Shown in pieces: positions 1 to 64,000 of a stretch of 64,000 nt of DNA. Position numbers and translations under genes: made by a program. Each line of letters opens with the position of its first letter. Position 1 is the first letter of the stretch. The notes under the pieces are model-generated. The model was not told the origin of the DNA. It made no database searches and saw only the letters and a program-made list of their open reading frames with translations. The stretch is from a bacterium (lineage in GTDB: Bacteria; Patescibacteriota; Minisyncoccia; Phycocordibacterales; UBA1006), in NCBI GenBank assembly GCA_030433255.1, contig JAUIMI010000001.1, forward strand, positions 23,378 through 87,377. Direction: 5' to 3'.

Positions 1-41
1 CTTGTTTGGGATTTTAGTAATTATCTCTATAATAGAATTAT

Positions 42-236
42 ATGAATACAGAACTAAAACGACCATCATGGGATGAATATTTTATTGAAATCATGTATAT
101 GGTTGGGAAACGTGGAACCTGCGATCGTGGTCAGGTTGGATCAGTTATCACCCGTGATAATCGTATATTGGCAACAGGGTATGCTGGAGCTCCATCAGGC
201 ATTGCACATTGTGATGATGTCGGGCATGAAATGCAT
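42..236 (+). pseudogene. dCMP deaminase (ComEB-like) 5' fragment, interrupted after ~64 codons; the ORF runs on to 335 through element-derived sequence
   Basis: N-terminal RPSWDEYF...GTCDRGQVGSVI..ILATGYAGAP.G.AHCDDVGHEM matches the dCMP/cytidine deaminase N-terminus. Similarity stops after HEM at ~233 and the zinc motifs HAE/PCxxC are missing from this ORF. Confidence 0.6.
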
Positions 237-303
237 ATGGTTACGCATGACGGTGGAAGTACATCCAAATCTTTGATGAAGTTCGACAATATTATATCAA
301 ATG

Positions 304-329
304 AAAACCCTTCAAAAGAAGGGTTTTTT
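304..329. terminator. Hairpin AAAACCC-n10-GGGTTTTTT, bidirectional terminator-like
   Basis: Perfect 7-bp GC-containing stem with flanking A/T runs at the end of the minus-strand lipoprotein gene. Confidence 0.45.
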
Positions 330-344
330 AATTAAAATTTTAGA

Positions 345-1469
345 CTACTTATACCAAGTATCAGTACCAGGAACTGAAATTGGCCATCCAGAACCAAATG
401 GTCGCACACTAGGAACTACATTATCAATATCTACCACTAACACTCCACTTACATAGAAATCATCATTAAAAACTGACCACGTGTTATACACATTTGCAGG
501 CCATCTTTGACCTCGTTGAAAAACTACCTGAGCATTATCTTGATCTGCATTACCTTCATCAGTAACAATATAATTTTTATACTGCTTGAATGATTTAATT
601 TCGGCAGCATCAGCACAGCCAATGGTAAAAGTTTTAATATGATTAGGGTCAGTATCCCTGGTATCTAAGTACGCTCTAGGTAAACTAGATGCAGCATAGT
701 GGACATTTGGGACTCCATTAATATATTCACTATCATCTAGATATGTTCCTGGACCAAGGCTAGAATTTGAAGAATTATTCAAATTAAAATCAGGTTCAAA
801 CGTTACATTATCAGACCACTCACCAAATGGATCATTTGTAATCCAAATCATAGCTGTTAGTAGGTAACGTTTGCCAGGATAAGAAGTAGACTCTTTAATA
901 CGATAACCATAAGCATCTGGAATCCATGAATCAGAAGATCCATTTCTTTGAGAAAAATTATTTGATTCTCTTCTTACATCTGGAATACTCTGTTTCTCTG
1001 AACGAATCACCTTGGATGATGAAAAAATCTCATTTACCTTGTTCTCATCAAGAGAAACATTTGTAATCATCATTTCCGATATATTATAAAGTTCTTGACT
1101 TCGAGAAACTGAACCGCTTGATTTTGATACATATTTTCCTATTTGTATCTCAGGCTCACTTTCTAAACCACTAATGCCCTTGTTAATTGTCTCATTAAAG
1201 GTAATTTGATTAGAATTTTCTGTTAACGGAACAAAGCCACGAAATGGTGTTCCTCCTAGTGAAAAATTATGTGTCACAACAATCGAGGATTTACTAATAC
1301 CCAATTGATTTATTTGTGACTCTAATTCCGAATAAGAAATAGGTTTTTCAAATAAAACTTGAAAATTAGATTCAGTATCAACTGCTGATTGCTCTTGCGA
1401 GAGGTCTTCATCTTTTGAACAAGAAGTTATCATTGCTGAAATTGCAATGATCATAAGAAATTTTTTCAT
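345..1469 (-). CDS. Hypothetical lipoprotein (signal peptide + lipobox ITSC)
   Basis: The N-terminus MKKFLMIIAISAMITSCSKDE is typical of a lipoprotein signal. No recognisable catalytic motif. Lies within the inserted element. Confidence 0.5.
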   Translation of the reverse strand: MKKFLMIIAISAMITSCSKDEDLSQEQSAVDTESNFQVLFEKPISYSELESQINQLGISKSSIVVTHNFSLGGTPFRGFVPLTENSNQITFNETINKGISGLESEPEIQIGKYVSKSSGSVSRSQELYNISEMMITNVSLDENKVNEIFSSSKVIRSEKQSIPDVRRESNNFSQRNGSSDSWIPDAYGYRIKESTSYPGKRYLLTAMIWITNDPFGEWSDNVTFEPDFNLNNSSNSSLGPGTYLDDSEYINGVPNVHYAASSLPRAYLDTRDTDPNHIKTFTIGCADAAEIKSFKQYKNYIVTDEGNADQDNAQVVFQRGQRWPANVYNTWSVFNDDFYVSGVLVVDIDNVVPSVRPFGSGWPISVPGTDTWYK

Positions 1470-1549
1470 AAAAAAGTATTTAATTGTTTATAGAACAAAA
1501 TTGTTCGAAGTAAGATTAACTTATTTCTTTAAAAATGTAAAATAATAAC

Positions 1550-2005
1550 ATGAAAATTTTACGAACTTATTTAAAGAAAATTATCATCTCTTTAATTGTA
1601 TATATAATACTAAGATATATTCTCCTTAATATAATAGGATATAGCCATCTTATTAACTCTGATTATCTAACACTTATATTAATTTTTATTAGTCCGCTTT
1701 TACATATATTTTCATATCTATTTCTTATAAAAAAGATATTCAAAAAAGACATATTATCTAATATAATTCTATATCTATTTAACAATAACATTTACTTCTT
1801 ATATTCATATCTTTCATATCATCTCATTTATGAGTCTTTTTACGTATATCAGCCATTTTTTACAGGCAACCCTCCTGAAGATTTTATACTAGTTGATGCT
1901 TTTAGTAGTGTTCATTTTATGAGTAAGATGAGTTTTATATTATTTATTACAAGTTTTTTTCTTCTTATATTATTTATTACTATAAGAAGAAAATATTTTA
2001 AATAG
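1550..2005 (+). CDS. Hypothetical small membrane protein (very hydrophobic, I/L/F/Y-rich)
   Basis: ORF in an extremely AT-rich stretch with several predicted TM helices. It could be spurious. Confidence 0.3.
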   Translation: MKILRTYLKKIIISLIVYIILRYILLNIIGYSHLINSDYLTLILIFISPLLHIFSYLFLIKKIFKKDILSNIILYLFNNNIYFLYSYLSYHLIYESFYVYQPFFTGNPPEDFILVDAFSSVHFMSKMSFILFITSFFLLILFITIRRKYFK

Positions 2006-2516
2006 CATTAATTGTATTCAAAATATCTTGGATCTTTTTTGAATACAACTCCCCAACCTTCACTCTATAAAACTTAATACCAACTGAATTCAAAATATCA
2101 TCCTTAATCTTGTCATACTTTCCTTGTTTTTCTGTATCATGTGATTTTCCGTCAAGCTCAATAACTGCAAGGATATTTCCATAATGATTATCTAAAATTA
2201 CAAAATCAAGATGTTTTGATTTAATATAATTTCTTTTAATACCTTTCTCTTTCCAATCAAGTGATTTCTTTGCACTAACGATATCTTCCAATCTTACTTT
2301 TGAAAGAATCGTATATTGATTATTATTTTGTTTCACTAATTCATTGAAAAAAGTTTTCTCTGATTGAGTAAAGAAATATTTTTTAAGGGTGAAATATGGA
2401 CCAATATTATCTATTGGTTTTTTATCTATTTCAGAGTTATTTTCTGAAGATTTTAATTTCTGAATAACGATGTATGCAATGAATACAAGAGCAACAAGAA
2501 TAAATAGTGATTTCAT
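1998..2516 (-). CDS. DUF2726-like (restriction-endonuclease-fold/NERD-like) domain protein with N-terminal TM helix
   Basis: Pattern HLDFVILD...ILAVIELDGKSH...KDDILNSVGIKFYRV resembles the DUF2726 signature (DFVI.D..xxAIELDxxxH...D..L...GI...R). Confidence 0.4.
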   Translation of the reverse strand: MKSLFILVALVFIAYIVIQKLKSSENNSEIDKKPIDNIGPYFTLKKYFFTQSEKTFFNELVKQNNNQYTILSKVRLEDIVSAKKSLDWKEKGIKRNYIKSKHLDFVILDNHYGNILAVIELDGKSHDTEKQGKYDKIKDDILNSVGIKFYRVKVGELYSKKIQDILNTINAI

Positions 2517-2744
2517 AATATAACTGGATTATTTGATAAATGAACCCAGCACAAAACTCCCCACAGAGAGTTCTGAGCAAAGCTCACATATCCGTTTCCA
2601 GATACGACCAGACGAAAGCGAAAAGTGAACCCCTATGAGGAGTTTTCTACTTTCGTCTGGAATTTTTACACCATACCTCTTTCAAGGGTTAGGTTTATCA
2701 ATTTCGTATTTAATTACCTATATTTTAATATATAATTTTTATAT

Positions 2745-3584
2745 ATGGAAATAACTCCTGAAAATAAACAAATACTTAAAGTCATTAATGCACTTATTGA
2801 AAAACGACATAACTCTAAATACATCAATGAATGCCCATTTTCTGTTGTAACTCTTAAGCACCTAGAATTAATAGATCTTGATTGTTTTGAAGCATCACGA
2901 CTTTTTAATGATTTAAAAAATTACGAAGCTATTGAATTAACCAATGAAGAAGAATTTAAGAAAGTGGTCGAAATGATCGGTGAAGAAATAATGATAAAAG
3001 TTGATGAGAAGATTAAAAAAGGAAAAAGCTCATATAAACAAGTACAAAAGAATCTTGAAAATATGATGAAATATGTAGGAATTGAACCTACTAAAGAAGA
3101 ACTTAAAAAAGATATCACCCTAAAGGAATTAGAATCTTTTAAAAAACGAGTAACAAATACCATTGATGAGGAACTTCTGAAATCAAAAGAAATTGGTATT
3201 TATAAGATCAAGAAAGATCTCCATAAGATGCGAAGATATATCTTAGGTGGGCGTGATTTCTATAATATGGATAAAGAGTTTTTAAGTTTAGATGTAGAAA
3301 CTCAAATTATTGATTTAAACGGTAGACTTATTTCAATTAAACAAAATCCTCCCCTGAAAGGACAATATCTCCTTGAATACATTTTAAAAAATGATGCAAA
3401 GAAAAAATATCCTCTTGATGAACTTGTAGAAGATAATGTTATTCCAGACGGAAACAAAAGGACATATATTGATGCTGTGATCAATTTAAATAAACGAGTT
3501 AAAAAAGAAACTCACGGAGACATCAATGACTTACTTAAAAAATCAGGAGATTATTATTTCATCAAAGATCAATATACTATGTAG
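2745..3584 (+). CDS. Hypothetical protein (element cargo)
   Basis: Clean 279-aa ORF, K/E-rich, no recognised motif. Followed by hairpin AACTCGCAG-n15-CTGCGAGTT at ~3637-3670. Confidence 0.45.
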   Translation: MEITPENKQILKVINALIEKRHNSKYINECPFSVVTLKHLELIDLDCFEASRLFNDLKNYEAIELTNEEEFKKVVEMIGEEIMIKVDEKIKKGKSSYKQVQKNLENMMKYVGIEPTKEELKKDITLKELESFKKRVTNTIDEELLKSKEIGIYKIKKDLHKMRRYILGGRDFYNMDKEFLSLDVETQIIDLNGRLISIKQNPPLKGQYLLEYILKNDAKKKYPLDELVEDNVIPDGNKRTYIDAVINLNKRVKKETHGDINDLLKKSGDYYFIKDQYTM

Positions 3585-3964
3585 TTGAGTAAAATACTCA
3601 ACTAAGCTCAACAAGTGAAATGAAAAAATAAAACTCGCAGGGACGCCTCTGGCTGCTGCGAGTTTTATCATGCACAATTACTCACAACAACTCATGAAAA
3701 AATATCAAGACTACATGAAAACAACTCATGGGATTTTTGTTGATGATGATACGGCTCAAATATACCTCGAAAGTTTCGCCACCGTCTTCCTTGCATTACG
3801 AAAACTAATCACAGACGAATAGACTTTTCTTTCGTGGTACTTGTAAATCAAAACTATGAATATCGTCAATGAGCGAAGCGAAATTGATGATGTGAATAGT
3901 TTTGATACAAGTACATGCACAGAAGAAAGTCTATGTGATTACTTTTATTAATCTAATATTATTT

Positions 3965-3995
3965 GTTGCCGTAGTATAGTATTACCTACGGCAAC
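3965..3995 (+). other. Putative rolling-circle origin stem-loop: GTTGCCGTAG-[TATAGTATTAC]-CTACGGCAAC, loop containing nonanucleotide TAGTATTAC
   Basis: Perfect 10-bp inverted repeat with an 11-nt loop. The loop contains the exact circovirus/nanovirus nonanucleotide (nick site), 21 bp upstream of the rep start codon. Confidence 0.7.
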
Positions 3996-4016
3996 TTCTG
4001 GTAACACAAAAACTAT

Positions 4017-4940
4017 ATGACCAATAAAACATCACGAAATTACATATTTACCGTGAACAATTATACGCACAGAATGTTGAAAAAATTTAAACAAATAGCC
4101 AAGTCTTTAGACAAGCATAAATATATTTGCTTTGGACTTGAAGTAGCCCCTGAAACTGGAAACAAACATATTCAGGGATACATTCAATTAAAAGATAGGA
4201 AGAAATTTACCTTCCTTCATGATTATTTTGATCTCCACAAAAAAGGAAAGCAGGATAAATTCCATATTGAATATGCCAATGGCAGTGTTAAGCAAAATCA
4301 ACAATACACCTCTAAAACAAGAGATGAGGACGAAGTACCTAATAAGGTATGGCTTGAATACGGAACACCTACAAAACAAGGTAAACGAACAGATCTTACA
4401 GACCTGAAAGAAAAATTACGAAAAGATCCAAAATCTTTGAGAGAACTTATGAAAGAAGATGTAGTAAGTACACAACAAATGAGATTTGTTGAGGGAATGC
4501 AAAAATATATGTTCTCACACAGAGACCCTAAAAAACCACCAAAGGTGTTTTGGATTTATGGATCAACAGGAAAAGGAAAAACAAAATTAATTTACGACTC
4601 ATTTGAAAGTGTTTGTCCGGTATCAGATTTTAAATGGCCTGGAAATTTCTACTTTCAAGAAGAGTGCCTGTTATTTGATGACTTTCGAGCAGGAGATATT
4701 CCATTCCATACCCTACTTAAGATAGTTGATAGGTATCCTTATACCTTAGCTGTAAAAGGAAGTTTTGTACCACTTAATTCTCCATTCATTGTTATTACTA
4801 GTCCGAAATCAATCAGAAAAACTTTTAACGAATTTCATGAAGACTTAAAACAACTTGAACGAAGAATTAAGGCTGAGATTAATATTGATGCTGAAGAAAT
4901 TGAAAACCTTAAAGAATACATAGGACTAGAAGATTTCTAG
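4017..4940 (+). CDS. rep: Rolling-circle replication initiator Rep, CRESS-DNA/circovirus-like (HUH endonuclease + SF3 helicase)
   Basis: Motif I FTVNNY, motif II KHIQGY (HxQ), motif III YTSK, GTPTKQGKRTDLTDL (cf. circoviral G.P..QGKRSDL), Walker A GSTGKGKT, Walker B LLFDDF, motif C ITSP. Confidence 0.85.
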   Translation: MTNKTSRNYIFTVNNYTHRMLKKFKQIAKSLDKHKYICFGLEVAPETGNKHIQGYIQLKDRKKFTFLHDYFDLHKKGKQDKFHIEYANGSVKQNQQYTSKTRDEDEVPNKVWLEYGTPTKQGKRTDLTDLKEKLRKDPKSLRELMKEDVVSTQQMRFVEGMQKYMFSHRDPKKPPKVFWIYGSTGKGKTKLIYDSFESVCPVSDFKWPGNFYFQEECLLFDDFRAGDIPFHTLLKIVDRYPYTLAVKGSFVPLNSPFIVITSPKSIRKTFNEFHEDLKQLERRIKAEINIDAEEIENLKEYIGLEDF

Positions 4941-4966
4941 TTTTTTATTCACTATTATTAATTTTA

Positions 4967-6574
4967 TTGTATAGTCAAAATATGAAGTATATAATCTACG
5001 CACGTAAATCAACCGATGACTCAGGGAAACAACAATTATCTCTTGAATCTCAAATTACTGAAATGCGTGGACTCGCAAAAATGAATCATCTTGAAATAGT
5101 AAAAGAATTTCAAGAATCACAATCAGCAAAAACTGCAGGACGACCAATCTTTGCAGAAATGTTGCAATACATTCAGGATGGACATGCTGATGCTATTTTA
5201 TGTTGGAAATTAGATAGATTATCACGTAACCCTATTGATACCGGAACTATAACCAGTTTGTTACAAAATAACATCATCAAAGAAATCAAAACCTACCAAA
5301 AGACTTACTACCCTGGTGATAATGCTATTGTAATGGCAGTTGAGCTTGCTATGGCTAATCAATACTCACGTGATCTTTCTACAAATGTAAAACGTGGACT
5401 ACGTACGAAACTCAAAAATGGAGATTGGCCATGGGTTGCACCAATTGGGTACTTAAATGACACAATTAACAAAAGTATTGTGATTGATCCAAAATCATCA
5501 AAATATATCAAGAAGGCTTTTGAGATGTATGCAACTGGGAACTATTCGTATAAAGATATTGAAAAGATTCTCTATGAAAAAGGATTCCGAAGTAAATCAG
5601 GTAAAAAAGTAAGCCATGCCCTTCTCCATCATTCACTAACTAATACTTTCTATTATGGAATTATGGAGCGCCAAGGAGAATATTTTAAAGGAAAGCATAA
5701 ACCAATCATTTCAAAGAAATTATTTGATGAATGTGAAAAGATCCGACTAGGTCATAACAAACCACGACGCAAGAAGCATGTATTCCCCCTGCGAGGTCTT
5801 TTAACTTGTGAGGTATGTGGTTGCCTCATTACTGCTGAGAAACAACGAGGAATTGATTACTATCACTGTACCAATGGAAAAGGTATTTGTGACCAAAAGA
5901 AAAAATTTGTTAGAGGAGAAGAATTAGAAAAACAAATCTTCAATGCCGTGGAAGATGTATGTTTCGATGAAGATATGATTGAAATTATCCATGAAGCAGC
6001 CTTAGAAAAATTCTACTCAGAAAATAAGAATAGAAATGATCATAAGGAAGAGTTAGAGCAGGAGTTACATTTACTTAAATTAAAAGAAGACAAATTATTA
6101 GATTCTATGTTAGATGGAAAAGTTGATAATGATATCTATGAAAAGAAATCAAAATCACTGAAACTAGAACGTCTTGATTTAGAACAAAGAATCGCTCGAA
6201 ATAGTGTAAATATTAAAAAAGAGCTATCTACTTTCGAACAAGCTAAAAATGCTCTAAAAACCTTATATACCTTCAAGATAGCCTATTCTGATGCTGAACC
6301 CATCAAAAAACGTGAGATTTCTTTTGAGTTACTTTCGAATATGACTCTAAAAGACCGAAAAGTCCTTACTGTACAACACAAAAGCCCCTATTCACTACTC
6401 GTAAATAAGGGTAAAAACGTTAGTTTTTCTGAAATGCTCACAACACTGTATTCGAACAACACATGCAGAACAAAATGCTATTGTTTCTGCAGCACGACAT
6501 GGCGTAGCTGTCGAAGGTGGAACATTGTATTGCAAAATGACACCATGTTATACCTGCGCAAAACTTATTATTAA
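4967..6574 (+). CDS. Large serine recombinase (resolvase/invertase catalytic domain + recombinase domain + zinc ribbon); the last ~45 codons are read from host DNA across the right junction
   Basis: Catalytic Ser motif IYARKSTDDSGKQQLSLESQ; Zn ribbon CEVCGC...YYHCTNGKGIC; C-terminal coiled-coil region. The ORF tail overlaps the dCMP deaminase 3' fragment in another frame. Confidence 0.85.
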   Translation: MYSQNMKYIIYARKSTDDSGKQQLSLESQITEMRGLAKMNHLEIVKEFQESQSAKTAGRPIFAEMLQYIQDGHADAILCWKLDRLSRNPIDTGTITSLLQNNIIKEIKTYQKTYYPGDNAIVMAVELAMANQYSRDLSTNVKRGLRTKLKNGDWPWVAPIGYLNDTINKSIVIDPKSSKYIKKAFEMYATGNYSYKDIEKILYEKGFRSKSGKKVSHALLHHSLTNTFYYGIMERQGEYFKGKHKPIISKKLFDECEKIRLGHNKPRRKKHVFPLRGLLTCEVCGCLITAEKQRGIDYYHCTNGKGICDQKKKFVRGEELEKQIFNAVEDVCFDEDMIEIIHEAALEKFYSENKNRNDHKEELEQELHLLKLKEDKLLDSMLDGKVDNDIYEKKSKSLKLERLDLEQRIARNSVNIKKELSTFEQAKNALKTLYTFKIAYSDAEPIKKREISFELLSNMTLKDRKVLTVQHKSPYSLLVNKGKNVSFSEMLTTLYSNNTCRTKCYCFCSTTWRSCRRWNIVLQNDTMLYLRKTYY

Positions 6575-6704
6575 CGCAGGGATAAGGCGAGTGGTAGCAG
6601 CAAAAGATTATCATGCCGGGGCACGTAGTAAAGAAATTTTTACCGAAGCAGGTATCGCATACGAATTACTTGATTCAAATATTGAATCATATGATAACCA
6701 ATAA
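6423..6704 (+). pseudogene. dCMP deaminase 3' fragment (zinc-binding HAEQNAI and PCYTCAKLIINAGIRRV motifs); no start codon of its own
   Basis: Translating codon phase 0 from 6423 gives VFLKCSQHCIRTTHAEQNAIVSAARHGVAVEGGTLYCKMTPCYTCAKLIINAGIRRVVAAKDYH...*. Together with 42..233 this makes a full-length (~150 aa) ComEB-like deaminase. Confidence 0.65.
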
Positions 6705-6709
6705 TATTT

Positions 6710-7039
6710 ATGATTGATTTACAACAATTACAAAAAGAAACCTATCAAAATAAATTAGACAAAGGTTTCAATACAACTGATATTGCTTTGGAGTTTTGTC
6801 GTGCCCACGAAGAATTATCAGAAGCATTTAAAAAATACAACCAAGATGAAGACGGAGTAGGTGAAGAGTTGGCTGATGTAGCTATTTTTCTATTAGGTAT
6901 TTCTGAAATTATGGGGTTTGATTTAGAAACAGAATTAGTAAATAAAATGGAAAAAAACAAAAAACGAAAATACACCACACACATCAATAAAGATGGAAAA
7001 AAAGTATTCATGCGCGTAGCAACAGAAGAAGATAAATAA
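6710..7039 (+). CDS. MazG-like nucleoside triphosphate pyrophosphohydrolase (small all-alpha NTP-PPase)
   Basis: EExxE...EELADVAIFLL metal-binding motif arrangement of MazG/HisE-type NTP-PPases. Confidence 0.6.
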   Translation: MIDLQQLQKETYQNKLDKGFNTTDIALEFCRAHEELSEAFKKYNQDEDGVGEELADVAIFLLGISEIMGFDLETELVNKMEKNKKRKYTTHINKDGKKVFMRVATEEDK

Positions 7040-7064
7040 AAAACCAGCAATTACTGGTTTTTTA
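7039..7064 (+). terminator. Rho-independent terminator AAAACCAG-caatta-CTGGTTTTTT
   Basis: Stem plus T-run immediately after the stop. Confidence 0.6.
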
Positions 7065-7117
7065 TTTTATTTATGATTAAATTAATAAAAAGAAGTTTAA
7101 TTAAAAAAGAATAAAAT

Positions 7118-7453
7118 ATGCCGTTTATTAGAATTATTTCTCAAGATAAATTATCTGATCTAAATAGAAAATTATCTATTAAAAAATTAATAAAAAGAAT
7201 AAAATACTATACTTCACAGGAATTAAAGGTAAATACTTTTTCTGTTGAAGTTACTGAAGCTGGTTTATATGACGAACTCGCAAGTGAGATTGAAATTCGA
7301 ATCACAGCAGATCAAAATCCTATAAGAAATCCTCGAGTGGATATGTATGCTTCAAATATTGAAAAAGATTTAAGTTCTCATACTGAGTATAGAACTAAAT
7401 GTAGAGTTTTTCTTTTTTTAGAAAGAATTGGTTTTGATCAAGAGAAAGGGTAA
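7118..7453 (+). CDS. Hypothetical small protein
   Basis: 111-aa ORF followed by a strong terminator. No recognised motif (begins MPF..., a tautomerase-like start is speculation). Confidence 0.35.
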   Translation: MPFIRIISQDKLSDLNRKLSIKKLIKRIKYYTSQELKVNTFSVEVTEAGLYDELASEIEIRITADQNPIRNPRVDMYASNIEKDLSSHTEYRTKCRVFLFLERIGFDQEKG

Positions 7454-7458
7454 TTATA

Positions 7459-7494
7459 AGAGCCAATTTTGCAAAACAAAATTGGCTCTTTTTA
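7459..7494 (+). terminator. Rho-independent terminator AAGAGCCAATTTTG-caaaac-AAAATTGGCTCTTTTT
   Basis: Perfect 14-bp inverted repeat followed by a T-run. Confidence 0.65.
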
Positions 7495-7553
7495 AATCTC
7501 AAAAAATAAATTTAACAAGTCTTTTTGTCGTTATGATTTGGTATACTAAAAAC

Positions 7554-8765
7554 ATGAAAGATACAAAGATAAAAAATCTACTCGCGGCAGAAAAAAAACG
7601 TCAAAAAAAAGTGGTTAATTTGATTGCATCAGAGAACTATGTATCTGATGATGTGCTCAAGGCTCTTGGTTCAGAAACGACAAACAAATATGCGGAAGGA
7701 TATCCAGGAAAACGATACTATGCAGGAAATGTTATTGTAGACCAAATTGAAACCTTGGCGCAGGAACGTGCATTAACATTATTTAAACTTAATCCTAAAA
7801 AATGGGGGGTTAACGTACAACCACTTTCAGGTTCACCAGCAAATATTGCTGTGTACCAAGCGTTAATAACACCAGGTGCAAAAATTATGGGAATGGATTT
7901 AGCTCAAGGAGGACACCTTACTCATGGACACAATGTGTCATTTTCTGGAAAATTCTGGAAACAAGTCCCATATACCTTGGACAAGAAAACAGAAAAATTA
8001 GACTATGATGCACTGCTTACATTAGCTAAAAAAGAAAAACCAGCCATTATTGTCGCAGGGTACACCGCTTATTCACGAAAAATTAGCTGGAAAAAAATGC
8101 GCGAAATTGCAGACACCGTTGGTGCATATTTATTGGTTGATATGTCACATATTGCAGGGTTAGTTGCAGGTGGAGAACATCCAGCACCATTCAAATATGC
8201 GCACGTTGTTACCACAACAACCCACAAAACATTACGTGGTCCACGTGGAGGAATGATTTTTGCACCAAAAGATGTTTTTATAGAACGAACCTTAAAAAAT
8301 GGAACGCTAAAAAAAGAAAGTATTTTTGATCTCATTCAAAAATCAGTTTTTCCTGGTATGCAAGGCGGACCACACATTAACCAAATTGCAGGAATTGCTG
8401 TGGCACTAAAGGAAGCAAACACGGCATCATTTAAAAAATATGCTGGGCAGGTGGTAAAGAATACTAAAACTTTAGCAAATGAATTAAAAAAACTTGGTTG
8501 GAGAATTATTTCTGGTGGAACTGATAATCATGTATTTTTAATGGATGTATGGAATGATGGGAAAGGTCTTACAGGAAAAGAAGCTTCAGATATATTAGAA
8601 GCTGCCGGAATTATTGTAAATATGAATACGATTCCATATGACGCGCGGTCCCCATTTAATCCTTCTGGTATCCGTATTGGTTGTGCAGCTGAAACAACGC
8701 GTGGTAAAAAAGAAAAAGATATGCTACAACTTGCTCGCCAAATTGATAAAATTTTGCGAAAATAG
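7554..8765 (+). CDS. glyA: Serine hydroxymethyltransferase
   Basis: YAEGYPGKRYYAGN and the PLP-lysine region VVTTTTHKTLRGPRGG. The start is taken at MKDTKIKNLL (7554), not the upstream ORF start 7428, which lies inside the terminator. Confidence 0.9.
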   Translation: MKDTKIKNLLAAEKKRQKKVVNLIASENYVSDDVLKALGSETTNKYAEGYPGKRYYAGNVIVDQIETLAQERALTLFKLNPKKWGVNVQPLSGSPANIAVYQALITPGAKIMGMDLAQGGHLTHGHNVSFSGKFWKQVPYTLDKKTEKLDYDALLTLAKKEKPAIIVAGYTAYSRKISWKKMREIADTVGAYLLVDMSHIAGLVAGGEHPAPFKYAHVVTTTTHKTLRGPRGGMIFAPKDVFIERTLKNGTLKKESIFDLIQKSVFPGMQGGPHINQIAGIAVALKEANTASFKKYAGQVVKNTKTLANELKKLGWRIISGGTDNHVFLMDVWNDGKGLTGKEASDILEAAGIIVNMNTIPYDARSPFNPSGIRIGCAAETTRGKKEKDMLQLARQIDKILRK

Positions 8766-8769
8766 AATT

Positions 8770-9876
<1,107 letters not shown>

Positions 9877-9896
9877 GGTTTTTTGGTAGATGTTTT

Positions 9897-10748
9897 TTAT
9901 ACTGATATTGGTGCAGAAATTTTATCATGAGGATTGTATCTTTCAAGAGTAAAATCATCAAACGTAAAATCATCAATATTTGTGATATCAGGATTAATTT
10001 TCATTATAGGCATTTCTCTGATATCATTTTCCCGTGATAATTGAAGCTCAACCTGATCAAAGTGATTATTGTAAATATGCATATCTCCAAAAGTATGAAT
10101 GAATTCACCTGGCTGGTAACCGCATACTTGGGCCATCATCATGGTGAACAGTGCATATGATGCAATGTTAAAAGGTACTCCTAAAAATGTGTCAGCGCTT
10201 CGTTGGTATAGTTGGCATGATAGTTTTCCATCAGCTACATAAAACTGAAAGAATGCATGGCAGGGAGGAAGTGCTGCTTTACCATTTGCTACATTTTCAC
10301 TAAAACTTTTTGAAGTATCAGGCATAACACTAGGGTTCCATGCAGAAACTAACATTCTTCGTGAATTTGGATTATTTTTTAAGGTATCAATAACTTCTTT
10401 TAATTGATCGATATCATCATCATTCCAATTACGCCATTGTTTCCCATACACAGGCCCCAGGTTTCCATGTTCATCAGCCCATTCATTCCAGATACGGACA
10501 TTATTTTCTTTTAAGTAATTAATATTCGTATCTCCTTTTATAAACCATAATAGTTCGTAAATAATAGATTTTAGATGAACTTTTTTACCTGAGATTAATG
10601 GAAAACCTTTTGATAAATCAAAACGCATTTGATATCCAAAAATACTTTTTGTTCCTGTCCCTGTCCGGTCACCTTTTTGATGTCCATTTTCAACAATATA
10701 TCTCAATGCGTTATTATAGATAACATCTACATTTTTTAAATCTTTCAT
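9897..10748 (-). CDS. thyA: Thymidylate synthase
   Basis: [19 protein letters not shown], folate-binding region, active-site region [12 protein letters not shown]. Confidence 0.92.
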
Positions 10749-10805
10749 AATTATTTTAGTTTTAAGGTTTATTTTTAATAATAAAATTTAAAAAATAAAA
10801 GTCAA

Positions 10806-11207
10806 TTATTTCTCAATTTTACAATGATTAAAATTGGCAACATATTGTTGAGCATTTACATCTTTTACAAATTTTCCATCGATTAATGTTCCAGTTCGAG
10901 AGTTAATTTCTCGAAACCCTTCATCCATTACACAGCTCGGATCATATCCTAATTTTGCCATTGCTCCTGTTGAGAAGATAATAATATCAAACAGCGCATC
11001 AATAATCTTATCAGCATCTTCTGTGCTATCTTTAGTAATTTCAGAAGCGAGTTGTTCAGCACGTTCTCGAGCACTTATGCTGTCATAGTTTCCAGTGCTT
11101 TCTAATAACTCTTCAAGAATAAATGAAACTTCTTTTTGGTGATTGAATCCCTTTTCAATAAGTCCACGTTCATTATTCCATGCAACAATTTTTTCAAACA
11201 TATTCAT
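10806..11207 (-). CDS. Hypothetical protein, possibly MazG/dimeric-dUTPase-like all-alpha NTP pyrophosphatase
   Basis: ILEELLEST and DALFDIIIF acidic motifs reminiscent of the MazG family. Weak. Confidence 0.3.
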   Translation of the reverse strand: MNMFEKIVAWNNERGLIEKGFNHQKEVSFILEELLESTGNYDSISARERAEQLASEITKDSTEDADKIIDALFDIIIFSTGAMAKLGYDPSCVMDEGFREINSRTGTLIDGKFVKDVNAQQYVANFNHCKIEK

Positions 11208-11269
11208 ATTTTAATTATATCAAATTTGATATAATTATGTTATATTTAAAAAAACTTAAATTATAAATT

Positions 11270-11965
11270 ATGTCAAATTATAAAAATGGAAAACTCATAG
11301 TTATTGATGGTACAGATGGTTCAGGAAAAGCAACCCAAGTACGAGCAACAAAAGAACGTTTTGAAAAAGAAGGTTTTTTAGTAGAAACGCTCGATTTTCC
11401 GCGTTACTATGATAATTTTTTTGGAAAAGAAATTGGAAATGCTCTTGCTGGTAAATATGGAGATTGGGCAGGAACCCATCCTAAAATAGCATCTGTGTTA
11501 TATGCCGCTGATAGATTTGAATCATCACAGCAAATTAGAACATGGATTGAAGAAGGAAAAATTGTCATTCTTGATAGGTATGTTTCTTCAAACCAAATCC
11601 ACCAAGGTGGAAAAATCGATGATGAGCATGAGCGAAAAAATTTCCTAGGATGGCTTGATACTATGGAGCACGAAATTTTTGGTATTCCACGACCAGACCT
11701 TATTTTATATCTCAATGTTCCTTTAAAAATAACCCAAGAATTATTAATTCAAAAGGGGAATAAGGAATCAAAAAAATACCTTGAAGGACGCGGTGATCAA
11801 CATGAAGATAATATTGAACATTTAGAAGCAGCAAAAGAATCTGGGCTTAAAATGATTGCCGAAACAAATAATTGGCATAAAATTGAATGTACAGAAAATA
11901 ATCAACTCCAATCAGTCGAAGAGATTAACAATAAAATTTATGCAAAAATAAAAGAGCTTCTTTAG
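11270..11965 (+). CDS. tmk: Thymidylate (dTMP) kinase
   Basis: P-loop LIVIDGTDGSGKATQ and the DRY motif region. Confidence 0.85.
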   Translation: MSNYKNGKLIVIDGTDGSGKATQVRATKERFEKEGFLVETLDFPRYYDNFFGKEIGNALAGKYGDWAGTHPKIASVLYAADRFESSQQIRTWIEEGKIVILDRYVSSNQIHQGGKIDDEHERKNFLGWLDTMEHEIFGIPRPDLILYLNVPLKITQELLIQKGNKESKKYLEGRGDQHEDNIEHLEAAKESGLKMIAETNNWHKIECTENNQLQSVEEINNKIYAKIKELL

Positions 11966-11988
11966 GCTCTTTTTGTTATACTAAAATT

Positions 11989-12522
11989 ATGAAGAACATA
12001 ATTTTAGCCATTGTCATAATTTTTATTTTAGGTATTGGATGGTACCTAATATCACCGGTGTTTATTGATAATACCGTTAATGAATCAATTCCTATTCAAG
12101 ACATATCTGTTGAGTATAATGATTCTGATACCGTAGATATTACCAGCGATATTATTATTGGAAATGATATTGTTATGAATGAACCTATGATGGAAATGGA
12201 ACCAACAACCAGCGTAGAAACACGTGGTTCATTTGTTGATGCTGATAATTTCCATAAAGGATCAGGAGAAGTAAAAATAATCAAAGATGGAGAACAAACA
12301 TTTCTTCGTTTTGAAAATTTTTCAGTTACCAATGGTCCAGATTTATTTGTGACTTTAAATAAAGGAGATTCTCCAAAAGATGACTATATTATTGTTGAAC
12401 CTCTCAAGGGAAATAAGGGAGATCAAAATTATGATATTTCAAAATACAATATTAATGACTATCAATCAGTCTCAATCTACTGTAAAGCATTTTCGGTAGA
12501 ATTTGCTACAGCACAATTATAA
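11989..12522 (+). CDS. DM13-domain protein with N-terminal TM anchor
   Basis: GSGEVKII.DGEQTFLRFENFSVTNGPDLFVTL...LKGNKGDQNYDI matches the DM13 domain signature (F.NF.v.nGPDL.V.L). Confidence 0.5.
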   Translation: MKNIILAIVIIFILGIGWYLISPVFIDNTVNESIPIQDISVEYNDSDTVDITSDIIIGNDIVMNEPMMEMEPTTSVETRGSFVDADNFHKGSGEVKIIKDGEQTFLRFENFSVTNGPDLFVTLNKGDSPKDDYIIVEPLKGNKGDQNYDISKYNINDYQSVSIYCKAFSVEFATAQL

Positions 12523-12562
12523 AAAACCTTATCGGTTTTTTATTTTAGGTTATACTGCACAT

Positions 12563-13270
12563 ATGAATTCGACACTTATACTTTCTGATACACACATAGG
12601 GTCAGTTTTTTTTGAAAAACGTTGCAGAGCCTTGTGTGATCTCATTTCAAAGTTCGATCAAATTATTCTTAATGGGGATTTTTTAGATGATTTTTGGGAT
12701 TATGAAAAAACCATTCATTCATCATGGTTTGAGCTATTTACTATTCTCAAAGATAAAAAAGTTATATATCTTTTTGGTAATCACGATAGAGATACCGATG
12801 AAATACGACGAGCAACCGAAGATTTTGTAGATATATATTCTGATAGCTATAGTATTTCAGTTGCTGATAAGGAATTATATATCATGCATGGACATACTAT
12901 CTATCCACGTCCTGACGGTATTCTTTATGAAGAACAAAAAACCTCTATGGGTAAAATCATGCAAAAAATTGCTCGCAGTATATGGCGTTGGCTATATCCA
13001 TTAATTTTAAAGATTCGTTTTATTATTGAACAATACCCAAAAACATTGGCAAAATTACAACGGCCAATTATTCAACATCAGAATGAGCGCATGAAAGAGT
13101 ATGCCAAGAAGCACTTATTACCACATCAGATTCTCGTTTGTGGACACAGTCACTACAGAGAGGATGCACGTGAAGAACAATTTATTAACACCGGAGCAAA
13201 TTGTTATGAACGTTTAGAGTATGTTTCTATTATTGATGCAGAAATTAAGCTAAAAACCCAAGATTTGTAA
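12563..13270 (+). CDS. Calcineurin-like metallophosphoesterase
   Basis: LILSDTHIG, GNHD and MHGH motifs. Confidence 0.65.
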   Translation: MNSTLILSDTHIGSVFFEKRCRALCDLISKFDQIILNGDFLDDFWDYEKTIHSSWFELFTILKDKKVIYLFGNHDRDTDEIRRATEDFVDIYSDSYSISVADKELYIMHGHTIYPRPDGILYEEQKTSMGKIMQKIARSIWRWLYPLILKIRFIIEQYPKTLAKLQRPIIQHQNERMKEYAKKHLLPHQILVCGHSHYREDAREEQFINTGANCYERLEYVSIIDAEIKLKTQDL

Positions 13271-13283
13271 TCTTGGGTTTTTA
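13253..13283 (+). terminator. Terminator AAAACCCAAGAT-ttgta-ATCTTGGGTTTTT
   Basis: Perfect 12-bp stem plus T-run. Confidence 0.6.
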
Positions 13284-13364
13284 CTGAAAATTCATGTTAT
13301 GATTCGTTTTATGTTTGTTAAAAAAATAAAAAACTATTCTCTTGTTAAAAAATTAGATGTACTC

Positions 13365-14675
13365 ATGAATAATTTTTTTACTTATCTCGATACTAAAAAA
13401 TATACTTTAAAAAGTGCCCAAGAATTAGAACAGAAATTGCACGATACTCTTTCGTTAGACACACCTCTGGATAATAAATCAGATTTTATTGAGGCGGTTG
13501 CTGGTGTTTTTAATGCGACGCGCCCAACACGTGGGAAAAATTTTCATAATCTTCTTTTTGGTGGTGCTGATACTTCTTCGGTTCTTGCTGATATGTTAAC
13601 ACCTGTTATGAATGTAACGATGCACACCTATAAATCAGGAGGTGTACATATTTTATTGGAAAATGAAATTGTTCAAAAAATGATACAAAAAATTGGTTGG
13701 ACTAATGGAGATGGTGTTATTACATCTGGTGGTTCTATTTCTAATTTATATGGAATGTTATTAGCTCGAAATAATGCTGACCCTTTGTTTCAAGAGCAAG
13801 GTAAAACGAAAGAATTATCTTGCTATGCTTCAGAACTATCACATTACTCAGTTGTTAAAAATGCATCTGTAAGTGGTATTGGTAAACAATCTATTCATTT
13901 TATTCCAACTGATGATGCAGGTAGAATGGATTCAATAGCGCTTGAGGAGTCTATTAAAAAAGATATAAAAGAAGGGAAAAAACCATCATTACTTCATATT
14001 ACCTCTGGGACTACTGTTCGTGGTTCTTTCGATAATATTAAGGTGTTATTAAATATTGCTCGAGCATATGGTATGTGGGTTCATGTTGATATTACATGGG
14101 GATCTGGAGTGTTTTTTAACTCCCAACTTCGACGTCTTATTGATGGAATAGATGCTGTTGATTCTGTTGCATGGAATCCACATAAATTTATGGGGATTCC
14201 GTTAACCGCTTCTGTATTTTTAACACAGAAGAAGCATGCACTTAAAGATGCTTTTCGTGTTGATTCCGAGTATCTATTTCAAACAGAATCCATAACCTAC
14301 AACCCTGGTTTAAAAACATTACAATGTGGTAGGAGAAATGATGCATTTAAAATTTGGGCAGCTTGGAAGCAAGGTGGAGACAAAAAATTTGAAGAAAAGA
14401 TGGATGCACTTCTAGCGCTTCGTAACTATATGCTTGGAATCATTAAGAATAATAAAGAAATTATTTTATTTGAAGAGCCGCAGTATCTAAATGTATGTTT
14501 TCGATTAGAGCATGAAAATGCAAAAGAAAGTTGTCTTCGTTTAGAGAGCGAATACGGAATTCGAGTAAGTCATGCTCATATTGATGGGCAAGATTATATT
14601 CGTTTTATTTTTGTAAATAACACGATAACAAAGAAAGATATTGATTTTTTTATCTCATCACTATTAAAAAAATAA
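13365..14675 (+). CDS. PLP-dependent group II amino-acid decarboxylase (GAD/DDC family)
   Basis: SGGSISNLYGML and the PLP-lysine motif AWNPHKFMG. Confidence 0.7.
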   Translation: MNNFFTYLDTKKYTLKSAQELEQKLHDTLSLDTPLDNKSDFIEAVAGVFNATRPTRGKNFHNLLFGGADTSSVLADMLTPVMNVTMHTYKSGGVHILLENEIVQKMIQKIGWTNGDGVITSGGSISNLYGMLLARNNADPLFQEQGKTKELSCYASELSHYSVVKNASVSGIGKQSIHFIPTDDAGRMDSIALEESIKKDIKEGKKPSLLHITSGTTVRGSFDNIKVLLNIARAYGMWVHVDITWGSGVFFNSQLRRLIDGIDAVDSVAWNPHKFMGIPLTASVFLTQKKHALKDAFRVDSEYLFQTESITYNPGLKTLQCGRRNDAFKIWAAWKQGGDKKFEEKMDALLALRNYMLGIIKNNKEIILFEEPQYLNVCFRLEHENAKESCLRLESEYGIRVSHAHIDGQDYIRFIFVNNTITKKDIDFFISSLLKK

Positions 14676-14678
14676 CAG

Positions 14679-14981
14679 TTAAACTGTTATTTTTTTAAAT
14701 AGAAAATACTTAGTTTCTTGCTCAACTTGCACTTTTCGTGCGTGTGAAATATGTAACACCTTAAAGGGCTGTTTTGAATCGAATTCATTCACATCACCTT
14801 CTTCTAAGGTAAACTCTTCTGTAAAATCTACACCATAATGAGTGTTATATCGAGAGATAATAAATACATTGTTTTCTTTATGTTCGATATGAAACCAAGC
14901 ACCACAACCTTCTCCATAGAGCCACTGTGCAGTAGTTGGGATATTCTTTCCTTTTTTGGGTTCTATTGTTCTTCCGTGCAT
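14679..14981 (-). CDS. Hypothetical protein
   Basis: ORF only. Overlaps the next ORF by 19 nt in another frame. Confidence 0.3.
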   Translation of the reverse strand: MHGRTIEPKKGKNIPTTAQWLYGEGCGAWFHIEHKENNVFIISRYNTHYGVDFTEEFTLEEGDVNEFDSKQPFKVLHISHARKVQVEQETKYFLFKKITV

Positions 14982-15727
14982 AATTTTTTCTTTGAAAAAT
15001 GAATACTGTTTTTAATATGTAGTTTTCCATCATATTTATAATAATGGGCATAAGAGTTAATAACTCGTACGTTTGAAATTGGTGTTGGAGTAACAGTGTA
15101 TGGGATTCGTAAGAGAAATTTTTTCCACCATCCAATATTTCCACGTAAGCTTACTTGGGCAACATAACGAGAACAATTGGTCCCAGGAAAAGCAAAAGGC
15201 CCATAAGGAATAGCGTCTTGTTCATGCATCGCTAATGATTTTTCATGGCATTCTGTAAAATTATCTATATGCTGAAGAGCCGCAATAACATATCCTTCAC
15301 CGTGGTTAGCTTCATGAATATAGAGATAATCTAAAATCTCTTCTATATTTGCGACGGTTCCGTCTTGGTTAAAAATTGCAGTAATTGGTATTTTGATATC
15401 AGGATCAGAATCTTCTATGCGAACTCGTCCATGTTTATGTGGTGTATGGTATCGACCAAAATCAGAATAGTAAATAGCACCAGTACTTTTTTGTATTAAG
15501 AGCATTGCTGCATGTCCAAGGTGCCAAAAACCATTTTTGATAAAGCCTAATTTTTCCATTGGGTAGTCGTACCATTTACCTTCTTTTATTGCTTTTGTTT
15601 CTGGCCATGCGAGTGGCACAATAATCCCGTCATCATGTGTCATATGATTGTATACTATCAACTCACACCATGAAGTCCAGAAGTACTCTTTTTGTTTTAT
15701 AAAAACGAAATGGTATATTTGGTGCAT
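14963..15727 (-). CDS. Hypothetical protein
   Basis: 254-aa ORF, no recognised motif. Confidence 0.35.
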   Translation of the reverse strand: MHQIYHFVFIKQKEYFWTSWCELIVYNHMTHDDGIIVPLAWPETKAIKEGKWYDYPMEKLGFIKNGFWHLGHAAMLLIQKSTGAIYYSDFGRYHTPHKHGRVRIEDSDPDIKIPITAIFNQDGTVANIEEILDYLYIHEANHGEGYVIAALQHIDNFTECHEKSLAMHEQDAIPYGPFAFPGTNCSRYVAQVSLRGNIGWWKKFLLRIPYTVTPTPISNVRVINSYAHYYKYDGKLHIKNSIHFSKKKLCTEEQ

Positions 15728-17519
15728 GAAATTACAAACACAGTGGAATTTATCAGCGCTCGGTTCAGGAATTAACGACCCTGTATTCGCTCAAGAACGA
15801 ACACTCGTTGAAAAAAAATACGCAGCATTTGCTCGCAAATGGAAAAAAGATCAAAGTTTTTTACATGATGAAAAAAGTCTTAAAAAAGCTCTCGATACCT
15901 ACCAAACAATAACAGAATTAGGGACGAAAGAGTTAACGTATATTTATCTTATGCGGCAGGTTCATTCAACTGATATTGCGCTTCAAAAAGCCGAAAAAAA
16001 AGCCGAAGAATTTTATCAAGAGCAAGCCCAAGTTATTCGTTTTTTTGTTTTGACATTAGGAACCATAGAAAAAAAATATCAAAAAAAATTCCTATCTTCA
16101 AAAGAACTCGAAACCTATCATCATTTTTTGAAGGGAATTTTTGATAATGCAGAATTTCTTCTTTCAGAGAAGGAAGAGTATATTTTGTCATTGAAATCTG
16201 GTGTTGCTCATGGAAACTGGCAATCAATGTTGGCAGAATTCCTTTCAAAACAATCACGAGAGGTATTTGTTATGGATGGTAAAAAAACAGTTAAAAAACG
16301 GCAAACCTTTGCTGAAATTCAATCACTTACTCACCATACGAATAAACGTGTACGCAGTGCGGCAGCAACAGCAGTACATGAGATTCTAGCTGAATTTGCA
16401 CCACTTGCAGAAAAAGAATTCAACAGCATTCTCGAAAATAAAAAAATCAATGATAATTTGCGTGGTTACACAAGACCAGATCATGCACGTATTCTTTCTG
16501 ATGATATTAATTTTGAAATTGTTGATACCATGACTGGTGTTGTTACCAATAACTTCAAGCTTGCAAAAGACTACTATACATTAAAATCTCAGTTACTAAA
16601 AACAGAGAAACTAGCCTATCATGAACGAAATGTTCCGGTTGGAAATATTACGTCAAAGCACAGCTACGAACAGTCAGTTGATTTGGTTCGTCAGACACTC
16701 GAACGTATTGATAATGAATTTGTAGAAATTTACAATGATATGATTTATGGTGGACGTATTGATGTATACCCACGAGAAGGGAAACGAGGTGGAGCATTTT
16801 GTATGTATTGGGGATATTCGGATCCAGTGTATGTAATGTTGAACCATACGAATCGTATTACTGATACGACAACACTAGCTCATGAAATTGGTCATGCCAT
16901 TCATGGAACACTTACCAAAAAAGAAGCACCTATCAATTATGATACACCAATGTTTGTTGCAGAAATTGCATCTAATTTTTGTGAAGAATACGTATTTGAT
17001 TTAATTAACGAAGAGCTATCAGACAAAGAACGATTAATCCTCAATATGGAAAAAATTGGTGGAGCTGTTTCATCTATTATGCGTCAGGTTGCAGGATATA
17101 ATTTTGAACGAGAAATTCATGACGTATTTAGAGCTGAAGGATACCTTTCTAAAGAACAGATTGGAACTATCTTCTCAAAACACATGAAATCATATATGGG
17201 TACCTCAGTTACCCAGGATGCAGGTTCAGAAAACTGGTGGGTATACTGGAGTCATTTCCGTAGTCCATTTTACGTGTATACCTACGCGTCTGGGTTACTG
17301 TTAGCAAATGCGATGCGTGCATATGTCAAAGAAAATCCAGCATACATTGATTCAGTTAAAAAATTCTTTTCAACGGGAACGAGTATGTCACCACAAGAGC
17401 TGTTTGATTCTATTGGTATTGATATTACTGATGCAGCGTTTTGGCAATCAGGAATTGATGAGATTAAGGATTTGTTAAAAGAAACTAAAAAATTAGCAAA
17501 GAAGTTAGGGAAAATATAA
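15726..17519 (+). CDS. pepF: Oligoendopeptidase F (M3B family)
   Basis: Zinc motif HEIGHAIHG and the overall length and architecture of M3B peptidases. The start is taken at MKLQTQW. Confidence 0.8.
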   Translation: MKLQTQWNLSALGSGINDPVFAQERTLVEKKYAAFARKWKKDQSFLHDEKSLKKALDTYQTITELGTKELTYIYLMRQVHSTDIALQKAEKKAEEFYQEQAQVIRFFVLTLGTIEKKYQKKFLSSKELETYHHFLKGIFDNAEFLLSEKEEYILSLKSGVAHGNWQSMLAEFLSKQSREVFVMDGKKTVKKRQTFAEIQSLTHHTNKRVRSAAATAVHEILAEFAPLAEKEFNSILENKKINDNLRGYTRPDHARILSDDINFEIVDTMTGVVTNNFKLAKDYYTLKSQLLKTEKLAYHERNVPVGNITSKHSYEQSVDLVRQTLERIDNEFVEIYNDMIYGGRIDVYPREGKRGGAFCMYWGYSDPVYVMLNHTNRITDTTTLAHEIGHAIHGTLTKKEAPINYDTPMFVAEIASNFCEEYVFDLINEELSDKERLILNMEKIGGAVSSIMRQVAGYNFEREIHDVFRAEGYLSKEQIGTIFSKHMKSYMGTSVTQDAGSENWWVYWSHFRSPFYVYTYASGLLLANAMRAYVKENPAYIDSVKKFFSTGTSMSPQELFDSIGIDITDAAFWQSGIDEIKDLLKETKKLAKKLGKI

Positions 17520-17552
17520 AAACACTATTTAGTGTTTTTATATTGTTAAATT

Positions 17553-17599
17553 ATTTTATTGTGTTTTAATTATATTAAATAATTAAAACACAATAAAAT
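17553..17599. repeat. Perfect 20-bp inverted repeat (ATTTTATTGTGTTTTAATTA / TAATTAAAACACAATAAAAT) with a 7-nt spacer, overlapping the start codon of the next ORF
   Basis: Direct reading of both arms. Confidence 0.9.
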
Positions 17600-18281
17600 G
17601 GAATTACTTACTGATAAACCCTTAAGAAATGTTTGCACTTTGGAGTTGCGAAAAATATATGAAGAAATTTTTTACTCCATTGGTTATGGAGAGATAAATA
17701 CATTTGGAAATCCATACCATAAAAATCATGATTATTCTTCAATTCTTAATATTTTTAGAGATAAGTTTGAGGACAAAAGGTTTGGATATAGTATGACAAT
17801 ATTAGAAGAAACCGAAAAGCAATCACATATAGTTTTCGGTTTAAATACCTCAAATGGAGACTGGTCTGCTCTTGTTCGTCTTCGACTTAAATTAATCAAT
17901 AATAAGAAGATTTATTCATTTAATCATTTAAACTTAAGAGGAAAACTTTCTTCGGATGATCAATATTTAATGAATACCAAGGCTGTTACAATTTTTTTTA
18001 ATGAATTACAGAAAGTTTTAGAAAAAAAATCGAAAGAATATGATTTAATAGATAAAGGTTTCTTACGTTTAGATTTGAAAGAGCCACCCAAAGATTTATT
18101 AAAACAAGGATATAGTAAGCCACTAAAGGTAGAGTATTTTACTCGAAACTCATGGGTTGCTACAAATTGTCGTTATTTTTTTGAAACAAAAAGGTTGCGT
18201 GTTTTTGGTAACAATGACGTTGTAAAAGGTTCACTTGAACCACAATTAAATAATGATAGGTTTTTTTGGAAAACTATCTAA
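17598..18281 (+). CDS. Hypothetical protein
   Basis: 227-aa ORF, no recognised motif. Confidence 0.4.
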   Translation: MELLTDKPLRNVCTLELRKIYEEIFYSIGYGEINTFGNPYHKNHDYSSILNIFRDKFEDKRFGYSMTILEETEKQSHIVFGLNTSNGDWSALVRLRLKLINNKKIYSFNHLNLRGKLSSDDQYLMNTKAVTIFFNELQKVLEKKSKEYDLIDKGFLRLDLKEPPKDLLKQGYSKPLKVEYFTRNSWVATNCRYFFETKRLRVFGNNDVVKGSLEPQLNNDRFFWKTI

Positions 18282-18286
18282 AAATA

Positions 18287-18312
18287 AAAGAGCGTTATTT
18301 CGCTCTTTTTTT
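18287..18312 (+). terminator. Terminator AAAAGAGCG-ttattt-CGCTCTTTTTTT
   Basis: Stem plus T-run. Confidence 0.6.
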
Positions 18313-18324
18313 GTTTGCTCAAAA

Positions 18325-20055
18325 ATGTACAATAAACCTATGACGATTTCAGAAAAAATCATAACAGCTATTCAATCAGCACTGTCTGAATTAGAGATTT
18401 CCTACAAGGGAACTATTACGATTGAACATCCACGTGAACTATCACATGGAGATTTTGCTACTAATATTGCAATGGTATTAGCAAAAACAGAAAATAAAAA
18501 TCCTCGAGAACTTGCCGAAGCTATTGCAAATAAAATTAGCACACCAGAAATATCATCAGTGGAGGTTGCTGGTCCAGGGTTTATTAATATTCAATTATCT
18601 AATGAATTTCTCTCAAATGAATTAAAGGTGATTTATGAAAAAGGAGATTTCTATGGGTGGAATAATTCACACATTGGTAAAAAAATCCTCGTAGAACATT
18701 CATCACCAAACTTGTTTAAACCATTTCACATTGGGCACATGATGAATAACACTGTTGGTGAATCAATGGCTCGTTTATGTAAAACATCAGGAGCAGAGGT
18801 ATCAGTTATTTCATATCCATCTGATGTTTCGCTTGGTATTGGAAAGGCAGTATGGCAATTACTACAATACGGTACTGACAAAATAGACGAGTTTGAAACG
18901 CTTGGTGAAAAAATGTCATTTCTGGGACGTTGTTATGCCGAGGGAACACAAGCATTCATTGACGATGAAAACATTGAACCACGTGTCCGAGAAATAACCC
19001 AAGATATCTACGAACATCGTGATACAAATGCCTATGATGCTTATAAAATTGGTCGTGATTTAAACCTTGAATATTTTATTCGTATGACAGCACGATTAGG
19101 TTCTTCATTCGATGGGTTTATTTTTGAATCAGAAGCTGGGGTAATAGGGAAACAACTTGTTCTCGACAATACACCATCAGTGTATACACAATCAGGTACT
19201 TCGTTTATTTTTGAACCTTCGGAAGAAGACCTTGAAACGAATAAATCATTACATACGCGAGTCTTTATTAACAAAGATGGTAATCCAACCTACGAAGCAA
19301 AAGACACTGGGTTACTACAATTAAAATTCGATAGGTACACACCTGATACTTCAATATTTGTAACTGATTCTGAACAAGGTCCATATTTTGAAGTAGTCAA
19401 AACTGCTGCAGGAAAAATAAACAAAGAGTGGCAGGAAAAAACAATTCACAAAACCCATGGACGCATGCAATTCAAGGGAGAAAAAATGTCATCACGGTTA
19501 GGAAACACACCAATCGTTTCTGATATTTTAGACGCGGTAAACGAAGAAGTGTATACGCGAGCAGGGGAACGAGAACTATCACAACAACAAGCTGACATGA
19601 TTTCTATTGCTGCGGTAAAATATGCTGTCTTGCGAACACAGGCTGGAAAAAATATTAATTTTGATCCAGAAACATCACTGTCGTTTGAAGGAGATTCTGG
19701 TCCATATTTGCAATATACCTATGCACGTTCACAATCAATGTTGCAAAAGGCAGAAACAGAGAATATCTCACTATCACATACACAACCACAGGAATGGGTA
19801 ACGACTGATATTGAACGATATTTATATCGATTCCCAAGTATTGTAGAAATAGCATTTACTGAATTGGCACCACATATGGTAGTAACCTATGTTACCGAGT
19901 TAGCACAGTTGTTTAATAGTTGGTATGGAAATACTAAAATTGTTGATGTAAATAACGAAACGAGTCCATATAAGCTAGCAATTACTGATGCTGTTGCTCA
20001 GGTGATAAAAAACGGTTTATGGATATTAGGAATTGAAGCACCAAAAGAAATGTAA
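18325..20055 (+). CDS. argS: Arginyl-tRNA synthetase
   Basis: Class I HIGH variant FKPFHIGHM. C-terminal anticodon-binding region. The start is at 18325 or 18340; the upstream ORF start is excluded by the terminator. Confidence 0.85.
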   Translation: MYNKPMTISEKIITAIQSALSELEISYKGTITIEHPRELSHGDFATNIAMVLAKTENKNPRELAEAIANKISTPEISSVEVAGPGFINIQLSNEFLSNELKVIYEKGDFYGWNNSHIGKKILVEHSSPNLFKPFHIGHMMNNTVGESMARLCKTSGAEVSVISYPSDVSLGIGKAVWQLLQYGTDKIDEFETLGEKMSFLGRCYAEGTQAFIDDENIEPRVREITQDIYEHRDTNAYDAYKIGRDLNLEYFIRMTARLGSSFDGFIFESEAGVIGKQLVLDNTPSVYTQSGTSFIFEPSEEDLETNKSLHTRVFINKDGNPTYEAKDTGLLQLKFDRYTPDTSIFVTDSEQGPYFEVVKTAAGKINKEWQEKTIHKTHGRMQFKGEKMSSRLGNTPIVSDILDAVNEEVYTRAGERELSQQQADMISIAAVKYAVLRTQAGKNINFDPETSLSFEGDSGPYLQYTYARSQSMLQKAETENISLSHTQPQEWVTTDIERYLYRFPSIVEIAFTELAPHMVVTYVTELAQLFNSWYGNTKIVDVNNETSPYKLAITDAVAQVIKNGLWILGIEAPKEM

Positions 20056-20077
20056 CAACCAGAGCGTTGTTTTTTTC
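20055..20077 (+). terminator. Terminator AACAAC-cagagc-GTTGTTTTTTT
   Basis: Short stem plus long T-run. Confidence 0.45.
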
Positions 20078-20133
20078 TTTACTTATTTTTTAAATTTGTT
20101 TTAATAAATAAAACTTAAAAATAATTATATAGT

Positions 20134-20694
20134 ATGACTAAAGAAATCACTATCGATAGCGACCTCCGTGATCAATTCATAGGTTTATTTTTCGCCCACT
20201 TACAAGGTTTTGGACTTGAACCAAATAGCGTAATGCTGAAATGTGTTCAAGATTCAGGTAATTTTGACCATATGATTAATCATTTACTAGAGGTTTCTGA
20301 TTTGAAATCGTTATGGTTACGTTTTGGTACTGAAAACCCAGATTTTGTTCAAGAAGGTGGCACATTACATTTTCCATATATATTAGGGAAAAGATTGAGT
20401 TCACTTGAACTTAAAGAAATATTAGAAACGAAAGGATTTTTTGAGCACAATGTCTATCCAAAAGATTACAATATTCAATCTATCGTTGAAAATCGTCGAA
20501 ACATGGAATTACAATCTGGTATTCATTTCCATGGAAGGTATTTATTTTTTCTTGATACTGATGATGGTATTTGTGTACATTCGTATTTTTTTGCTTTTGA
20601 TAAATGGAATCAGACACGAGAGTATCTTAATGACACCCATGGAGAATGGACGAATGGTTCAATACTTTTTTTACGCCAAACACTTACATTTTAA
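20134..20694 (+). CDS. Hypothetical protein
   Basis: 186-aa ORF followed by a terminator. Confidence 0.4.
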   Translation: MTKEITIDSDLRDQFIGLFFAHLQGFGLEPNSVMLKCVQDSGNFDHMINHLLEVSDLKSLWLRFGTENPDFVQEGGTLHFPYILGKRLSSLELKEILETKGFFEHNVYPKDYNIQSIVENRRNMELQSGIHFHGRYLFFLDTDDGICVHSYFFAFDKWNQTREYLNDTHGEWTNGSILFLRQTLTF

Positions 20695-20700
20695 TACGAT

Positions 20701-20730
20701 AAAACCACTGTTATCAAACAGTGGTTTTTC
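20701..20730 (+). terminator. Terminator AAAACCACTGTT-atcaa-ACAGTGGTTTTT
   Basis: Perfect stem plus T-run. Confidence 0.6.
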
Positions 20731-20747
20731 TTTGCTATAATAAGGGT

Positions 20748-22463
20748 ATGAAAAAATTGATTCAAGCTACCCTTATTATTTGTGCTGTTTTTATTTCGAG
20801 TAATAGTTTTGCTGCCGAGCAAATATCTGATTATTCAGTTGAGATTACTCTCAATCAAGATTCATCAATGGATGTGGTTGAAACTATTAACTACGATTTT
20901 GGAGGTTATCATCGTCATGGAATTTTTCGATTTATACCAGTTCATTTTGATGTTGATGGTCAGAAGAAATTATTTGGATTACTTACGCGTAAATTAACAT
21001 TTGATAATATCCAGGTACTACGTGATGGACAACCAGAGCCTTTTACAACAGAGAAAAAAGATTCTAATGGAAATTATTTTTTGAAAATTGGAAACGCAAA
21101 TGAGACTATTACTGGGTTACACACCTATACTATTTCATACCGCGTTCATGGTTCTCTTCGTTATTTTGAAAATTATGACGAGATATATTGGAATGCTATT
21201 GGTTTAGATTGGCAGGTTCCTATTGAAAGAGCAGACATAACAATTACTTCTGATGCGGTACGTTTTAATGAATCTTCATGTTACGTAGGAGCATTAGAGT
21301 CAAATAAGCCTTGTAGTTTCTCTCAATTTGATGGAAATCAATCATTGGTATTTTCACATCAAAATTTACAAGCATACGAAGGTCTAACCGTAGCAGCTTC
21401 GTTTGATAAAGGTCTCGTAGAGAAAAAGGAATTAGTTGGATTATCTTTATTCGGTATTTTGGGTTCAATCGCAACATCGTTGGTTGCATTGGGTGGTTTT
21501 ATTCATTTGATGATTCGTAAGTATCAACGAAAATATTTTGTTCATGATCCGATTCATGCACGATATTCACCACCAGAGAATTTACATCCACTATTGGTAG
21601 GAAAAATGGTTGATAAGACAATCCACCCACGAGATATTTCTGCAGGTATTATTCAGCTTGCTATAGATGGGTATATTACTATTGAAAAAACAGAAAAAAA
21701 AGGATTCCTTGGTTCTTCTGATGATTATATTTTTACTTTGAAAAAAGAGACAGCAGAGAATGATGCTGGTATTAATACTATTCTCAAGGATATTTTGTTT
21801 GGTGATATTTTTAAATTAAACCCAACTGAGATTAGGGAAAAGAAAATGAGTGATATTTCTCCTAATTTTATTTCTGTATATATTCGAAAACTACGAAATC
21901 AGGTAAATACTTTTTTGTTTGATAATGATTACCTTGAAAAAAGAGGAATGTCTGGAAATTGGATTATTCTCATACCGTTTTTATTTGCCTTTGGTTTCTT
22001 TGCGGTACAGATGGTTATTCCTGGAATAGTTTCGTTTTTTGCTACCTTCTTTGTGGGAATATTTATGGGTATGATTGATAGTCGCTATACACAGAAAGGA
22101 TGGAGAACAAAGCATGCCATAGAAGGGTTTAAACGTTTTCTCGAGATGACTGAAAAAGAACGATATACATTTCACAATGCTCCTGAAAAAAACCCTCAAG
22201 AATTTATGCACTATTTACCATACGCAATAGCGCTTGGTGTTGAGAAACAATGGGCAGAACAATTTAAAAACATAACCATTGAGCAACCAGATTGGTACAA
22301 AGGGGATTCTCTCTTTGTTGCGTCACATTTTGTAGATGATATGTCTGCGTTTACTCAATCGGTTTCTTCTAAATCAGCTACCCGTAGCTCAAGTAGTTCT
22401 GGTTCATCAGGTGGTGGATTCTCTGGAGGAGGTTCCGGAGGAGGAGGTGGCGGAAGCTGGTAA
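20748..22463 (+). CDS. DUF2207-like membrane protein (signal peptide, extracytoplasmic N-domain, TM helices, C-terminal Gly/Ser-rich tail)
   Basis: Architecture and the terminal SSSSGSSGGGFSGGGSGGGGGGSW are typical of DUF2207. Confidence 0.5.
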   Translation: MKKLIQATLIICAVFISSNSFAAEQISDYSVEITLNQDSSMDVVETINYDFGGYHRHGIFRFIPVHFDVDGQKKLFGLLTRKLTFDNIQVLRDGQPEPFTTEKKDSNGNYFLKIGNANETITGLHTYTISYRVHGSLRYFENYDEIYWNAIGLDWQVPIERADITITSDAVRFNESSCYVGALESNKPCSFSQFDGNQSLVFSHQNLQAYEGLTVAASFDKGLVEKKELVGLSLFGILGSIATSLVALGGFIHLMIRKYQRKYFVHDPIHARYSPPENLHPLLVGKMVDKTIHPRDISAGIIQLAIDGYITIEKTEKKGFLGSSDDYIFTLKKETAENDAGINTILKDILFGDIFKLNPTEIREKKMSDISPNFISVYIRKLRNQVNTFLFDNDYLEKRGMSGNWIILIPFLFAFGFFAVQMVIPGIVSFFATFFVGIFMGMIDSRYTQKGWRTKHAIEGFKRFLEMTEKERYTFHNAPEKNPQEFMHYLPYAIALGVEKQWAEQFKNITIEQPDWYKGDSLFVASHFVDDMSAFTQSVSSKSATRSSSSSGSSGGGFSGGGSGGGGGGSW

Positions 22464-22501
22464 GACAATCTGAAAAGGTTGTTTTTTGTTATAATGTTTT
22501 T

Positions 22502-23344
22502 ATGTTAAAGCTTGAACATGTTTTCCCTAATATAGATTTTTTTTATTTTGAATACCTTATTGCTGTTACTTTCTTTTGTATATTTCTAATTTTAGCTTTT
22601 AAATTAAAAAGGTTTAAAGAAAAAGGTTTTGCCGAAACAGTCGACTATGTAGAATACCAGCCTCCAAAAGATTTATACGCTTATGAAATAGGGTATCTAG
22701 TTGATGGAGTTTTCCAAAAATATGACATTGGTGCAGCAGCAATTTCTTTTTACAAAAAAGGAATTCTTACCATAAAACCGTCACAGGCATTTTCACCTTA
22801 TAATAATTATTTTGAACTTAATATGGAGCATGGAATAGATAATGACCATGAAATTTTTTATATCTTATCTAATAATTTATTTAACAACACTCATTATGTA
22901 AGAATGAACATTACACCAAAAAGCATGAAGAGACGACAAAAAAGAATTGAAAATCACTTATTTGATTTAGGTTATTTGCAAAAAGATTTTCTTTTCAAAA
23001 AAACTTTCACCATAATTCTTTTTTCTTTCTTATTTATTTTTTATCTTTATTTCGTAATTAAAAACCCACTTTCCTTTGATACAGAATTATTATTTAAAAC
23101 ATCATATTTTATGATTCCTGTTTTTTCTGTTTTGTTTTATAAACATAAAACCTTTAATAATAAGGGTATTAAGGTTAGAAGAGAGCTTCGTGGGTATAAA
23201 GAATATTTAAAAAAAGTGGAAAAACCTCGAGTAGAAAGATTGTTAAATGAATTTAAAACTCCACAAGAAAAGATACAAAAAATTCCTCATTTAGAATATT
23301 TTGTCGCATTTGGTTTAATTTCTCTAGAAGATATTTTGAATTAA
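22502..23344 (+). CDS. Hypothetical membrane protein
   Basis: ORF with TM helices immediately downstream of the DUF2207 gene. Confidence 0.4.
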   Translation: MLKLEHVFPNIDFFYFEYLIAVTFFCIFLILAFKLKRFKEKGFAETVDYVEYQPPKDLYAYEIGYLVDGVFQKYDIGAAAISFYKKGILTIKPSQAFSPYNNYFELNMEHGIDNDHEIFYILSNNLFNNTHYVRMNITPKSMKRRQKRIENHLFDLGYLQKDFLFKKTFTIILFSFLFIFYLYFVIKNPLSFDTELLFKTSYFMIPVFSVLFYKHKTFNNKGIKVRRELRGYKEYLKKVEKPRVERLLNEFKTPQEKIQKIPHLEYFVAFGLISLEDILN

Positions 23345-23468
23345 ATTTTATTTACACAAAAACAAATCCTGATACGATAGAGGTATGCATATAAACGCAA
23401 TTATTATTACTATTATTGAAACAACCGCATAGTATTCGGGTTTCTTTTAATAATTAATAGTAATTGTT

Positions 23469-23500
23469 GGAGCGCCCATAGTATGGGCGCTCCTTTTGTT
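23469..23500 (+). terminator. GC-rich hairpin GGAGCGCCCATA/TATGGGCGCTCC plus TTTTGTTT, 35 bp upstream of ileS
   Basis: 12-bp perfect stem. Could be a terminator of the upstream unit or an attenuator. Confidence 0.5.
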
Positions 23501-23533
23501 TAGTATGGTAAAATACATAGCATATTTAACATT

Positions 23534-26500
23534 ATGAATACAGAAAAAAACAACACGTCGAAAAAATCAAAAACAGCTCAATCAGAGGAATCTATTCTTT
23601 CTTTTTGGCAGGAACATAATATTTTTGAAAAATCTTTAGACAATAAAACTAAAGGTGATTTTGTCTTTTACGATGGACCTCCTTTTGCAACTGGGTTACC
23701 ACACTATGGACACCTCCTTGCAGGAACGATTAAAGACATTATTCCACGATATAAAACCATGCAGGGATACCGCGTGCCACGAAAATGGGGATGGGACTGT
23801 CACGGATTACCAATTGAAAACCTGATTGAAAAAGAACTCGGGCTTGAAACCAAAAAAGATATCGAAGAGTACGGTATCGAAAAATTCAATGAAGCTGCAC
23901 GAAACTCAGTGTTACGTTATGAATCAGAGTGGAAAAAATATGTTCCACGTTCTGGACGTTTTGTTGATATGGATAATGCATACATGGCAATGGATCCATC
24001 GTACATGGAATCTATTTGGTGGGTATTTTCACAGTTGTATAAAAAAGACCTCACCAAAGAAGGATTCAAGGCAATGCATTTATGTCCTCGGTGTGAAACG
24101 ACTCTTGCAAATTTTGAGGTTAACCAAGGGTACAAAGATGTTACTGATATTTCAGTAACAGCAAAATTCGAATTAAAAGATGAACCTGGAACATACGTTT
24201 TGGCATGGACGACGACTCCGTGGACTCTGCCGGGGAACGTTGCCTTAGCGGTTGGTGCTGATATTGAATATGTAAAAATTCAAGATATGGGAGAAATAAC
24301 AACTAACACACCTCCATCTGGTGAATATAACTCTCCAAGTCTTGATTTTTACTATGTTTCCAAAGAGATTTTTTTAAAAAATTCTTCTGATGATTTAAAT
24401 GATGGTTTTTATTCTTGGAAAGAAAAACCGAATAATACTTTTAAAATAATTGAAGAAATTAAAGGTTCTGAATTAGTTGGTAAATCATACGTCGCACCTT
24501 TTGATTACTATCAAAATGACCCAGAAGTTGAAAATAGTGAAAATGGATGGAAAATTCTCGCAGCAGATTTCGTAACCACCGAAGATGGAACGGGAATCGT
24601 ACACATTGCACCAGCGTTTGGTACTGATGATATGCAGTTAGGGCAAGATAATGCACTACCATTTATTCAACATGTAGCTAAATCAGGAGCTTTTAAACAT
24701 GTGTTTGCTGAAACCATTGATGGCGGTGATTTTGCGGGCATGTTGGTAAAACAAAAAAACGATCTCATGTCGACTGACATCGAAATCATTAAACGACTCG
24801 CACACGATGGGAAACTCTTTTCAAAGAAAAAATTAGTTCACAGCTATCCACACTGTTGGCGTTGTGATACTCCACTGTTAAATTATGCGACATCATCATG
24901 GTATGTTGATGTACCTAAAATTAAAGACCAATTAATTGAATCAAATAACAAGGTACATTGGGTCCCACAGCACGTTGGGCAAGGGCGTTTTGGAAAATGG
25001 CTTGATGGTGCACGTGATTGGGCGCTTTCTCGTTCTCGATTTTGGGGAACACCACTCCCTATTTGGCAATCACAAGACGGAGAAGAAACCTTTGTTGCTG
25101 GTTCATTCGAAGAATTACTTTCTCGTATTCAAACATCTGGAAATACCTATATTGGATTACGTCACGGTGAATCAGAATCAAACGTAAAAGGAATTATTAA
25201 TGCCCAATTAGGAATTCATAACCCTCTTACTGAAAAAGGACGTCAACAGGTTACAGATGCGCTTTCAGAAATTCCAACAGATATTGATTATATTTTTGTT
25301 TCTCCAATGCAGAGAACACAAGAAACAGCAGATATTATTAAAAACCACTTAAAATTGTCAGATGATGCTGTGATTACTGATGAGCGCATCACAGAAACAA
25401 ATCTTGGTTCACAGTGGGAAGGTAAATTATGGGAAGATGCACACAACCGAGAGTACTTTGCCAGCAATGCAGATTTCATTGATTTAAAATTAGATGAAGA
25501 TGCAGAATCTATTAATGATGTATATAAACGCTCAATGAGTTTTCTCTTTGAATTAGAAGAAAAGTATCACAATAAAAAAATATTAATCATTTCTCATGGT
25601 GGTATTTTACGAGCTATGGAATTTGCTAATTATCGATATGGACGACCGAATATGGCTCATGCATTTTGGGATGAGTATCGATTACCAAAAAATGCACATC
25701 CGTTACTCTTTAATTTTAAACCGTTTCCGCATAATGAGGATTTCGTTATTGATATACATAAACCATATATTGATAATGTTACCGTTGTTTCTGAATCAGG
25801 CGAAAAACTCAGAAGAGTTCCAGATGTATTTGATGTATGGTTTGATTCCGCATCAATGCCGTATGCACAACAACACTATCCATTTGAAAACAAAGAATCA
25901 TTTGAATCCGCCTTTCCTGCACAGTTTATTGCAGAAGGGTTAGATCAAACACGTGGATGGTTTTATGTTATGACCGTAATTGGTAATGCTCTCTTTGATA
26001 AAACTCCTTTTGAAAATGTAATTGTGAATGGATTAATTTTGGCAGAAGATGGTAAAAAAATGTCAAAATCACTCAAAAATTATCCTGACCCATATGATAT
26101 GTTCGATTCGGTTGGGGCAGATGCAATTCGGTTGTACATGATTAACTCACCTGTGGTGCGTGCCGAAGAATTTGCTTTTTCGGAAAAAGGTGTACGTGAA
26201 GTTTCATCAAAGGTAATGGGGCGCTTACGAAATATCGTCTCACTCTATGAGATGTATAAAAATGAAGTTGAACACGATACGATTTCAGATTCAAAAAACA
26301 TTCTTGATGAATGGATTGTGGCTCGACTGACTGAATTAGAAAACGAGGTACGGAAAGGGCTCGAAAGTTACGAACTTGACCGAGCAGCACGACCAATTTT
26401 TGATTTTGTTGATGATTTCTCAACATGGTACATTCGTCGTTCACGTGATCGATTCAAAGGTGATGACAATGAAGATAAGATATTAGCATTAGGTACAACA

Positions 26501-27109
26501 CGCTACGTGTTAATAGAAACAGCAAAAATTATTGCACCATTTACTCCGTTTGTTGCTGAAGAGATTTGGCAGACACTAAAAAATGATGAAATGGAAGAAT
26601 CAGTACATTTAGCACAGTGGACTGAAATGGATATTCATAACACTCAAGGTATTGAAACCATGAAGAATATACGTGAACTTATCACCCAAGGTTTGCAGTT
26701 ACGTAGTGACGCTGGAATTAAAGTTCGGCAACCATTACAATCGTTTACTTGTGATCTAAATAACATAGAAAGAGATTACTCTGAACTGATTGCTGATGAA
26801 CTAAACGTAAAAGACGTCCTCGATGGTGAATTACGTTTAGACACAACAATTACCCCTGAACTTCAAGCTGAAGGAAATATGCGTGAATTATTGCGTCAGA
26901 TTCAGTCTTTGCGAAAAAGCGCAGGGCTAGAGCCACATGATGTTATCAATTTACACATTCAAACGAGCAGAGAAGGGCAGGTGTTAATGGAAACCTTTAG
27001 TGATGAAATTAAATCAACCGCTGGAATTAATGAATTTAATTTTACCCATAATGATGGTGATGAAATTACTGTTGAAGATTTAGTATTTATTATTGCTATT
27101 GAGAAATAA
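23534..27109 (+). CDS. ileS: Isoleucyl-tRNA synthetase with an inserted histidine-phosphatase domain
   Basis: HYGH, WTTTPWTLPGN, WRCDTP, RVPDVFDVWFDS, KMSKS. The 1191-aa length exceeds typical IleRS because of an insertion at ~aa 537-730. Confidence 0.9.
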   Translation: MNTEKNNTSKKSKTAQSEESILSFWQEHNIFEKSLDNKTKGDFVFYDGPPFATGLPHYGHLLAGTIKDIIPRYKTMQGYRVPRKWGWDCHGLPIENLIEKELGLETKKDIEEYGIEKFNEAARNSVLRYESEWKKYVPRSGRFVDMDNAYMAMDPSYMESIWWVFSQLYKKDLTKEGFKAMHLCPRCETTLANFEVNQGYKDVTDISVTAKFELKDEPGTYVLAWTTTPWTLPGNVALAVGADIEYVKIQDMGEITTNTPPSGEYNSPSLDFYYVSKEIFLKNSSDDLNDGFYSWKEKPNNTFKIIEEIKGSELVGKSYVAPFDYYQNDPEVENSENGWKILAADFVTTEDGTGIVHIAPAFGTDDMQLGQDNALPFIQHVAKSGAFKHVFAETIDGGDFAGMLVKQKNDLMSTDIEIIKRLAHDGKLFSKKKLVHSYPHCWRCDTPLLNYATSSWYVDVPKIKDQLIESNNKVHWVPQHVGQGRFGKWLDGARDWALSRSRFWGTPLPIWQSQDGEETFVAGSFEELLSRIQTSGNTYIGLRHGESESNVKGIINAQLGIHNPLTEKGRQQVTDALSEIPTDIDYIFVSPMQRTQETADIIKNHLKLSDDAVITDERITETNLGSQWEGKLWEDAHNREYFASNADFIDLKLDEDAESINDVYKRSMSFLFELEEKYHNKKILIISHGGILRAMEFANYRYGRPNMAHAFWDEYRLPKNAHPLLFNFKPFPHNEDFVIDIHKPYIDNVTVVSESGEKLRRVPDVFDVWFDSASMPYAQQHYPFENKESFESAFPAQFIAEGLDQTRGWFYVMTVIGNALFDKTPFENVIVNGLILAEDGKKMSKSLKNYPDPYDMFDSVGADAIRLYMINSPVVRAEEFAFSEKGVREVSSKVMGRLRNIVSLYEMYKNEVEHDTISDSKNILDEWIVARLTELENEVRKGLESYELDRAARPIFDFVDDFSTWYIRRSRDRFKGDDNEDKILALGTTRYVLIETAKIIAPFTPFVAEEIWQTLKNDEMEESVHLAQWTEMDIHNTQGIETMKNIRELITQGLQLRSDAGIKVRQPLQSFTCDLNNIERDYSELIADELNVKDVLDGELRLDTTITPELQAEGNMRELLRQIQSLRKSAGLEPHDVINLHIQTSREGQVLMETFSDEIKSTAGINEFNFTHNDGDEITVEDLVFIIAIEK
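25142..25723 (+). other. In-frame histidine phosphatase (phosphoglycerate-mutase-like) domain inserted within ileS
   Basis: YIGLRHGESESN (RHG catalytic motif) ... ILIISHGGILRA (second catalytic His), between the IleRS LSRSRFWGTPLPIW and DIHKPYID segments. Confidence 0.65.
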
Positions 27110-27141
27110 AAAAAACGATTCAAAGATGAATCGTTTTTTGT
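27110..27141 (+). terminator. Terminator AACGATTCA-aaga-TGAATCGTTTTTTGTTTTT
   Basis: Stem plus T-run after the ileS stop. Confidence 0.6.
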
Positions 27142-27157
27142 TTTTCATTTTTAACTG

Positions 27158-27523
27158 TTAGGCATAGGTTAGTTTAGAAATACCTTCTGTAAATTGAGAT
27201 AAATCATATTTTTTGATTTTCCCACATTGTTGCTTGGTCTTCATTAGTTTACCTGTTGTTTTACCTTTTTTACAACGAAAGCCGTTTTGTACTACTGTCG
27301 TGCGACTTAAATCAATACCGCCTTGTGCATTAATTTTTTGAATCAACCCATCAGAGCCATGTAATTCTTTTGCCTTATAGAAAGACACTTCTTTTACTAC
27401 GGTTTTTGTTTTTTTATCAATTTCAACAAGAGAAGCTCTGTACTCTTGGCTCCCTTTTGCCATCTGGCAAACAAGTAATTCACGAACATTTTCCGGTTTT
27501 CTTTCAGTTGCTTTTACATGCAT
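27158..27523 (-). CDS. Hypothetical basic protein
   Basis: 121-aa ORF, K-rich, no recognised motif. Confidence 0.35.
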   Translation of the reverse strand: MHVKATERKPENVRELLVCQMAKGSQEYRASLVEIDKKTKTVVKEVSFYKAKELHGSDGLIQKINAQGGIDLSRTTVVQNGFRCKKGKTTGKLMKTKQQCGKIKKYDLSQFTEGISKLTYA

Positions 27524-27642
27524 AATCTATTTGGTTTTTAATTTAACTTATTTCTTTTTAAAATAACACACATTCGTTTAAATGCAAATATTAATGAAAC
27601 AAGATGCTTGTTACTTGCCATTTCAAAACGTATACTTTATCT

Positions 27643-28221
27643 ATGTCGCACGCAATATATCAAACTCCCGCAATAATTCTTAAGACAAAAAATATGCGTG
27701 AATCTAATAAACTCGTTCTGTTGTATACAGAACGATTTGGTTTAATATATGGAACCTTACAATCTATTAGAGAGCTAAAGTCTAAAATGAAATTCCACAC
27801 TCAAACGCTCTCTTTGGTTGATGTTGATATTATTCAGGGTCGAGATATTTGGCGTATCGTCGGTATACACGAAAGAGAGCCATCTCTTGGTTTTGTTGAG
27901 ACATCTTTTTACCCTTTTATGAATAACATTGCTGATTTACTCTTGCGAATGCTTCAGGGAGAAGAATCACATACAGAAATATGGGATGACCTACTTTTTC
28001 TCTATACGACAGCAAAAGATACGTTAACTGAGAGTGATTATCAGGCTCTAGAAATTATTGTTGTAGTTCGTTTGTTGTATTATTTGGGATATTGGAATGG
28101 TGATACCGAATGCATAGAGCCTAAAAATTTTTTAACTACTGAGTTATTTAATACCGTTTTGAATAATAGAAAAAAATACATACAGAGTATTAATCAGGGA
28201 ATTAAAGATTCTCAGTTATAG
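27643..28221 (+). CDS. recO: RecO-like recombination protein (short form)
   Basis: The N-terminus AIILKTKNMRESNKLVLLYTERFGL resembles the RecO OB-fold start. Weak. Confidence 0.4.
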   Translation: MSHAIYQTPAIILKTKNMRESNKLVLLYTERFGLIYGTLQSIRELKSKMKFHTQTLSLVDVDIIQGRDIWRIVGIHEREPSLGFVETSFYPFMNNIADLLLRMLQGEESHTEIWDDLLFLYTTAKDTLTESDYQALEIIVVVRLLYYLGYWNGDTECIEPKNFLTTELFNTVLNNRKKYIQSINQGIKDSQL

Positions 28222-28263
28222 TATTGGCTTTTACTCATTTTCTTGTTGAAGTATACTATAAGT

Positions 28264-30183
28264 ATGAACGATGATATTAAACCCAAAAATCCTAACGAAA
28301 GAATTGATGCGCTAGAACGTGATCTCTATGACCCTCAGAAAAAACATGACCAACGAGACCGTCGAAAAATTCATGATAGAGATATTGATCTTGAAAAGGA
28401 TTTTACTGATGATGAATATGAACGTTTAATAAATGCTCGTGCAAAATATAAACTTCCTACCTCATTATTCAAAAAGATTTTTCTTGCCATATCTGCTTTT
28501 TTCTTGATTACGGTTGCTATTGCGGCTATTTCCCTATACGAAGGGAAAACCACGGTATCAAGTGATCTAATTGCGCTTGAGATACTTGGTCAGCCATTCG
28601 TGGATGGAGGTGAAGAGTTGGAATTACAAGTACGTATTCAAAATTTTAATGAACAAGCACTTGAATCAACTGATATTGTAATTTCATATCCAAAAGATTC
28701 AGGAATTGATTCAGAACGGGTATTTTTACGACGATCATTACAAGACGTCGATCCACAAGAGCAAATAACTGAAGAATTTGATATGATTCTCTTTGGTCAA
28801 GAGGGTGACGTTCGAGATATTCAAGCTGTTTTTGAATATAGAATAGAAGGTTCAAGTTCGATTTTTGTTAAAGAAGCTAACCATGAAGTAATCATACGAT
28901 CAACACCAACTCAGGTTGCGATTAATGCACCTGATTCTATTGTTCGTAACCAAGAAGTAACCGTTTCTGTTGATATTGCTTCAAACTCAAATAAACAAGT
29001 AAATAACACCCTGTTGAAAGTACAATACCCTCGAGGTTTTGAATTTCTCAGTGCAAATGTTACACCTGATTTTAGTGATAATACATGGTATTTTGATACC
29101 ATTGCTGATTACACTGAATCCATAGAAATTACAGGAAGATTGGCGGCTCTCGAAGGGCAAGGTCAATCGTTTAATGTTGAGTTTGGTAAACAAAGCCAAC
29201 TCAATCAAAATCAATTTGAAACAATTTTTAATGCTCTTACTCACACTATTGAAGTTCAAAAGTCATTTATTGAAACTATTTTGACCGTAAATGGATCGTC
29301 AGAACAAACGAGTACACTTCGTGGTGGTTCTGATGTAAATGTACGATTACAATACAAAAACACTTTAGAAGAAGCATTAGAGAACGCTATTATTCGTGTT
29401 CACCTTGATGGTGATTTGTATAACAAGGATAGTATTAATGCAAACAATGGGTACTATAACTCAAGCCAAAACACTATTGTCTACGACCAAACAACAAGCG
29501 ATAGATTGCAATTACTACAACCAGGTGAAGAAGGAACATTTAACTTTACAATTAAAACACATGATCTCGTATCATCTTCTGGGGTTTTGACGAACCCAAC
29601 TATTGAGTTGCGTGTTGATGTTGAAGGAACAGAAATTAACGGTAATGATCGACAGGCACTGTCTGTTGCAAGTCATACCGTGAGCGCAAACTCTGATATT
29701 TCTATTGTACCGAAAACATTACATTATGAAGGTCCATTTAATAACTCAGGGACTATGCCACCGCGTGCGGGAGCTATGACTGAATATACCTTGGTATTCC
29801 AAGTTTCAAACTCTTCAAACACAGTGAATGATGCTGAGTTAACAACATTTTTACCGCCATACGTAGAATGGTTAAACAATGTTTCACCTTCAGTAGAGCG
29901 AAATACTGTTTCCTATGATACGGTTACCCGTAAACTCACATGGGATTTAAATACTCTACGTTCAGGGTTAGGGGTTGGTGATAGTCAACCACGTCAGGTG
30001 TCTGTTCAGGTTGCGGTGACTCCGTCTGCGGTCCATGTTGGAGAGATTCTTGATATTACTGATGATGTTATTCTTACTGGAGTTGATGAATTTACCGGAA
30101 CAACACTTACCTTCAAAAAAATTCCAATGACGACACGATTATTGAATACCAAAAAAGATGGTTATGACGGACGTATTCAATAA
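28264..30183 (+). CDS. Large membrane-anchored protein with a charged N-terminal cytoplasmic segment and a large extracytoplasmic domain (hypothetical)
   Basis: Single TM helix IFLAISAFFLITVAIAAISL followed by a beta-rich ~550-aa region. Confidence 0.45.
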   Translation: MNDDIKPKNPNERIDALERDLYDPQKKHDQRDRRKIHDRDIDLEKDFTDDEYERLINARAKYKLPTSLFKKIFLAISAFFLITVAIAAISLYEGKTTVSSDLIALEILGQPFVDGGEELELQVRIQNFNEQALESTDIVISYPKDSGIDSERVFLRRSLQDVDPQEQITEEFDMILFGQEGDVRDIQAVFEYRIEGSSSIFVKEANHEVIIRSTPTQVAINAPDSIVRNQEVTVSVDIASNSNKQVNNTLLKVQYPRGFEFLSANVTPDFSDNTWYFDTIADYTESIEITGRLAALEGQGQSFNVEFGKQSQLNQNQFETIFNALTHTIEVQKSFIETILTVNGSSEQTSTLRGGSDVNVRLQYKNTLEEALENAIIRVHLDGDLYNKDSINANNGYYNSSQNTIVYDQTTSDRLQLLQPGEEGTFNFTIKTHDLVSSSGVLTNPTIELRVDVEGTEINGNDRQALSVASHTVSANSDISIVPKTLHYEGPFNNSGTMPPRAGAMTEYTLVFQVSNSSNTVNDAELTTFLPPYVEWLNNVSPSVERNTVSYDTVTRKLTWDLNTLRSGLGVGDSQPRQVSVQVAVTPSAVHVGEILDITDDVILTGVDEFTGTTLTFKKIPMTTRLLNTKKDGYDGRIQ

Positions 30184-30195
30184 TGTATATATTTT

Positions 30196-30226
30196 AAAAA
30201 CTACTTTTATAGGGTAGTTTTTTTTG
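30196..30226 (+). terminator. Terminator AAAACTAC-ttttatagg-GTAGTTTTTTTT
   Basis: Stem plus T-run. Confidence 0.55.
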
Positions 30227-30257
30227 AATATTTTATTCCTTCAGGTACACTAGTTCT

Positions 30258-31646
30258 ATGAATAATGATGAGCAATTAATGGAAAAAATTATTTCACTAT
30301 GTAAAACACGTGGATTTATTTTTCAAGCAGGAGAATTATATGGAGGTACAGCAGGAATTTATGATTACGGGCCTCTAGGTTCACTGTTAAAGAACAATAT
30401 TAAAAACCTTTGGATTAAAAAATTTGTTGAAGAACGTCGTGATACCTATTTGTTAGATTCAGCAATTGTAATGGGAGAAAAACCATTAACTGCTTCTGGT
30501 CACGTTGGTGGATTTTCTGATCCATTAGTTTCTGATGTTAAAACAAATAAAGAATACCGTGCCGATCATTTATTAGAGGAGGTTGGAATTAATCCAGAAG
30601 GAATGACTATTGAACAAATGACAGAATCGTTGCAAGAAAACAATATTCTTTCTCCAGACGGTAATTCACTTGGGGAAGTTCGTGAGTTTAACCTCATGTT
30701 GAAAACACAATTAGGTTCATCATCTGATTCATCGTCAACTGCATACTTGCGTCCTGAGACAGCTCAGGGAATTTTTGTAAATTACAAAAACATCATGGAT
30801 TCGATGCATCCAAAGGTACCCTTTGGAGTGGCTCAAATAGGGAAGGCGTATCGAAACGAAATTACTCCACGAAACTTTATTTTTCGATTACGAGAACTGG
30901 AGCAAATGGAAATTGAATATTTTATTCACCCAGAGAGTTGGGAATCAGAATTTGAGTACTGGAAAGATGAAATGAACGAGTGGGCTGAAATGATTGGTTT
31001 AGATATGAATAAGCTTCACGAAGTAGAAATCGGCGAAGAAGATCGTGCGCATTACTCAGAGAGAACTATTGATTTTGAATTTGAGTATCCATTTGGTCAG
31101 AAAGAGCTATATGGATTAGCGTATCGTGGTGATTATGATTTAAAAAAACATGCTGAATATTCAAAAACAAAATTACAGTATACTGACCCACAAAAAAACG
31201 AAACATATACTCCTCATGTAATTGAACCGTCTATGGGATTAGATAGAACTATTTTAGCTATTTTAGTGTCTGCGTATCGAGAAGATGAAATTGATGGAAA
31301 TATGCGTTCGTATCTAGCACTAACGCCACAAGTTGCTCCGTATAAAATTGCCGTTTCTCCATTAGTTAAAAACAAAGAACATATCGTAGAAAAAGCGAAT
31401 GAAGTCTTTGGAACACTTAAGGCAGAATTTGGAAATATCACATGGGATGATAACGGAAATGTCGGAAAACGATATCGTCGGCAAGATGAAATTGGTACAC
31501 CGTTTTGTGTGGTTGTTGATTACGACACCTTAGAAGAAGGACATGTTGATTTCGGTACCGTTTCTATTCGTCATCGTGATACTGGAGAACAGGAACGTAT
31601 AGCTATTTCAGATTTATCTACTTATTTTACGAATAAACTCTCTTAA
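30258..31646 (+). CDS. glyQS: Glycyl-tRNA synthetase (class II, alpha2 type)
   Basis: ELYGGTAGIYDYGPLG and class II motifs; length fits the dimeric type. Confidence 0.85.
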   Translation: MNNDEQLMEKIISLCKTRGFIFQAGELYGGTAGIYDYGPLGSLLKNNIKNLWIKKFVEERRDTYLLDSAIVMGEKPLTASGHVGGFSDPLVSDVKTNKEYRADHLLEEVGINPEGMTIEQMTESLQENNILSPDGNSLGEVREFNLMLKTQLGSSSDSSSTAYLRPETAQGIFVNYKNIMDSMHPKVPFGVAQIGKAYRNEITPRNFIFRLRELEQMEIEYFIHPESWESEFEYWKDEMNEWAEMIGLDMNKLHEVEIGEEDRAHYSERTIDFEFEYPFGQKELYGLAYRGDYDLKKHAEYSKTKLQYTDPQKNETYTPHVIEPSMGLDRTILAILVSAYREDEIDGNMRSYLALTPQVAPYKIAVSPLVKNKEHIVEKANEVFGTLKAEFGNITWDDNGNVGKRYRRQDEIGTPFCVVVDYDTLEEGHVDFGTVSIRHRDTGEQERIAISDLSTYFTNKLS

Positions 31647-31668
31647 AACACCTTGGGTGTTTTTTTCT
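31645..31668 (+). terminator. Terminator AAAACACC-ttgg-GTGTTTTTTT
   Basis: Stem plus T-run. Confidence 0.55.
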
Positions 31669-31687
31669 TTTTGGTTACAATAACTAT

Positions 31688-32323
31688 ATGATTAGCTATC
31701 GAAAATTTTTCTCGATAATAGGTCCATGGATTGTTCTCGCGTTACTCATGAATGGTACTCGTTATTTTATTGCTGAGGTACCTTCATATATTTATATGAA
31801 TTGGAATTTATTCTTGGCTCTTGTTCCTTTGTTCTTAACATGGTTGTTTTTGATGAGTAATAATATTTTTTTTAAAACTTTGATATTTTTTGCATGGCTA
31901 CTGTTCCTACCAAATGCCCCTTATCTGGTATCTGATTTAATTCATTTGCGAGATGTTGGAATCCAATCAATGTTGTGGTTTGATGGGATGATGATTTTTG
32001 CATACGCTCTGGTTGGAAGTATGGTAACAGCGTATTCTCTTATACTTTTTAAAAAAAATTTATTTATAAAGAAAAATTCACAATATATTTTTCTCTTTGC
32101 TGTTTCACTTGCTTCTGCTCTTGGGGTTTATATAGGACGACACATACGATTTAATTCTTGGGATGTTATTACTGCTCCTGTTGAGCTTGCTACTGCAATC
32201 ATAAAAGTTATTACAGAGCATTATCATGATCCTGTATTCTTTATGACATTGATATTCTTTACCTTATTTATCTTTTTGGGAACCTACTCCTTTGAACAGT
32301 TGTATAAAAAAACCACTACGTAG
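31688..32323 (+). CDS. Integral membrane protein, DUF1361-like
   Basis: Multiple TM helices and a LPNAPYLVSDLIHL motif reminiscent of DUF1361. Confidence 0.35.
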   Translation: MISYRKFFSIIGPWIVLALLMNGTRYFIAEVPSYIYMNWNLFLALVPLFLTWLFLMSNNIFFKTLIFFAWLLFLPNAPYLVSDLIHLRDVGIQSMLWFDGMMIFAYALVGSMVTAYSLILFKKNLFIKKNSQYIFLFAVSLASALGVYIGRHIRFNSWDVITAPVELATAIIKVITEHYHDPVFFMTLIFFTLFIFLGTYSFEQLYKKTTT

Positions 32324-32332
32324 TGGTTTTTT
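32306..32332. terminator. Bidirectional terminator, palindrome AACCACTACGTAGTGGTT flanked by A and T runs
   Basis: Perfect 18-bp palindrome between convergent genes. Confidence 0.6.
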
Positions 32333-33689
32333 CTTTTGCATCTAAATATGCTTGCTGTCGTAGATATTGTGGCTTGTACCAATACATAAATAAGGATGTA
32401 ATTACATTGATAATAAAAATTGTTAAAATAATTGTAATTACAAATTTTCCTTCAGTTCCAATTAGTCCTGTTTGGTTTGCAATACCAAGTACGACAAAGG
32501 CAATAATATCATAAGGGAGCATCCCTAGACCCAGTAGAGTTGCTTCATGTTCTGGTAATTTCGATGTTTTGATACCTGCAAAATACGCTGACCAAAATTG
32601 AAAAAATGCTATAAATACACCAGCAATTATTGCCATGATAATAACATTTCCTGCTTCAGACCAGTCGGCAACAAGTTGTGATCCTAGGTGAATGAAAAAA
32701 ATTGGACCAATCCATTCCTGAACAAAATAGAAAAATACCCCTAAATTTTTATGAGTAATTGGAGTTTCTTCGTGGGTAATATCACTGATTTTTGTTTCAT
32801 GATACATCTCAACATGTAATATTAATCCCGTAAGATATGCGGTAATAGCTGGATGCAGACCCATATTGTGGGCCAACCATGCTAATCCAAAAATAAGTAA
32901 TAATGTCATTGGTATACCAATCCTTGTTTTTTCCAGTTTTTTTGAAATTTCATAAAATCCTGGAGCCTTACGAATTTTGTAAACCATATACGTAAGCCTC
33001 GACATTAATCCATTTTTTTGGAACACATCAGGAACATTCATTCGCATATGCATACGAGCATCGGGTAAAATAAATAAACCAAGAATTCCAAAAATACCAA
33101 AGACTGCAAAGATAAGACCTATTTGTTTAAATAAATCAAACCAGATAGTTGTAAAAGAAATATCTCCTGTGGTATTACTCACAAGAAGGGCATAGGCAGG
33201 CAGTATTCCAATAGCAAGCAGAACTGATAAAAAATTATCGGCAACAGAAGAAGAAGTGGCAGCCTTCGCAGCTTTTGTTTTATCTAACCCAAGACTACGT
33301 AATACACCAATAGTATATGGTATTGCCGTTGATGTAAAAACAAATCCGGCAACTATTGCTTCTGTTGTTGAAAAATTTAAAAGCTTATAGGCAATCAACC
33401 CTCCAAGAAACGGACCAACGGCTCCTGTTAATGCAATCCACTTGTTTTTCCATAAATCTTCCATGAAAACAAGTAAATCTTCACGCCATCCGGTATAAAA
33501 CATTATAAAAATAACACCAAGTGTTGCCCAATTTTCGAGTTGTACTGGGTCAATATGAAAAACATACTGCGTTCCAATAAGTCCTAATATAATATACCAA
33601 AGAATATCAACGGTTTTTGTTATGTTAGCAATTACCTTTGAAGTAAAAATAATTGCGACAAGCATTGTAAGTAATTCAATAAATTCCAT
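32316..33689 (-). CDS. Cation:proton antiporter (CPA family) membrane protein
   Basis: ~12 TM helices; glycine-rich helices typical of Na+/H+ exchanger-like transporters. Confidence 0.5.
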   Translation of the reverse strand: MEFIELLTMLVAIIFTSKVIANITKTVDILWYIILGLIGTQYVFHIDPVQLENWATLGVIFIMFYTGWREDLLVFMEDLWKNKWIALTGAVGPFLGGLIAYKLLNFSTTEAIVAGFVFTSTAIPYTIGVLRSLGLDKTKAAKAATSSSVADNFLSVLLAIGILPAYALLVSNTTGDISFTTIWFDLFKQIGLIFAVFGIFGILGLFILPDARMHMRMNVPDVFQKNGLMSRLTYMVYKIRKAPGFYEISKKLEKTRIGIPMTLLLIFGLAWLAHNMGLHPAITAYLTGLILHVEMYHETKISDITHEETPITHKNLGVFFYFVQEWIGPIFFIHLGSQLVADWSEAGNVIIMAIIAGVFIAFFQFWSAYFAGIKTSKLPEHEATLLGLGMLPYDIIAFVVLGIANQTGLIGTEGKFVITIILTIFIINVITSLFMYWYKPQYLRQQAYLDAKEKTTT

Positions 33690-33757
33690 GCTGCCATTGT
33701 ACCATTTCTTGCATTCAAGTATATCGAGAAAAAATCGTAAAAGATATAGGCTGTGCT

Positions 33758-34825
33758 ATGATTGTATATATGAAAGATGTACGTATTCATTTTGATAAAC
33801 ATAACTTATTCGAGGTTGCACTTATCGGTGCTATTATTTACGCTCTGTGGACTATAGGAGATTTTCTTCTTGTTCTTGGGGCAGCATTAATTCTCTCAAC
33901 TTTTATTGAGGACTTTGTTGTGCGAGCACAAAAGTATAAGATTCCTCGAGTAGTTTCTGTTATTATTTTTTATATTTTAACCATCATTGTTTTTGGAGCC
34001 GTGTTGCTATTTGTTCTTCCTGTACTAGGTCGTGAGATCGGAGAATTAGCACTTGTGTATCCTGAAATTCAAACCTTCATTGAAACAAACACCTTTTTAA
34101 CCCAATCAACTGACACTATTACCATTAGTAATATATTTGATCAGTTACAAGATACAGCGGTACGAGAACAAATTTTTGATGGAGCTTTGAATTTCTTTGG
34201 AGGTCTTATTAATATACTAGTTATTTTCGTTGTTTCATTTTATCTCAGTGTAAATACTCAAGGTATTGATTCTATGTTACGAATTTTTACTCCTTTAAGG
34301 TATGAAGAAATGGTTTTGTCTCTCTGGCATCGCGTCCAAACAAAAGTAGGATCATGGTTTCGAGGGCAGCTTATTATTGCTCTTATTTTAACAGTCATTA
34401 CGTATGCAGGTCTTGCATTAGCAGGTATACCATATGCATTTATCCTTGGTTTATTGGCTGGTGTATTTGGTTTAGTCCCATACGGTATTTTCTTGGCCGT
34501 TATTCCGGCTATTGCTATTGCAATTGGTCATGGAGGTATTTGGGCTGGGATTGGTGTTGTTGTTGGGTATGTTTTACTACAACAAGTTCTTGATTTAGGA
34601 TTACAACCACTCATTGTAAAAAAAATGACAGGTGTTCCATCTCTTGTTGTTATTATCTCAGTATTTATTGGTGCTAAGTTATTTGGATTATATGGGCTAC
34701 TTCTTGCCATGCCTTTAGCACTCTTTGTTATGGAGCTTGTTGCTGAATCAGAAAAGCAAAAAAAGGCACTCCGTGATCCTATTATTGATACAGAAGAAGA
34801 GGTAACTATTTCACTTTCAAATTAA
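33758..34825 (+). CDS. AI-2E family transporter (PerM/UPF0118-like)
   Basis: Topology and conserved C-terminal glycine-rich helices. Confidence 0.5.
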   Translation: MIVYMKDVRIHFDKHNLFEVALIGAIIYALWTIGDFLLVLGAALILSTFIEDFVVRAQKYKIPRVVSVIIFYILTIIVFGAVLLFVLPVLGREIGELALVYPEIQTFIETNTFLTQSTDTITISNIFDQLQDTAVREQIFDGALNFFGGLINILVIFVVSFYLSVNTQGIDSMLRIFTPLRYEEMVLSLWHRVQTKVGSWFRGQLIIALILTVITYAGLALAGIPYAFILGLLAGVFGLVPYGIFLAVIPAIAIAIGHGGIWAGIGVVVGYVLLQQVLDLGLQPLIVKKMTGVPSLVVIISVFIGAKLFGLYGLLLAMPLALFVMELVAESEKQKKALRDPIIDTEEEVTISLSN

Positions 34826-34833
34826 TTAATCTT

Positions 34834-36279
34834 ATGCAACCAAAAAAATATATTACAACTACATTACCTTACGTGAATTCAAAACCTCATGTTGGTTTTG
34901 CTATGGAAATTATTCGTGCAGATAGTTTGGCTCGGTATTACAAGCTCCAGGGGTATGATGTATTTTTAAATACTGGAACCGATGAGCATGGTACAAAGAT
35001 ATGGGAAACTGCTCAGGAACAAGGTATTAATACACAAGAATACGTTGATTCATTATCTATTGAATTTAAGGGGCTTGCTAAAGTACTACACCTTTCAAAG
35101 GATATTCATTTTGTCCGTACAACTGATAAAAATCATATTGCGGCTGCACAAGAATTTTGGAAACGTTGCAATGATAATGGATATATCTATAAAAAAAATT
35201 ACCAAGCAAAATATTGTGTTGGCTGTGAATTAACGAAAACAGATTCAGAGCTTGTTAATGGTAGATGTGAAATTCACCCAAACCGTGAACTAGAACTTAT
35301 TGATGAAGAAAACTATTTCTTTAAATTTTCTGCATGTCAGGAATTTTTAGAAAATTTTTATTCACAAAACTCAGATTTTGTTATTCCAAGTTTCCGCTTT
35401 AATGAAATTAAACGTTTCGTTTCTGATGGCTTACAGGATTTTTCAATTTCACGTTTACGTACAAAAATGCCATGGGGAATACCTGTTCCTGGTGATGAGG
35501 AGCATGTGATGTACGTATGGTTTGATGCCCTGGTGAATTATATTTCAACTACAGGGTGGCCACATAATTTAGATTCATTTGAAACGTATTGGACAGAAGG
35601 AAAACCAGTGCAGTATGCAGGGAAGGATAATCTACGACAACAATCAGCAATGTGGCAAGCAATGCTCTATGCTGCAGGTTTACCAAACACACATCAAGTT
35701 ATTATTAATGGGTTTATTAATTCTGGAGGACAGAAAATGTCCAAATCGTTAGGAAATGTTATCAATCCTTATGATATCGTTGATGAATATGGGGCTGAAG
35801 CATTACGTTATTATCTTCTTCGTCATATGCATTCATTTGAAGATTCAGATATGACCATGGAAAAGTTTCATGAGGCATATAACGCAAATCTTGCGAATGG
35901 GTTAGGGAACCTTGTTCAGCGAATTATGAAGATGATTATTTCATACGATGTTGATATTGCTGATATTAACTTTGACCATGCTCCCATACTTTCTTTTCAT
36001 AAAAAACACATTGAGGAAGAATATGATTTCAATAAAATGATGAATGAAATCTGGCGATTGATTGGAGATATGGACCAATTTATTGCAGTTAATAAACCAT
36101 TTAAAAAGGTAAAAGAAGATAAGGATGCTGCGCACAAGGATCTACATTATCTTGCTGGTGAATTATCACGATTGGCTATTAGTTTATATCCAGTAATGCC
36201 AGAAACAGCAGAGAAGATTCAATCGTGTTTAACGAATGTTGAGCTACCAAAAGAGCCTTTGTTCGCACGAAAAGATTAA
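34834..36279 (+). CDS. metG: Methionyl-tRNA synthetase (short form)
   Basis: N-terminal class I motif region; CxxC zinc knuckle CVGCE...C; KMSKS. Confidence 0.85.
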   Translation: MQPKKYITTTLPYVNSKPHVGFAMEIIRADSLARYYKLQGYDVFLNTGTDEHGTKIWETAQEQGINTQEYVDSLSIEFKGLAKVLHLSKDIHFVRTTDKNHIAAAQEFWKRCNDNGYIYKKNYQAKYCVGCELTKTDSELVNGRCEIHPNRELELIDEENYFFKFSACQEFLENFYSQNSDFVIPSFRFNEIKRFVSDGLQDFSISRLRTKMPWGIPVPGDEEHVMYVWFDALVNYISTTGWPHNLDSFETYWTEGKPVQYAGKDNLRQQSAMWQAMLYAAGLPNTHQVIINGFINSGGQKMSKSLGNVINPYDIVDEYGAEALRYYLLRHMHSFEDSDMTMEKFHEAYNANLANGLGNLVQRIMKMIISYDVDIADINFDHAPILSFHKKHIEEEYDFNKMMNEIWRLIGDMDQFIAVNKPFKKVKEDKDAAHKDLHYLAGELSRLAISLYPVMPETAEKIQSCLTNVELPKEPLFARKD

Positions 36280-36283
36280 ATAA

Positions 36284-36310
36284 AAAATAACCTATTCAGG
36301 TTATTTTTTA
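36284..36310. terminator. Bidirectional terminator AAAATAACCT-attc-AGGTTATTTT
   Basis: Perfect 10-bp stem. Confidence 0.55.
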
Positions 36311-37593
36311 TTTCGCATTTTCGTTGTTTCAATGTGTATCATTTTTTCTAGTTTTCGTTTATCTTCGATGAATTGCGCTTTATTTTCGTTAAATAAGGTA
36401 ATTCTAAAAATATATGTACCTCCATTTTTTGCAAACCGTGCCCTATCTCCTTTTTTGAGTTGTTGAACAGTTTCAATAAAACTCGGTAGTTTTTCTGCTT
36501 TTTTGATTCCTGTAATTTTTGTAATAATCCCTTCTTCTTTTGCAAAAAATTTAATAACTGAAGTATACCCTTTTTTCTTTCTAGGTAAATTTACAGGTCG
36601 TCCAAGGTGGATTTTGATATCTTGAATATCAAGATTAATACCAAATGATTTTTTATACATCATTGATCTAAAACCACCCATACGAGGGCCAATTTCAACA
36701 ATTTTCCATTCTCCTTCTTTTCGGATAAGTTCAATGTGTGCTATGGAGTTTCTTAATCCAAGTGCATTTAGTCCTTTTATGCAAACCACCTTTGCATTTT
36801 GTGCCGAGTCTTTTGAAATAGTTGCAGGGGTTGTTTGTTCGTAGCTGAAAAAATCATCAAAACCTTTTTGACCACTTGTTATGTATTTCACGAATGGACA
36901 AAAGTGGACATTACCAATATCATCAACAAAGGCTTCTACAGAATACTGGTCTCCATCAATAATCTCTTCAATGAGAATTGTAGGTTTGCCTCGACCTTTC
37001 ATTTCCTTATAAGTCTTTTTTATATACTTTTGCATTTTAAGTAAAATTTCTTTAAGCTCAGCAGGATAATGTGCAGCTTGAACAAGAACAGCTTGAGCTA
37101 GACCAGATGGTTTTACGATAACGGGAAATTCAAGGCGTTTATTTATACGTGTAATTTCTTCGTCAGAAATTTCAGTTAAAATTTCAAATTTTGGAGTAAT
37201 TGATTTATCATATTTCCAAAATGCCTTACGCATTTCGGTTTTTTCTGTTGCTTTTTTAAGTGCATCAACAGTTGGTACACGGATATGAGATGGAAGATAC
37301 GGTATTATTTTTTGAAATAAGGGAATATTTCTTTCTCCACGATTTACCACAGCTATAAGTGATGGAGCTAAGGTGTTAATTACTTCTTTTATTTTTTCTG
37401 GTTTTTCAAAATCAACAATAATTTCCTTAAAAAAAATCGTTTCTTCTTTTTCTACTATTCCCCTTTTTTTAGGTACAAGTGAAATTATTTTCCATGGAAG
37501 TTTTTTTGCCTGAATATGATTTTCCAAATTTTCACGCCATGATTTTATACTTCCAACGTAGAGAATATATTTTTGTTTTTTTTGTTTTTCCAT
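36301..37593 (-). CDS. ATP-grasp domain protein (substrate unknown)
   Basis: Central region typical of the ATP-grasp fold (EFPVIVKPSG... and an E/N-containing Mg-binding segment). Confidence 0.4.
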   Translation of the reverse strand: MEKQKKQKYILYVGSIKSWRENLENHIQAKKLPWKIISLVPKKRGIVEKEETIFFKEIIVDFEKPEKIKEVINTLAPSLIAVVNRGERNIPLFQKIIPYLPSHIRVPTVDALKKATEKTEMRKAFWKYDKSITPKFEILTEISDEEITRINKRLEFPVIVKPSGLAQAVLVQAAHYPAELKEILLKMQKYIKKTYKEMKGRGKPTILIEEIIDGDQYSVEAFVDDIGNVHFCPFVKYITSGQKGFDDFFSYEQTTPATISKDSAQNAKVVCIKGLNALGLRNSIAHIELIRKEGEWKIVEIGPRMGGFRSMMYKKSFGINLDIQDIKIHLGRPVNLPRKKKGYTSVIKFFAKEEGIITKITGIKKAEKLPSFIETVQQLKKGDRARFAKNGGTYIFRITLFNENKAQFIEDKRKLEKMIHIETTKMRNKK

Positions 37594-37686
37594 AAGAAAT
37601 ATTGAATATCAAAATATTGTACATAAATGCATATTTTTTCATAGTATTTTCTTGCTCAAAATTTTAAACTACATACACTGTTATAT

Positions 37687-38526
37687 ATGAAATATATAGA
37701 TACTCATGCACATATGAATTTTGTTATCTACGATGACGATAGGCTAGATGTTATCGAGCGCACAAAACAAGATGATGTAATGGTGATTAATGTTGGAACA
37801 GGGCAAGAGACCTCACAAAGAGCAGTAGAATTGGCTGAAAAGTATGATCATTTGTATGCTATTATTGGTCTTCACCCTATTCATACTACAAAATCATTCC
37901 ATAACGATGATGAAGTAGGTGAAGACAGCAATGAGTCTGCTTCACCTGCTGAGATTTTTGATGTCAATTACTATCGAGAGCTTGCCAATTCATCATACAA
38001 AGTCGTTGGAATTGGAGAATGTGGTTTAGACTATTATCGTAATACTGCAGAATCACGAGTAGCCCAAGAAAAAGCTTTTCGAGACCAAATTGAAATCGCA
38101 CTTGAATTAGACTTACCGTTAATGTTACATATTAGACCATCTGAAGGTTCAATGGATGCTTACTATGATGTATTATCAATTTTAGATGAATACGCTGGTA
38201 ATCCAAGGTTACGTGGACAAGCTCATTTTTTTGCAGGAACCAAAGAAATTGCACAAGAATTTCTTGATTTAGGTTTTTATATTTCATTCACAGGTGTTAT
38301 TACTTTTGCAGGAATGTATGAAAAATTAGTTAAATCAGTTCCGGTGGACAGAATTCTTTCTGAGACAGACGCTCCCTATGTAACACCGCATCCGTTTCGC
38401 GGTCAACGTAATGAACCATCACATGTAAGGGAGGTGTTAGGAAAAATTGCTCGAATCAAAAAAATAGACGAAGAAGAAATGGCAAGGCAGGTCATGGAAA
38501 ATGCAAAAAGACTATACCAGATATAG
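37687..38526 (+). CDS. tatD: TatD-family metal-dependent DNase/hydrolase
   Basis: IDTHAH, GECGLDY and LHIR motifs. Confidence 0.8.
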   Translation: MKYIDTHAHMNFVIYDDDRLDVIERTKQDDVMVINVGTGQETSQRAVELAEKYDHLYAIIGLHPIHTTKSFHNDDEVGEDSNESASPAEIFDVNYYRELANSSYKVVGIGECGLDYYRNTAESRVAQEKAFRDQIEIALELDLPLMLHIRPSEGSMDAYYDVLSILDEYAGNPRLRGQAHFFAGTKEIAQEFLDLGFYISFTGVITFAGMYEKLVKSVPVDRILSETDAPYVTPHPFRGQRNEPSHVREVLGKIARIKKIDEEEMARQVMENAKRLYQI

Positions 38527-38590
38527 TCTTTTTGATTTTACTATTATGTATGATATGATTATTTTAAATCTAATGTAAACGAATAGTATT

Positions 38591-38896
38591 ATGAATGTAC
38601 TAATAATTGGTATAGGTTCTCTTGCTGGGATAAGTGCTGCACAACTTGCTGCAAAAACACATGCTCACGAAATGCCTGCAACCATTATTATTGCAGACAT
38701 AACAGAACAAAAAGAAATACAAAAACATCATCAAGATATATTTTTGATATATGAACACCCAATACTCGTTGAAGAAGTGTACAAAGTAACTGTTCCTTTG
38801 CTGGTAAATAACATTGGAACGTCAACGGGTATGTCTAAATGTAATTATAATCTGGTAATTCTGCCAATGAGGCAATTGGCGTGGACGTATGGTTAG
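38591..38896 (+). CDS. Hypothetical protein
   Basis: ORF only. Confidence 0.3.
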   Translation: MNVLIIGIGSLAGISAAQLAAKTHAHEMPATIIIADITEQKEIQKHHQDIFLIYEHPILVEEVYKVTVPLLVNNIGTSTGMSKCNYNLVILPMRQLAWTYG

Positions 38897-38930
38897 CTTT
38901 TCTGTAATAACTAAATGTAATTATTAATTC

Positions 38931-38961
38931 CAACACACCTTTCCTAAAGGTGTGTTTTTTA
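38931..38961 (+). terminator. Terminator AACACACCTTT-ccta-AAGGTGTGTTTTTT
   Basis: Stem plus T-run. Confidence 0.6.
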
Positions 38962-38998
38962 TTGCTATTTATTTAAAAATCCGTAGTATACGTAGCGT

Positions 38999-39769
38999 AT
39001 GAATAATAAAGATACACAGAGTTCTCAAGACGGTGTTTATACACCAGAGCCACGTGTTTACGAATTGGGATATTTACTTATGCCAAGCGTAAATGAAGAG
39101 AACCTAGAAACAGAGCGCGATGCGCTTGTGGCTCTTATTACTAAATTTAAAGGAATTGTTATTTCAGAAGGGCAACCTCAGTTGATTGATTTGGCATATG
39201 ATATGTCAAAAGTTATCAACAACAAGAAGCAAACATATACTCAAGCATACTTTGGTTGGATTAAGTTTGACGTAACTCCAGATGCAATTGATTCTCTTAT
39301 TGAAGAAGTTGAAGAAGGCGAATCATTAATTCGCTCAATCATGACAAAGACAGTTCGAGAAAATACTCTTACTTCTGATCAACCATTCAAATTAGCTAAA
39401 TTAAATAAAAGCTTAGATGATTCAGATGAAGAAGATTTCGGAGGGGCTGAATTAGTTGATGAACCAGATACTGATGATTCATCAGAAGATTCTGAGGAAT
39501 CACCAGCACCACAATCAATTTCTGATGATTTAACAAAAATTGAAGGTATTGGTCCAGTTATTGCTGAACTATTAAATAAAAAAGGAATCCACACCTATGC
39601 TGATTTATCATCATCAAAGGTTGGAGACTTACGTGATTATCTTGCAGATGCAGGTCTTTCAGGTCATGATCCAAAAACTTGGTCAAAACAAGGAACATTG
39701 GCTAAGAATGAAAAATGGGATGATCTTGCAAAACTCCAAGATGAATTAATAGGTGGAAAAGAAGCATAG
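38999..39769 (+). CDS. rpsF: Ribosomal protein S6 with an acidic linker and a C-terminal helix-hairpin-helix-like extension
   Basis: S6-like N-terminal ~110 aa and the S6-ssb-S18 gene order; the C-terminus IEGIGPVIAELLNKKGIHTYADL is HhH-like. Confidence 0.7.
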   Translation: MNNKDTQSSQDGVYTPEPRVYELGYLLMPSVNEENLETERDALVALITKFKGIVISEGQPQLIDLAYDMSKVINNKKQTYTQAYFGWIKFDVTPDAIDSLIEEVEEGESLIRSIMTKTVRENTLTSDQPFKLAKLNKSLDDSDEEDFGGAELVDEPDTDDSSEDSEESPAPQSISDDLTKIEGIGPVIAELLNKKGIHTYADLSSSKVGDLRDYLADAGLSGHDPKTWSKQGTLAKNEKWDDLAKLQDELIGGKEA

Positions 39770-39838
39770 TACTCTCATATTGATACCATCGTAAAAATGG
39801 TATACTGCATATAGTTATTATCTAATTATTTTTTACCT

Positions 39839-40288
39839 ATGTATTTAAACAAAGCAACACTTATTGGAAATCTTACAAGAGATCCAGAACTAAAAACTCT
39901 TCCTTCAGGAATCAAGGTTACTAATTTTTCATTAGCAACGAATCGTGTTTGGACAAAAGACGGTCAACGACAAGAAGCGGTAGACTATCACAATGTTGTT
40001 GTGTTTGGTCGTCAAGCTGAAACATCTGCTCAATACCTTAAAAAAGGTTCACAAGCTATGGTAGAAGGGCGAATGCAAACACGTTCATGGGACGATGCCG
40101 GAACGGGTAAAAAAATGTACCGTACTGAAGTTATTGCGGATAGTGTACAATTTGGAAATCGACCACAAGGAGTTGGAAATATGTCACCACAGTCTGAAAA
40201 TCCAGTTTCAGCACCAACAGATGATACTCCAATTGATTCTATTGATTATCCAGAAGAAGATATTAACCCAGAAGATATTCCTTTTTAG
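39839..40288 (+). CDS. ssb: Single-stranded DNA-binding protein
   Basis: OB-fold N-terminus MYLNKATLIGNLTRDPEL; acidic C-terminal tail ending DIPF. Confidence 0.8.
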   Translation: MYLNKATLIGNLTRDPELKTLPSGIKVTNFSLATNRVWTKDGQRQEAVDYHNVVVFGRQAETSAQYLKKGSQAMVEGRMQTRSWDDAGTGKKMYRTEVIADSVQFGNRPQGVGNMSPQSENPVSAPTDDTPIDSIDYPEEDINPEDIPF

Positions 40289-40346
40289 GCATTCACCTGC
40301 TTAAGGGTAACAATTTACTTTTTATTAAAAATTAACCTATACTTGT

Positions 40347-40550
40347 ATGAAACAACACTGCTATTTCAAGCAAAACAACATCAAGCATATTGATTATAAA
40401 GATACTGAGCTGTTAAAGAAATTTTTAACCCCAAACGCTCGTATCATGGGTCGCAAACGAACAGGTACATCTGCAAAGATGCAACGTCAATTGGCTCAAG
40501 CAATCAAACGTGCACGATTTATGGGACTTCTTCCATATATTCGATCATAA
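40347..40550 (+). CDS. rpsR: Ribosomal protein S18
   Basis: IDYKD...LKKF...G.I..RR.TG......QR.L..AIKRAR.M.LLPY. Confidence 0.8.
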
Positions 40551-40577
40551 AAAACACTCTTAATAGTGTTTTTTATT
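40549..40577 (+). terminator. Terminator AACACTC-ttaat-AGTGTTTTTTATTT
   Basis: Stem plus T-run. Confidence 0.5.
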
Positions 40578-40593
40578 TGGTATAATCCTATAT

Positions 40594-40851
40594 ATGGAAA
40601 ATTTTATTTCAAAAATTAAAAAAACCACTCAAGTTATTAAACAAGCTCCTGTTAATTTACACAAAGAATTTATCAAAAAAACTTCCTTAGGTTTAGATAG
40701 ATCTATTCCACAACCAAACCCTATGGATAATACTATTGATGAAGTAAAAACATACTACGATAATCATGAAGTAGAAAATAACAAAACACCAGAACTAGAA
40801 ACCGGTTCAGTTAAAAATAGTAATACAAATGATATTAATCTTGCCGCATAA
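40594..40851 (+). CDS. Hypothetical small protein
   Basis: ORF only. Confidence 0.3.
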   Translation: MENFISKIKKTTQVIKQAPVNLHKEFIKKTSLGLDRSIPQPNPMDNTIDEVKTYYDNHEVENNKTPELETGSVKNSNTNDINLAA

Positions 40852-40853
40852 TA

Positions 40854-40889
40854 AAAAATAACAACCATGAACATGGTTGTTATTTTTTA
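40854..40889. terminator. Bidirectional terminator AATAACAACCATG-aa-CATGGTTGTTATT
   Basis: Perfect 13-bp stem between convergent genes. Confidence 0.6.
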
Positions 40890-41471
40890 TGCCTTACTTA
40901 CTCGTTCAGTATATTCTCCTGTATCAGTATTTACTGCAATAATATCTCCAACATTAATAAACAAAGGTACGGTAACCTTTAATCCTGTTTTTGTAGTAAC
41001 GAGTTTATCTCCACCTGTTGCAGTATTTCCTTTAACAGCAGGTGGTGCTTCGGTAACTTCTAATTCAATTTTAATTGGAAGGTTTACTCCTGTAATAACC
41101 TCTTCATCGTTATCATTGGTAAAGATTGAAAATTCAACAGTATCTCCTTCTAATATATAATTAATAGCGTTTCCAATCACCTCACTATCTATAGGGAATC
41201 TATCTGACTTATCGCCTTCAGCATGGAACCAGAGTTCAGTGCCTTTTGAATAAATATACACGTAATTCTTTTTAGACATGTCGGCTTCATCAACCTTATC
41301 TGACATGTGGAAGGTGTGTTCAACAACACGACCATTCATCAGTGATTTTAGTTTTGTTTTATTAACAGGTTTATTGGCTTGTTTTCGCGATACTTGTGCT
41401 GATATTACCTCATACGGTTCATCATCCAGTAATATATATTTTCTTTCTTTGATTTCATTATAGTTCAACAT
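40887..41471 (-). CDS. efp: Elongation factor P
   Basis: Typical EF-P N-terminus, length and three-domain layout. Confidence 0.8.
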   Translation of the reverse strand: MLNYNEIKERKYILLDDEPYEVISAQVSRKQANKPVNKTKLKSLMNGRVVEHTFHMSDKVDEADMSKKNYVYIYSKGTELWFHAEGDKSDRFPIDSEVIGNAINYILEGDTVEFSIFTNDNDEEVITGVNLPIKIELEVTEAPPAVKGNTATGGDKLVTTKTGLKVTVPLFINVGDIIAVNTDTGEYTERVSKA

Positions 41472-41538
41472 ATAAGTGTATAGTAATAGGGAAGTATATT
41501 TTTCGCAAGAAAAAATACGAACACGTCGTTCGTATTTT

Positions 41539-41868
41539 TTAAATTGTTTTTATGTATTGTTGAGGTATTTGACCTCTTTCTTCAAAATAGGCAATTTTTT
41601 TAAATACTGAAAAAGATTTTTGAGAAAACATTGTCCATGTATTTTTAAAGAAAAAATTACCTTGCCAGTATCTTGGTTCTTTATTGAACACAGTAACCGT
41701 GTATACTTTCCCTTTTAAAATTTTTCTAAAGGTGAAAGATACAATCCACCAATTATTATCATCATCTTTTTTTAAAATAGCGTATTGAGAGATGTCTTTG
41801 ATAAAAACGCTTATGATATTTTTTGTATGCACATTATGAAGAGTACATACGTGAGTTTTATTCTTCAT
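41539..41868 (-). CDS. Hypothetical protein
   Basis: ORF only; preceded by the hairpin ATACGAAC-acgtc-GTTCGTAT at 41517-41537. Confidence 0.3.
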   Translation of the reverse strand: MKNKTHVCTLHNVHTKNIISVFIKDISQYAILKKDDDNNWWIVSFTFRKILKGKVYTVTVFNKEPRYWQGNFFFKNTWTMFSQKSFSVFKKIAYFEERGQIPQQYIKTI

Positions 41869-42195
41869 AATATATGTCTTATTTTTTTATTATTATTACA
41901 GTTTTTCAAAAAAAATCTATTTTAAAACCGCTCTTTATATTATATAAAAAGCGGTCTGAGGTTTTTACATAGGAAAGCGAATTTCTTTTCCTTCTAAAAG
42001 AAAGTTACCTTGTTCATCAAAGAATAGTTCTTTTCTAAGTTTTTGGTACTTTTTTTCTTGTCTTGCAAAGTATGCTCTTAACAAGATAATTGAAATAATG
42101 AATAGTAATCCAGTTGCTGTTAATGCCATAATCAATTTATTTTGAATGTTAACTTAATATTATTAAACACTTTTATTTTTTAAAAGTCAATTTTT

Positions 42196-43929
42196 TTAAA
42201 GTGTAGAAATAATATCTACTATTTTAATCCTCATTTCATGTTTACCCATAAATACTGAGTGTTCTATGTGACCAACAAGATGTATAGGCTGACCTCTTTT
42301 GGGTGCACAAGGGTAATCATCTGGTTGTTTAAAGAAAGCAATTGCTCTCACTTCTTTTCCAAAATTATTTTTAAATCGAATATCAATATGCTCCTTTGTT
42401 TTTCCAAATTGGTTAACACCTGTTGGGATAACATCTTTCCAGATAAATAATGGTTTTTCATTTGCCACACCAAATGGAGCAAGCTTTTGTATTTCGTTAA
42501 ATGTTTTTTTGGTTATGCTATCTAAGAGCATTTCTGTATCAATCGTTATTGTTTTTTTATTTTCTATTGTTTTCTTGGTTGAAACCGCAATAAGTGCTTT
42601 CTCTAATCGTTCTTGTAGGAAATGAATTTCTTTTTTATCACAGCTAAATCCACCAGCCTCAGCATGACCACCGAATTGCAAAAACGAACCTGTTTCAGCT
42701 GCATTCATGATGTCTAATAGGTGTATTCCATTCCACGTTCTACATGATCCTTTAATTTCACCATGCTCTTCACTCCAAACAAAAACAGGAACATGATATT
42801 TTTCTACGAGTTTTGATGCAACAAGCCCTAGTATACCTGCCTGCCAATCAGGAGAACCTATTACTAGAACATCCCCAACGGTTCGGTTCGACAATTTTGC
42901 ATAGGCTTGTTTCATTGTTTGTGCGACTAGTTTTTTTCGTTTGTTATTTAAATCAACAAGGTGCCTAACTGCTGTTTCTGCTTCAATATCATTGTGTGCT
43001 CGAAAAACTGCTACAGCATCCTCTGGGTGACTCATACGTGACGCAGCGTTTATTTTAGGAGTAATACCAAAAGCAATATCTTCTGCGTTCATGTGGTTGA
43101 TACTTATTCCTGCGTCCCAAATAAGTTTTTTAAGTCCAGGCCGCTTTGTTTTTTGTATTACTTGCATCCCATATTTTGCAAGTATTCTATTTTCATTTTG
43201 CAGTGGTACTAAATCAGATATTGTTGAAATACCAACCATATCAAGTTGCCATTTTTCCCAACCAGTATGAATGTCGTATTGTTGGTTGTATTTTTGAACG
43301 AATGCTTGGATTAACTTATATATTACACCGCACCCACATAACATAGGGTCTGGATAACGACATTCATTTCGCTTTGGGTTAATGAGTGAGAATGAGTTTG
43401 GTAATCTCTCGTCTCCATTACTATCTTTTCCGGGTAGGTGGTGGTCGGTAATAATTAAATCAATGTGATTTTTCATACACCAATCAGCAGCATCATAACC
43501 AGTAATTCCTACATCAATTGTAATAATAAGCGATGTCCCAGATTCTTTTATTTTTTTTAATGCATCAACATGAATTCCGTATCCTTCATCATGGCGGTGG
43601 GGAATATAGATATCATAATTTGTAAATGTAATCTTATCAAAAAGAGATGCAAGAATTACTGAACCAGGAATTCCATCTGCATCATAATCAGCATAAATCG
43701 TTATTTTTTCATTTGATTGGATTGCGGTATGTATTCTTTCTAGACTCTTTTTCATATCATATAACAAGAAAGGGTCATAGTTATTCTCGTAATCAGGATG
43801 AATAAACGCGTTGGCTTGCTGTAGTGTTTCAAGATTACGATTTAATAGTAATTGCGAAAGAAGAGGAGAGAAGTGGTTTAATAATTCATGTTCTTTTGGA
43901 ATTTTTTTTGCAAGAGAGTAATGATTCAT
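42196..43929 (-). CDS. recJ: Single-stranded-DNA-specific exonuclease RecJ
   Basis: DHH motifs (DYDADGI, ITDHH), DHHA1 region GGHAEAGG. Confidence 0.85.
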   Translation of the reverse strand: MNHYSLAKKIPKEHELLNHFSPLLSQLLLNRNLETLQQANAFIHPDYENNYDPFLLYDMKKSLERIHTAIQSNEKITIYADYDADGIPGSVILASLFDKITFTNYDIYIPHRHDEGYGIHVDALKKIKESGTSLIITIDVGITGYDAADWCMKNHIDLIITDHHLPGKDSNGDERLPNSFSLINPKRNECRYPDPMLCGCGVIYKLIQAFVQKYNQQYDIHTGWEKWQLDMVGISTISDLVPLQNENRILAKYGMQVIQKTKRPGLKKLIWDAGISINHMNAEDIAFGITPKINAASRMSHPEDAVAVFRAHNDIEAETAVRHLVDLNNKRKKLVAQTMKQAYAKLSNRTVGDVLVIGSPDWQAGILGLVASKLVEKYHVPVFVWSEEHGEIKGSCRTWNGIHLLDIMNAAETGSFLQFGGHAEAGGFSCDKKEIHFLQERLEKALIAVSTKKTIENKKTITIDTEMLLDSITKKTFNEIQKLAPFGVANEKPLFIWKDVIPTGVNQFGKTKEHIDIRFKNNFGKEVRAIAFFKQPDDYPCAPKRGQPIHLVGHIEHSVFMGKHEMRIKIVDIISTL

Positions 43930-44012
43930 GTGTCATAGTATACCATGCTGTAATTTTGCTTATTTAAAAATAGTTGGTATACTGAAAACTAATCTAAAAT
44001 TTAATATATACT

Positions 44013-44540
44013 ATGGGACTAACTGAACTACCAATCAAAAGAAGAAGACAAGAATTAGAAAAGCAGAAGTTAAAAATTATTTTGGAAAAAATTCAGGAAG
44101 GTAAAGTTTTTGAAGACTTATACTCTTTATTTGATTCAATACAAACTCAAGAACTTTTAGAGGGCAAGAATAGAGCTATTGATAATATAACCTTAGATAG
44201 ATATATTTTCTTATCTCTTGATCTCGAAAAAACTAAAAAATATCGAGAATTTTCATCTGACTTTATTGAATTTTTATCATTTTCAAGCGAAAAAATTAGT
44301 GCGTTTAATCTTCGCAAAAAAACTTCGCAAAAAATGATGTCTAATGCTTTAAATATTATCCTCTTAGAAAAAAGGATACCTGCTCTTGTTGAGGCGTGGT
44401 TTACTGCTCCTGACGGATCATTAATTAAAATATTAATTATGAGAAAAATTTTACAAAATTTCTTTCAAGTTGACCCAGGAGGCAAAAATATTAGTTCTCT
44501 GAAACAAGAGGTTCATAACCGTAAAAAACAATTAGCTTAA
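44013..44540 (+). CDS. Hypothetical protein
   Basis: ORF only. Confidence 0.35.
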   Translation: MGLTELPIKRRRQELEKQKLKIILEKIQEGKVFEDLYSLFDSIQTQELLEGKNRAIDNITLDRYIFLSLDLEKTKKYREFSSDFIEFLSFSSEKISAFNLRKKTSQKMMSNALNIILLEKRIPALVEAWFTAPDGSLIKILIMRKILQNFFQVDPGGKNISSLKQEVHNRKKQLA

Positions 44541-44602
44541 TTCTTGTGCATGCTTATATTCTGAGCATGCACTTTTTAAATGGTAAGTGTTATGATGTTA
44601 TT

Positions 44603-44968
44603 ATGTTAGAAAAAACAGTATTTAAAAAAATAATTGATGGTGAAATCCCATGTCATAAAATTTATGAAGATGAACATTTTCTTGTATTTTTAGATGCCTT
44701 TCCTAAAAACCCAGGTCACACCCTTGTTATACCGAAACAAGAAACATTATGGGTATGGGATGTTAATTTATATGATGAATATTTCAAGCTTGTTCGAACA
44801 ATTGCCAGGGCACAACAAAAAGCATTTGATATTGATATGATACTTATGTTGGTTCATGGAGAAGAAGTACCCCATGCACACGTGCATTTACGTCCACAAA
44901 TTGAAAATGACGGAACTGAAAAAGATTTTGAATATATAGCCGATAAAATTAAAAAAGCCCTTAGCTAG
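44603..44968 (+). CDS. HIT-family nucleotide hydrolase
   Basis: Histidine triad HAHVHL and N-terminal FKKIIDGEIP. Confidence 0.75.
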   Translation: MLEKTVFKKIIDGEIPCHKIYEDEHFLVFLDAFPKNPGHTLVIPKQETLWVWDVNLYDEYFKLVRTIARAQQKAFDIDMILMLVHGEEVPHAHVHLRPQIENDGTEKDFEYIADKIKKALS

Positions 44969-44980
44969 GGCTTTTGTTTA

Positions 44981-45361
44981 TTATTTTTTCTCGAAAACGT
45001 TTAATTCAATTAAAACATTTTTTAAGTCATTGTATGCCATACTTGCTCCTTCAGCAAAGGTATACCCCATTACGATAGGATATATACTCATTGCATTTTC
45101 ACTTATAATCTCCTTTTTAAAGGTGATCATAATGTCTTGAAATTCAGCTTTTAGTTTATTGAATTCAATATTTCTCAGTGCGTTTGCGATTGCAATTTGT
45201 TCATTCAACATAATTCCTGCTTCGACCTTATTGTTTTCAGCAGCGTTTTTTAATTTTTCTGCGTTTATTTTAAGGTATTTAATTTTTTCTACTTCCTTAA
45301 AATAATCAGAAAATACTTTTTTTTGTGCTTCACTAAGTGCTAATAAGTTTGTTGTTCTCAT
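44981..45361 (-). CDS. Hypothetical protein
   Basis: ORF only. Confidence 0.35.
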   Translation of the reverse strand: MRTTNLLALSEAQKKVFSDYFKEVEKIKYLKINAEKLKNAAENNKVEAGIMLNEQIAIANALRNIEFNKLKAEFQDIMITFKKEIISENAMSIYPIVMGYTFAEGASMAYNDLKNVLIELNVFEKK

Positions 45362-45449
45362 ATCGTATCGTGTATTAAATTTTAGATTTCCAATGTAGCA
45401 TATTTTTTATAAATGAAAAGCCAGAAATTCTGGCTTGTTGTTTGTTTAT

Positions 45450-45899
45450 TTATGAAAATAATTCTGTTTCAAGAAGTGCCGTAATTCGCTTAGTGAGATT
45501 TTGTATACCGCCTAATTCAATAATTCTAGCATCAATTTTCCCATTGAATTTTTGGTTTTCAAAATTATAAAATAGATTTAATAAATCTCTACTAACCCTA
45601 CTTGCACCAATGTATTTTTGACAGTTTTCAAAATGTTTGAGAGTTTCTCTTGTTACATTAAATTTCTCAAAAAGTTTTTGAATATGGGTAAAACGTTGCA
45701 CCGTCCTTTTTTTAAAAAGCGTGTATTGTCGTTTAATTGATGGTGGAGTATCTTCACGCAGCTGTGTTTTATCTTCCGATACATATGGCATTGCTACTTT
45801 TTTTAAGAAATCATGGTATTTCATAATTGCTTGTACGTTTTCTTTATATTGTTGTGTATGTACTATTGCATACAAAGATATAAAAATATGTTCATTCAT
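45450..45899 (-). CDS. Hypothetical protein
   Basis: ORF only. Confidence 0.35.
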   Translation of the reverse strand: MNEHIFISLYAIVHTQQYKENVQAIMKYHDFLKKVAMPYVSEDKTQLREDTPPSIKRQYTLFKKRTVQRFTHIQKLFEKFNVTRETLKHFENCQKYIGASRVSRDLLNLFYNFENQKFNGKIDARIIELGGIQNLTKRITALLETELFS

Positions 45900-45923
45900 A
45901 ATTTGCTATTAATTTTTTAGTTA

Positions 45924-47447
45924 TTGTTCATTATTCATACTATAATGAAATACATGTTGGTCAAGACCTTAACGTCAATTGCTATTGGATTTCTTTCTGG
46001 TGTTTTTGCTCATTCTATATTTTTCTCGGAGCAGTTTTCTTTAATAATTATGACAACCATTATTGCCATTGGAGTTATTTTATCTTTGTTTAAAAAACAT
46101 ATTATTATTTTGATAGGTGTTTTTATTATTGGTTTTTCCTTGGGTTGTTTGAGGTTTTCTTCTTCAATAAACACTAATCAGGCTGATATTTTTGATGTAT
46201 TTGTTTCTGAAAATCAGGACATTGCTGTTCGCGGAAGTATTACATCAGATCCCATTAATACCCCCTCGTATACTCAGTTTTATCTTGATGTTGAGGGAAT
46301 TATAACAAGAGAAGGTAATTTATTATCCGCACCAACTCGTGTGTTAATTACTACAGATAATTATACTCAGTATGGGTATGGTCAAATAGTTGAGGTATAT
46401 GGGACTATTCAAAAACCAGATTCATTTATTACTGATACGAATAGAGTTTTTAATTACGAATCTTATTTATCAAAAGATGGTGTATATTACGTAATTCGTT
46501 TTGCAGAAACAAACATCATAAATAATGGTCCACAGAGTATCCAGAGAATTTTGTTTTCTTTTAAGAAAAAATTTCTCTATCAAATATATCGATATATCCC
46601 AGAACCAGAATCGGGACTTCTCGCTGGTATACTGTTTGGTGAAAAATCTGCATTGAGTAATGAACTCGAAGAAAAATTTAGAATTGTTGGATTGATGCAT
46701 ATTGTCGTACTCTCTGGATATAATGTGTCGTTAGTTATTCAAATTTTTACAAAAGCCTTAAGGTTCTTACCACGAGGGATACGTTCTTTTTTGGCGGTGA
46801 TCAGTATTGCAGGGTTTGCACTATTGGTTGGTGCAGGACCTACGGTTATTCGTGCTTCTATTATGGCAGTATTTATTGTTCTTGCTGATGTATTGGGGGC
46901 ACGTTACCATATCACTCGTGCCTTATTTGTTGCAGGAGTATGTATGGTTATCTGGAATCCTATGATTCTCTACTTTGATATTTCATTTCAACTCTCGTTT
47001 TTGGCAACATACGGCTTAATTGTCGTGTCTCCTATTGTTGAACGTTGGTTACAGCGATTACCTCAATTTTTAGCTATTCGAGAAAGTGCTGTTGCTACCG
47101 TTTCTGCACAAATCATGGTTGCACCTCTGATTATTTATAGTATTGGTGAATTTTCATTAATTTCTCCTGTGGTTAATGTACTTGTGTTGTTTGCAGTACC
47201 TATAGCTATGCTTATTGGTTTTATCACCGCAGTAAGTGGGATGATTGTTCCATCTCTTGCCAATGTATTAGCAGTTATTTCTACCTATCTCTTGAAATAT
47301 CAATTATGGGTTGTTGAAATATTTGCAGATATACCTTTTGCACATATTACTATTCCTCCTTTTCATTGGGTAATCATGTTGGTTTTATACGTTGGAATTT
47401 TTTGGTGGGTTTTTAAAATACATAATTCATATACTCATAAAATATGA
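45924..47447 (+). CDS. comEC: ComEC/Rec2 competence channel, membrane (DUF4131 + competence) portion, lacking a fused MBL domain
   Basis: Many TM helices and conserved GLMHIVVLSGYNVS / LLVGAGPTVIRA segments. Confidence 0.7.
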   Translation: MFIIHTIMKYMLVKTLTSIAIGFLSGVFAHSIFFSEQFSLIIMTTIIAIGVILSLFKKHIIILIGVFIIGFSLGCLRFSSSINTNQADIFDVFVSENQDIAVRGSITSDPINTPSYTQFYLDVEGIITREGNLLSAPTRVLITTDNYTQYGYGQIVEVYGTIQKPDSFITDTNRVFNYESYLSKDGVYYVIRFAETNIINNGPQSIQRILFSFKKKFLYQIYRYIPEPESGLLAGILFGEKSALSNELEEKFRIVGLMHIVVLSGYNVSLVIQIFTKALRFLPRGIRSFLAVISIAGFALLVGAGPTVIRASIMAVFIVLADVLGARYHITRALFVAGVCMVIWNPMILYFDISFQLSFLATYGLIVVSPIVERWLQRLPQFLAIRESAVATVSAQIMVAPLIIYSIGEFSLISPVVNVLVLFAVPIAMLIGFITAVSGMIVPSLANVLAVISTYLLKYQLWVVEIFADIPFAHITIPPFHWVIMLVLYVGIFWWVFKIHNSYTHKI

Positions 47448-47459
47448 TATGATACGGCA

Positions 47460-48041
47460 ATGGAAGTATCTAATAAAATTATTACTATTGCTGGAAAACT
47501 AGGTAGTGGTAAAAGTAGTGCTGCAAAACAAGTTGCAAAGATGCTAAATTTGCAGCATTTTTCTTCAGGAGATTTTTTGCGTCAAGTTGCGACAGAGCGA
47601 GGAATGAATATAAAAGAACTTATGATTGCAGCTGAAACCGACCCTCAGATTGATTATGATATTGATGCTGTTTTACAGAGTAAGTCTAATGAAGAAAATT
47701 TGATTATTGATTCTCGATTGGCTTTTCATTGGATACCAAAATCATTTAAGGTGTATCTTGAAATAGATCCTGATATTGCAGCAGAACGTATGCTTATTGA
47801 TTTAGATACTAATGAAAGTCGTCAACAATCTGAACATGCAAAAAACCTCTCAGAAATGAAACAAAATATGATAGAACGACATGAAAGTGATATTAAGCGC
47901 TATCAAAATCTATATCAATTGAATCATACTGATCACGCACATTTTGATTTAGTTATTAATACTGGAGATCCAAAAAATAATCTTGATGAGGTTGTTAAGC
48001 AAATTATTAATGGCTATCTAGAACATATAAAAAACACATAA
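47460..48041 (+). CDS. cmk: Cytidylate kinase-like P-loop kinase
   Basis: IITIAGKLGSGKSSAAKQVAKML P-loop; size and NMP-kinase layout. Confidence 0.65.
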   Translation: MEVSNKIITIAGKLGSGKSSAAKQVAKMLNLQHFSSGDFLRQVATERGMNIKELMIAAETDPQIDYDIDAVLQSKSNEENLIIDSRLAFHWIPKSFKVYLEIDPDIAAERMLIDLDTNESRQQSEHAKNLSEMKQNMIERHESDIKRYQNLYQLNHTDHAHFDLVINTGDPKNNLDEVVKQIINGYLEHIKNT

Positions 48042-48049
48042 ATACAAAT

Positions 48050-48934
48050 ATGTGTTTTTTATGTGACATAATAGATAGTATGAATACATGGATACGAGAA
48101 AATATTTTTTATATAAGTATCATTACTCTTATTATATCTAGTGTTTGGTTAGGATACCGTGCTCTTTATATATCATCAAACCTTGAAATAGTATTTCTTG
48201 ATGTTGGGCAGGGTGATGCGATATTAATTACAACGCCTCATGGACGACAGGTTGTTGTCGATACAGGGGCTAAAAATAATCTTGGTGTAAAATTAGCACC
48301 ATACATGTCGGTATCTGATAGGTCGATTGATATGGTTGTTATGACACATCCTGATTTGGACCATGTTGGTGGTATGATTTCTCTTTTAGATCGTTATGAT
48401 ATTGATGTAATTATGCACTCTGGTTTATTGGCAGGTGCACCAATATATTCTGCTATTGCAGAGAAGGTGAAACAACATACTATCCCAACGATTACAGGAG
48501 AAGCAGGTCAAGTAATTACCTTGGATAAAAATGTGTATCTTGAGATATATTCACCTCATATTAATTTAGCTTCATTTGAAGCAAATGATTATTCTATTGT
48601 TATGAGATTGGTGTACGGGAATACTTCGGTACTTTTGACTGGTGATGCAACAAAATCAATTGAATATGAGTTAGTTAATACATATGGAAACATATTAACT
48701 TCAGATATTCTTAAGGTAGGGCACCATGGTTCACAGACTTCGACGAGTGATTTATTTATTCAAACAGTGTCCCCTCAATACGGAATCATTTCTGCTGGAT
48801 GTGACAATCGGTTTGGTCATCCACATGGCAATGTATTGGCTACACTGTTTTCTGCACAAGTTCAGGTTTTAGATACTTGTAATGAGGGAGATATTATTTT
48901 TGAGAGTAATGGAGAAGGGTGGCAAAAGAAATAA
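48050..48934 (+). CDS. Metallo-beta-lactamase-fold protein corresponding to the ComEC C-terminal domain, with its own N-terminal TM helix
   Basis: MTHPDLDHVGG (HxHxDH) and GDAILI...; this is the ComEC-type MBL domain as a separate ORF. Confidence 0.7.
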   Translation: MCFLCDIIDSMNTWIRENIFYISIITLIISSVWLGYRALYISSNLEIVFLDVGQGDAILITTPHGRQVVVDTGAKNNLGVKLAPYMSVSDRSIDMVVMTHPDLDHVGGMISLLDRYDIDVIMHSGLLAGAPIYSAIAEKVKQHTIPTITGEAGQVITLDKNVYLEIYSPHINLASFEANDYSIVMRLVYGNTSVLLTGDATKSIEYELVNTYGNILTSDILKVGHHGSQTSTSDLFIQTVSPQYGIISAGCDNRFGHPHGNVLATLFSAQVQVLDTCNEGDIIFESNGEGWQKK

Positions 48935-48940
48935 CTTTAT

Positions 48941-48979
48941 AAGTAAAAAGCGAAGTATTTAATACTTCGCTTTTTACTT
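48941..48979. terminator. Bidirectional terminator, 19-bp near-perfect palindrome AAGTAAAAAGCGAAGTATT/AATACTTCGCTTTTTACTT
   Basis: Visible palindrome between convergent genes. Confidence 0.6.
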
Positions 48980-49223
48980 ATTTAATAACACCTGCTTTCT
49001 TGAGTGTTTTGTATGCTCCGTTCTTTTTGATGTTCTTGATTGCTTCAGTTGAAATTTTCATAACAAATGTTTGATCAAGTTCTGGAACGTATACACGTTT
49101 TTTTTGTAGGTTAGGGAACCGTCGTCGTTTTCCTGTTGGGTTAAACTCAGTAGCACGGGTTCGGTTACTGTAACCTCCACCAACTTGCGATCCTTTTCCT
49201 GTTATTGGACATGTTCGTGACAT
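48978..49223 (-). CDS. rpmB: Ribosomal protein L28
   Basis: MSRTCPITGKGSQVG...RRFPNL pattern. Confidence 0.75.
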   Translation of the reverse strand: MSRTCPITGKGSQVGGGYSNRTRATEFNPTGKRRRFPNLQKKRVYVPELDQTFVMKISTEAIKNIKKNGAYKTLKKAGVIK

Positions 49224-49350
49224 AATACTTTTTATGATTACAGGCCTTTTGTGACCCGCTTATAATGTTTCTGATATTAGCATAGGTTTTTAACTATGCA
49301 AGTGGTTTATGTAACTTTTAATTCTCATCGAACTGTCATATACTTTTTCT

Positions 49351-49947
49351 ATGAATATTGAAAATATTATTTTTGTTGTCGTGTTGGTTATCTCGATTAT
49401 TTTGCATGAGATTGCGCATGGATATGCTGCAGATAAACTAGGTGACCCAACAGCACGACTACAGGGTCGACTATCGTTAAATCCGCTTGTTCATATAGAT
49501 TGGATTGGATCAGTTATTTTGCCATTTTTTTTGGTACTATCAGGTGCTCCATTTGTATTAGGGTGGGCAAAGCCAGTCCCTTTTAATCCATATAATATGA
49601 AAAATCCTCGCACAGGTGCAATGATTGTTGCTATCGTTGGGCCACTTACTAATTTACTCTTAGCTATTATGGGGTCTTTATTACTTCATGTTGGTATTTT
49701 TGGAGCAGGTGGAAATTATTTTTTGATGAGTCTTATTATTACTAATATCGCTCTTGCTGTATTTAATCTTGTTCCTATACCGCCGCTGGATGGTCATCAT
49801 TTATTATTTGGTATAATCCCTACACGATTCAACCATATTAAAAATTTTCTTAGGAAATACTCTTTTATTATATTAATTATCTTTGTAATGTATGGATGGG
49901 AGTTTATTTCTCCTATTATTATGGGGCTCGCTAATATTCTTTTATAG
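49351..49947 (+). CDS. M50-family (site-2 protease-like) membrane metalloprotease
   Basis: HEIAHG zinc motif inside a TM helix; ~5 TM helices. Confidence 0.6.
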   Translation: MNIENIIFVVVLVISIILHEIAHGYAADKLGDPTARLQGRLSLNPLVHIDWIGSVILPFFLVLSGAPFVLGWAKPVPFNPYNMKNPRTGAMIVAIVGPLTNLLLAIMGSLLLHVGIFGAGGNYFLMSLIITNIALAVFNLVPIPPLDGHHLLFGIIPTRFNHIKNFLRKYSFIILIIFVMYGWEFISPIIMGLANILL

Positions 49948-50028
49948 CTCTTGCATTTTTTATTGATTGTAGTAATGTCCTAAGCATAAACGCACTGTAT
50001 ATTTGCAGTGCTTTTCATTAGATTTTAT

Positions 50029-50445
50029 ATGGCAAGAATTAATCAATTAATTAGAAAAGGTCGCAAGAAAACGACTACCAAACCAAAGGCAGTTGCGCTT
50101 CGTCGAGGATTTAATTCATTAAAGAATCATCCAACACGATATCCATCTCCATTTAAACGTGGAGTATGTACAAAAGTAACAACCATGACACCTAAAAAAC
50201 CTAACTCTGCGCTTCGAAAAATTGCGCGTGTACGGTTAACGAATGGTATGGAAGTTACTGCGTATATTCCAGGTATGGGTCACTCATTACAAGAACACTC
50301 AGTAGTATTATTGCGAGGTGGTCGTGTAAAGGACCTTATTGGGGTACGATATACTGTTGTTCGAGGAGTTCTTGATGCAACAGGGGTAGATGGACGAAAG
50401 AAATCTCGTTCACGTTACGGAGTTAAAAAGCCTAAAGGCGAATAG
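50029..50445 (+). CDS. rpsL: Ribosomal protein S12
   Basis: [12 protein letters not shown]...[10 protein letters not shown]. Confidence 0.9.
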
Positions 50446-50461
50446 ATATAAATAAAACATT

Positions 50462-50932
50462 ATGCGAAGACCAGTAAAAAACCGAAGACAACCAGGGCCA
50501 GACTCAGTCTATAATTCAGTTGTGTTAGCTAAATTTATTAATAACATTATGTTAGACGGTAAAAAAGAAACAGCACGAAAAATTGTATACGGAGCTCTTG
50601 ATATTATTAAGGAAAAACAACCTGATAAAGAAGCTCTAGAAGTTTTTGAAGCCGCGTTAAAAAACGCAGGTCCATCTACCGAAGTTCGATCACGACGTGT
50701 CGGAGGTGCAAATTACCAAGTTCCAGTTCCAGTTCGACCAGAACGTCAATTAGCACTTGCTATGCGGTGGATTATTAACGGAGCTCGATCAAAAAAAGGT
50801 AAAGAAATGAAAGAATTCTTAGCTGATGAACTATTACTTGCAGCAGCAGGAGAAGGAGAAGCAGTTAAAAAGAAAGAAAACGTACTCAAAATGGCAGAAG
50901 CGAACAAAGCATTTGCACATTTTGCTTGGTAA
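50462..50932 (+). CDS. rpsG: Ribosomal protein S7
   Basis: Typical S7 sequence (VRSRRVGGANYQVP). Confidence 0.9.
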   Translation: MRRPVKNRRQPGPDSVYNSVVLAKFINNIMLDGKKETARKIVYGALDIIKEKQPDKEALEVFEAALKNAGPSTEVRSRRVGGANYQVPVPVRPERQLALAMRWIINGARSKKGKEMKEFLADELLLAAAGEGEAVKKKENVLKMAEANKAFAHFAW

Positions 50933-50962
50933 TAAAAATCCCCTTTGGGATTTTTATTTTTT
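50933..50962 (+). terminator. Terminator AAATCCC-ttt-GGGATTTTTATTTTTT
   Basis: Stem plus T-run. Confidence 0.55.
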
Positions 50963-51037
50963 GAAATACCTTATATAATATGTTTAGCAGAGCTATCTGT
51001 TGCTAAATGATTAATAAATTAATTACCGAATGATATT

Positions 51038-51307
51038 ATGACAGAACCACAAGAATTTCTTGAATACCTTGTAAAAGGATTAGTAGATAACCCAGATGAT
51101 GTTGCAGTAACAAAAACTATTGATGACATGGGGGTACTCCTTACTTTAGATGTGAACCCAGAAGATATGGGACAAATTATTGGAAGACAAGGTGCAACCG
51201 CTAAAGCCATTCGTACTCTTGTTCGTGTATGTGGAATGAAGGGACAAGCACGCGTGAATGTAAAAATTAACGAACCAAATAAAGAAAAAGAAGAAGTTGC
51301 CGAATAG
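51038..51307 (+). CDS. KH-domain RNA-binding protein (KhpA/UPF0109-like)
   Basis: GxxG-type KH core IIGRQGATAKAIR. Confidence 0.6.
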   Translation: MTEPQEFLEYLVKGLVDNPDDVAVTKTIDDMGVLLTLDVNPEDMGQIIGRQGATAKAIRTLVRVCGMKGQARVNVKINEPNKEKEEVAE

Positions 51308-51395
51308 GGCTTTTTTTCTTGATTTTTTCACAAAGAGTACTGTACCCATAACTTTTTTTGTTGTTTTAAAATGTCTTTGGTATACTCTCTGTGGC

Positions 51396-51995
51396 ATGAA
51401 TGCAAACGATACAATTATAGTAATGGGACGGTCTGGTTCGGGAAAGGGAACACAGATTAATCTTTTAAAAGAATACTTACAAACAGAACACCCCGAATTC
51501 AATATTTTCCATTTTGAGTCAGGAAAACACTTTCGAAATTTTATTAAAGACGAAGGATATACAAGCGAAATAATGCGTGAAGTTATTGCTGAGGGTACAC
51601 TTGCACCTGATTTTATTACTGAGTGGTTACTGTCCGATGCTTTTGTGAAAAATATGACAAAAGAAGAACAGTTATTGATTCTTGATGGTTTTCCTCGAAC
51701 AAAAAATCAAGCATACACTTTAGATTCAGCAATGGATTATTATAAAAGAACTAATATTTATGTTATTCATATTGATGTTTCGGAAGATGAAGTAAGGAGA
51801 CGTATGATTGAACGTGGACGAAGTGATGATACCAATATTGATGTAATAAACAGCCGTATTCAGTGGTACAACGATAATGTTATCCCAACATTAAAATATT
51901 TTGAATCTCAAGACCAATATCATGTAGTACACATAAATGGGGAACAGGAAATTGAGTCTGTTCATAATGATATTATTAGCGCTTTTAATTTATAA
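51396..51995 (+). CDS. adk: Adenylate kinase
   Basis: P-loop GRSGSGKGTQ and LDGFPRTKNQA. Confidence 0.75.
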   Translation: MNANDTIIVMGRSGSGKGTQINLLKEYLQTEHPEFNIFHFESGKHFRNFIKDEGYTSEIMREVIAEGTLAPDFITEWLLSDAFVKNMTKEEQLLILDGFPRTKNQAYTLDSAMDYYKRTNIYVIHIDVSEDEVRRRMIERGRSDDTNIDVINSRIQWYNDNVIPTLKYFESQDQYHVVHINGEQEIESVHNDIISAFNL

Positions 51996-52008
51996 CTTAT
52001 AAAGAAGT

Positions 52009-52698
52009 ATGTCAGATTTCAAAGAGACTATTGTTATAGCAATGGGTGGGTCACTTTTAATCCCAGAGACCATTGATGTCTCCTTTATTAAATCATTAAA
52101 AGAAATGGTTAATTATTTTACCAATGAAGGATATCAAATTGTTCTTGTTGTTGGAGGAGGAAAAACATGTCGTTATTATCAAGCAGCAGCAAAAGAATTT
52201 AATCATGTGACCAATACTGATTTGGATTGGATTGGTATTAAAACTATCCGCCTGAATTGTGAATTATTATTACGTATTTTTTCCGATAGTGATGTACACA
52301 GTGAAGTTATTGAAAAATGGCAAGATGTTGTTGGGATTAGTAATTCATTAATTATTGTGGGGGCTTGGGAGCCTGGATGTTCTTCTGATAAAGATGCTGT
52401 TGAAATGGCACGTGTATTGAATGCTCGTCGTGTTATTAATTTTTCAAACACATCACATGTATATAGCAAAGACCCTCGTATACATTCAGACGCACAACGT
52501 TTTAATACGCTTTCTTGGTCTGAGTATAGAAATATTATTCCGCAAGAATGGACCCCTGGAATGTCAGCACCATTTGACCCTGTGGCAGCAGAACTTGCTG
52601 AGGAATCAAACATTACCGTTGCGATTTTAGGAGCTTCTGTTCAAAACCTTGAAAACTATCTTAATGGAAATGAATTTGAAGGAACGATTATTCAATAA
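52009..52698 (+). CDS. pyrH: Uridylate kinase-like amino-acid-kinase family protein
   Basis: IVIAMGGSLL, VVGGG, and a C-terminal region like UMP kinases. Confidence 0.6.
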   Translation: MSDFKETIVIAMGGSLLIPETIDVSFIKSLKEMVNYFTNEGYQIVLVVGGGKTCRYYQAAAKEFNHVTNTDLDWIGIKTIRLNCELLLRIFSDSDVHSEVIEKWQDVVGISNSLIIVGAWEPGCSSDKDAVEMARVLNARRVINFSNTSHVYSKDPRIHSDAQRFNTLSWSEYRNIIPQEWTPGMSAPFDPVAAELAEESNITVAILGASVQNLENYLNGNEFEGTIIQ

Positions 52699-52735
52699 TC
52701 GTTTTTTTATTTTTTAAATTTGATAGAGTATTATC

Positions 52736-53503
52736 ATGTCAATTACGATAAAAACACCAGAACAAATCACAATATTACGAGAAGCAGGAAAACACCACGC
52801 ACGTATATTAAACGAACTTGAAAAAATGGTTGTACCAGGGGTAACAGCCATTGAATTGGATGCTATTGCTGAAGAAAAAGTTCGAGCTATTGGAGCTGAG
52901 CCTTCTTTTTTACATTATCAACCTGACCATACCTACCCACTCTATCCAGCATCATTATGTGTTTCTATAAACGAAGAAATTGTACATGGTATTCCTACAG
53001 CAGAAATGATTGTTAAAGATGGTGATATTGTTTCTATTGATTTAGGTTTAAAATACAAAGGAATGTTTACTGATTCAGCTCGAACTGTCATTGTTGGTAA
53101 TACTTCAAAAGAAAAAAAACAACTGGTATATGATACCCGTGAAGCCCTTATGCGTGGTATTGAGGCAGCACAAGTAGGTAATACAGTTGGTGATATTGGG
53201 TACGCAATTGAATCATTTAATAACAAACGATATGGAAATGTACGTGAACTATCAGGGCATGGTGTAGGGTTAGCAGTTCATGAAGATCCATACGTACCTA
53301 ACTATGGGAAAAAAGGAAGTGGTGCTAAGCTTAAACCAGGAATGGTATTAGCTATTGAACCTATGTTTAATTTAGGAGCCTCAGATGTTGTTTTTCATGA
53401 TGATGGGTACACTGTTTCAACACGTGATGGCATGGTTTCAGCACATGTTGAACATACTGTATTAATTACTGAACAGGGTCCAGAAATATTAACAGAATTG
53501 TAA
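52736..53503 (+). CDS. map: Methionine aminopeptidase type I
   Basis: Metal-ligand pattern D..D..H..E..E in the pita-bread fold (SIDLGLKYKG, HGVGLAVHE, LAIEPM, EHTVLIT). Confidence 0.85.
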   Translation: MSITIKTPEQITILREAGKHHARILNELEKMVVPGVTAIELDAIAEEKVRAIGAEPSFLHYQPDHTYPLYPASLCVSINEEIVHGIPTAEMIVKDGDIVSIDLGLKYKGMFTDSARTVIVGNTSKEKKQLVYDTREALMRGIEAAQVGNTVGDIGYAIESFNNKRYGNVRELSGHGVGLAVHEDPYVPNYGKKGSGAKLKPGMVLAIEPMFNLGASDVVFHDDGYTVSTRDGMVSAHVEHTVLITEQGPEILTEL

Positions 53504-53632
53504 AATTCTGTTTTTTTCTTTATATAATAAGGTATTAACAAGGACATTTTTGAAAATAAAAAATGTCCTTTATAAAAGACAATAAATGTCCTTGAAAACC
53601 TTATTTTACAAGGGTTTTTTGGGGAAAAACCC

Positions 53633-53663
53633 TTGACAGAAATACCCAAAAAATTAGTATATT
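53633..53663 (+). promoter_or_regulatory. Candidate sigma70-like promoter for tuf: TTGACA-16nt-TAGTAT (alternatively TATATT)
   Basis: Consensus -35 hexamer at 53633-53638 and a -10-like hexamer at 53655-53660, ~190 bp upstream of tuf. Confidence 0.35.
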
Positions 53664-53850
53664 TACTATCACAGCTTGTGTTGTTGTGATTTTTTCTTTG
53701 CGTTAAAAATGCATTGAAAAATTATTACTTAACGAGAAAAGTACCACTAGATGGATGCAACACATACTTCACGTATTTAGCGCGCACTAAATCACAATCA
53801 TTGAAGTAGCCGTCGATTTATGTACTTCTCAATTTATTTAATCAAACAAC

Positions 53851-55047
53851 ATGTCAGAATTTAACCGAGAAAAAACTCACGTAAACGTGGGAACTATTGG
53901 TCACGTTGACCACGGAAAAACAACTCTTACTGCTGCTATCTCTTATGTCTCACACATGATGGATCCAGAACATAACAAACTACGTGATGTTAAGGATATT
54001 GATAACGCACCAGAAGAACGAGAACGAGGAATTACTATTGCGATTTCTCACAATGAATACGAAACAGCAAACCGACACTATGCTCACATCGATGCTCCAG
54101 GTCACGCTGATTACATTAAAAACATGATTACTGGTGCAGCTCAAATGGACGGTGCTATCATCGTATGTGCTGCAACAGATGGTCCAATGCCACAAACACG
54201 AGAACACATTCTTCTTGCAAAACAAGTTGGTGTTCCAAACATTATTGTTTTCATCAACAAGATGGACTTAATGGCTGGAGAAGAAGAAATGGTTGACCTT
54301 GTAGAAATGGAAATGCGAGATCTTCTTACAAAATACGAATTTGATGGAGATAACGCACCAGTTATTAAAGGTTCAGCTGTTAAGGCTCTTGAAGCATCTT
54401 CAGTAGAAGATGAATGGGCACAAAAAATTGTTGAACTTCTTAATGCAATGGACACATACTTCCCAGATCCAGTTCGAGAACTTGATAAACCATTCCTTAT
54501 GCCAGTAGAAGATATCTTCTCAATTGAAGGGCGAGGAACAGTAGTTACAGGAAAAATTGAACAAGGAAAAGTTACTGTTGGACAAGAAATTGAAATTGTT
54601 GGAATTAACCCAACAAAACCAGCAACAGTTACAGGAGTTGAAATGTTTAACAAACAACTTCAAGAAGGTCTTGCTGGAGATAACGCAGGAATTCTATTAC
54701 GAGGTCTTAAAAAAGATGAAATTACTCGTGGGCAAGTTCTTGCTGCAAAAGGGTCAATTACTCCACATACTGAATTCGAAGCTGAAATTTATGTTTTGAA
54801 AAAAGAAGAAGGAGGACGACACACACCATTCTTTAAAGGATACAAACCACAGTTCTACATCCGAACTACTGATGTAACAGGAGAAATCGAACTTCCAGAA
54901 GGAACTGAAATGGTAATGCCAGGAGATACAGTAACTCTTAAGGTAAAACTTGGAGTACCTGTAGCGCTTAATGACAACGCACGATTTGCGGTTCGAGAAG
55001 GAGGGCGAACAGTTGGAGCAGGAGTTGTTACTAAAATTATTGCTTAA
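53851..55047 (+). CDS. tuf: Elongation factor Tu
   Basis: [19 protein letters not shown] and the full-length EF-Tu sequence. Confidence 0.95.
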
Positions 55048-55076
55048 GCTTCGGCTCGAGTAATAATTGCGCCACT

Positions 55077-55403
55077 ATGGCAGCTGAAAAAAAAGCAGGA
55101 TCGACATTACGCATTCGCGTTCGTGCATACGAAAGCAAAATACTTGATACATCAGTAAAACAAATTATGGATACTGCTGCATCGTATGAAGCTGAAACAC
55201 GAGGTCCAATCCCGCTTCCAACAGAAATTAAAAAATATACTGTTAACCGAGCATCATTTGTTTACAAAGATGCACGTGAACAGTTTGAAACGCGAGTACA
55301 CAAACGATTGATTGATATTATCAATCCAACTCCTAAAGTTGTAGAAGCGTTAACAAATATGAATTTACCATCTGGAGTCGATATTGACGTAAAGATGATG
55401 TAA
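55077..55403 (+). CDS. rpsJ: Ribosomal protein S10
   Basis: LRIRVRAYES..LD; typical S10. Confidence 0.9.
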   Translation: MAAEKKAGSTLRIRVRAYESKILDTSVKQIMDTAASYEAETRGPIPLPTEIKKYTVNRASFVYKDAREQFETRVHKRLIDIINPTPKVVEALTNMNLPSGVDIDVKMM

Positions 55404-55503
55404 TTTATTTCTATACTTATTCACTAATGTTGGTTTTTACCAACCACTTAGATGTTCCACTACCGAGAACTTCTTCGTTCTCGGTATGAACATATATACG
55501 AAC

Positions 55504-56121
55504 ATGAAATTTATTCTAGGAACAAAGGAATCAATGACACAATTCTTTACTGAAGAAGGTGTTGTTGTTCCTGCGACAATTATTTCTGTTCCACAAGCGA
55601 CCGTAACACAAGTAAAATCAGTTGATTCTGATGGATACAATGCGGTGCAAATTGCGAGTGGAGATAGAAAAGAAAAAAACATTAACAAAGCCCAACGTGG
55701 ACATTTTGCGGGGAAAGGAAATTTCCGATTTGTAAAAGAATTTCGTTTAAAAAACGATGAAACTTCTGAACTACAAGTAGGTGACACATTTGATGCTTCA
55801 TTATTTGAAGCAGGAGATGTTGTTGCGGTATCTGGTACTTCAAAAGGTAAGGGGTTCCAAGGTGTTGTAAAACGACATAATTTCTCAGGAGCACCAACGT
55901 CACATGGACACCGACACGATACACGTCGTCCGGGTTCTATTGGTGCAACAGGTCCACAACGAGTATTTAAAGGTACTCGTATGGCAGGTCGAACAGGTTC
56001 AGATAGAATCACAGTAAAAAATCTTGAGATTGTTGCTGTTGATTCAAAAAATGGACAATTATTGGTAAAAGGAGCACTACCTGGACGGCGAGGAACCTTG
56101 CTTGAGGTAGTTTCTGCTTAA
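55504..56121 (+). CDS. rplC: Ribosomal protein L3
   Basis: LGTKESMTQFF...FQGVVKRHNFSG. Confidence 0.85.
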   Translation: MKFILGTKESMTQFFTEEGVVVPATIISVPQATVTQVKSVDSDGYNAVQIASGDRKEKNINKAQRGHFAGKGNFRFVKEFRLKNDETSELQVGDTFDASLFEAGDVVAVSGTSKGKGFQGVVKRHNFSGAPTSHGHRHDTRRPGSIGATGPQRVFKGTRMAGRTGSDRITVKNLEIVAVDSKNGQLLVKGALPGRRGTLLEVVSA

Positions 56122-56135
56122 GTTCAAAAACGATT

Positions 56136-56804
56136 ATGAAAACGAAAGTATACGATCACAAGGGGAAAGAAACGCGCACAATTGATCTTCCTGAAAATAT
56201 CTTTGGACTTAACTGGAACGCTGATCTCGTTCATCAGGTAGTTGTTGGTATGCAGTCAAATGCACGTGCCAATACTGCTCACACCAAAGACCGTTCAGAA
56301 GTACGCGGAGGAGGTAAAAAACCTTGGCGACAAAAAGGAACTGGACAAGCACGTCACGGTTCAAAAAGATCTCCAATTTGGGTTGGAGGAGGTATTACAT
56401 TTGGTCCACGGAGCGAACGTAATTACGATAAAAAAATCAACACTAAAATGCGACGTAAAGCACTTCTTGTAGCCTTATCACAAAAATTGCGAGACGGACA
56501 AATTCTATTTGTTGATGGGTTTGAAGGAATAAGTGGAAAAACTAAAGATATGAAAGACGTATTTGAAGCATTTGCTCATGTTGATGGTTTTGAAACACTT
56601 AATACTAAAAAACATAACAATGCATTTATGATTTCATCAGAAGTTAATGAAGAAATAAAACAAGGAACAGACAACCTTTTCCATGTTTCACTTCGAGCTC
56701 CTGAAAATATAAACGTAGTTGATATTCTCAATCATCGATATATTGTTATGGCAAACCCAGAAAAAACGGTCGAATTTTTACAAACAAAACTAACTAACAA
56801 ATAA
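56136..56804 (+). CDS. rplD: Ribosomal protein L4
   Basis: GGGKKPWRQKGTGQARHGS. Confidence 0.85.
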   Translation: MKTKVYDHKGKETRTIDLPENIFGLNWNADLVHQVVVGMQSNARANTAHTKDRSEVRGGGKKPWRQKGTGQARHGSKRSPIWVGGGITFGPRSERNYDKKINTKMRRKALLVALSQKLRDGQILFVDGFEGISGKTKDMKDVFEAFAHVDGFETLNTKKHNNAFMISSEVNEEIKQGTDNLFHVSLRAPENINVVDILNHRYIVMANPEKTVEFLQTKLTNK

Positions 56805-56806
56805 GT

Positions 56807-57133
56807 ATGGCATTGTTTAAAAAAGATTCGAAAAAAGAAGTAGCAACTGGTGGATCACAAGACCTTTCATGGGTAATTATTGCTCCACGTATTACAGAAA
56901 AAGCTGCAATGGTTTCAGGGAATAACGTATTTACTTTTGATGTGGCAACACGTTCAAATAAAATTCAGATTAAACAAGCAATTATTGAAAAATATGGAGT
57001 TACTCCAGTTTCAGTAAATGTTATTAATCAACAAGCTCGAAAAACTATTAAACGTGGACGAAAAGTTCATGAAAAAGGAACAAAGAAAGCAATGGTAACC
57101 TTGAAGCAAGGAGATACTATTGAATTAGCTTAA
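56807..57133 (+). CDS. rplW: Ribosomal protein L23
   Basis: Position after L4 and typical L23 core. Confidence 0.8.
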   Translation: MALFKKDSKKEVATGGSQDLSWVIIAPRITEKAAMVSGNNVFTFDVATRSNKIQIKQAIIEKYGVTPVSVNVINQQARKTIKRGRKVHEKGTKKAMVTLKQGDTIELA

Positions 57134-57224
57134 TTTCTTTACATTAAAAATTATAGTTCTCAATAGCTGATACATATTGAATTAACTATGGTTACGACAG
57201 CCGATAAATGTCGAGGTACTATTT

Positions 57225-58067
57225 ATGAAAACATATAAACCAACATCTCCATCACGACGTAATATGGTGACTCTTGATTACCGTAAATCACTTACCGCTT
57301 CAAAACCTCACAAGGCTTTAACAAAAGGCGGTAAACGTAACGTAGGGAGAAATAATCAAGGGCGAATTACAACTCGTCACAAAGGTGGAGGAAACAAGCG
57401 ATTATATCGAGATATTGACTTCTTGTACAATAAAAAAGATATCCCAGCAAAAATTGAAACGGTTGAGTATGATCCTAATCGATCTGCATTTATTTCACTG
57501 GTTTGTTATGCTGATGGTGAACGACGGTATGTTGTTATGCCAAAAGGGGTAAAAGTTGGAGATACATTTCTTATTTCAGAAAAGGCTCCACTTACACCAG
57601 GAAATCGATTACCGTTATATAAAATTCCAGTAGGAACATTTATCTATAACATTGAGCTAAAACTAAATGGAGGAGCTAAAATGGTTCGTTCTGCAGGTTC
57701 ATATGCTCAGGTTACAGCGCATGATAATGGATACACTAATATTAAACTTCCTTCAGGGGAAGTACGAAAGGTTGTAGACCAATGTTTTGCATGTGTTGGG
57801 GAAGTCTCTAACTCTGACCATAAATTAATTAAAGGAGGAAAAGCAGGACGTTCACGATGGCGAGGAATTCGACCAACGGTTCGAGGTACCGCTATGAACC
57901 CTGTTGATCACCCACATGGAGGAGGAGAAGGACGACAAGGTATTGGATTACGACGAGGTCCAAAAACACGACAAGGTAAGCAAGCTTACGGAGTTAAAAC
58001 TCGTCGTTCAAAGAAATACTCAAATAATACAATTGTTACACGACGAAAGTCAAAACGACAAGGGTAA
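57225..58067 (+). CDS. rplB: Ribosomal protein L2
   Basis: GGGNKRLYR...HPHGGGEGR. Confidence 0.9.
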   Translation: MKTYKPTSPSRRNMVTLDYRKSLTASKPHKALTKGGKRNVGRNNQGRITTRHKGGGNKRLYRDIDFLYNKKDIPAKIETVEYDPNRSAFISLVCYADGERRYVVMPKGVKVGDTFLISEKAPLTPGNRLPLYKIPVGTFIYNIELKLNGGAKMVRSAGSYAQVTAHDNGYTNIKLPSGEVRKVVDQCFACVGEVSNSDHKLIKGGKAGRSRWRGIRPTVRGTAMNPVDHPHGGGEGRQGIGLRRGPKTRQGKQAYGVKTRRSKKYSNNTIVTRRKSKRQG

Positions 58068-58069
58068 CC

Positions 58070-58097
58070 AAAAAAACACCATATGGTGTTTTTTTTG
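58070..58097 (+). terminator. Terminator AAACACCAT-a-ATGGTGTTTTTTTT
   Basis: Stem plus T-run after rplB. Confidence 0.6.
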
Positions 58098-58111
58098 TTA
58101 TACTATGATTT

Positions 58112-58912
58112 ATGTTTGAATCTTTTATTCTTGGTGCTGTACAAGGGGTAGCAGAATGGTTACCAGTTTCATCAGAAGCAATGATTATTTTGGTAAAGAG
58201 TAATTTTTTCCCAACAGGAATGAGTTTTTCTGAGATGGTTTCTTTTGCTATTTTTCTTCATTTAGGAACACTATTGGCAGTTGTTGTCTACTATTGGAAA
58301 AAGATTGCAAATTTATTTCATCAAGTTTTTTCATATCGCTCTTTGGAAAAAAGTAATAAACAATATATTAATTTTATTATAATTGCAACGATTATTTCTG
58401 GTACTGTTGGGTTATTTTTTTTTAATCTCGTTGAAAAATATGATGGTTTTTTTAGTAATGAAATTCGTATTAATTATATTGTTGCTGGGTTTCTAATTAT
58501 TACTGCCATTCTTTTATTTATATCTGAAACAAGAAAAATCTCTAAAAAAGTATCGCTCAATCCAGGAAGAAGTATTGTTACTGGTTTATTCCAAGGGTTT
58601 GCTGCAATACCTGGTATCTCTCGTTCTGGATCAACAATTGCTGGTATGGGCTTGCTTGGAATTGATAAGGAACGTGCACTTGAGCTCTCATTTATTCTTT
58701 CTATACCTATTGTGTTATTAGCAAATATTATTCTAAATTATTCAGAATTTGCTCAATTTACATGGAATCATCTTATTGCGCTATCTTCTGCATTCATTTT
58801 TGGGTTACTCACAATTGAATTACTACTTCGCTTTGTTCAAAGAGTTAGATTTAGCTATTTTGTTGCTTTTTTTGCATTGTTATTGCTTATACTAACAAAT
58901 ATGTTATCGTAA
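58112..58912 (+). CDS. uppP: Undecaprenyl-diphosphatase
   Basis: BacA motifs; PGISRSGSTIAG. Confidence 0.8.
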   Translation: MFESFILGAVQGVAEWLPVSSEAMIILVKSNFFPTGMSFSEMVSFAIFLHLGTLLAVVVYYWKKIANLFHQVFSYRSLEKSNKQYINFIIIATIISGTVGLFFFNLVEKYDGFFSNEIRINYIVAGFLIITAILLFISETRKISKKVSLNPGRSIVTGLFQGFAAIPGISRSGSTIAGMGLLGIDKERALELSFILSIPIVLLANIILNYSEFAQFTWNHLIALSSAFIFGLLTIELLLRFVQRVRFSYFVAFFALLLLILTNMLS

Positions 58913-58987
58913 ATATATATTTGAGTCTTTTTTATATCTCGTTTTATAGATATTTTTATTTTTATGTAGACTCAAATTCCTAATATA

Positions 58988-60502
58988 ATGACTACATTTA
59001 AAGATTTTAATTTCAAATCGCGATTAGCGTATGCTATTTCGCGTGCTGGTTTTGTTGAACCATCACCAATTCAACAACAATCAATCCCAATTATTTTAGA
59101 GGGAAAAGATATGGTAGGGCAAGCACATACAGGAACTGGTAAAACAGCAGCTTTTGCGCTTCCAATTTTACAAAAAATTACACAGAAAGATGGTGTCGGT
59201 GCTGTTGTTATCGTACCAACAAGAGAACTTGCAACTCAGGTTGCTGATGAGTTTTATAAATTTTCACGAAACTTAAATATTCGAACTGCAACGGTATATG
59301 GAGGAACGTCATACAAGCGACAGATTGAACATATTGCTAATGCTGGTGTGGTAGTTGCTACACCTGGGCGATTCCTTGATTTATTGTCTCGTGGAAAAAT
59401 AGATATTCATCCAAAATTTATTGTACTCGATGAAGCCGATGAAATGTTAAATATGGGATTCTTAGAAGATATCCGTCGTATTTTTACTTATTTTGAGGAT
59501 CGAGAGCAGACTCTTATGTTTTCGGCCACCATGCCTGATGAGATAAAAGAATTAGCACATACTATTCTAAGAGACCCTCAATTTATCCGAGTCGAAAAAG
59601 AGGCGGTTACAAATAATAATATCAAGCAGTATTATTACGTTGTTGATGAACATGAGCGTGATGATGCTATGTTGCGACTTATTGACACTTCAAACCCTAA
59701 AAAAGCTATTGTTTTTTGTCGTACGAAAAGAGAAACAGCACGACTATCAGAATACCTCTCTGGGCAAGGGTATAAGACAGCCGCACTTCATGGTGATATG
59801 GAACAATGGGATAGACAAAAAACAATGAAATCATTTCGTCGTAATGAGTACCGTATCTTAGTGGCAACTGATGTTGCAGCTCGTGGATTAGATGTTCGGG
59901 ATGTATCTCATGTGTTTAATTACCATATTCCATTTGAAGCTGAATCATATGTTCACCGTATTGGTCGAACCGGACGCGCAAAACGTGATGGTATCGCTAT
60001 GATGTTGGTAACACCACATGAGTTACGTGAATTAAAGCGTATTCAAAAAGATGTAGGTTCAGAGCTTCAGTTTTCTACTATCCCTCAAAAAAATAGTACC
60101 CTTGAAGATCGTATGAAAACCTTATTTTCTATGGTTAAGGGACAACGAACTAAAAAAACATCAGATGTTATTTTAGAGGCACTTACAAAAAATTCTGATA
60201 CTAATACTGTTGCAAATAAACTTGTCTCTCTGTTAGAAAAAACACTTATTGAAACATCAGGGATAGGAAAAACAGATGAAGAGGTGTTGCTGCTTCTTAA
60301 TGATATTGGAAATGATGTTGAATCTGAAAATAAAAAATCATCACGAAAATACAAAGAGCGAAACAGTAAAAAATCATCACGACATGGTAAACAACGGCGT
60401 GATGGTGGAAAAATTAAACGTGGAACAGGTCGAGGAGAGATACCAATTCCAACTATTGAAAAAGTTGGGAATTCTCGCATCGTTGCACGTAAACTTTTTT
60501 AA
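58988..60502 (+). CDS. DEAD-box ATP-dependent RNA helicase with a basic C-terminal tail
   Basis: Q-motif, AHTGTGKT, DEAD, SAT, HRIGRTGR. Confidence 0.85.
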   Translation: MTTFKDFNFKSRLAYAISRAGFVEPSPIQQQSIPIILEGKDMVGQAHTGTGKTAAFALPILQKITQKDGVGAVVIVPTRELATQVADEFYKFSRNLNIRTATVYGGTSYKRQIEHIANAGVVVATPGRFLDLLSRGKIDIHPKFIVLDEADEMLNMGFLEDIRRIFTYFEDREQTLMFSATMPDEIKELAHTILRDPQFIRVEKEAVTNNNIKQYYYVVDEHERDDAMLRLIDTSNPKKAIVFCRTKRETARLSEYLSGQGYKTAALHGDMEQWDRQKTMKSFRRNEYRILVATDVAARGLDVRDVSHVFNYHIPFEAESYVHRIGRTGRAKRDGIAMMLVTPHELRELKRIQKDVGSELQFSTIPQKNSTLEDRMKTLFSMVKGQRTKKTSDVILEALTKNSDTNTVANKLVSLLEKTLIETSGIGKTDEEVLLLLNDIGNDVESENKKSSRKYKERNSKKSSRHGKQRRDGGKIKRGTGRGEIPIPTIEKVGNSRIVARKLF

Positions 60503-60667
60503 GACTTTTAAAATTAACGAACTTCTGCGTTAAAAAGTACGCTCGTGTCATCACTGTAGGAAACTACAGCTCAGACACTTGCGTGCTTTTTGCCTTGAAT
60601 TTCATTTAATTTAAAAAGTCTATTTTCTAGTTTCTAATTTTACTATTTTTAATGCTACAATATTTTT

Positions 60668-62434
60668 ATGAAAAAAATACTTATAATTTTAATCATTGCT
60701 TTTATCACAGGTTTTTTTCTTATAAAAGAGTCTAGAAAAGATATATCATATAATTTTAACTCAGAAGCTATTGATGTAATTGAATCCTTTTCTTTTGAAA
60801 ATAAAATTAAAGATATTTCCATAGATAAACCAATGCCCTTTAGGTTAAATAACAAATGGGCATTAATTTCTCCCGAAAAAGAATTTTTGACAGAATTTAA
60901 ATATGATGTAATAGATCCTAAATATTATGATTTATATCTATTTAAAAAGGATGGAAAATGGGGGTTTCTAGATAAGGATGGGAAAGAGGTTATTAAAGAG
61001 CAATTCGAAGTAAGACCACGATACTATCCAATTAAATATAAAAATTTTGATTATCATATTGTGACAGGTGATTTTTTTCAAACATTTGATAAAAATTTCT
61101 TATTTAGTTCTCAGTCAAGAACTTTAGAAAAAATTGAATTACCTAAATTTGGTAAAAATTTTGACTTTTTTACTTCTGAAAAGTGTAAAAATAATGCACT
61201 TGTGATTTATAACACTGGAAGGGTTTCATTATATAATGATTTGAATGTTATCTATGGTTCTAGTAGTCGTATTACTCAAGATAATAAGATTGTTTTCGAA
61301 AATATTTATACTGGTAAAAAAGGAATTATGGATTGTCATGAAAACATTATTCTTTCTGCTGAAAAATATGTTCAATTTAGACCACATAAAGATGGGACAC
61401 TTGCTGTGATAGAATTAAATACAAGTAACCAAATTCAACAAAGTGAAATTATTAATATTGATGTGAAATTAGGGCTTAATAATCCTGAACGTACAACTTC
61501 TTTGGAATTAAGTTTTGAAAAAGATGAAAATAATAAAATAATTACAACCAACTATATAAACAAAAACATACATTCTGGAGAGATATTAATGGAAAAAAAA
61601 TTAGAACAACCTTATACAATTAACTCAAATTTTCCTTATGGAAACGGTATATTAAGTTTTTATAATAATAAAAGATTTCAAGGTTACTTAGATCAATATG
61701 GAAATGAATTATTTTTTGGTGAGACTGATATCGATGAAGGTATAAGATATAGTAAAAATTTTATTTCAAATAAAGAGAAAAAAGAATCTGTTAGAAATGA
61801 TAATGATATAACACTTCAAAATTTACTTATTAATGGTTTTTCAGTTAAATTTGATAGTGAATATTATGACTATAATGAAAGTTTGTTAAGTAATCTCAAT
61901 AATAAAAAAGCGATTGTTGAATGCAACAATATTGAATATGATAATTGTCGTTCTTGGTATTTTGCAGATAAATTTTGGGAAATTAAAGGAACTGATTATA
62001 TAGTTGTTTCAGGTTCAGGATACAAGGATCCAGTTACTATTTATATTTTTAAGAAAAACACACATTCTAAATTAGAATTTATTGATTATATAATTTTTGG
62101 TAATTCACGAGGTTTGACTGATGTGCGACTTTCTGGTGATGATATTTTATTTACAATTCAAGGCGGTTTTGGTGATGAATGTTATTATGAAAATGCTATA
62201 GATATTATTAGTATTGATAAAAATTTTGTAGGAGAATATATAAATTTATTTACTGATAATCGCATTTATGATTGTGGTAATGGAGGGTCAATTATATCTA
62301 CTATTTCTGACGATAACTTAATTTTAAATTATGATGTATATAATTGTGGTAATAATAATTATGATGGTTGTGACCCTGAATTTGAAAAAACACAAATTTT
62401 TTCTTATACAAAAAAACAGTTAATTTCAGAATAA
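60668..62434 (+). CDS. Secreted or membrane-anchored WG-repeat protein (hypothetical)
   Basis: Signal/TM N-terminus; repeated KWG(F)LDKDGKEVI-type WG-containing beta repeats. Confidence 0.45.
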   Translation: MKKILIILIIAFITGFFLIKESRKDISYNFNSEAIDVIESFSFENKIKDISIDKPMPFRLNNKWALISPEKEFLTEFKYDVIDPKYYDLYLFKKDGKWGFLDKDGKEVIKEQFEVRPRYYPIKYKNFDYHIVTGDFFQTFDKNFLFSSQSRTLEKIELPKFGKNFDFFTSEKCKNNALVIYNTGRVSLYNDLNVIYGSSSRITQDNKIVFENIYTGKKGIMDCHENIILSAEKYVQFRPHKDGTLAVIELNTSNQIQQSEIINIDVKLGLNNPERTTSLELSFEKDENNKIITTNYINKNIHSGEILMEKKLEQPYTINSNFPYGNGILSFYNNKRFQGYLDQYGNELFFGETDIDEGIRYSKNFISNKEKKESVRNDNDITLQNLLINGFSVKFDSEYYDYNESLLSNLNNKKAIVECNNIEYDNCRSWYFADKFWEIKGTDYIVVSGSGYKDPVTIYIFKKNTHSKLEFIDYIIFGNSRGLTDVRLSGDDILFTIQGGFGDECYYENAIDIISIDKNFVGEYINLFTDNRIYDCGNGGSIISTISDDNLILNYDVYNCGNNNYDGCDPEFEKTQIFSYTKKQLISE

Positions 62435-62458
62435 AAAAGAGCCTACATAGGTTCTTTT

Positions 62459-64000
62459 TTATTCTAAAAATAACATTGCACATTTAATATCATCATATGA
62501 AATTTTTTCATCCAATTTTTCAAATATGCTGCGTAGACGAATACTTCCATTTTCAAGGTAATCTTCTGGACTTCTTTTTTTCTCTATTGCATGAATGGTA
62601 TTTTCAACAAGTTCAATGATATTGCTGTCAGGTTGCAGGTACGTGATATCAAATTCAGGATCATCATCTAATATGTCGTATAAGTGCTTCCAAATAGTTG
62701 CCTCTGTTACATCTCGAATTTTAGCAATTTCACTAATAGATAATGCTCGCTTAAAGTATTTCTTTGACTCTAAGAATGATTTTATTTTTGGTTTTTGTTG
62801 TTTATGTTCTTCTTCTTTTTTATTCCCCTTTTCAGTGCTTCCACCAAGTTTTTGTAAAAAGACTGCATGAGATTGTTCTAGTGACTCCGTATCTGTATTT
62901 TCTATATATAAATGGAGTTCTTCTGAGTTCTTTCGCATATGTATATCTTTTTCGAGCACAGTCTTATTAACAGCTAATGCTTGCGCATTAAGACCCATAA
63001 GTTTAAGGCCTTTAATATCTTGAATTCGTGAAAGAGCAACATATCCTTGTCCTGGTTCAAAAGATTGCGATAAATCAATTTCAGCTGATTCAAGTGTCAT
63101 TCCTTGTGATTTGTGAATAGTTATTGCCCACGCAAGTCGAAGCGGTATTTGTTTTATTGTTGCTAAGGCTTTTCCATCATTGTCAGTATAGGTCCACTCA
63201 ATACGTTCAGCTTTAATATGTCGACCATCACGTGTTTCAACAACAGGGGTACCAAAGACATCAAAATCAATAATTGTCCCAAGTGTCCCATTAATATAAT
63301 CTTTTTCATAATTATTTTTAATAAAAAAAACAAGCGCCCCTTTTTTTAATTCAAGTTTTGGTAAGAAGAGTGAATTATTAAATATTCGCTCAACCCATTT
63401 TTTTTGCCCTGTAGTATGGGCTTCAAATATTTGTAATGGAGCATCAAGAAGTCGAAGTGATTGATTATTGATGGCATCAACATCTACATTATGAGTGTAT
63501 AGTTTTGTTATCTGCTCGTTGTTTTTAGGTTCTTTTTTGTATCTTTCTCGAAAGTGATTCATTGAACTCTCTGATACAAAACCGCTACGCATTTCGTTTA
63601 GTATGTTTAACAGAATTTCATCTGTATGACGAAATGAATTTGTTAAATAACAAATACCAAGATCAAGTTCATTCCAAACAGGAGATTGAAATATAAATCT
63701 CTTTTCTTCTTGGTTTTTCATTACGGGCGGCAGTTGAAAAAAATCCCCAACAAGGATTACTTGTACTCCACCAAATGGTTCGTGGTTAAATTTAAATGTT
63801 TGTAGAAGCTGGTTAATTGATTCAAATAACTGAGGGGAGAGCATAGATACCTCATCAATAATTAAAACCTGAAGGTGTTTCATTCGATCCCAAAGATATT
63901 TTTTTTCCGTGAGATTTTCAATATCATATTGAGACAAACTATCACGAATTCCTGTTCCAAAAAAACTCTGGAGTGTTACTCCATTGATATGACTTGCCGC
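62459..64000 (-). CDS. PIF1/RecD-family (AAA_30) DNA helicase with a C-terminal HTH domain; the 5' end runs off the window
   Basis: LIIDEVSMLS (Walker B-like), ILVGDFFQLPPV, WAITIHKSQGMTL (motif V/VI-like); C-terminal HTH LSISEIAKIRDVTEATIWKHL. Confidence 0.6.
   Translation of the reverse strand, partial: AASHINGVTLQSFFGTGIRDSLSQYDIENLTEKKYLWDRMKHLQVLIIDEVSMLSPQLFESINQLLQTFKFNHEPFGGVQVILVGDFFQLPPVMKNQEEKRFIFQSPVWNELDLGICYLTNSFRHTDEILLNILNEMRSGFVSESSMNHFRERYKKEPKNNEQITKLYTHNVDVDAINNQSLRLLDAPLQIFEAHTTGQKKWVERIFNNSLFLPKLELKKGALVFFIKNNYEKDYINGTLGTIIDFDVFGTPVVETRDGRHIKAERIEWTYTDNDGKALATIKQIPLRLAWAITIHKSQGMTLESAEIDLSQSFEPGQGYVALSRIQDIKGLKLMGLNAQALAVNKTVLEKDIHMRKNSEELHLYIENTDTESLEQSHAVFLQKLGGSTEKGNKKEEEHKQQKPKIKSFLESKKYFKRALSISEIAKIRDVTEATIWKHLYDILDDDPEFDITYLQPDSNIIELVENTIHAIEKKRSPEDYLENGSIRLRSIFEKLDEKISYDDIKCAMLFLE

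Follow-up and report, generated by a model that had tools for sequence, protein, structure and literature searches.

We propose that positions 266-6439 of the window, the 64,000-nt stretch of DNA analyzed here, are an integrative plasmid-like rolling-circle replicon of the Patescibacteria (CPR), and that the ORF at 4017-4940 encodes its replication initiator. We put the probability of this reading at about 0.78. The replication module of eukaryotic CRESS-DNA viruses is thought to have derived from bacterial plasmids, and to our knowledge the mobile elements of CPR bacteria are barely known. So far, the relatives known from bacteria (pCRESS1-9) have been reported from four phyla, and they carry tyrosine integrases (Kazlauskas 2019, PMC6668415).

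A first-pass annotation had described a single uninterrupted ORF at 4017-4940 (+ strand) encoding a Rep protein with complete HUH and SF3 helicase motifs. The ORF encodes 307 aa from an ATG and contains no internal stop, and all of the quoted motifs were found in the translation. These are FTVNNY (aa 11-16), KHIQGY (aa 50-55) and YTSK (aa 97-100) in the endonuclease domain (aa 1 to about 115), the linker signature GTPTKQGKRTDL (aa 116-127) in the linker/oligomerization region (about 116-170), and GSTGKGKT (aa 182-189), LLFDDF (aa 218-223) and ITSP (aa 260-263) in the SF3 helicase domain (about 175-285). Public gene calls begin Rep at M20, which gives a protein of 288 aa. We disfavor this start since it would cut off motif I, and the N-termini of homologues favor the 307-aa form. 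The profile check that had been suggested placed the protein above the curated Pfam thresholds for two families. Residues 7-100 matched PF02407 (Viral_Rep) with 46.6 bits (E 4.2e-12; threshold 26), and residues 179-262 matched PF00910 (RNA_helicase) with 24.9 bits (E 2.9e-5; threshold 21.5).

When the PDB was searched with phmmer, the best solved-structure match was the Rep of porcine circovirus 2 (PCV2; 7lar, E 2.2e-18), with residues 7-268 aligned to 15-261 across the nuclease, linker and helicase regions. In the nuclease FTVNN paired with FTLNN, HIQG with HLQG and YTSK with YCSK. In the helicase GSTGKGKT paired with GPPGCGKS and FDDF with IDDF, and RRI was also aligned. The linker GKRTDL paired with GQRSDL of PCV2, which bears out the circovirus-like signature claimed for it. 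In an alignment of 25 sequences the nuclease and linker residues E42, H51, Q53, Y97, K100, R124 and D126 were invariant, as were G182, G185, G187, K188, D221, D222, R282 and R283 in the helicase. The key Tyr and His, whose alignment was to be verified, are thus Y97 and H51, and both match the PCV2 motifs. The identification as a nuclease-helicase Rep therefore stands, however motif II is strictly the HUQ form of HUH (H51 and Q53). The catalytic Tyr and metal ligands align with those of the circovirus/nanovirus family.

The statement that all catalytic positions are intact holds for the nuclease and for Walker A and B, but not for motif C. Walker A, Walker B and the arginine finger are all present in the SF3 domain, judged by the PCV2 alignment and the 25 sequences. 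In contrast, ITSP aligned to ITSN of PCV2, placing a Pro where the sensor Asn would be, and this Pro (P263) is invariant among the close Rep family. This Asn of motif C is conserved throughout the CRESS-DNA viruses and pCRESS2/3, whereas pCRESS1 and pCRESS4-8 do not conserve it (Kazlauskas et al. 2019, Suppl. Note 1, PMC6668415). Given the Pro, that Rep is active as a helicase is an assumption from the conservation of the domain.

AlphaFold2 modeled the nuclease domain with a pLDDT of 75-87, and Foldseek matched this model to the nucleases of PCV2 (6wdz, TM 0.82), duck circovirus (7kii, 0.84) and faba bean necrotic yellows virus (FBNYV; 6h8o, 0.83). The helicase domain was poorly modeled (pLDDT about 30). 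Rep had a dN/dS of 0.09 against an 83%-identical homologue and the recombinase encoded next to it had a dN/dS of 0.08; both genes are under strong purifying selection. By its sequence, the ORF is a real and intact circovirus-type Rep.

A stem-loop at 3965-3995 (+ strand) lies 22 bp upstream of Rep. It has a 10-bp stem (GTTGCCGTAG/CTACGGCAAC) and an 11-nt loop that holds the nonanucleotide TAGTATTAC at 3977-3985 on the rep-sense strand. On the right of the hairpin are the iteron-like repeats GGCAAC (3990-3995) and GGTAAC (4000-4005). The hairpin has a predicted dG of -10.4 kcal/mol (z -4.9), and none of 200 shuffled sequences was as stable. A hairpin was present upstream of Rep in the 16 related loci examined, with (T/C)AGTATTAC in 15 of them; in the related locus L003 the hairpin carries the loop TAGTAATAC. 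The stems vary by clade and include one compensatory change from G:C to A:T. Judged by these features, the stem-loop is a circovirus/nanovirus-type double-strand origin.

Beside the origin we found an imperfect hairpin of about 150 nt at 3795-3952 (+ strand). The region 3790-4000, which contains both hairpins, folded as DNA with -42.2 kcal/mol (z -9.2). The larger structure is shared by L003 (z -10.2) and L004 (z -6.5), and compensatory changes were seen at 10 of its 64 predicted pairs. We conjecture that this hairpin is a candidate single-strand origin for complementary-strand synthesis.

The Rep ORF, which the first-pass annotation took by itself, is one gene of an element that is 6,174 bp in length and is bounded by a copy of TC on each side (264-265 and 6438-6439). 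To its left is the 5' part of a dCMP deaminase gene (42-265, + strand, codons 1-75), which ends at the crossover TC within attL (roughly 225-304). To its right are the attR core TC and the 3' part of the deaminase gene (SQHCIRTTHAEQNAI..., 6438-6704, + strand). The Pfam model dCMP_cyt_deam_1 matched with its N-terminal half on the left of the element and its C-terminal half on the right, and the split was also seen in protein alignments to intact homologues. A strain of 97.5% nucleotide identity (L015) has the empty site with an intact deaminase gene. Window positions 2-265 correspond to 4206-4469 of this contig (97.7%) and positions 6438-7041 to 4468-5071 (97.4%). In both L015 and a second locus, L016, an intact 162-aa deaminase gene spans the two window flanks with a 2-bp overlap, TC. 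Thus a 2-bp crossover at TC placed the element in the deaminase ORF and disrupted this ORF, and the insertion added no target duplication beyond the 2-bp core. Since TC is the sole overlap of the junctions when compared with the empty site, we attribute the insertion to a large serine recombinase. A transposase of the IS91, Helitron or Replitron type was rejected as an identity for Rep because the element terminates in crossover sites of the recombinase, with the nick site in its interior.

CRESS Reps are frequent contaminants and metagenome assemblies can hold chimeric joins, so we considered whether a eukaryotic CRESS virus was mis-assembled into a bacterial contig, or whether the Rep is a decaying endogenous copy. 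Against such an artefact or relic, the element and its junction were reproduced by two independent assemblies, one of which (the Logan assembly L001) has the same right junction (the other being L002). The junctions are exact to 2 bp against the empty site, the GC content of the element matches that of the host, and in many MAGs the module lies within contigs that reach 380 kb. The low dN/dS of Rep and its intact motifs and origin are not those of a relic. We regard this explanation as hardly credible.

A large serine recombinase is encoded directly downstream of Rep at 4967-6574 (+ strand). It matched the Pfam families Resolvase (4.4e-24), Recombinase (9.5e-16) and Zn_ribbon_recom (2.1e-7) and a PHROG integrase (4.3e-85). 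CcrA/B/C and XisF were the nearest NCBIfam models, and each scored far below its cutoff. Residues 1-491 are encoded by the element, up to position 6439, and in the integrated state the ORF extends to 6574 across deaminase DNA, which it reads out of frame. The protein of the reconstructed circle has 503 aa and ends in ...SEMLQIFDEVRQYYIK. The 3' end of the recombinase gene contains the attP core, and integration would therefore exchange the C-terminal tail of the protein. The reconstructed attP yields a tail motif, ML-x3-(D/R)EVR(T/Q), that is also found in the uninterrupted homologues of L003, L050 and L051, which supports the reconstruction. A scan of JGI metagenomes for the attP-type pattern did not find the circle; it did find two recombinase homologues with intact tails and without an adjacent Rep, which further supports the reconstructed tail.

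The reconstructed attP carries …TTTTCTGAAATGCTCCAAATCTTTGATGAAGTTCGACA… and attB carries …GGAAGTACATCACAACACTGTATTCGAACA…. The right arm has a TTCGAAC-like block whose distance to the core is 11 nt where the arm derives from attB and 16 nt where it is of attP type. The motifs bound by the zinc-ribbon domain of serine integrases are reportedly offset by 5 bp, as is said to have been described by Rutherford et al. in 2013, and the 11 versus 16 nt spacing fits this offset. The attB, placed in a part of the dCMP deaminase gene that is conserved, resembles a tRNA T-arm. L003 has an attP-type junction and end ORFs compatible with a circle, and a terminal overlap is absent from it. No terminal repeats marking a circular assembly were found in L003, L019, L020 and L021 (5-7 kb) or in L004, and no excised circle of the exact window element was observed. 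Source samples include ERR3428547 and SRR15635858.

Among the other genes of the element, two have the character of cargo with no family assignment. The ORF at 345-1469 (- strand, 374 aa) begins with a lipoprotein-type signal peptide (MKKFLMIIAISAMITSC) and had no match in Pfam, PHROGs, PADLOC or NCBIfam; it is missing from L003 and variable between elements. The ORF at 1550-2005 (+ strand, 151 aa) encodes a hydrophobic, putative membrane protein and had no family match in Pfam or PHROGs. The gene at 1998-2516 (- strand) encodes a DUF2726/DUF559-type protein (Pfam DUF2726, E 8.4e-25; DUF559, 4.8e-5) with a restriction-endonuclease-like fold and an N-terminal transmembrane helix, and analogous genes are present in L007, L012 and L019. 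Directly upstream of it and in the same orientation is a LOOT RNA (Rfam RF03000; 2574-2695, - strand), which scored 63.9 bits (gathering score 46.4). The order of a LOOT RNA followed by a nuclease-like gene is repeated in L003 and L012. We considered the LOOT motif as the single-strand origin and do not favor it, since its orientation relative to Rep varies (- in the window and L003, + in L012) and its place before the DUF2726/DUF559 gene is constant.

Two further ORFs upstream of the origin are conserved. The core gene orf279 (2745-3584, + strand) has equally placed homologues, 37-39% identical in L003 and L004 and 18% identical in L012, and is a candidate regulator or DNA-binding protein. 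It had no Pfam match, a profile search of the PDB returned only noise, and its AlphaFold2 single-sequence model was unusable (pLDDT 36.5). The small orf50 (3670-3822, + strand) has tblastn matches upstream of Rep in L003, L004, L005, L007, L009, L011 and L012, and a dN/dS of 0.42 against L003. No recombination directionality factor was identified by homology among the element genes. Judging by its position, we guess that orf50 is a candidate for this factor or for a regulator. Neither a single-strand-binding protein nor partition genes were identified among the element ORFs, and searches of the cargo genes in PHROGs, PADLOC and NCBIfam yielded no informative match other than the recombinase.

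Four of the seven element ORFs have no recognizable family in Pfam, PHROGs or NCBIfam, which leaves room for an unrecognized capsid. The element could then be the provirus of a true ssDNA virus of CPR bacteria, with orf279, the 374-aa lipoprotein or other cargo as its capsid protein. In favor of such a virus, the Rep, with HUQ as motif II, and the TAGTATTAC origin both conform to the circovirus/nanovirus type. Outside the family, the nearest relatives are circular replicons of small size (1.8 and 3.6 kb), and the second ORF of one of these weakly resembles the coat protein of satellite tobacco necrosis virus (STNV; E 0.0017, below cutoff). However, no element ORF matched a capsid or phage structural family in Pfam, PHROGs or NCBIfam, and the all-helical prediction for orf279, at low confidence, is unlike a jelly-roll capsid. 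The non-core genes differ wholly among the close relatives (the window, L003 and L012), which suits cargo and not an essential capsid. The virus contigs of IMG/VR contained no close family member, and the bacterial pCRESS homologues likewise lack a capsid (PMC6668415). On this evidence we consider a provirus improbable, and we retain the integrative plasmid-like replicon as the preferred reading.

We searched for loci with relatives of Rep, using an alignment of the 14 closer sequences, as the 25-sequence set was too divergent. The origin-Rep-recombinase module was found in more than 14 public loci, mostly MAGs of Patescibacteria. It is usually inserted at the 3' end of a tRNA gene, and in 8 loci the tRNA 3' end abuts the recombinase end. 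The recombinase immediately follows Rep in 11 of the 12 GTDB and metagenome loci and also in L020. In L019 Rep is followed by an ORF of suitable size, a candidate recombinase by size alone, and one relative, L021, carries HTH_17 and a tyrosine integrase. Among the contigs checked, circularity was confined to two distant small replicons, L017 and L018. A non-exhaustive survey of the literature on CRESS or Cressdnaviricota in Patescibacteria, on HUH plasmids of the CPR, and on CRESS Reps with large serine recombinases returned no description of the family. The family is thus apparently widespread and undescribed.

The window contains housekeeping genes, including those for ArgRS, IleRS and RecJ, and the best named homologues are from Pacebacteria, Paceibacteria and Patescibacteria. 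By these sequences, the host chromosome is that of a Paceibacteria-like member of the Patescibacteria (CPR). A jumbo phage as host was excluded by the aminoacyl-tRNA synthetases and RecJ in the window and by SecE-NusG-L11 on the contig of a relative.

In the mechanism that we propose, the recombinase would excise a 6,174-bp double-stranded circle, probably with a directionality factor for which orf50 is the candidate, and excision would restore both the deaminase gene and the C-terminal tail of the recombinase. By analogy with circoviruses, Rep would bind the iteron-like repeats by the hairpin and nick the loop of the + strand at TAGTATT/AC. The nick is predicted after T7 of TAGTATT/AC, for which TATAGTATTACC would be a single-stranded substrate. 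Tyr97 would cut, with E42, H51 and Q53 holding the metal, and would leave Rep covalently bound to the 5' end. The SF3 helicase of Rep would unwind the DNA while a host polymerase extended the 3'-OH, and after one round Rep would cut and rejoin to release a single-stranded circle. This circle would be converted to double-stranded DNA, possibly primed at the conserved 150-nt hairpin. The variable cargo comprises the lipoprotein, the membrane protein and the DUF2726 nuclease-like protein with its LOOT RNA leader.

The same nicking activity might mainly serve transfer, in which case Rep would be a relaxase-like nickase that mobilizes the excised element between cells (an integrative mobilizable element) and not an initiator of vegetative replication. 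The element is small and integrative, and HUH Rep-type relaxases are reported from some integrative mobilizable elements (PMC7563843). Against this role, the Rep has a complete SF3 helicase domain and an origin of viral type, and the position of the origin directly upstream of rep is replicon-like. A coupling protein, an FtsK-like translocase and a MOB gene are absent by Pfam, unlike in pCRESS. We therefore hold a primary role in mobilization to be very improbable, and favor replication of the excised circle.

Among the closest known systems are the pCRESS integrative plasmids, above all the p4M-like pCRESS1-3, which are likewise bacterial and have a virus-like HUH and SF3 Rep (Kazlauskas, Varsani, Koonin & Krupovic 2019, PMC6668415). 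Both integrate site-specifically, with tRNA genes as frequent and protein-coding genes as occasional targets, and both lack a capsid gene; pCRESS3 shares the HUQ motif II. In contrast, pCRESS use a tyrosine recombinase and direct-repeat att sites, whereas the window element uses a large serine recombinase and a 2-bp crossover. The hosts of pCRESS belong to four reported phyla, and the Patescibacteria, to which the host of the window element belongs, are not one of these; the terms Patescibacteria, Parcubacteria and Saccharibacteria are absent from the supplement of Kazlauskas 2019. None of the signature cargo of pCRESS (FtsK-like ATPase, SSB, MOBV, the phytoplasma copy-control set) was found in the window element by Pfam. 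Walker B is EE in pCRESS2 and DD in the window Rep, and motif C has Asn in pCRESS2/3 and Pro in the window Rep. The sole match to Rep in PLSDB was p4M RepA (30% identity, E 6e-8).

The first-pass annotation had looked to pCRESS1-9 for the placement of Rep. Plain membership did not emerge from pairwise comparisons that covered two pCRESS2 and two pCRESS3 sequences, in which the BLASTP scores favored PCV2 (88 bits) over the pCRESS2/3 representatives (60-77 bits). Uncultivated small circular replicons scored 136-169 bits. Within this limited comparison, the window Rep appears closer to the viral Rep than it is to the pCRESS2/3 representatives.

With the Circoviridae and Nanoviridae (Cressdnaviricota) the window Rep shares the PF02407 family, HUQ, the GxRxDL linker, the DDF Walker B and RRI. 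The predicted nuclease fold superposes on the Reps of PCV2, duck circovirus and FBNYV with a TM range of 0.80-0.84. The nonanucleotide of the origin is identical and is likewise read on the rep-sense strand, and repeats adjoin the right arm of the hairpin. The window Rep differs in its overall identity (about 28%) and in the motif C Pro for Asn, and a capsid gene was not found. The window element also has a recombinase and cargo and sits in a bacterial chromosome, whereas the hosts of these viruses are eukaryotic. At 6.2 kb the element exceeds the genome sizes of circoviruses and nanoviruses.

These shared features (HUQ, the DD Walker B, the GxRxDL linker and the identical origin) led us to consider whether the origin-Rep-recombinase elements of Patescibacteria are the closest prokaryotic counterparts of the circovirus/nanovirus-type CRESS-DNA viruses, nearer than pCRESS3. 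Given the limited comparison, we think this possible but on the whole unlikely. If it is true, CPR episymbionts hold the plasmid lineage behind, or re-entered by, that branch of eukaryotic ssDNA viruses. In its extreme form, the elements would themselves be ssDNA viruses of CPR bacteria with an unrecognized capsid. With this family, the bacterial CRESS-type replicons gain the Patescibacteria as hosts and a new chemistry of integration. It may also, within the same limited comparison, supply a closer prokaryotic relative of the circovirus/nanovirus branch.

The window element resembles other large serine recombinase elements of the phage and SCCmec types in its Resolvase, Recombinase and zinc-ribbon architecture, in the interruption of a host ORF that excision can restore, and in the empty attB of relatives. 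It differs in that the recombinase is paired with a Rep and an origin of the rolling-circle kind and not with a phage or cassette, and in that the attP core lies within the coding sequence of the recombinase itself. The dCMP deaminase attB, with its likeness to a tRNA T-arm, is a concrete case of serine-integrase retargeting. Patescibacteria are difficult to manipulate genetically, and the origin, Rep and recombinase with defined attP and attB sites are a candidate basis for genetic tools in this group. The orphan LOOT RNA is here placed on a mobile element, adjoining a DUF2726/DUF559 gene.

The first-pass annotation had read the ORF at 4017-4940 (+) as a Rep protein encoded in one uninterrupted frame with all catalytic positions apparently intact. 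We found a single ORF of 307 aa containing every motif that had been listed, namely FTVNNY (aa 11-16), KHIQGY (50-55), YTSK (97-100), GTPTKQGKRTDL (116-127) and, in the helicase domain, GSTGKGKT (182-189), LLFDDF (218-223) and ITSP (260-263). In a profile search it passed the curated Pfam cutoffs for Viral_Rep (E 4.2e-12) as well as RNA_helicase (E 2.9e-5). The flagged ORF is real and was named correctly. By sequence search of the structure database, the closest solved structure was the Rep of porcine circovirus 2 (PCV2; 7lar, E 2.2e-18), and the alignment spans motif I to motif C with the motifs pairing one to one. An AlphaFold2 model made from 14 homologues was confident for the nuclease domain only (pLDDT 75-87); this predicted domain reached TM 0.80-0.84 against the nuclease domains of circovirus and nanovirus Reps and fitted them better than geminivirus Rep or plasmid RepB.

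In an alignment of 25 homologues no variation was seen at the metal ligands E42, H51 and Q53, the catalytic Y97, K100, an RR pair or the residues of Walker A and B, and for the nuclease and Walker positions the claim of intactness holds. However, it does not extend to motif C, where ITSP stands opposite the ITSN of PCV2 and the sensor Asn has become Pro. This Pro is invariant among the close family of the Rep; according to Kazlauskas et al. 2019 (PMC6668415), all CRESS-DNA viruses keep the Asn, as do pCRESS2/3, which belong to the bacterial integrative plasmids with virus-like Reps. Comparison with an 80%-identical element in L003, a 6.5-kb JGI contig, gave dN/dS values of 0.09 for the Rep and 0.08 for the recombinase encoded beside it.

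A stem-loop with a perfect 10-bp stem and an 11-nt loop (GTTGCCGTAG-TATAGTATTAC-CTACGGCAAC) lies at 3965-3995, 22 bp upstream of rep, and its loop includes the nonanucleotide TAGTATTAC. Folded as DNA, this origin hairpin reached -10.4 kcal/mol (z -4.9), and none of 200 shuffles was equally stable. The nonanucleotide alone is unremarkable, with 1 match in the window versus 0.6 expected; its weight lies in its position and conservation, not its mere occurrence. We found a stem-loop at the same place in all 16 related loci that have sequence upstream of the Rep. The loop has (T/C)AGTATTAC in 15 of them and TAGTAATAC in L003. Two stem sequences were seen, GTTGCCRTAG and GAAGTCGGGG, with a compensatory G:C to A:T change inside the former type. 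Short direct repeats adjoin the right arm (GGCAAC…GGTAAC in the window, GGACA…GGACA in the other clade), and circovirus Rep-binding sites are arranged likewise, as short direct repeats beside the right arm of the hairpin. Immediately upstream of the stem-loop, roughly 150 nt (3795-3952) form an imperfect hairpin. The stretch containing it (3790-4000) folds at z -9.2, and the hairpin is kept in L003 and in L004, another locus with a related Rep, with compensatory changes in 10 of 64 predicted pairs.

The Rep and origin lie within a DNA insertion that splits a dCMP deaminase gene, whose first 75 codons stand at the window start and whose remainder runs from about 6440. An uninterrupted 162-aa deaminase gene is present in two other contigs, L015 (ENA; a strain at 97.5% nucleotide identity) and L016 (Logan). 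Window positions 2-265 and 6438-7041 align to L015 side by side, with an overlap of exactly 2 bp between the two alignments. This overlap, together with the sequences of attB (…ggaagcacaTCacaacactgtattcgaaca…), attL (…ggaagtacaTCcaaatc…), attR (…gaaatgcTCacaacac…) and the reconstructed attP (…ttctgaaatgcTCcaaatctttgatgaagttcgaca…), defines the insert as 266-6439, or 6,174 bp. Its junctions share no repeat other than the 2-bp core; serine recombinases integrate DNA without any repeat beyond such a core. Independent Logan assemblies carry the same element and the same right junction.

The gene that begins at 4967, directly 3' of the Rep, encodes a large serine recombinase (LSR). Resolvase, Recombinase and zinc-ribbon domains are all present, and the protein matches a PHROG integrase at 4e-85. 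Its reading frame runs across attR, and in the reconstructed circle it would encode 503 aa ending in …SEMLQIFDEVRQYYIK. This reconstruction is supported by uninterrupted homologues that end alike, in L003 (…STMLACLREVRT…) and in L050 and L051 from JGI metagenomes (…SSMLGVVDEVRT…). In eight loci the recombinase 3' end adjoins a tRNA 3' end (tRNA-Gln in six, tRNA-Asn and tRNA-Ser in one each), and the junction there is 11 nt away from the T-arm block (T/C)TCGAAC. Since the deaminase attB has TTCGAAC at the same 11-nt distance, the deaminase site looks like a mimic of a tRNA T-arm. In the attP-type sequences (window reconstruction, L003, L050 and L051) a TTCGA(A/C) block stands at a distance of 16 nt, and this 5-bp offset fits the attP/attB geometry of serine integrases.

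The recombinases of L050 (5691-5727, on a chromosome-sized contig of 881,714 bp) and L051 (1605-1641) are homologues at 33-41% identity with the attP-type tail intact and no adjacent Rep, thus the recombinase/att module exists also apart from the Rep replicon. Locus L021 (4275-6622) shares the TAGTATTAC hairpin and the Rep, but where other loci have the serine recombinase it has, after the Rep, an HTH_17 excisionase-like gene and a tyrosine integrase, which indicates that integrase modules are swapped within the family.

A protein search with the Rep returned 186 homologues, about 110 of them at 44-100% identity. Many are on contigs of 20-380 kb, and the named ones are from Candidatus Paceibacterota. 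When GTDB was scanned with one genome per species, 11 loci were recovered, in Paceibacteria, Nomurabacteria, Kaiserbacteria, Minisyncoccia and Saccharibacteria MAGs and one MAG labelled Crocinitomicaceae. An LSR homologue (37-85% identity) lies directly 3' of the Rep in 11 of 12 loci, and the twelfth contig stops inside rep. The gene after the Rep is a confirmed LSR in L020; in L019 it is a 515-aa ORF, a candidate recombinase by its size. The window itself is cellular chromosome, encoding ArgRS, IleRS, a further class II aminoacyl-tRNA synthetase, RecJ and a DEAD-box helicase, and the best named ArgRS and deaminase homologues are from Candidatus Pacebacteria/Paceibacteria, Minisyncoccia and 'Patescibacteria group' MAGs. 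Contig L004 (JBLIKX010000007.1) of the MAG labelled Crocinitomicaceae (Bacteroidota) has a member of the family next to tRNA-Asn. The dCMP deaminase and ArgRS of this MAG (P0127, P0253) share 74-82% identity with the Patescibacteria-type proteins of the window, and the label is probably a mis-binning or misclassification.

Non-core genes vary by element. The window's element has a lipoprotein and a membrane protein, and L003 has two unrelated ORFs. Some elements carry defence genes, since the cargo of L012 (3168-5454) consists of a GmrSD-like type IV restriction nuclease with an HNH domain and an EcoRI-type adenine methyltransferase. The LOOT RNA (RF03000, an orphan Rfam family) occurs within three elements, at 2574-2695 (-) in the window, 336-451 (-) in L003 and 6297-6413 (+) in L012. 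In all three it is directly upstream of a small DUF2726/DUF559 nuclease-like gene in the same orientation, and it may thus act in cis as a leader of this gene or be an sRNA linked to it.

The integrative pCRESS plasmids are the closest described systems. Like the element they have no capsid and integrate site-specifically, often at tRNA genes as this family does (PMC6668415). In contrast, the element uses a serine rather than a tyrosine recombinase and a 2-bp crossover rather than a direct-repeat att site, lacks all three signature gene sets of pCRESS, and resides in a phylum unmentioned in the pCRESS paper and its supplement (PMC6668415). The Rep scored 88 bits against PCV2, 136-169 against uncultivated small circular replicons and 60-77 against two pCRESS2 and two pCRESS3 sequences, the last being pairwise scores against trimmed alignment rows rather than placement in a tree. 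The element has a distinctive set of motifs, combining HUQ, a DD Walker B, the motif C Pro and TAGTATTAC. The main point is the surrounding element, a pCRESS variant that lives in Patescibacteria, relies on an LSR and is strikingly circovirus-like in origin and Rep. The literature searched, whose coverage is incomplete, gave no account of a Patescibacteria Rep-LSR element.

No ORF of the element matched capsid or phage structural families in Pfam, PHROGs or NCBIfam. A PDB profile search and Pfam detected no relatives of known function for orf279, a conserved core ORF (2745-3584, +). IMG/VR contained no close relative; its best matches, at 26-33% identity, were ordinary CRESS genomes 1.8-4 kb in size. 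We consider it improbable that the element is a virus whose capsid went unrecognised. Most economically, it is read as an integrative rolling-circle plasmid. In L003 the P and P' arms are contiguous, as in attP, and the end ORFs, an N-terminal DUF2726-like fragment and a C-terminal fragment, would join in a circle; a terminal overlap was looked for and none was found. This arrangement suggests an episomal form of the L003 element. The nearest non-family Reps (35-38% identity) are on small circular replicons, L017 (1954 nt, 127-nt terminal repeats) and L018 (3642 nt, 30-nt terminal repeats). These may be true CRESS viruses, since the second ORF of L017 weakly resembles satellite tobacco necrosis virus coat protein (E 0.0017, below cutoff).

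By analogy with circovirus Rep and LSR systems, the integrative plasmid would be cut out by the LSR as a 6,174-bp circle, which would make the deaminase gene whole again and give the recombinase back its own tail. Rep would bind the repeats beside the hairpin and Tyr97 would nick the loop on the rep-sense strand. With the SF3 helicase unwinding the DNA, the nicked strand would be extended by a host polymerase, and Rep would end the round and recircularise the displaced strand. The 150-nt hairpin may serve as the start of complementary-strand synthesis.

Outside the element, strains L015 and L016 (97.5% identical) lack about 432 bp between a MazG-like gene and SHMT (7042-7473). This stretch has hairpins on both sides of a 111-aa ORF (7118-7453) with no family match. 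In the ORF at 8638-9876 (+), Glu-Pro is repeated perfectly many times (PEPEPEPEP…, about 9090-9170); the L015 counterpart of this ORF is shorter (364 aa). An isoleucyl-tRNA synthetase-like protein of 1191 aa (23534-27109, +) has a His_Phos_1 histidine-phosphatase domain at aa 542-695, within its catalytic domain.
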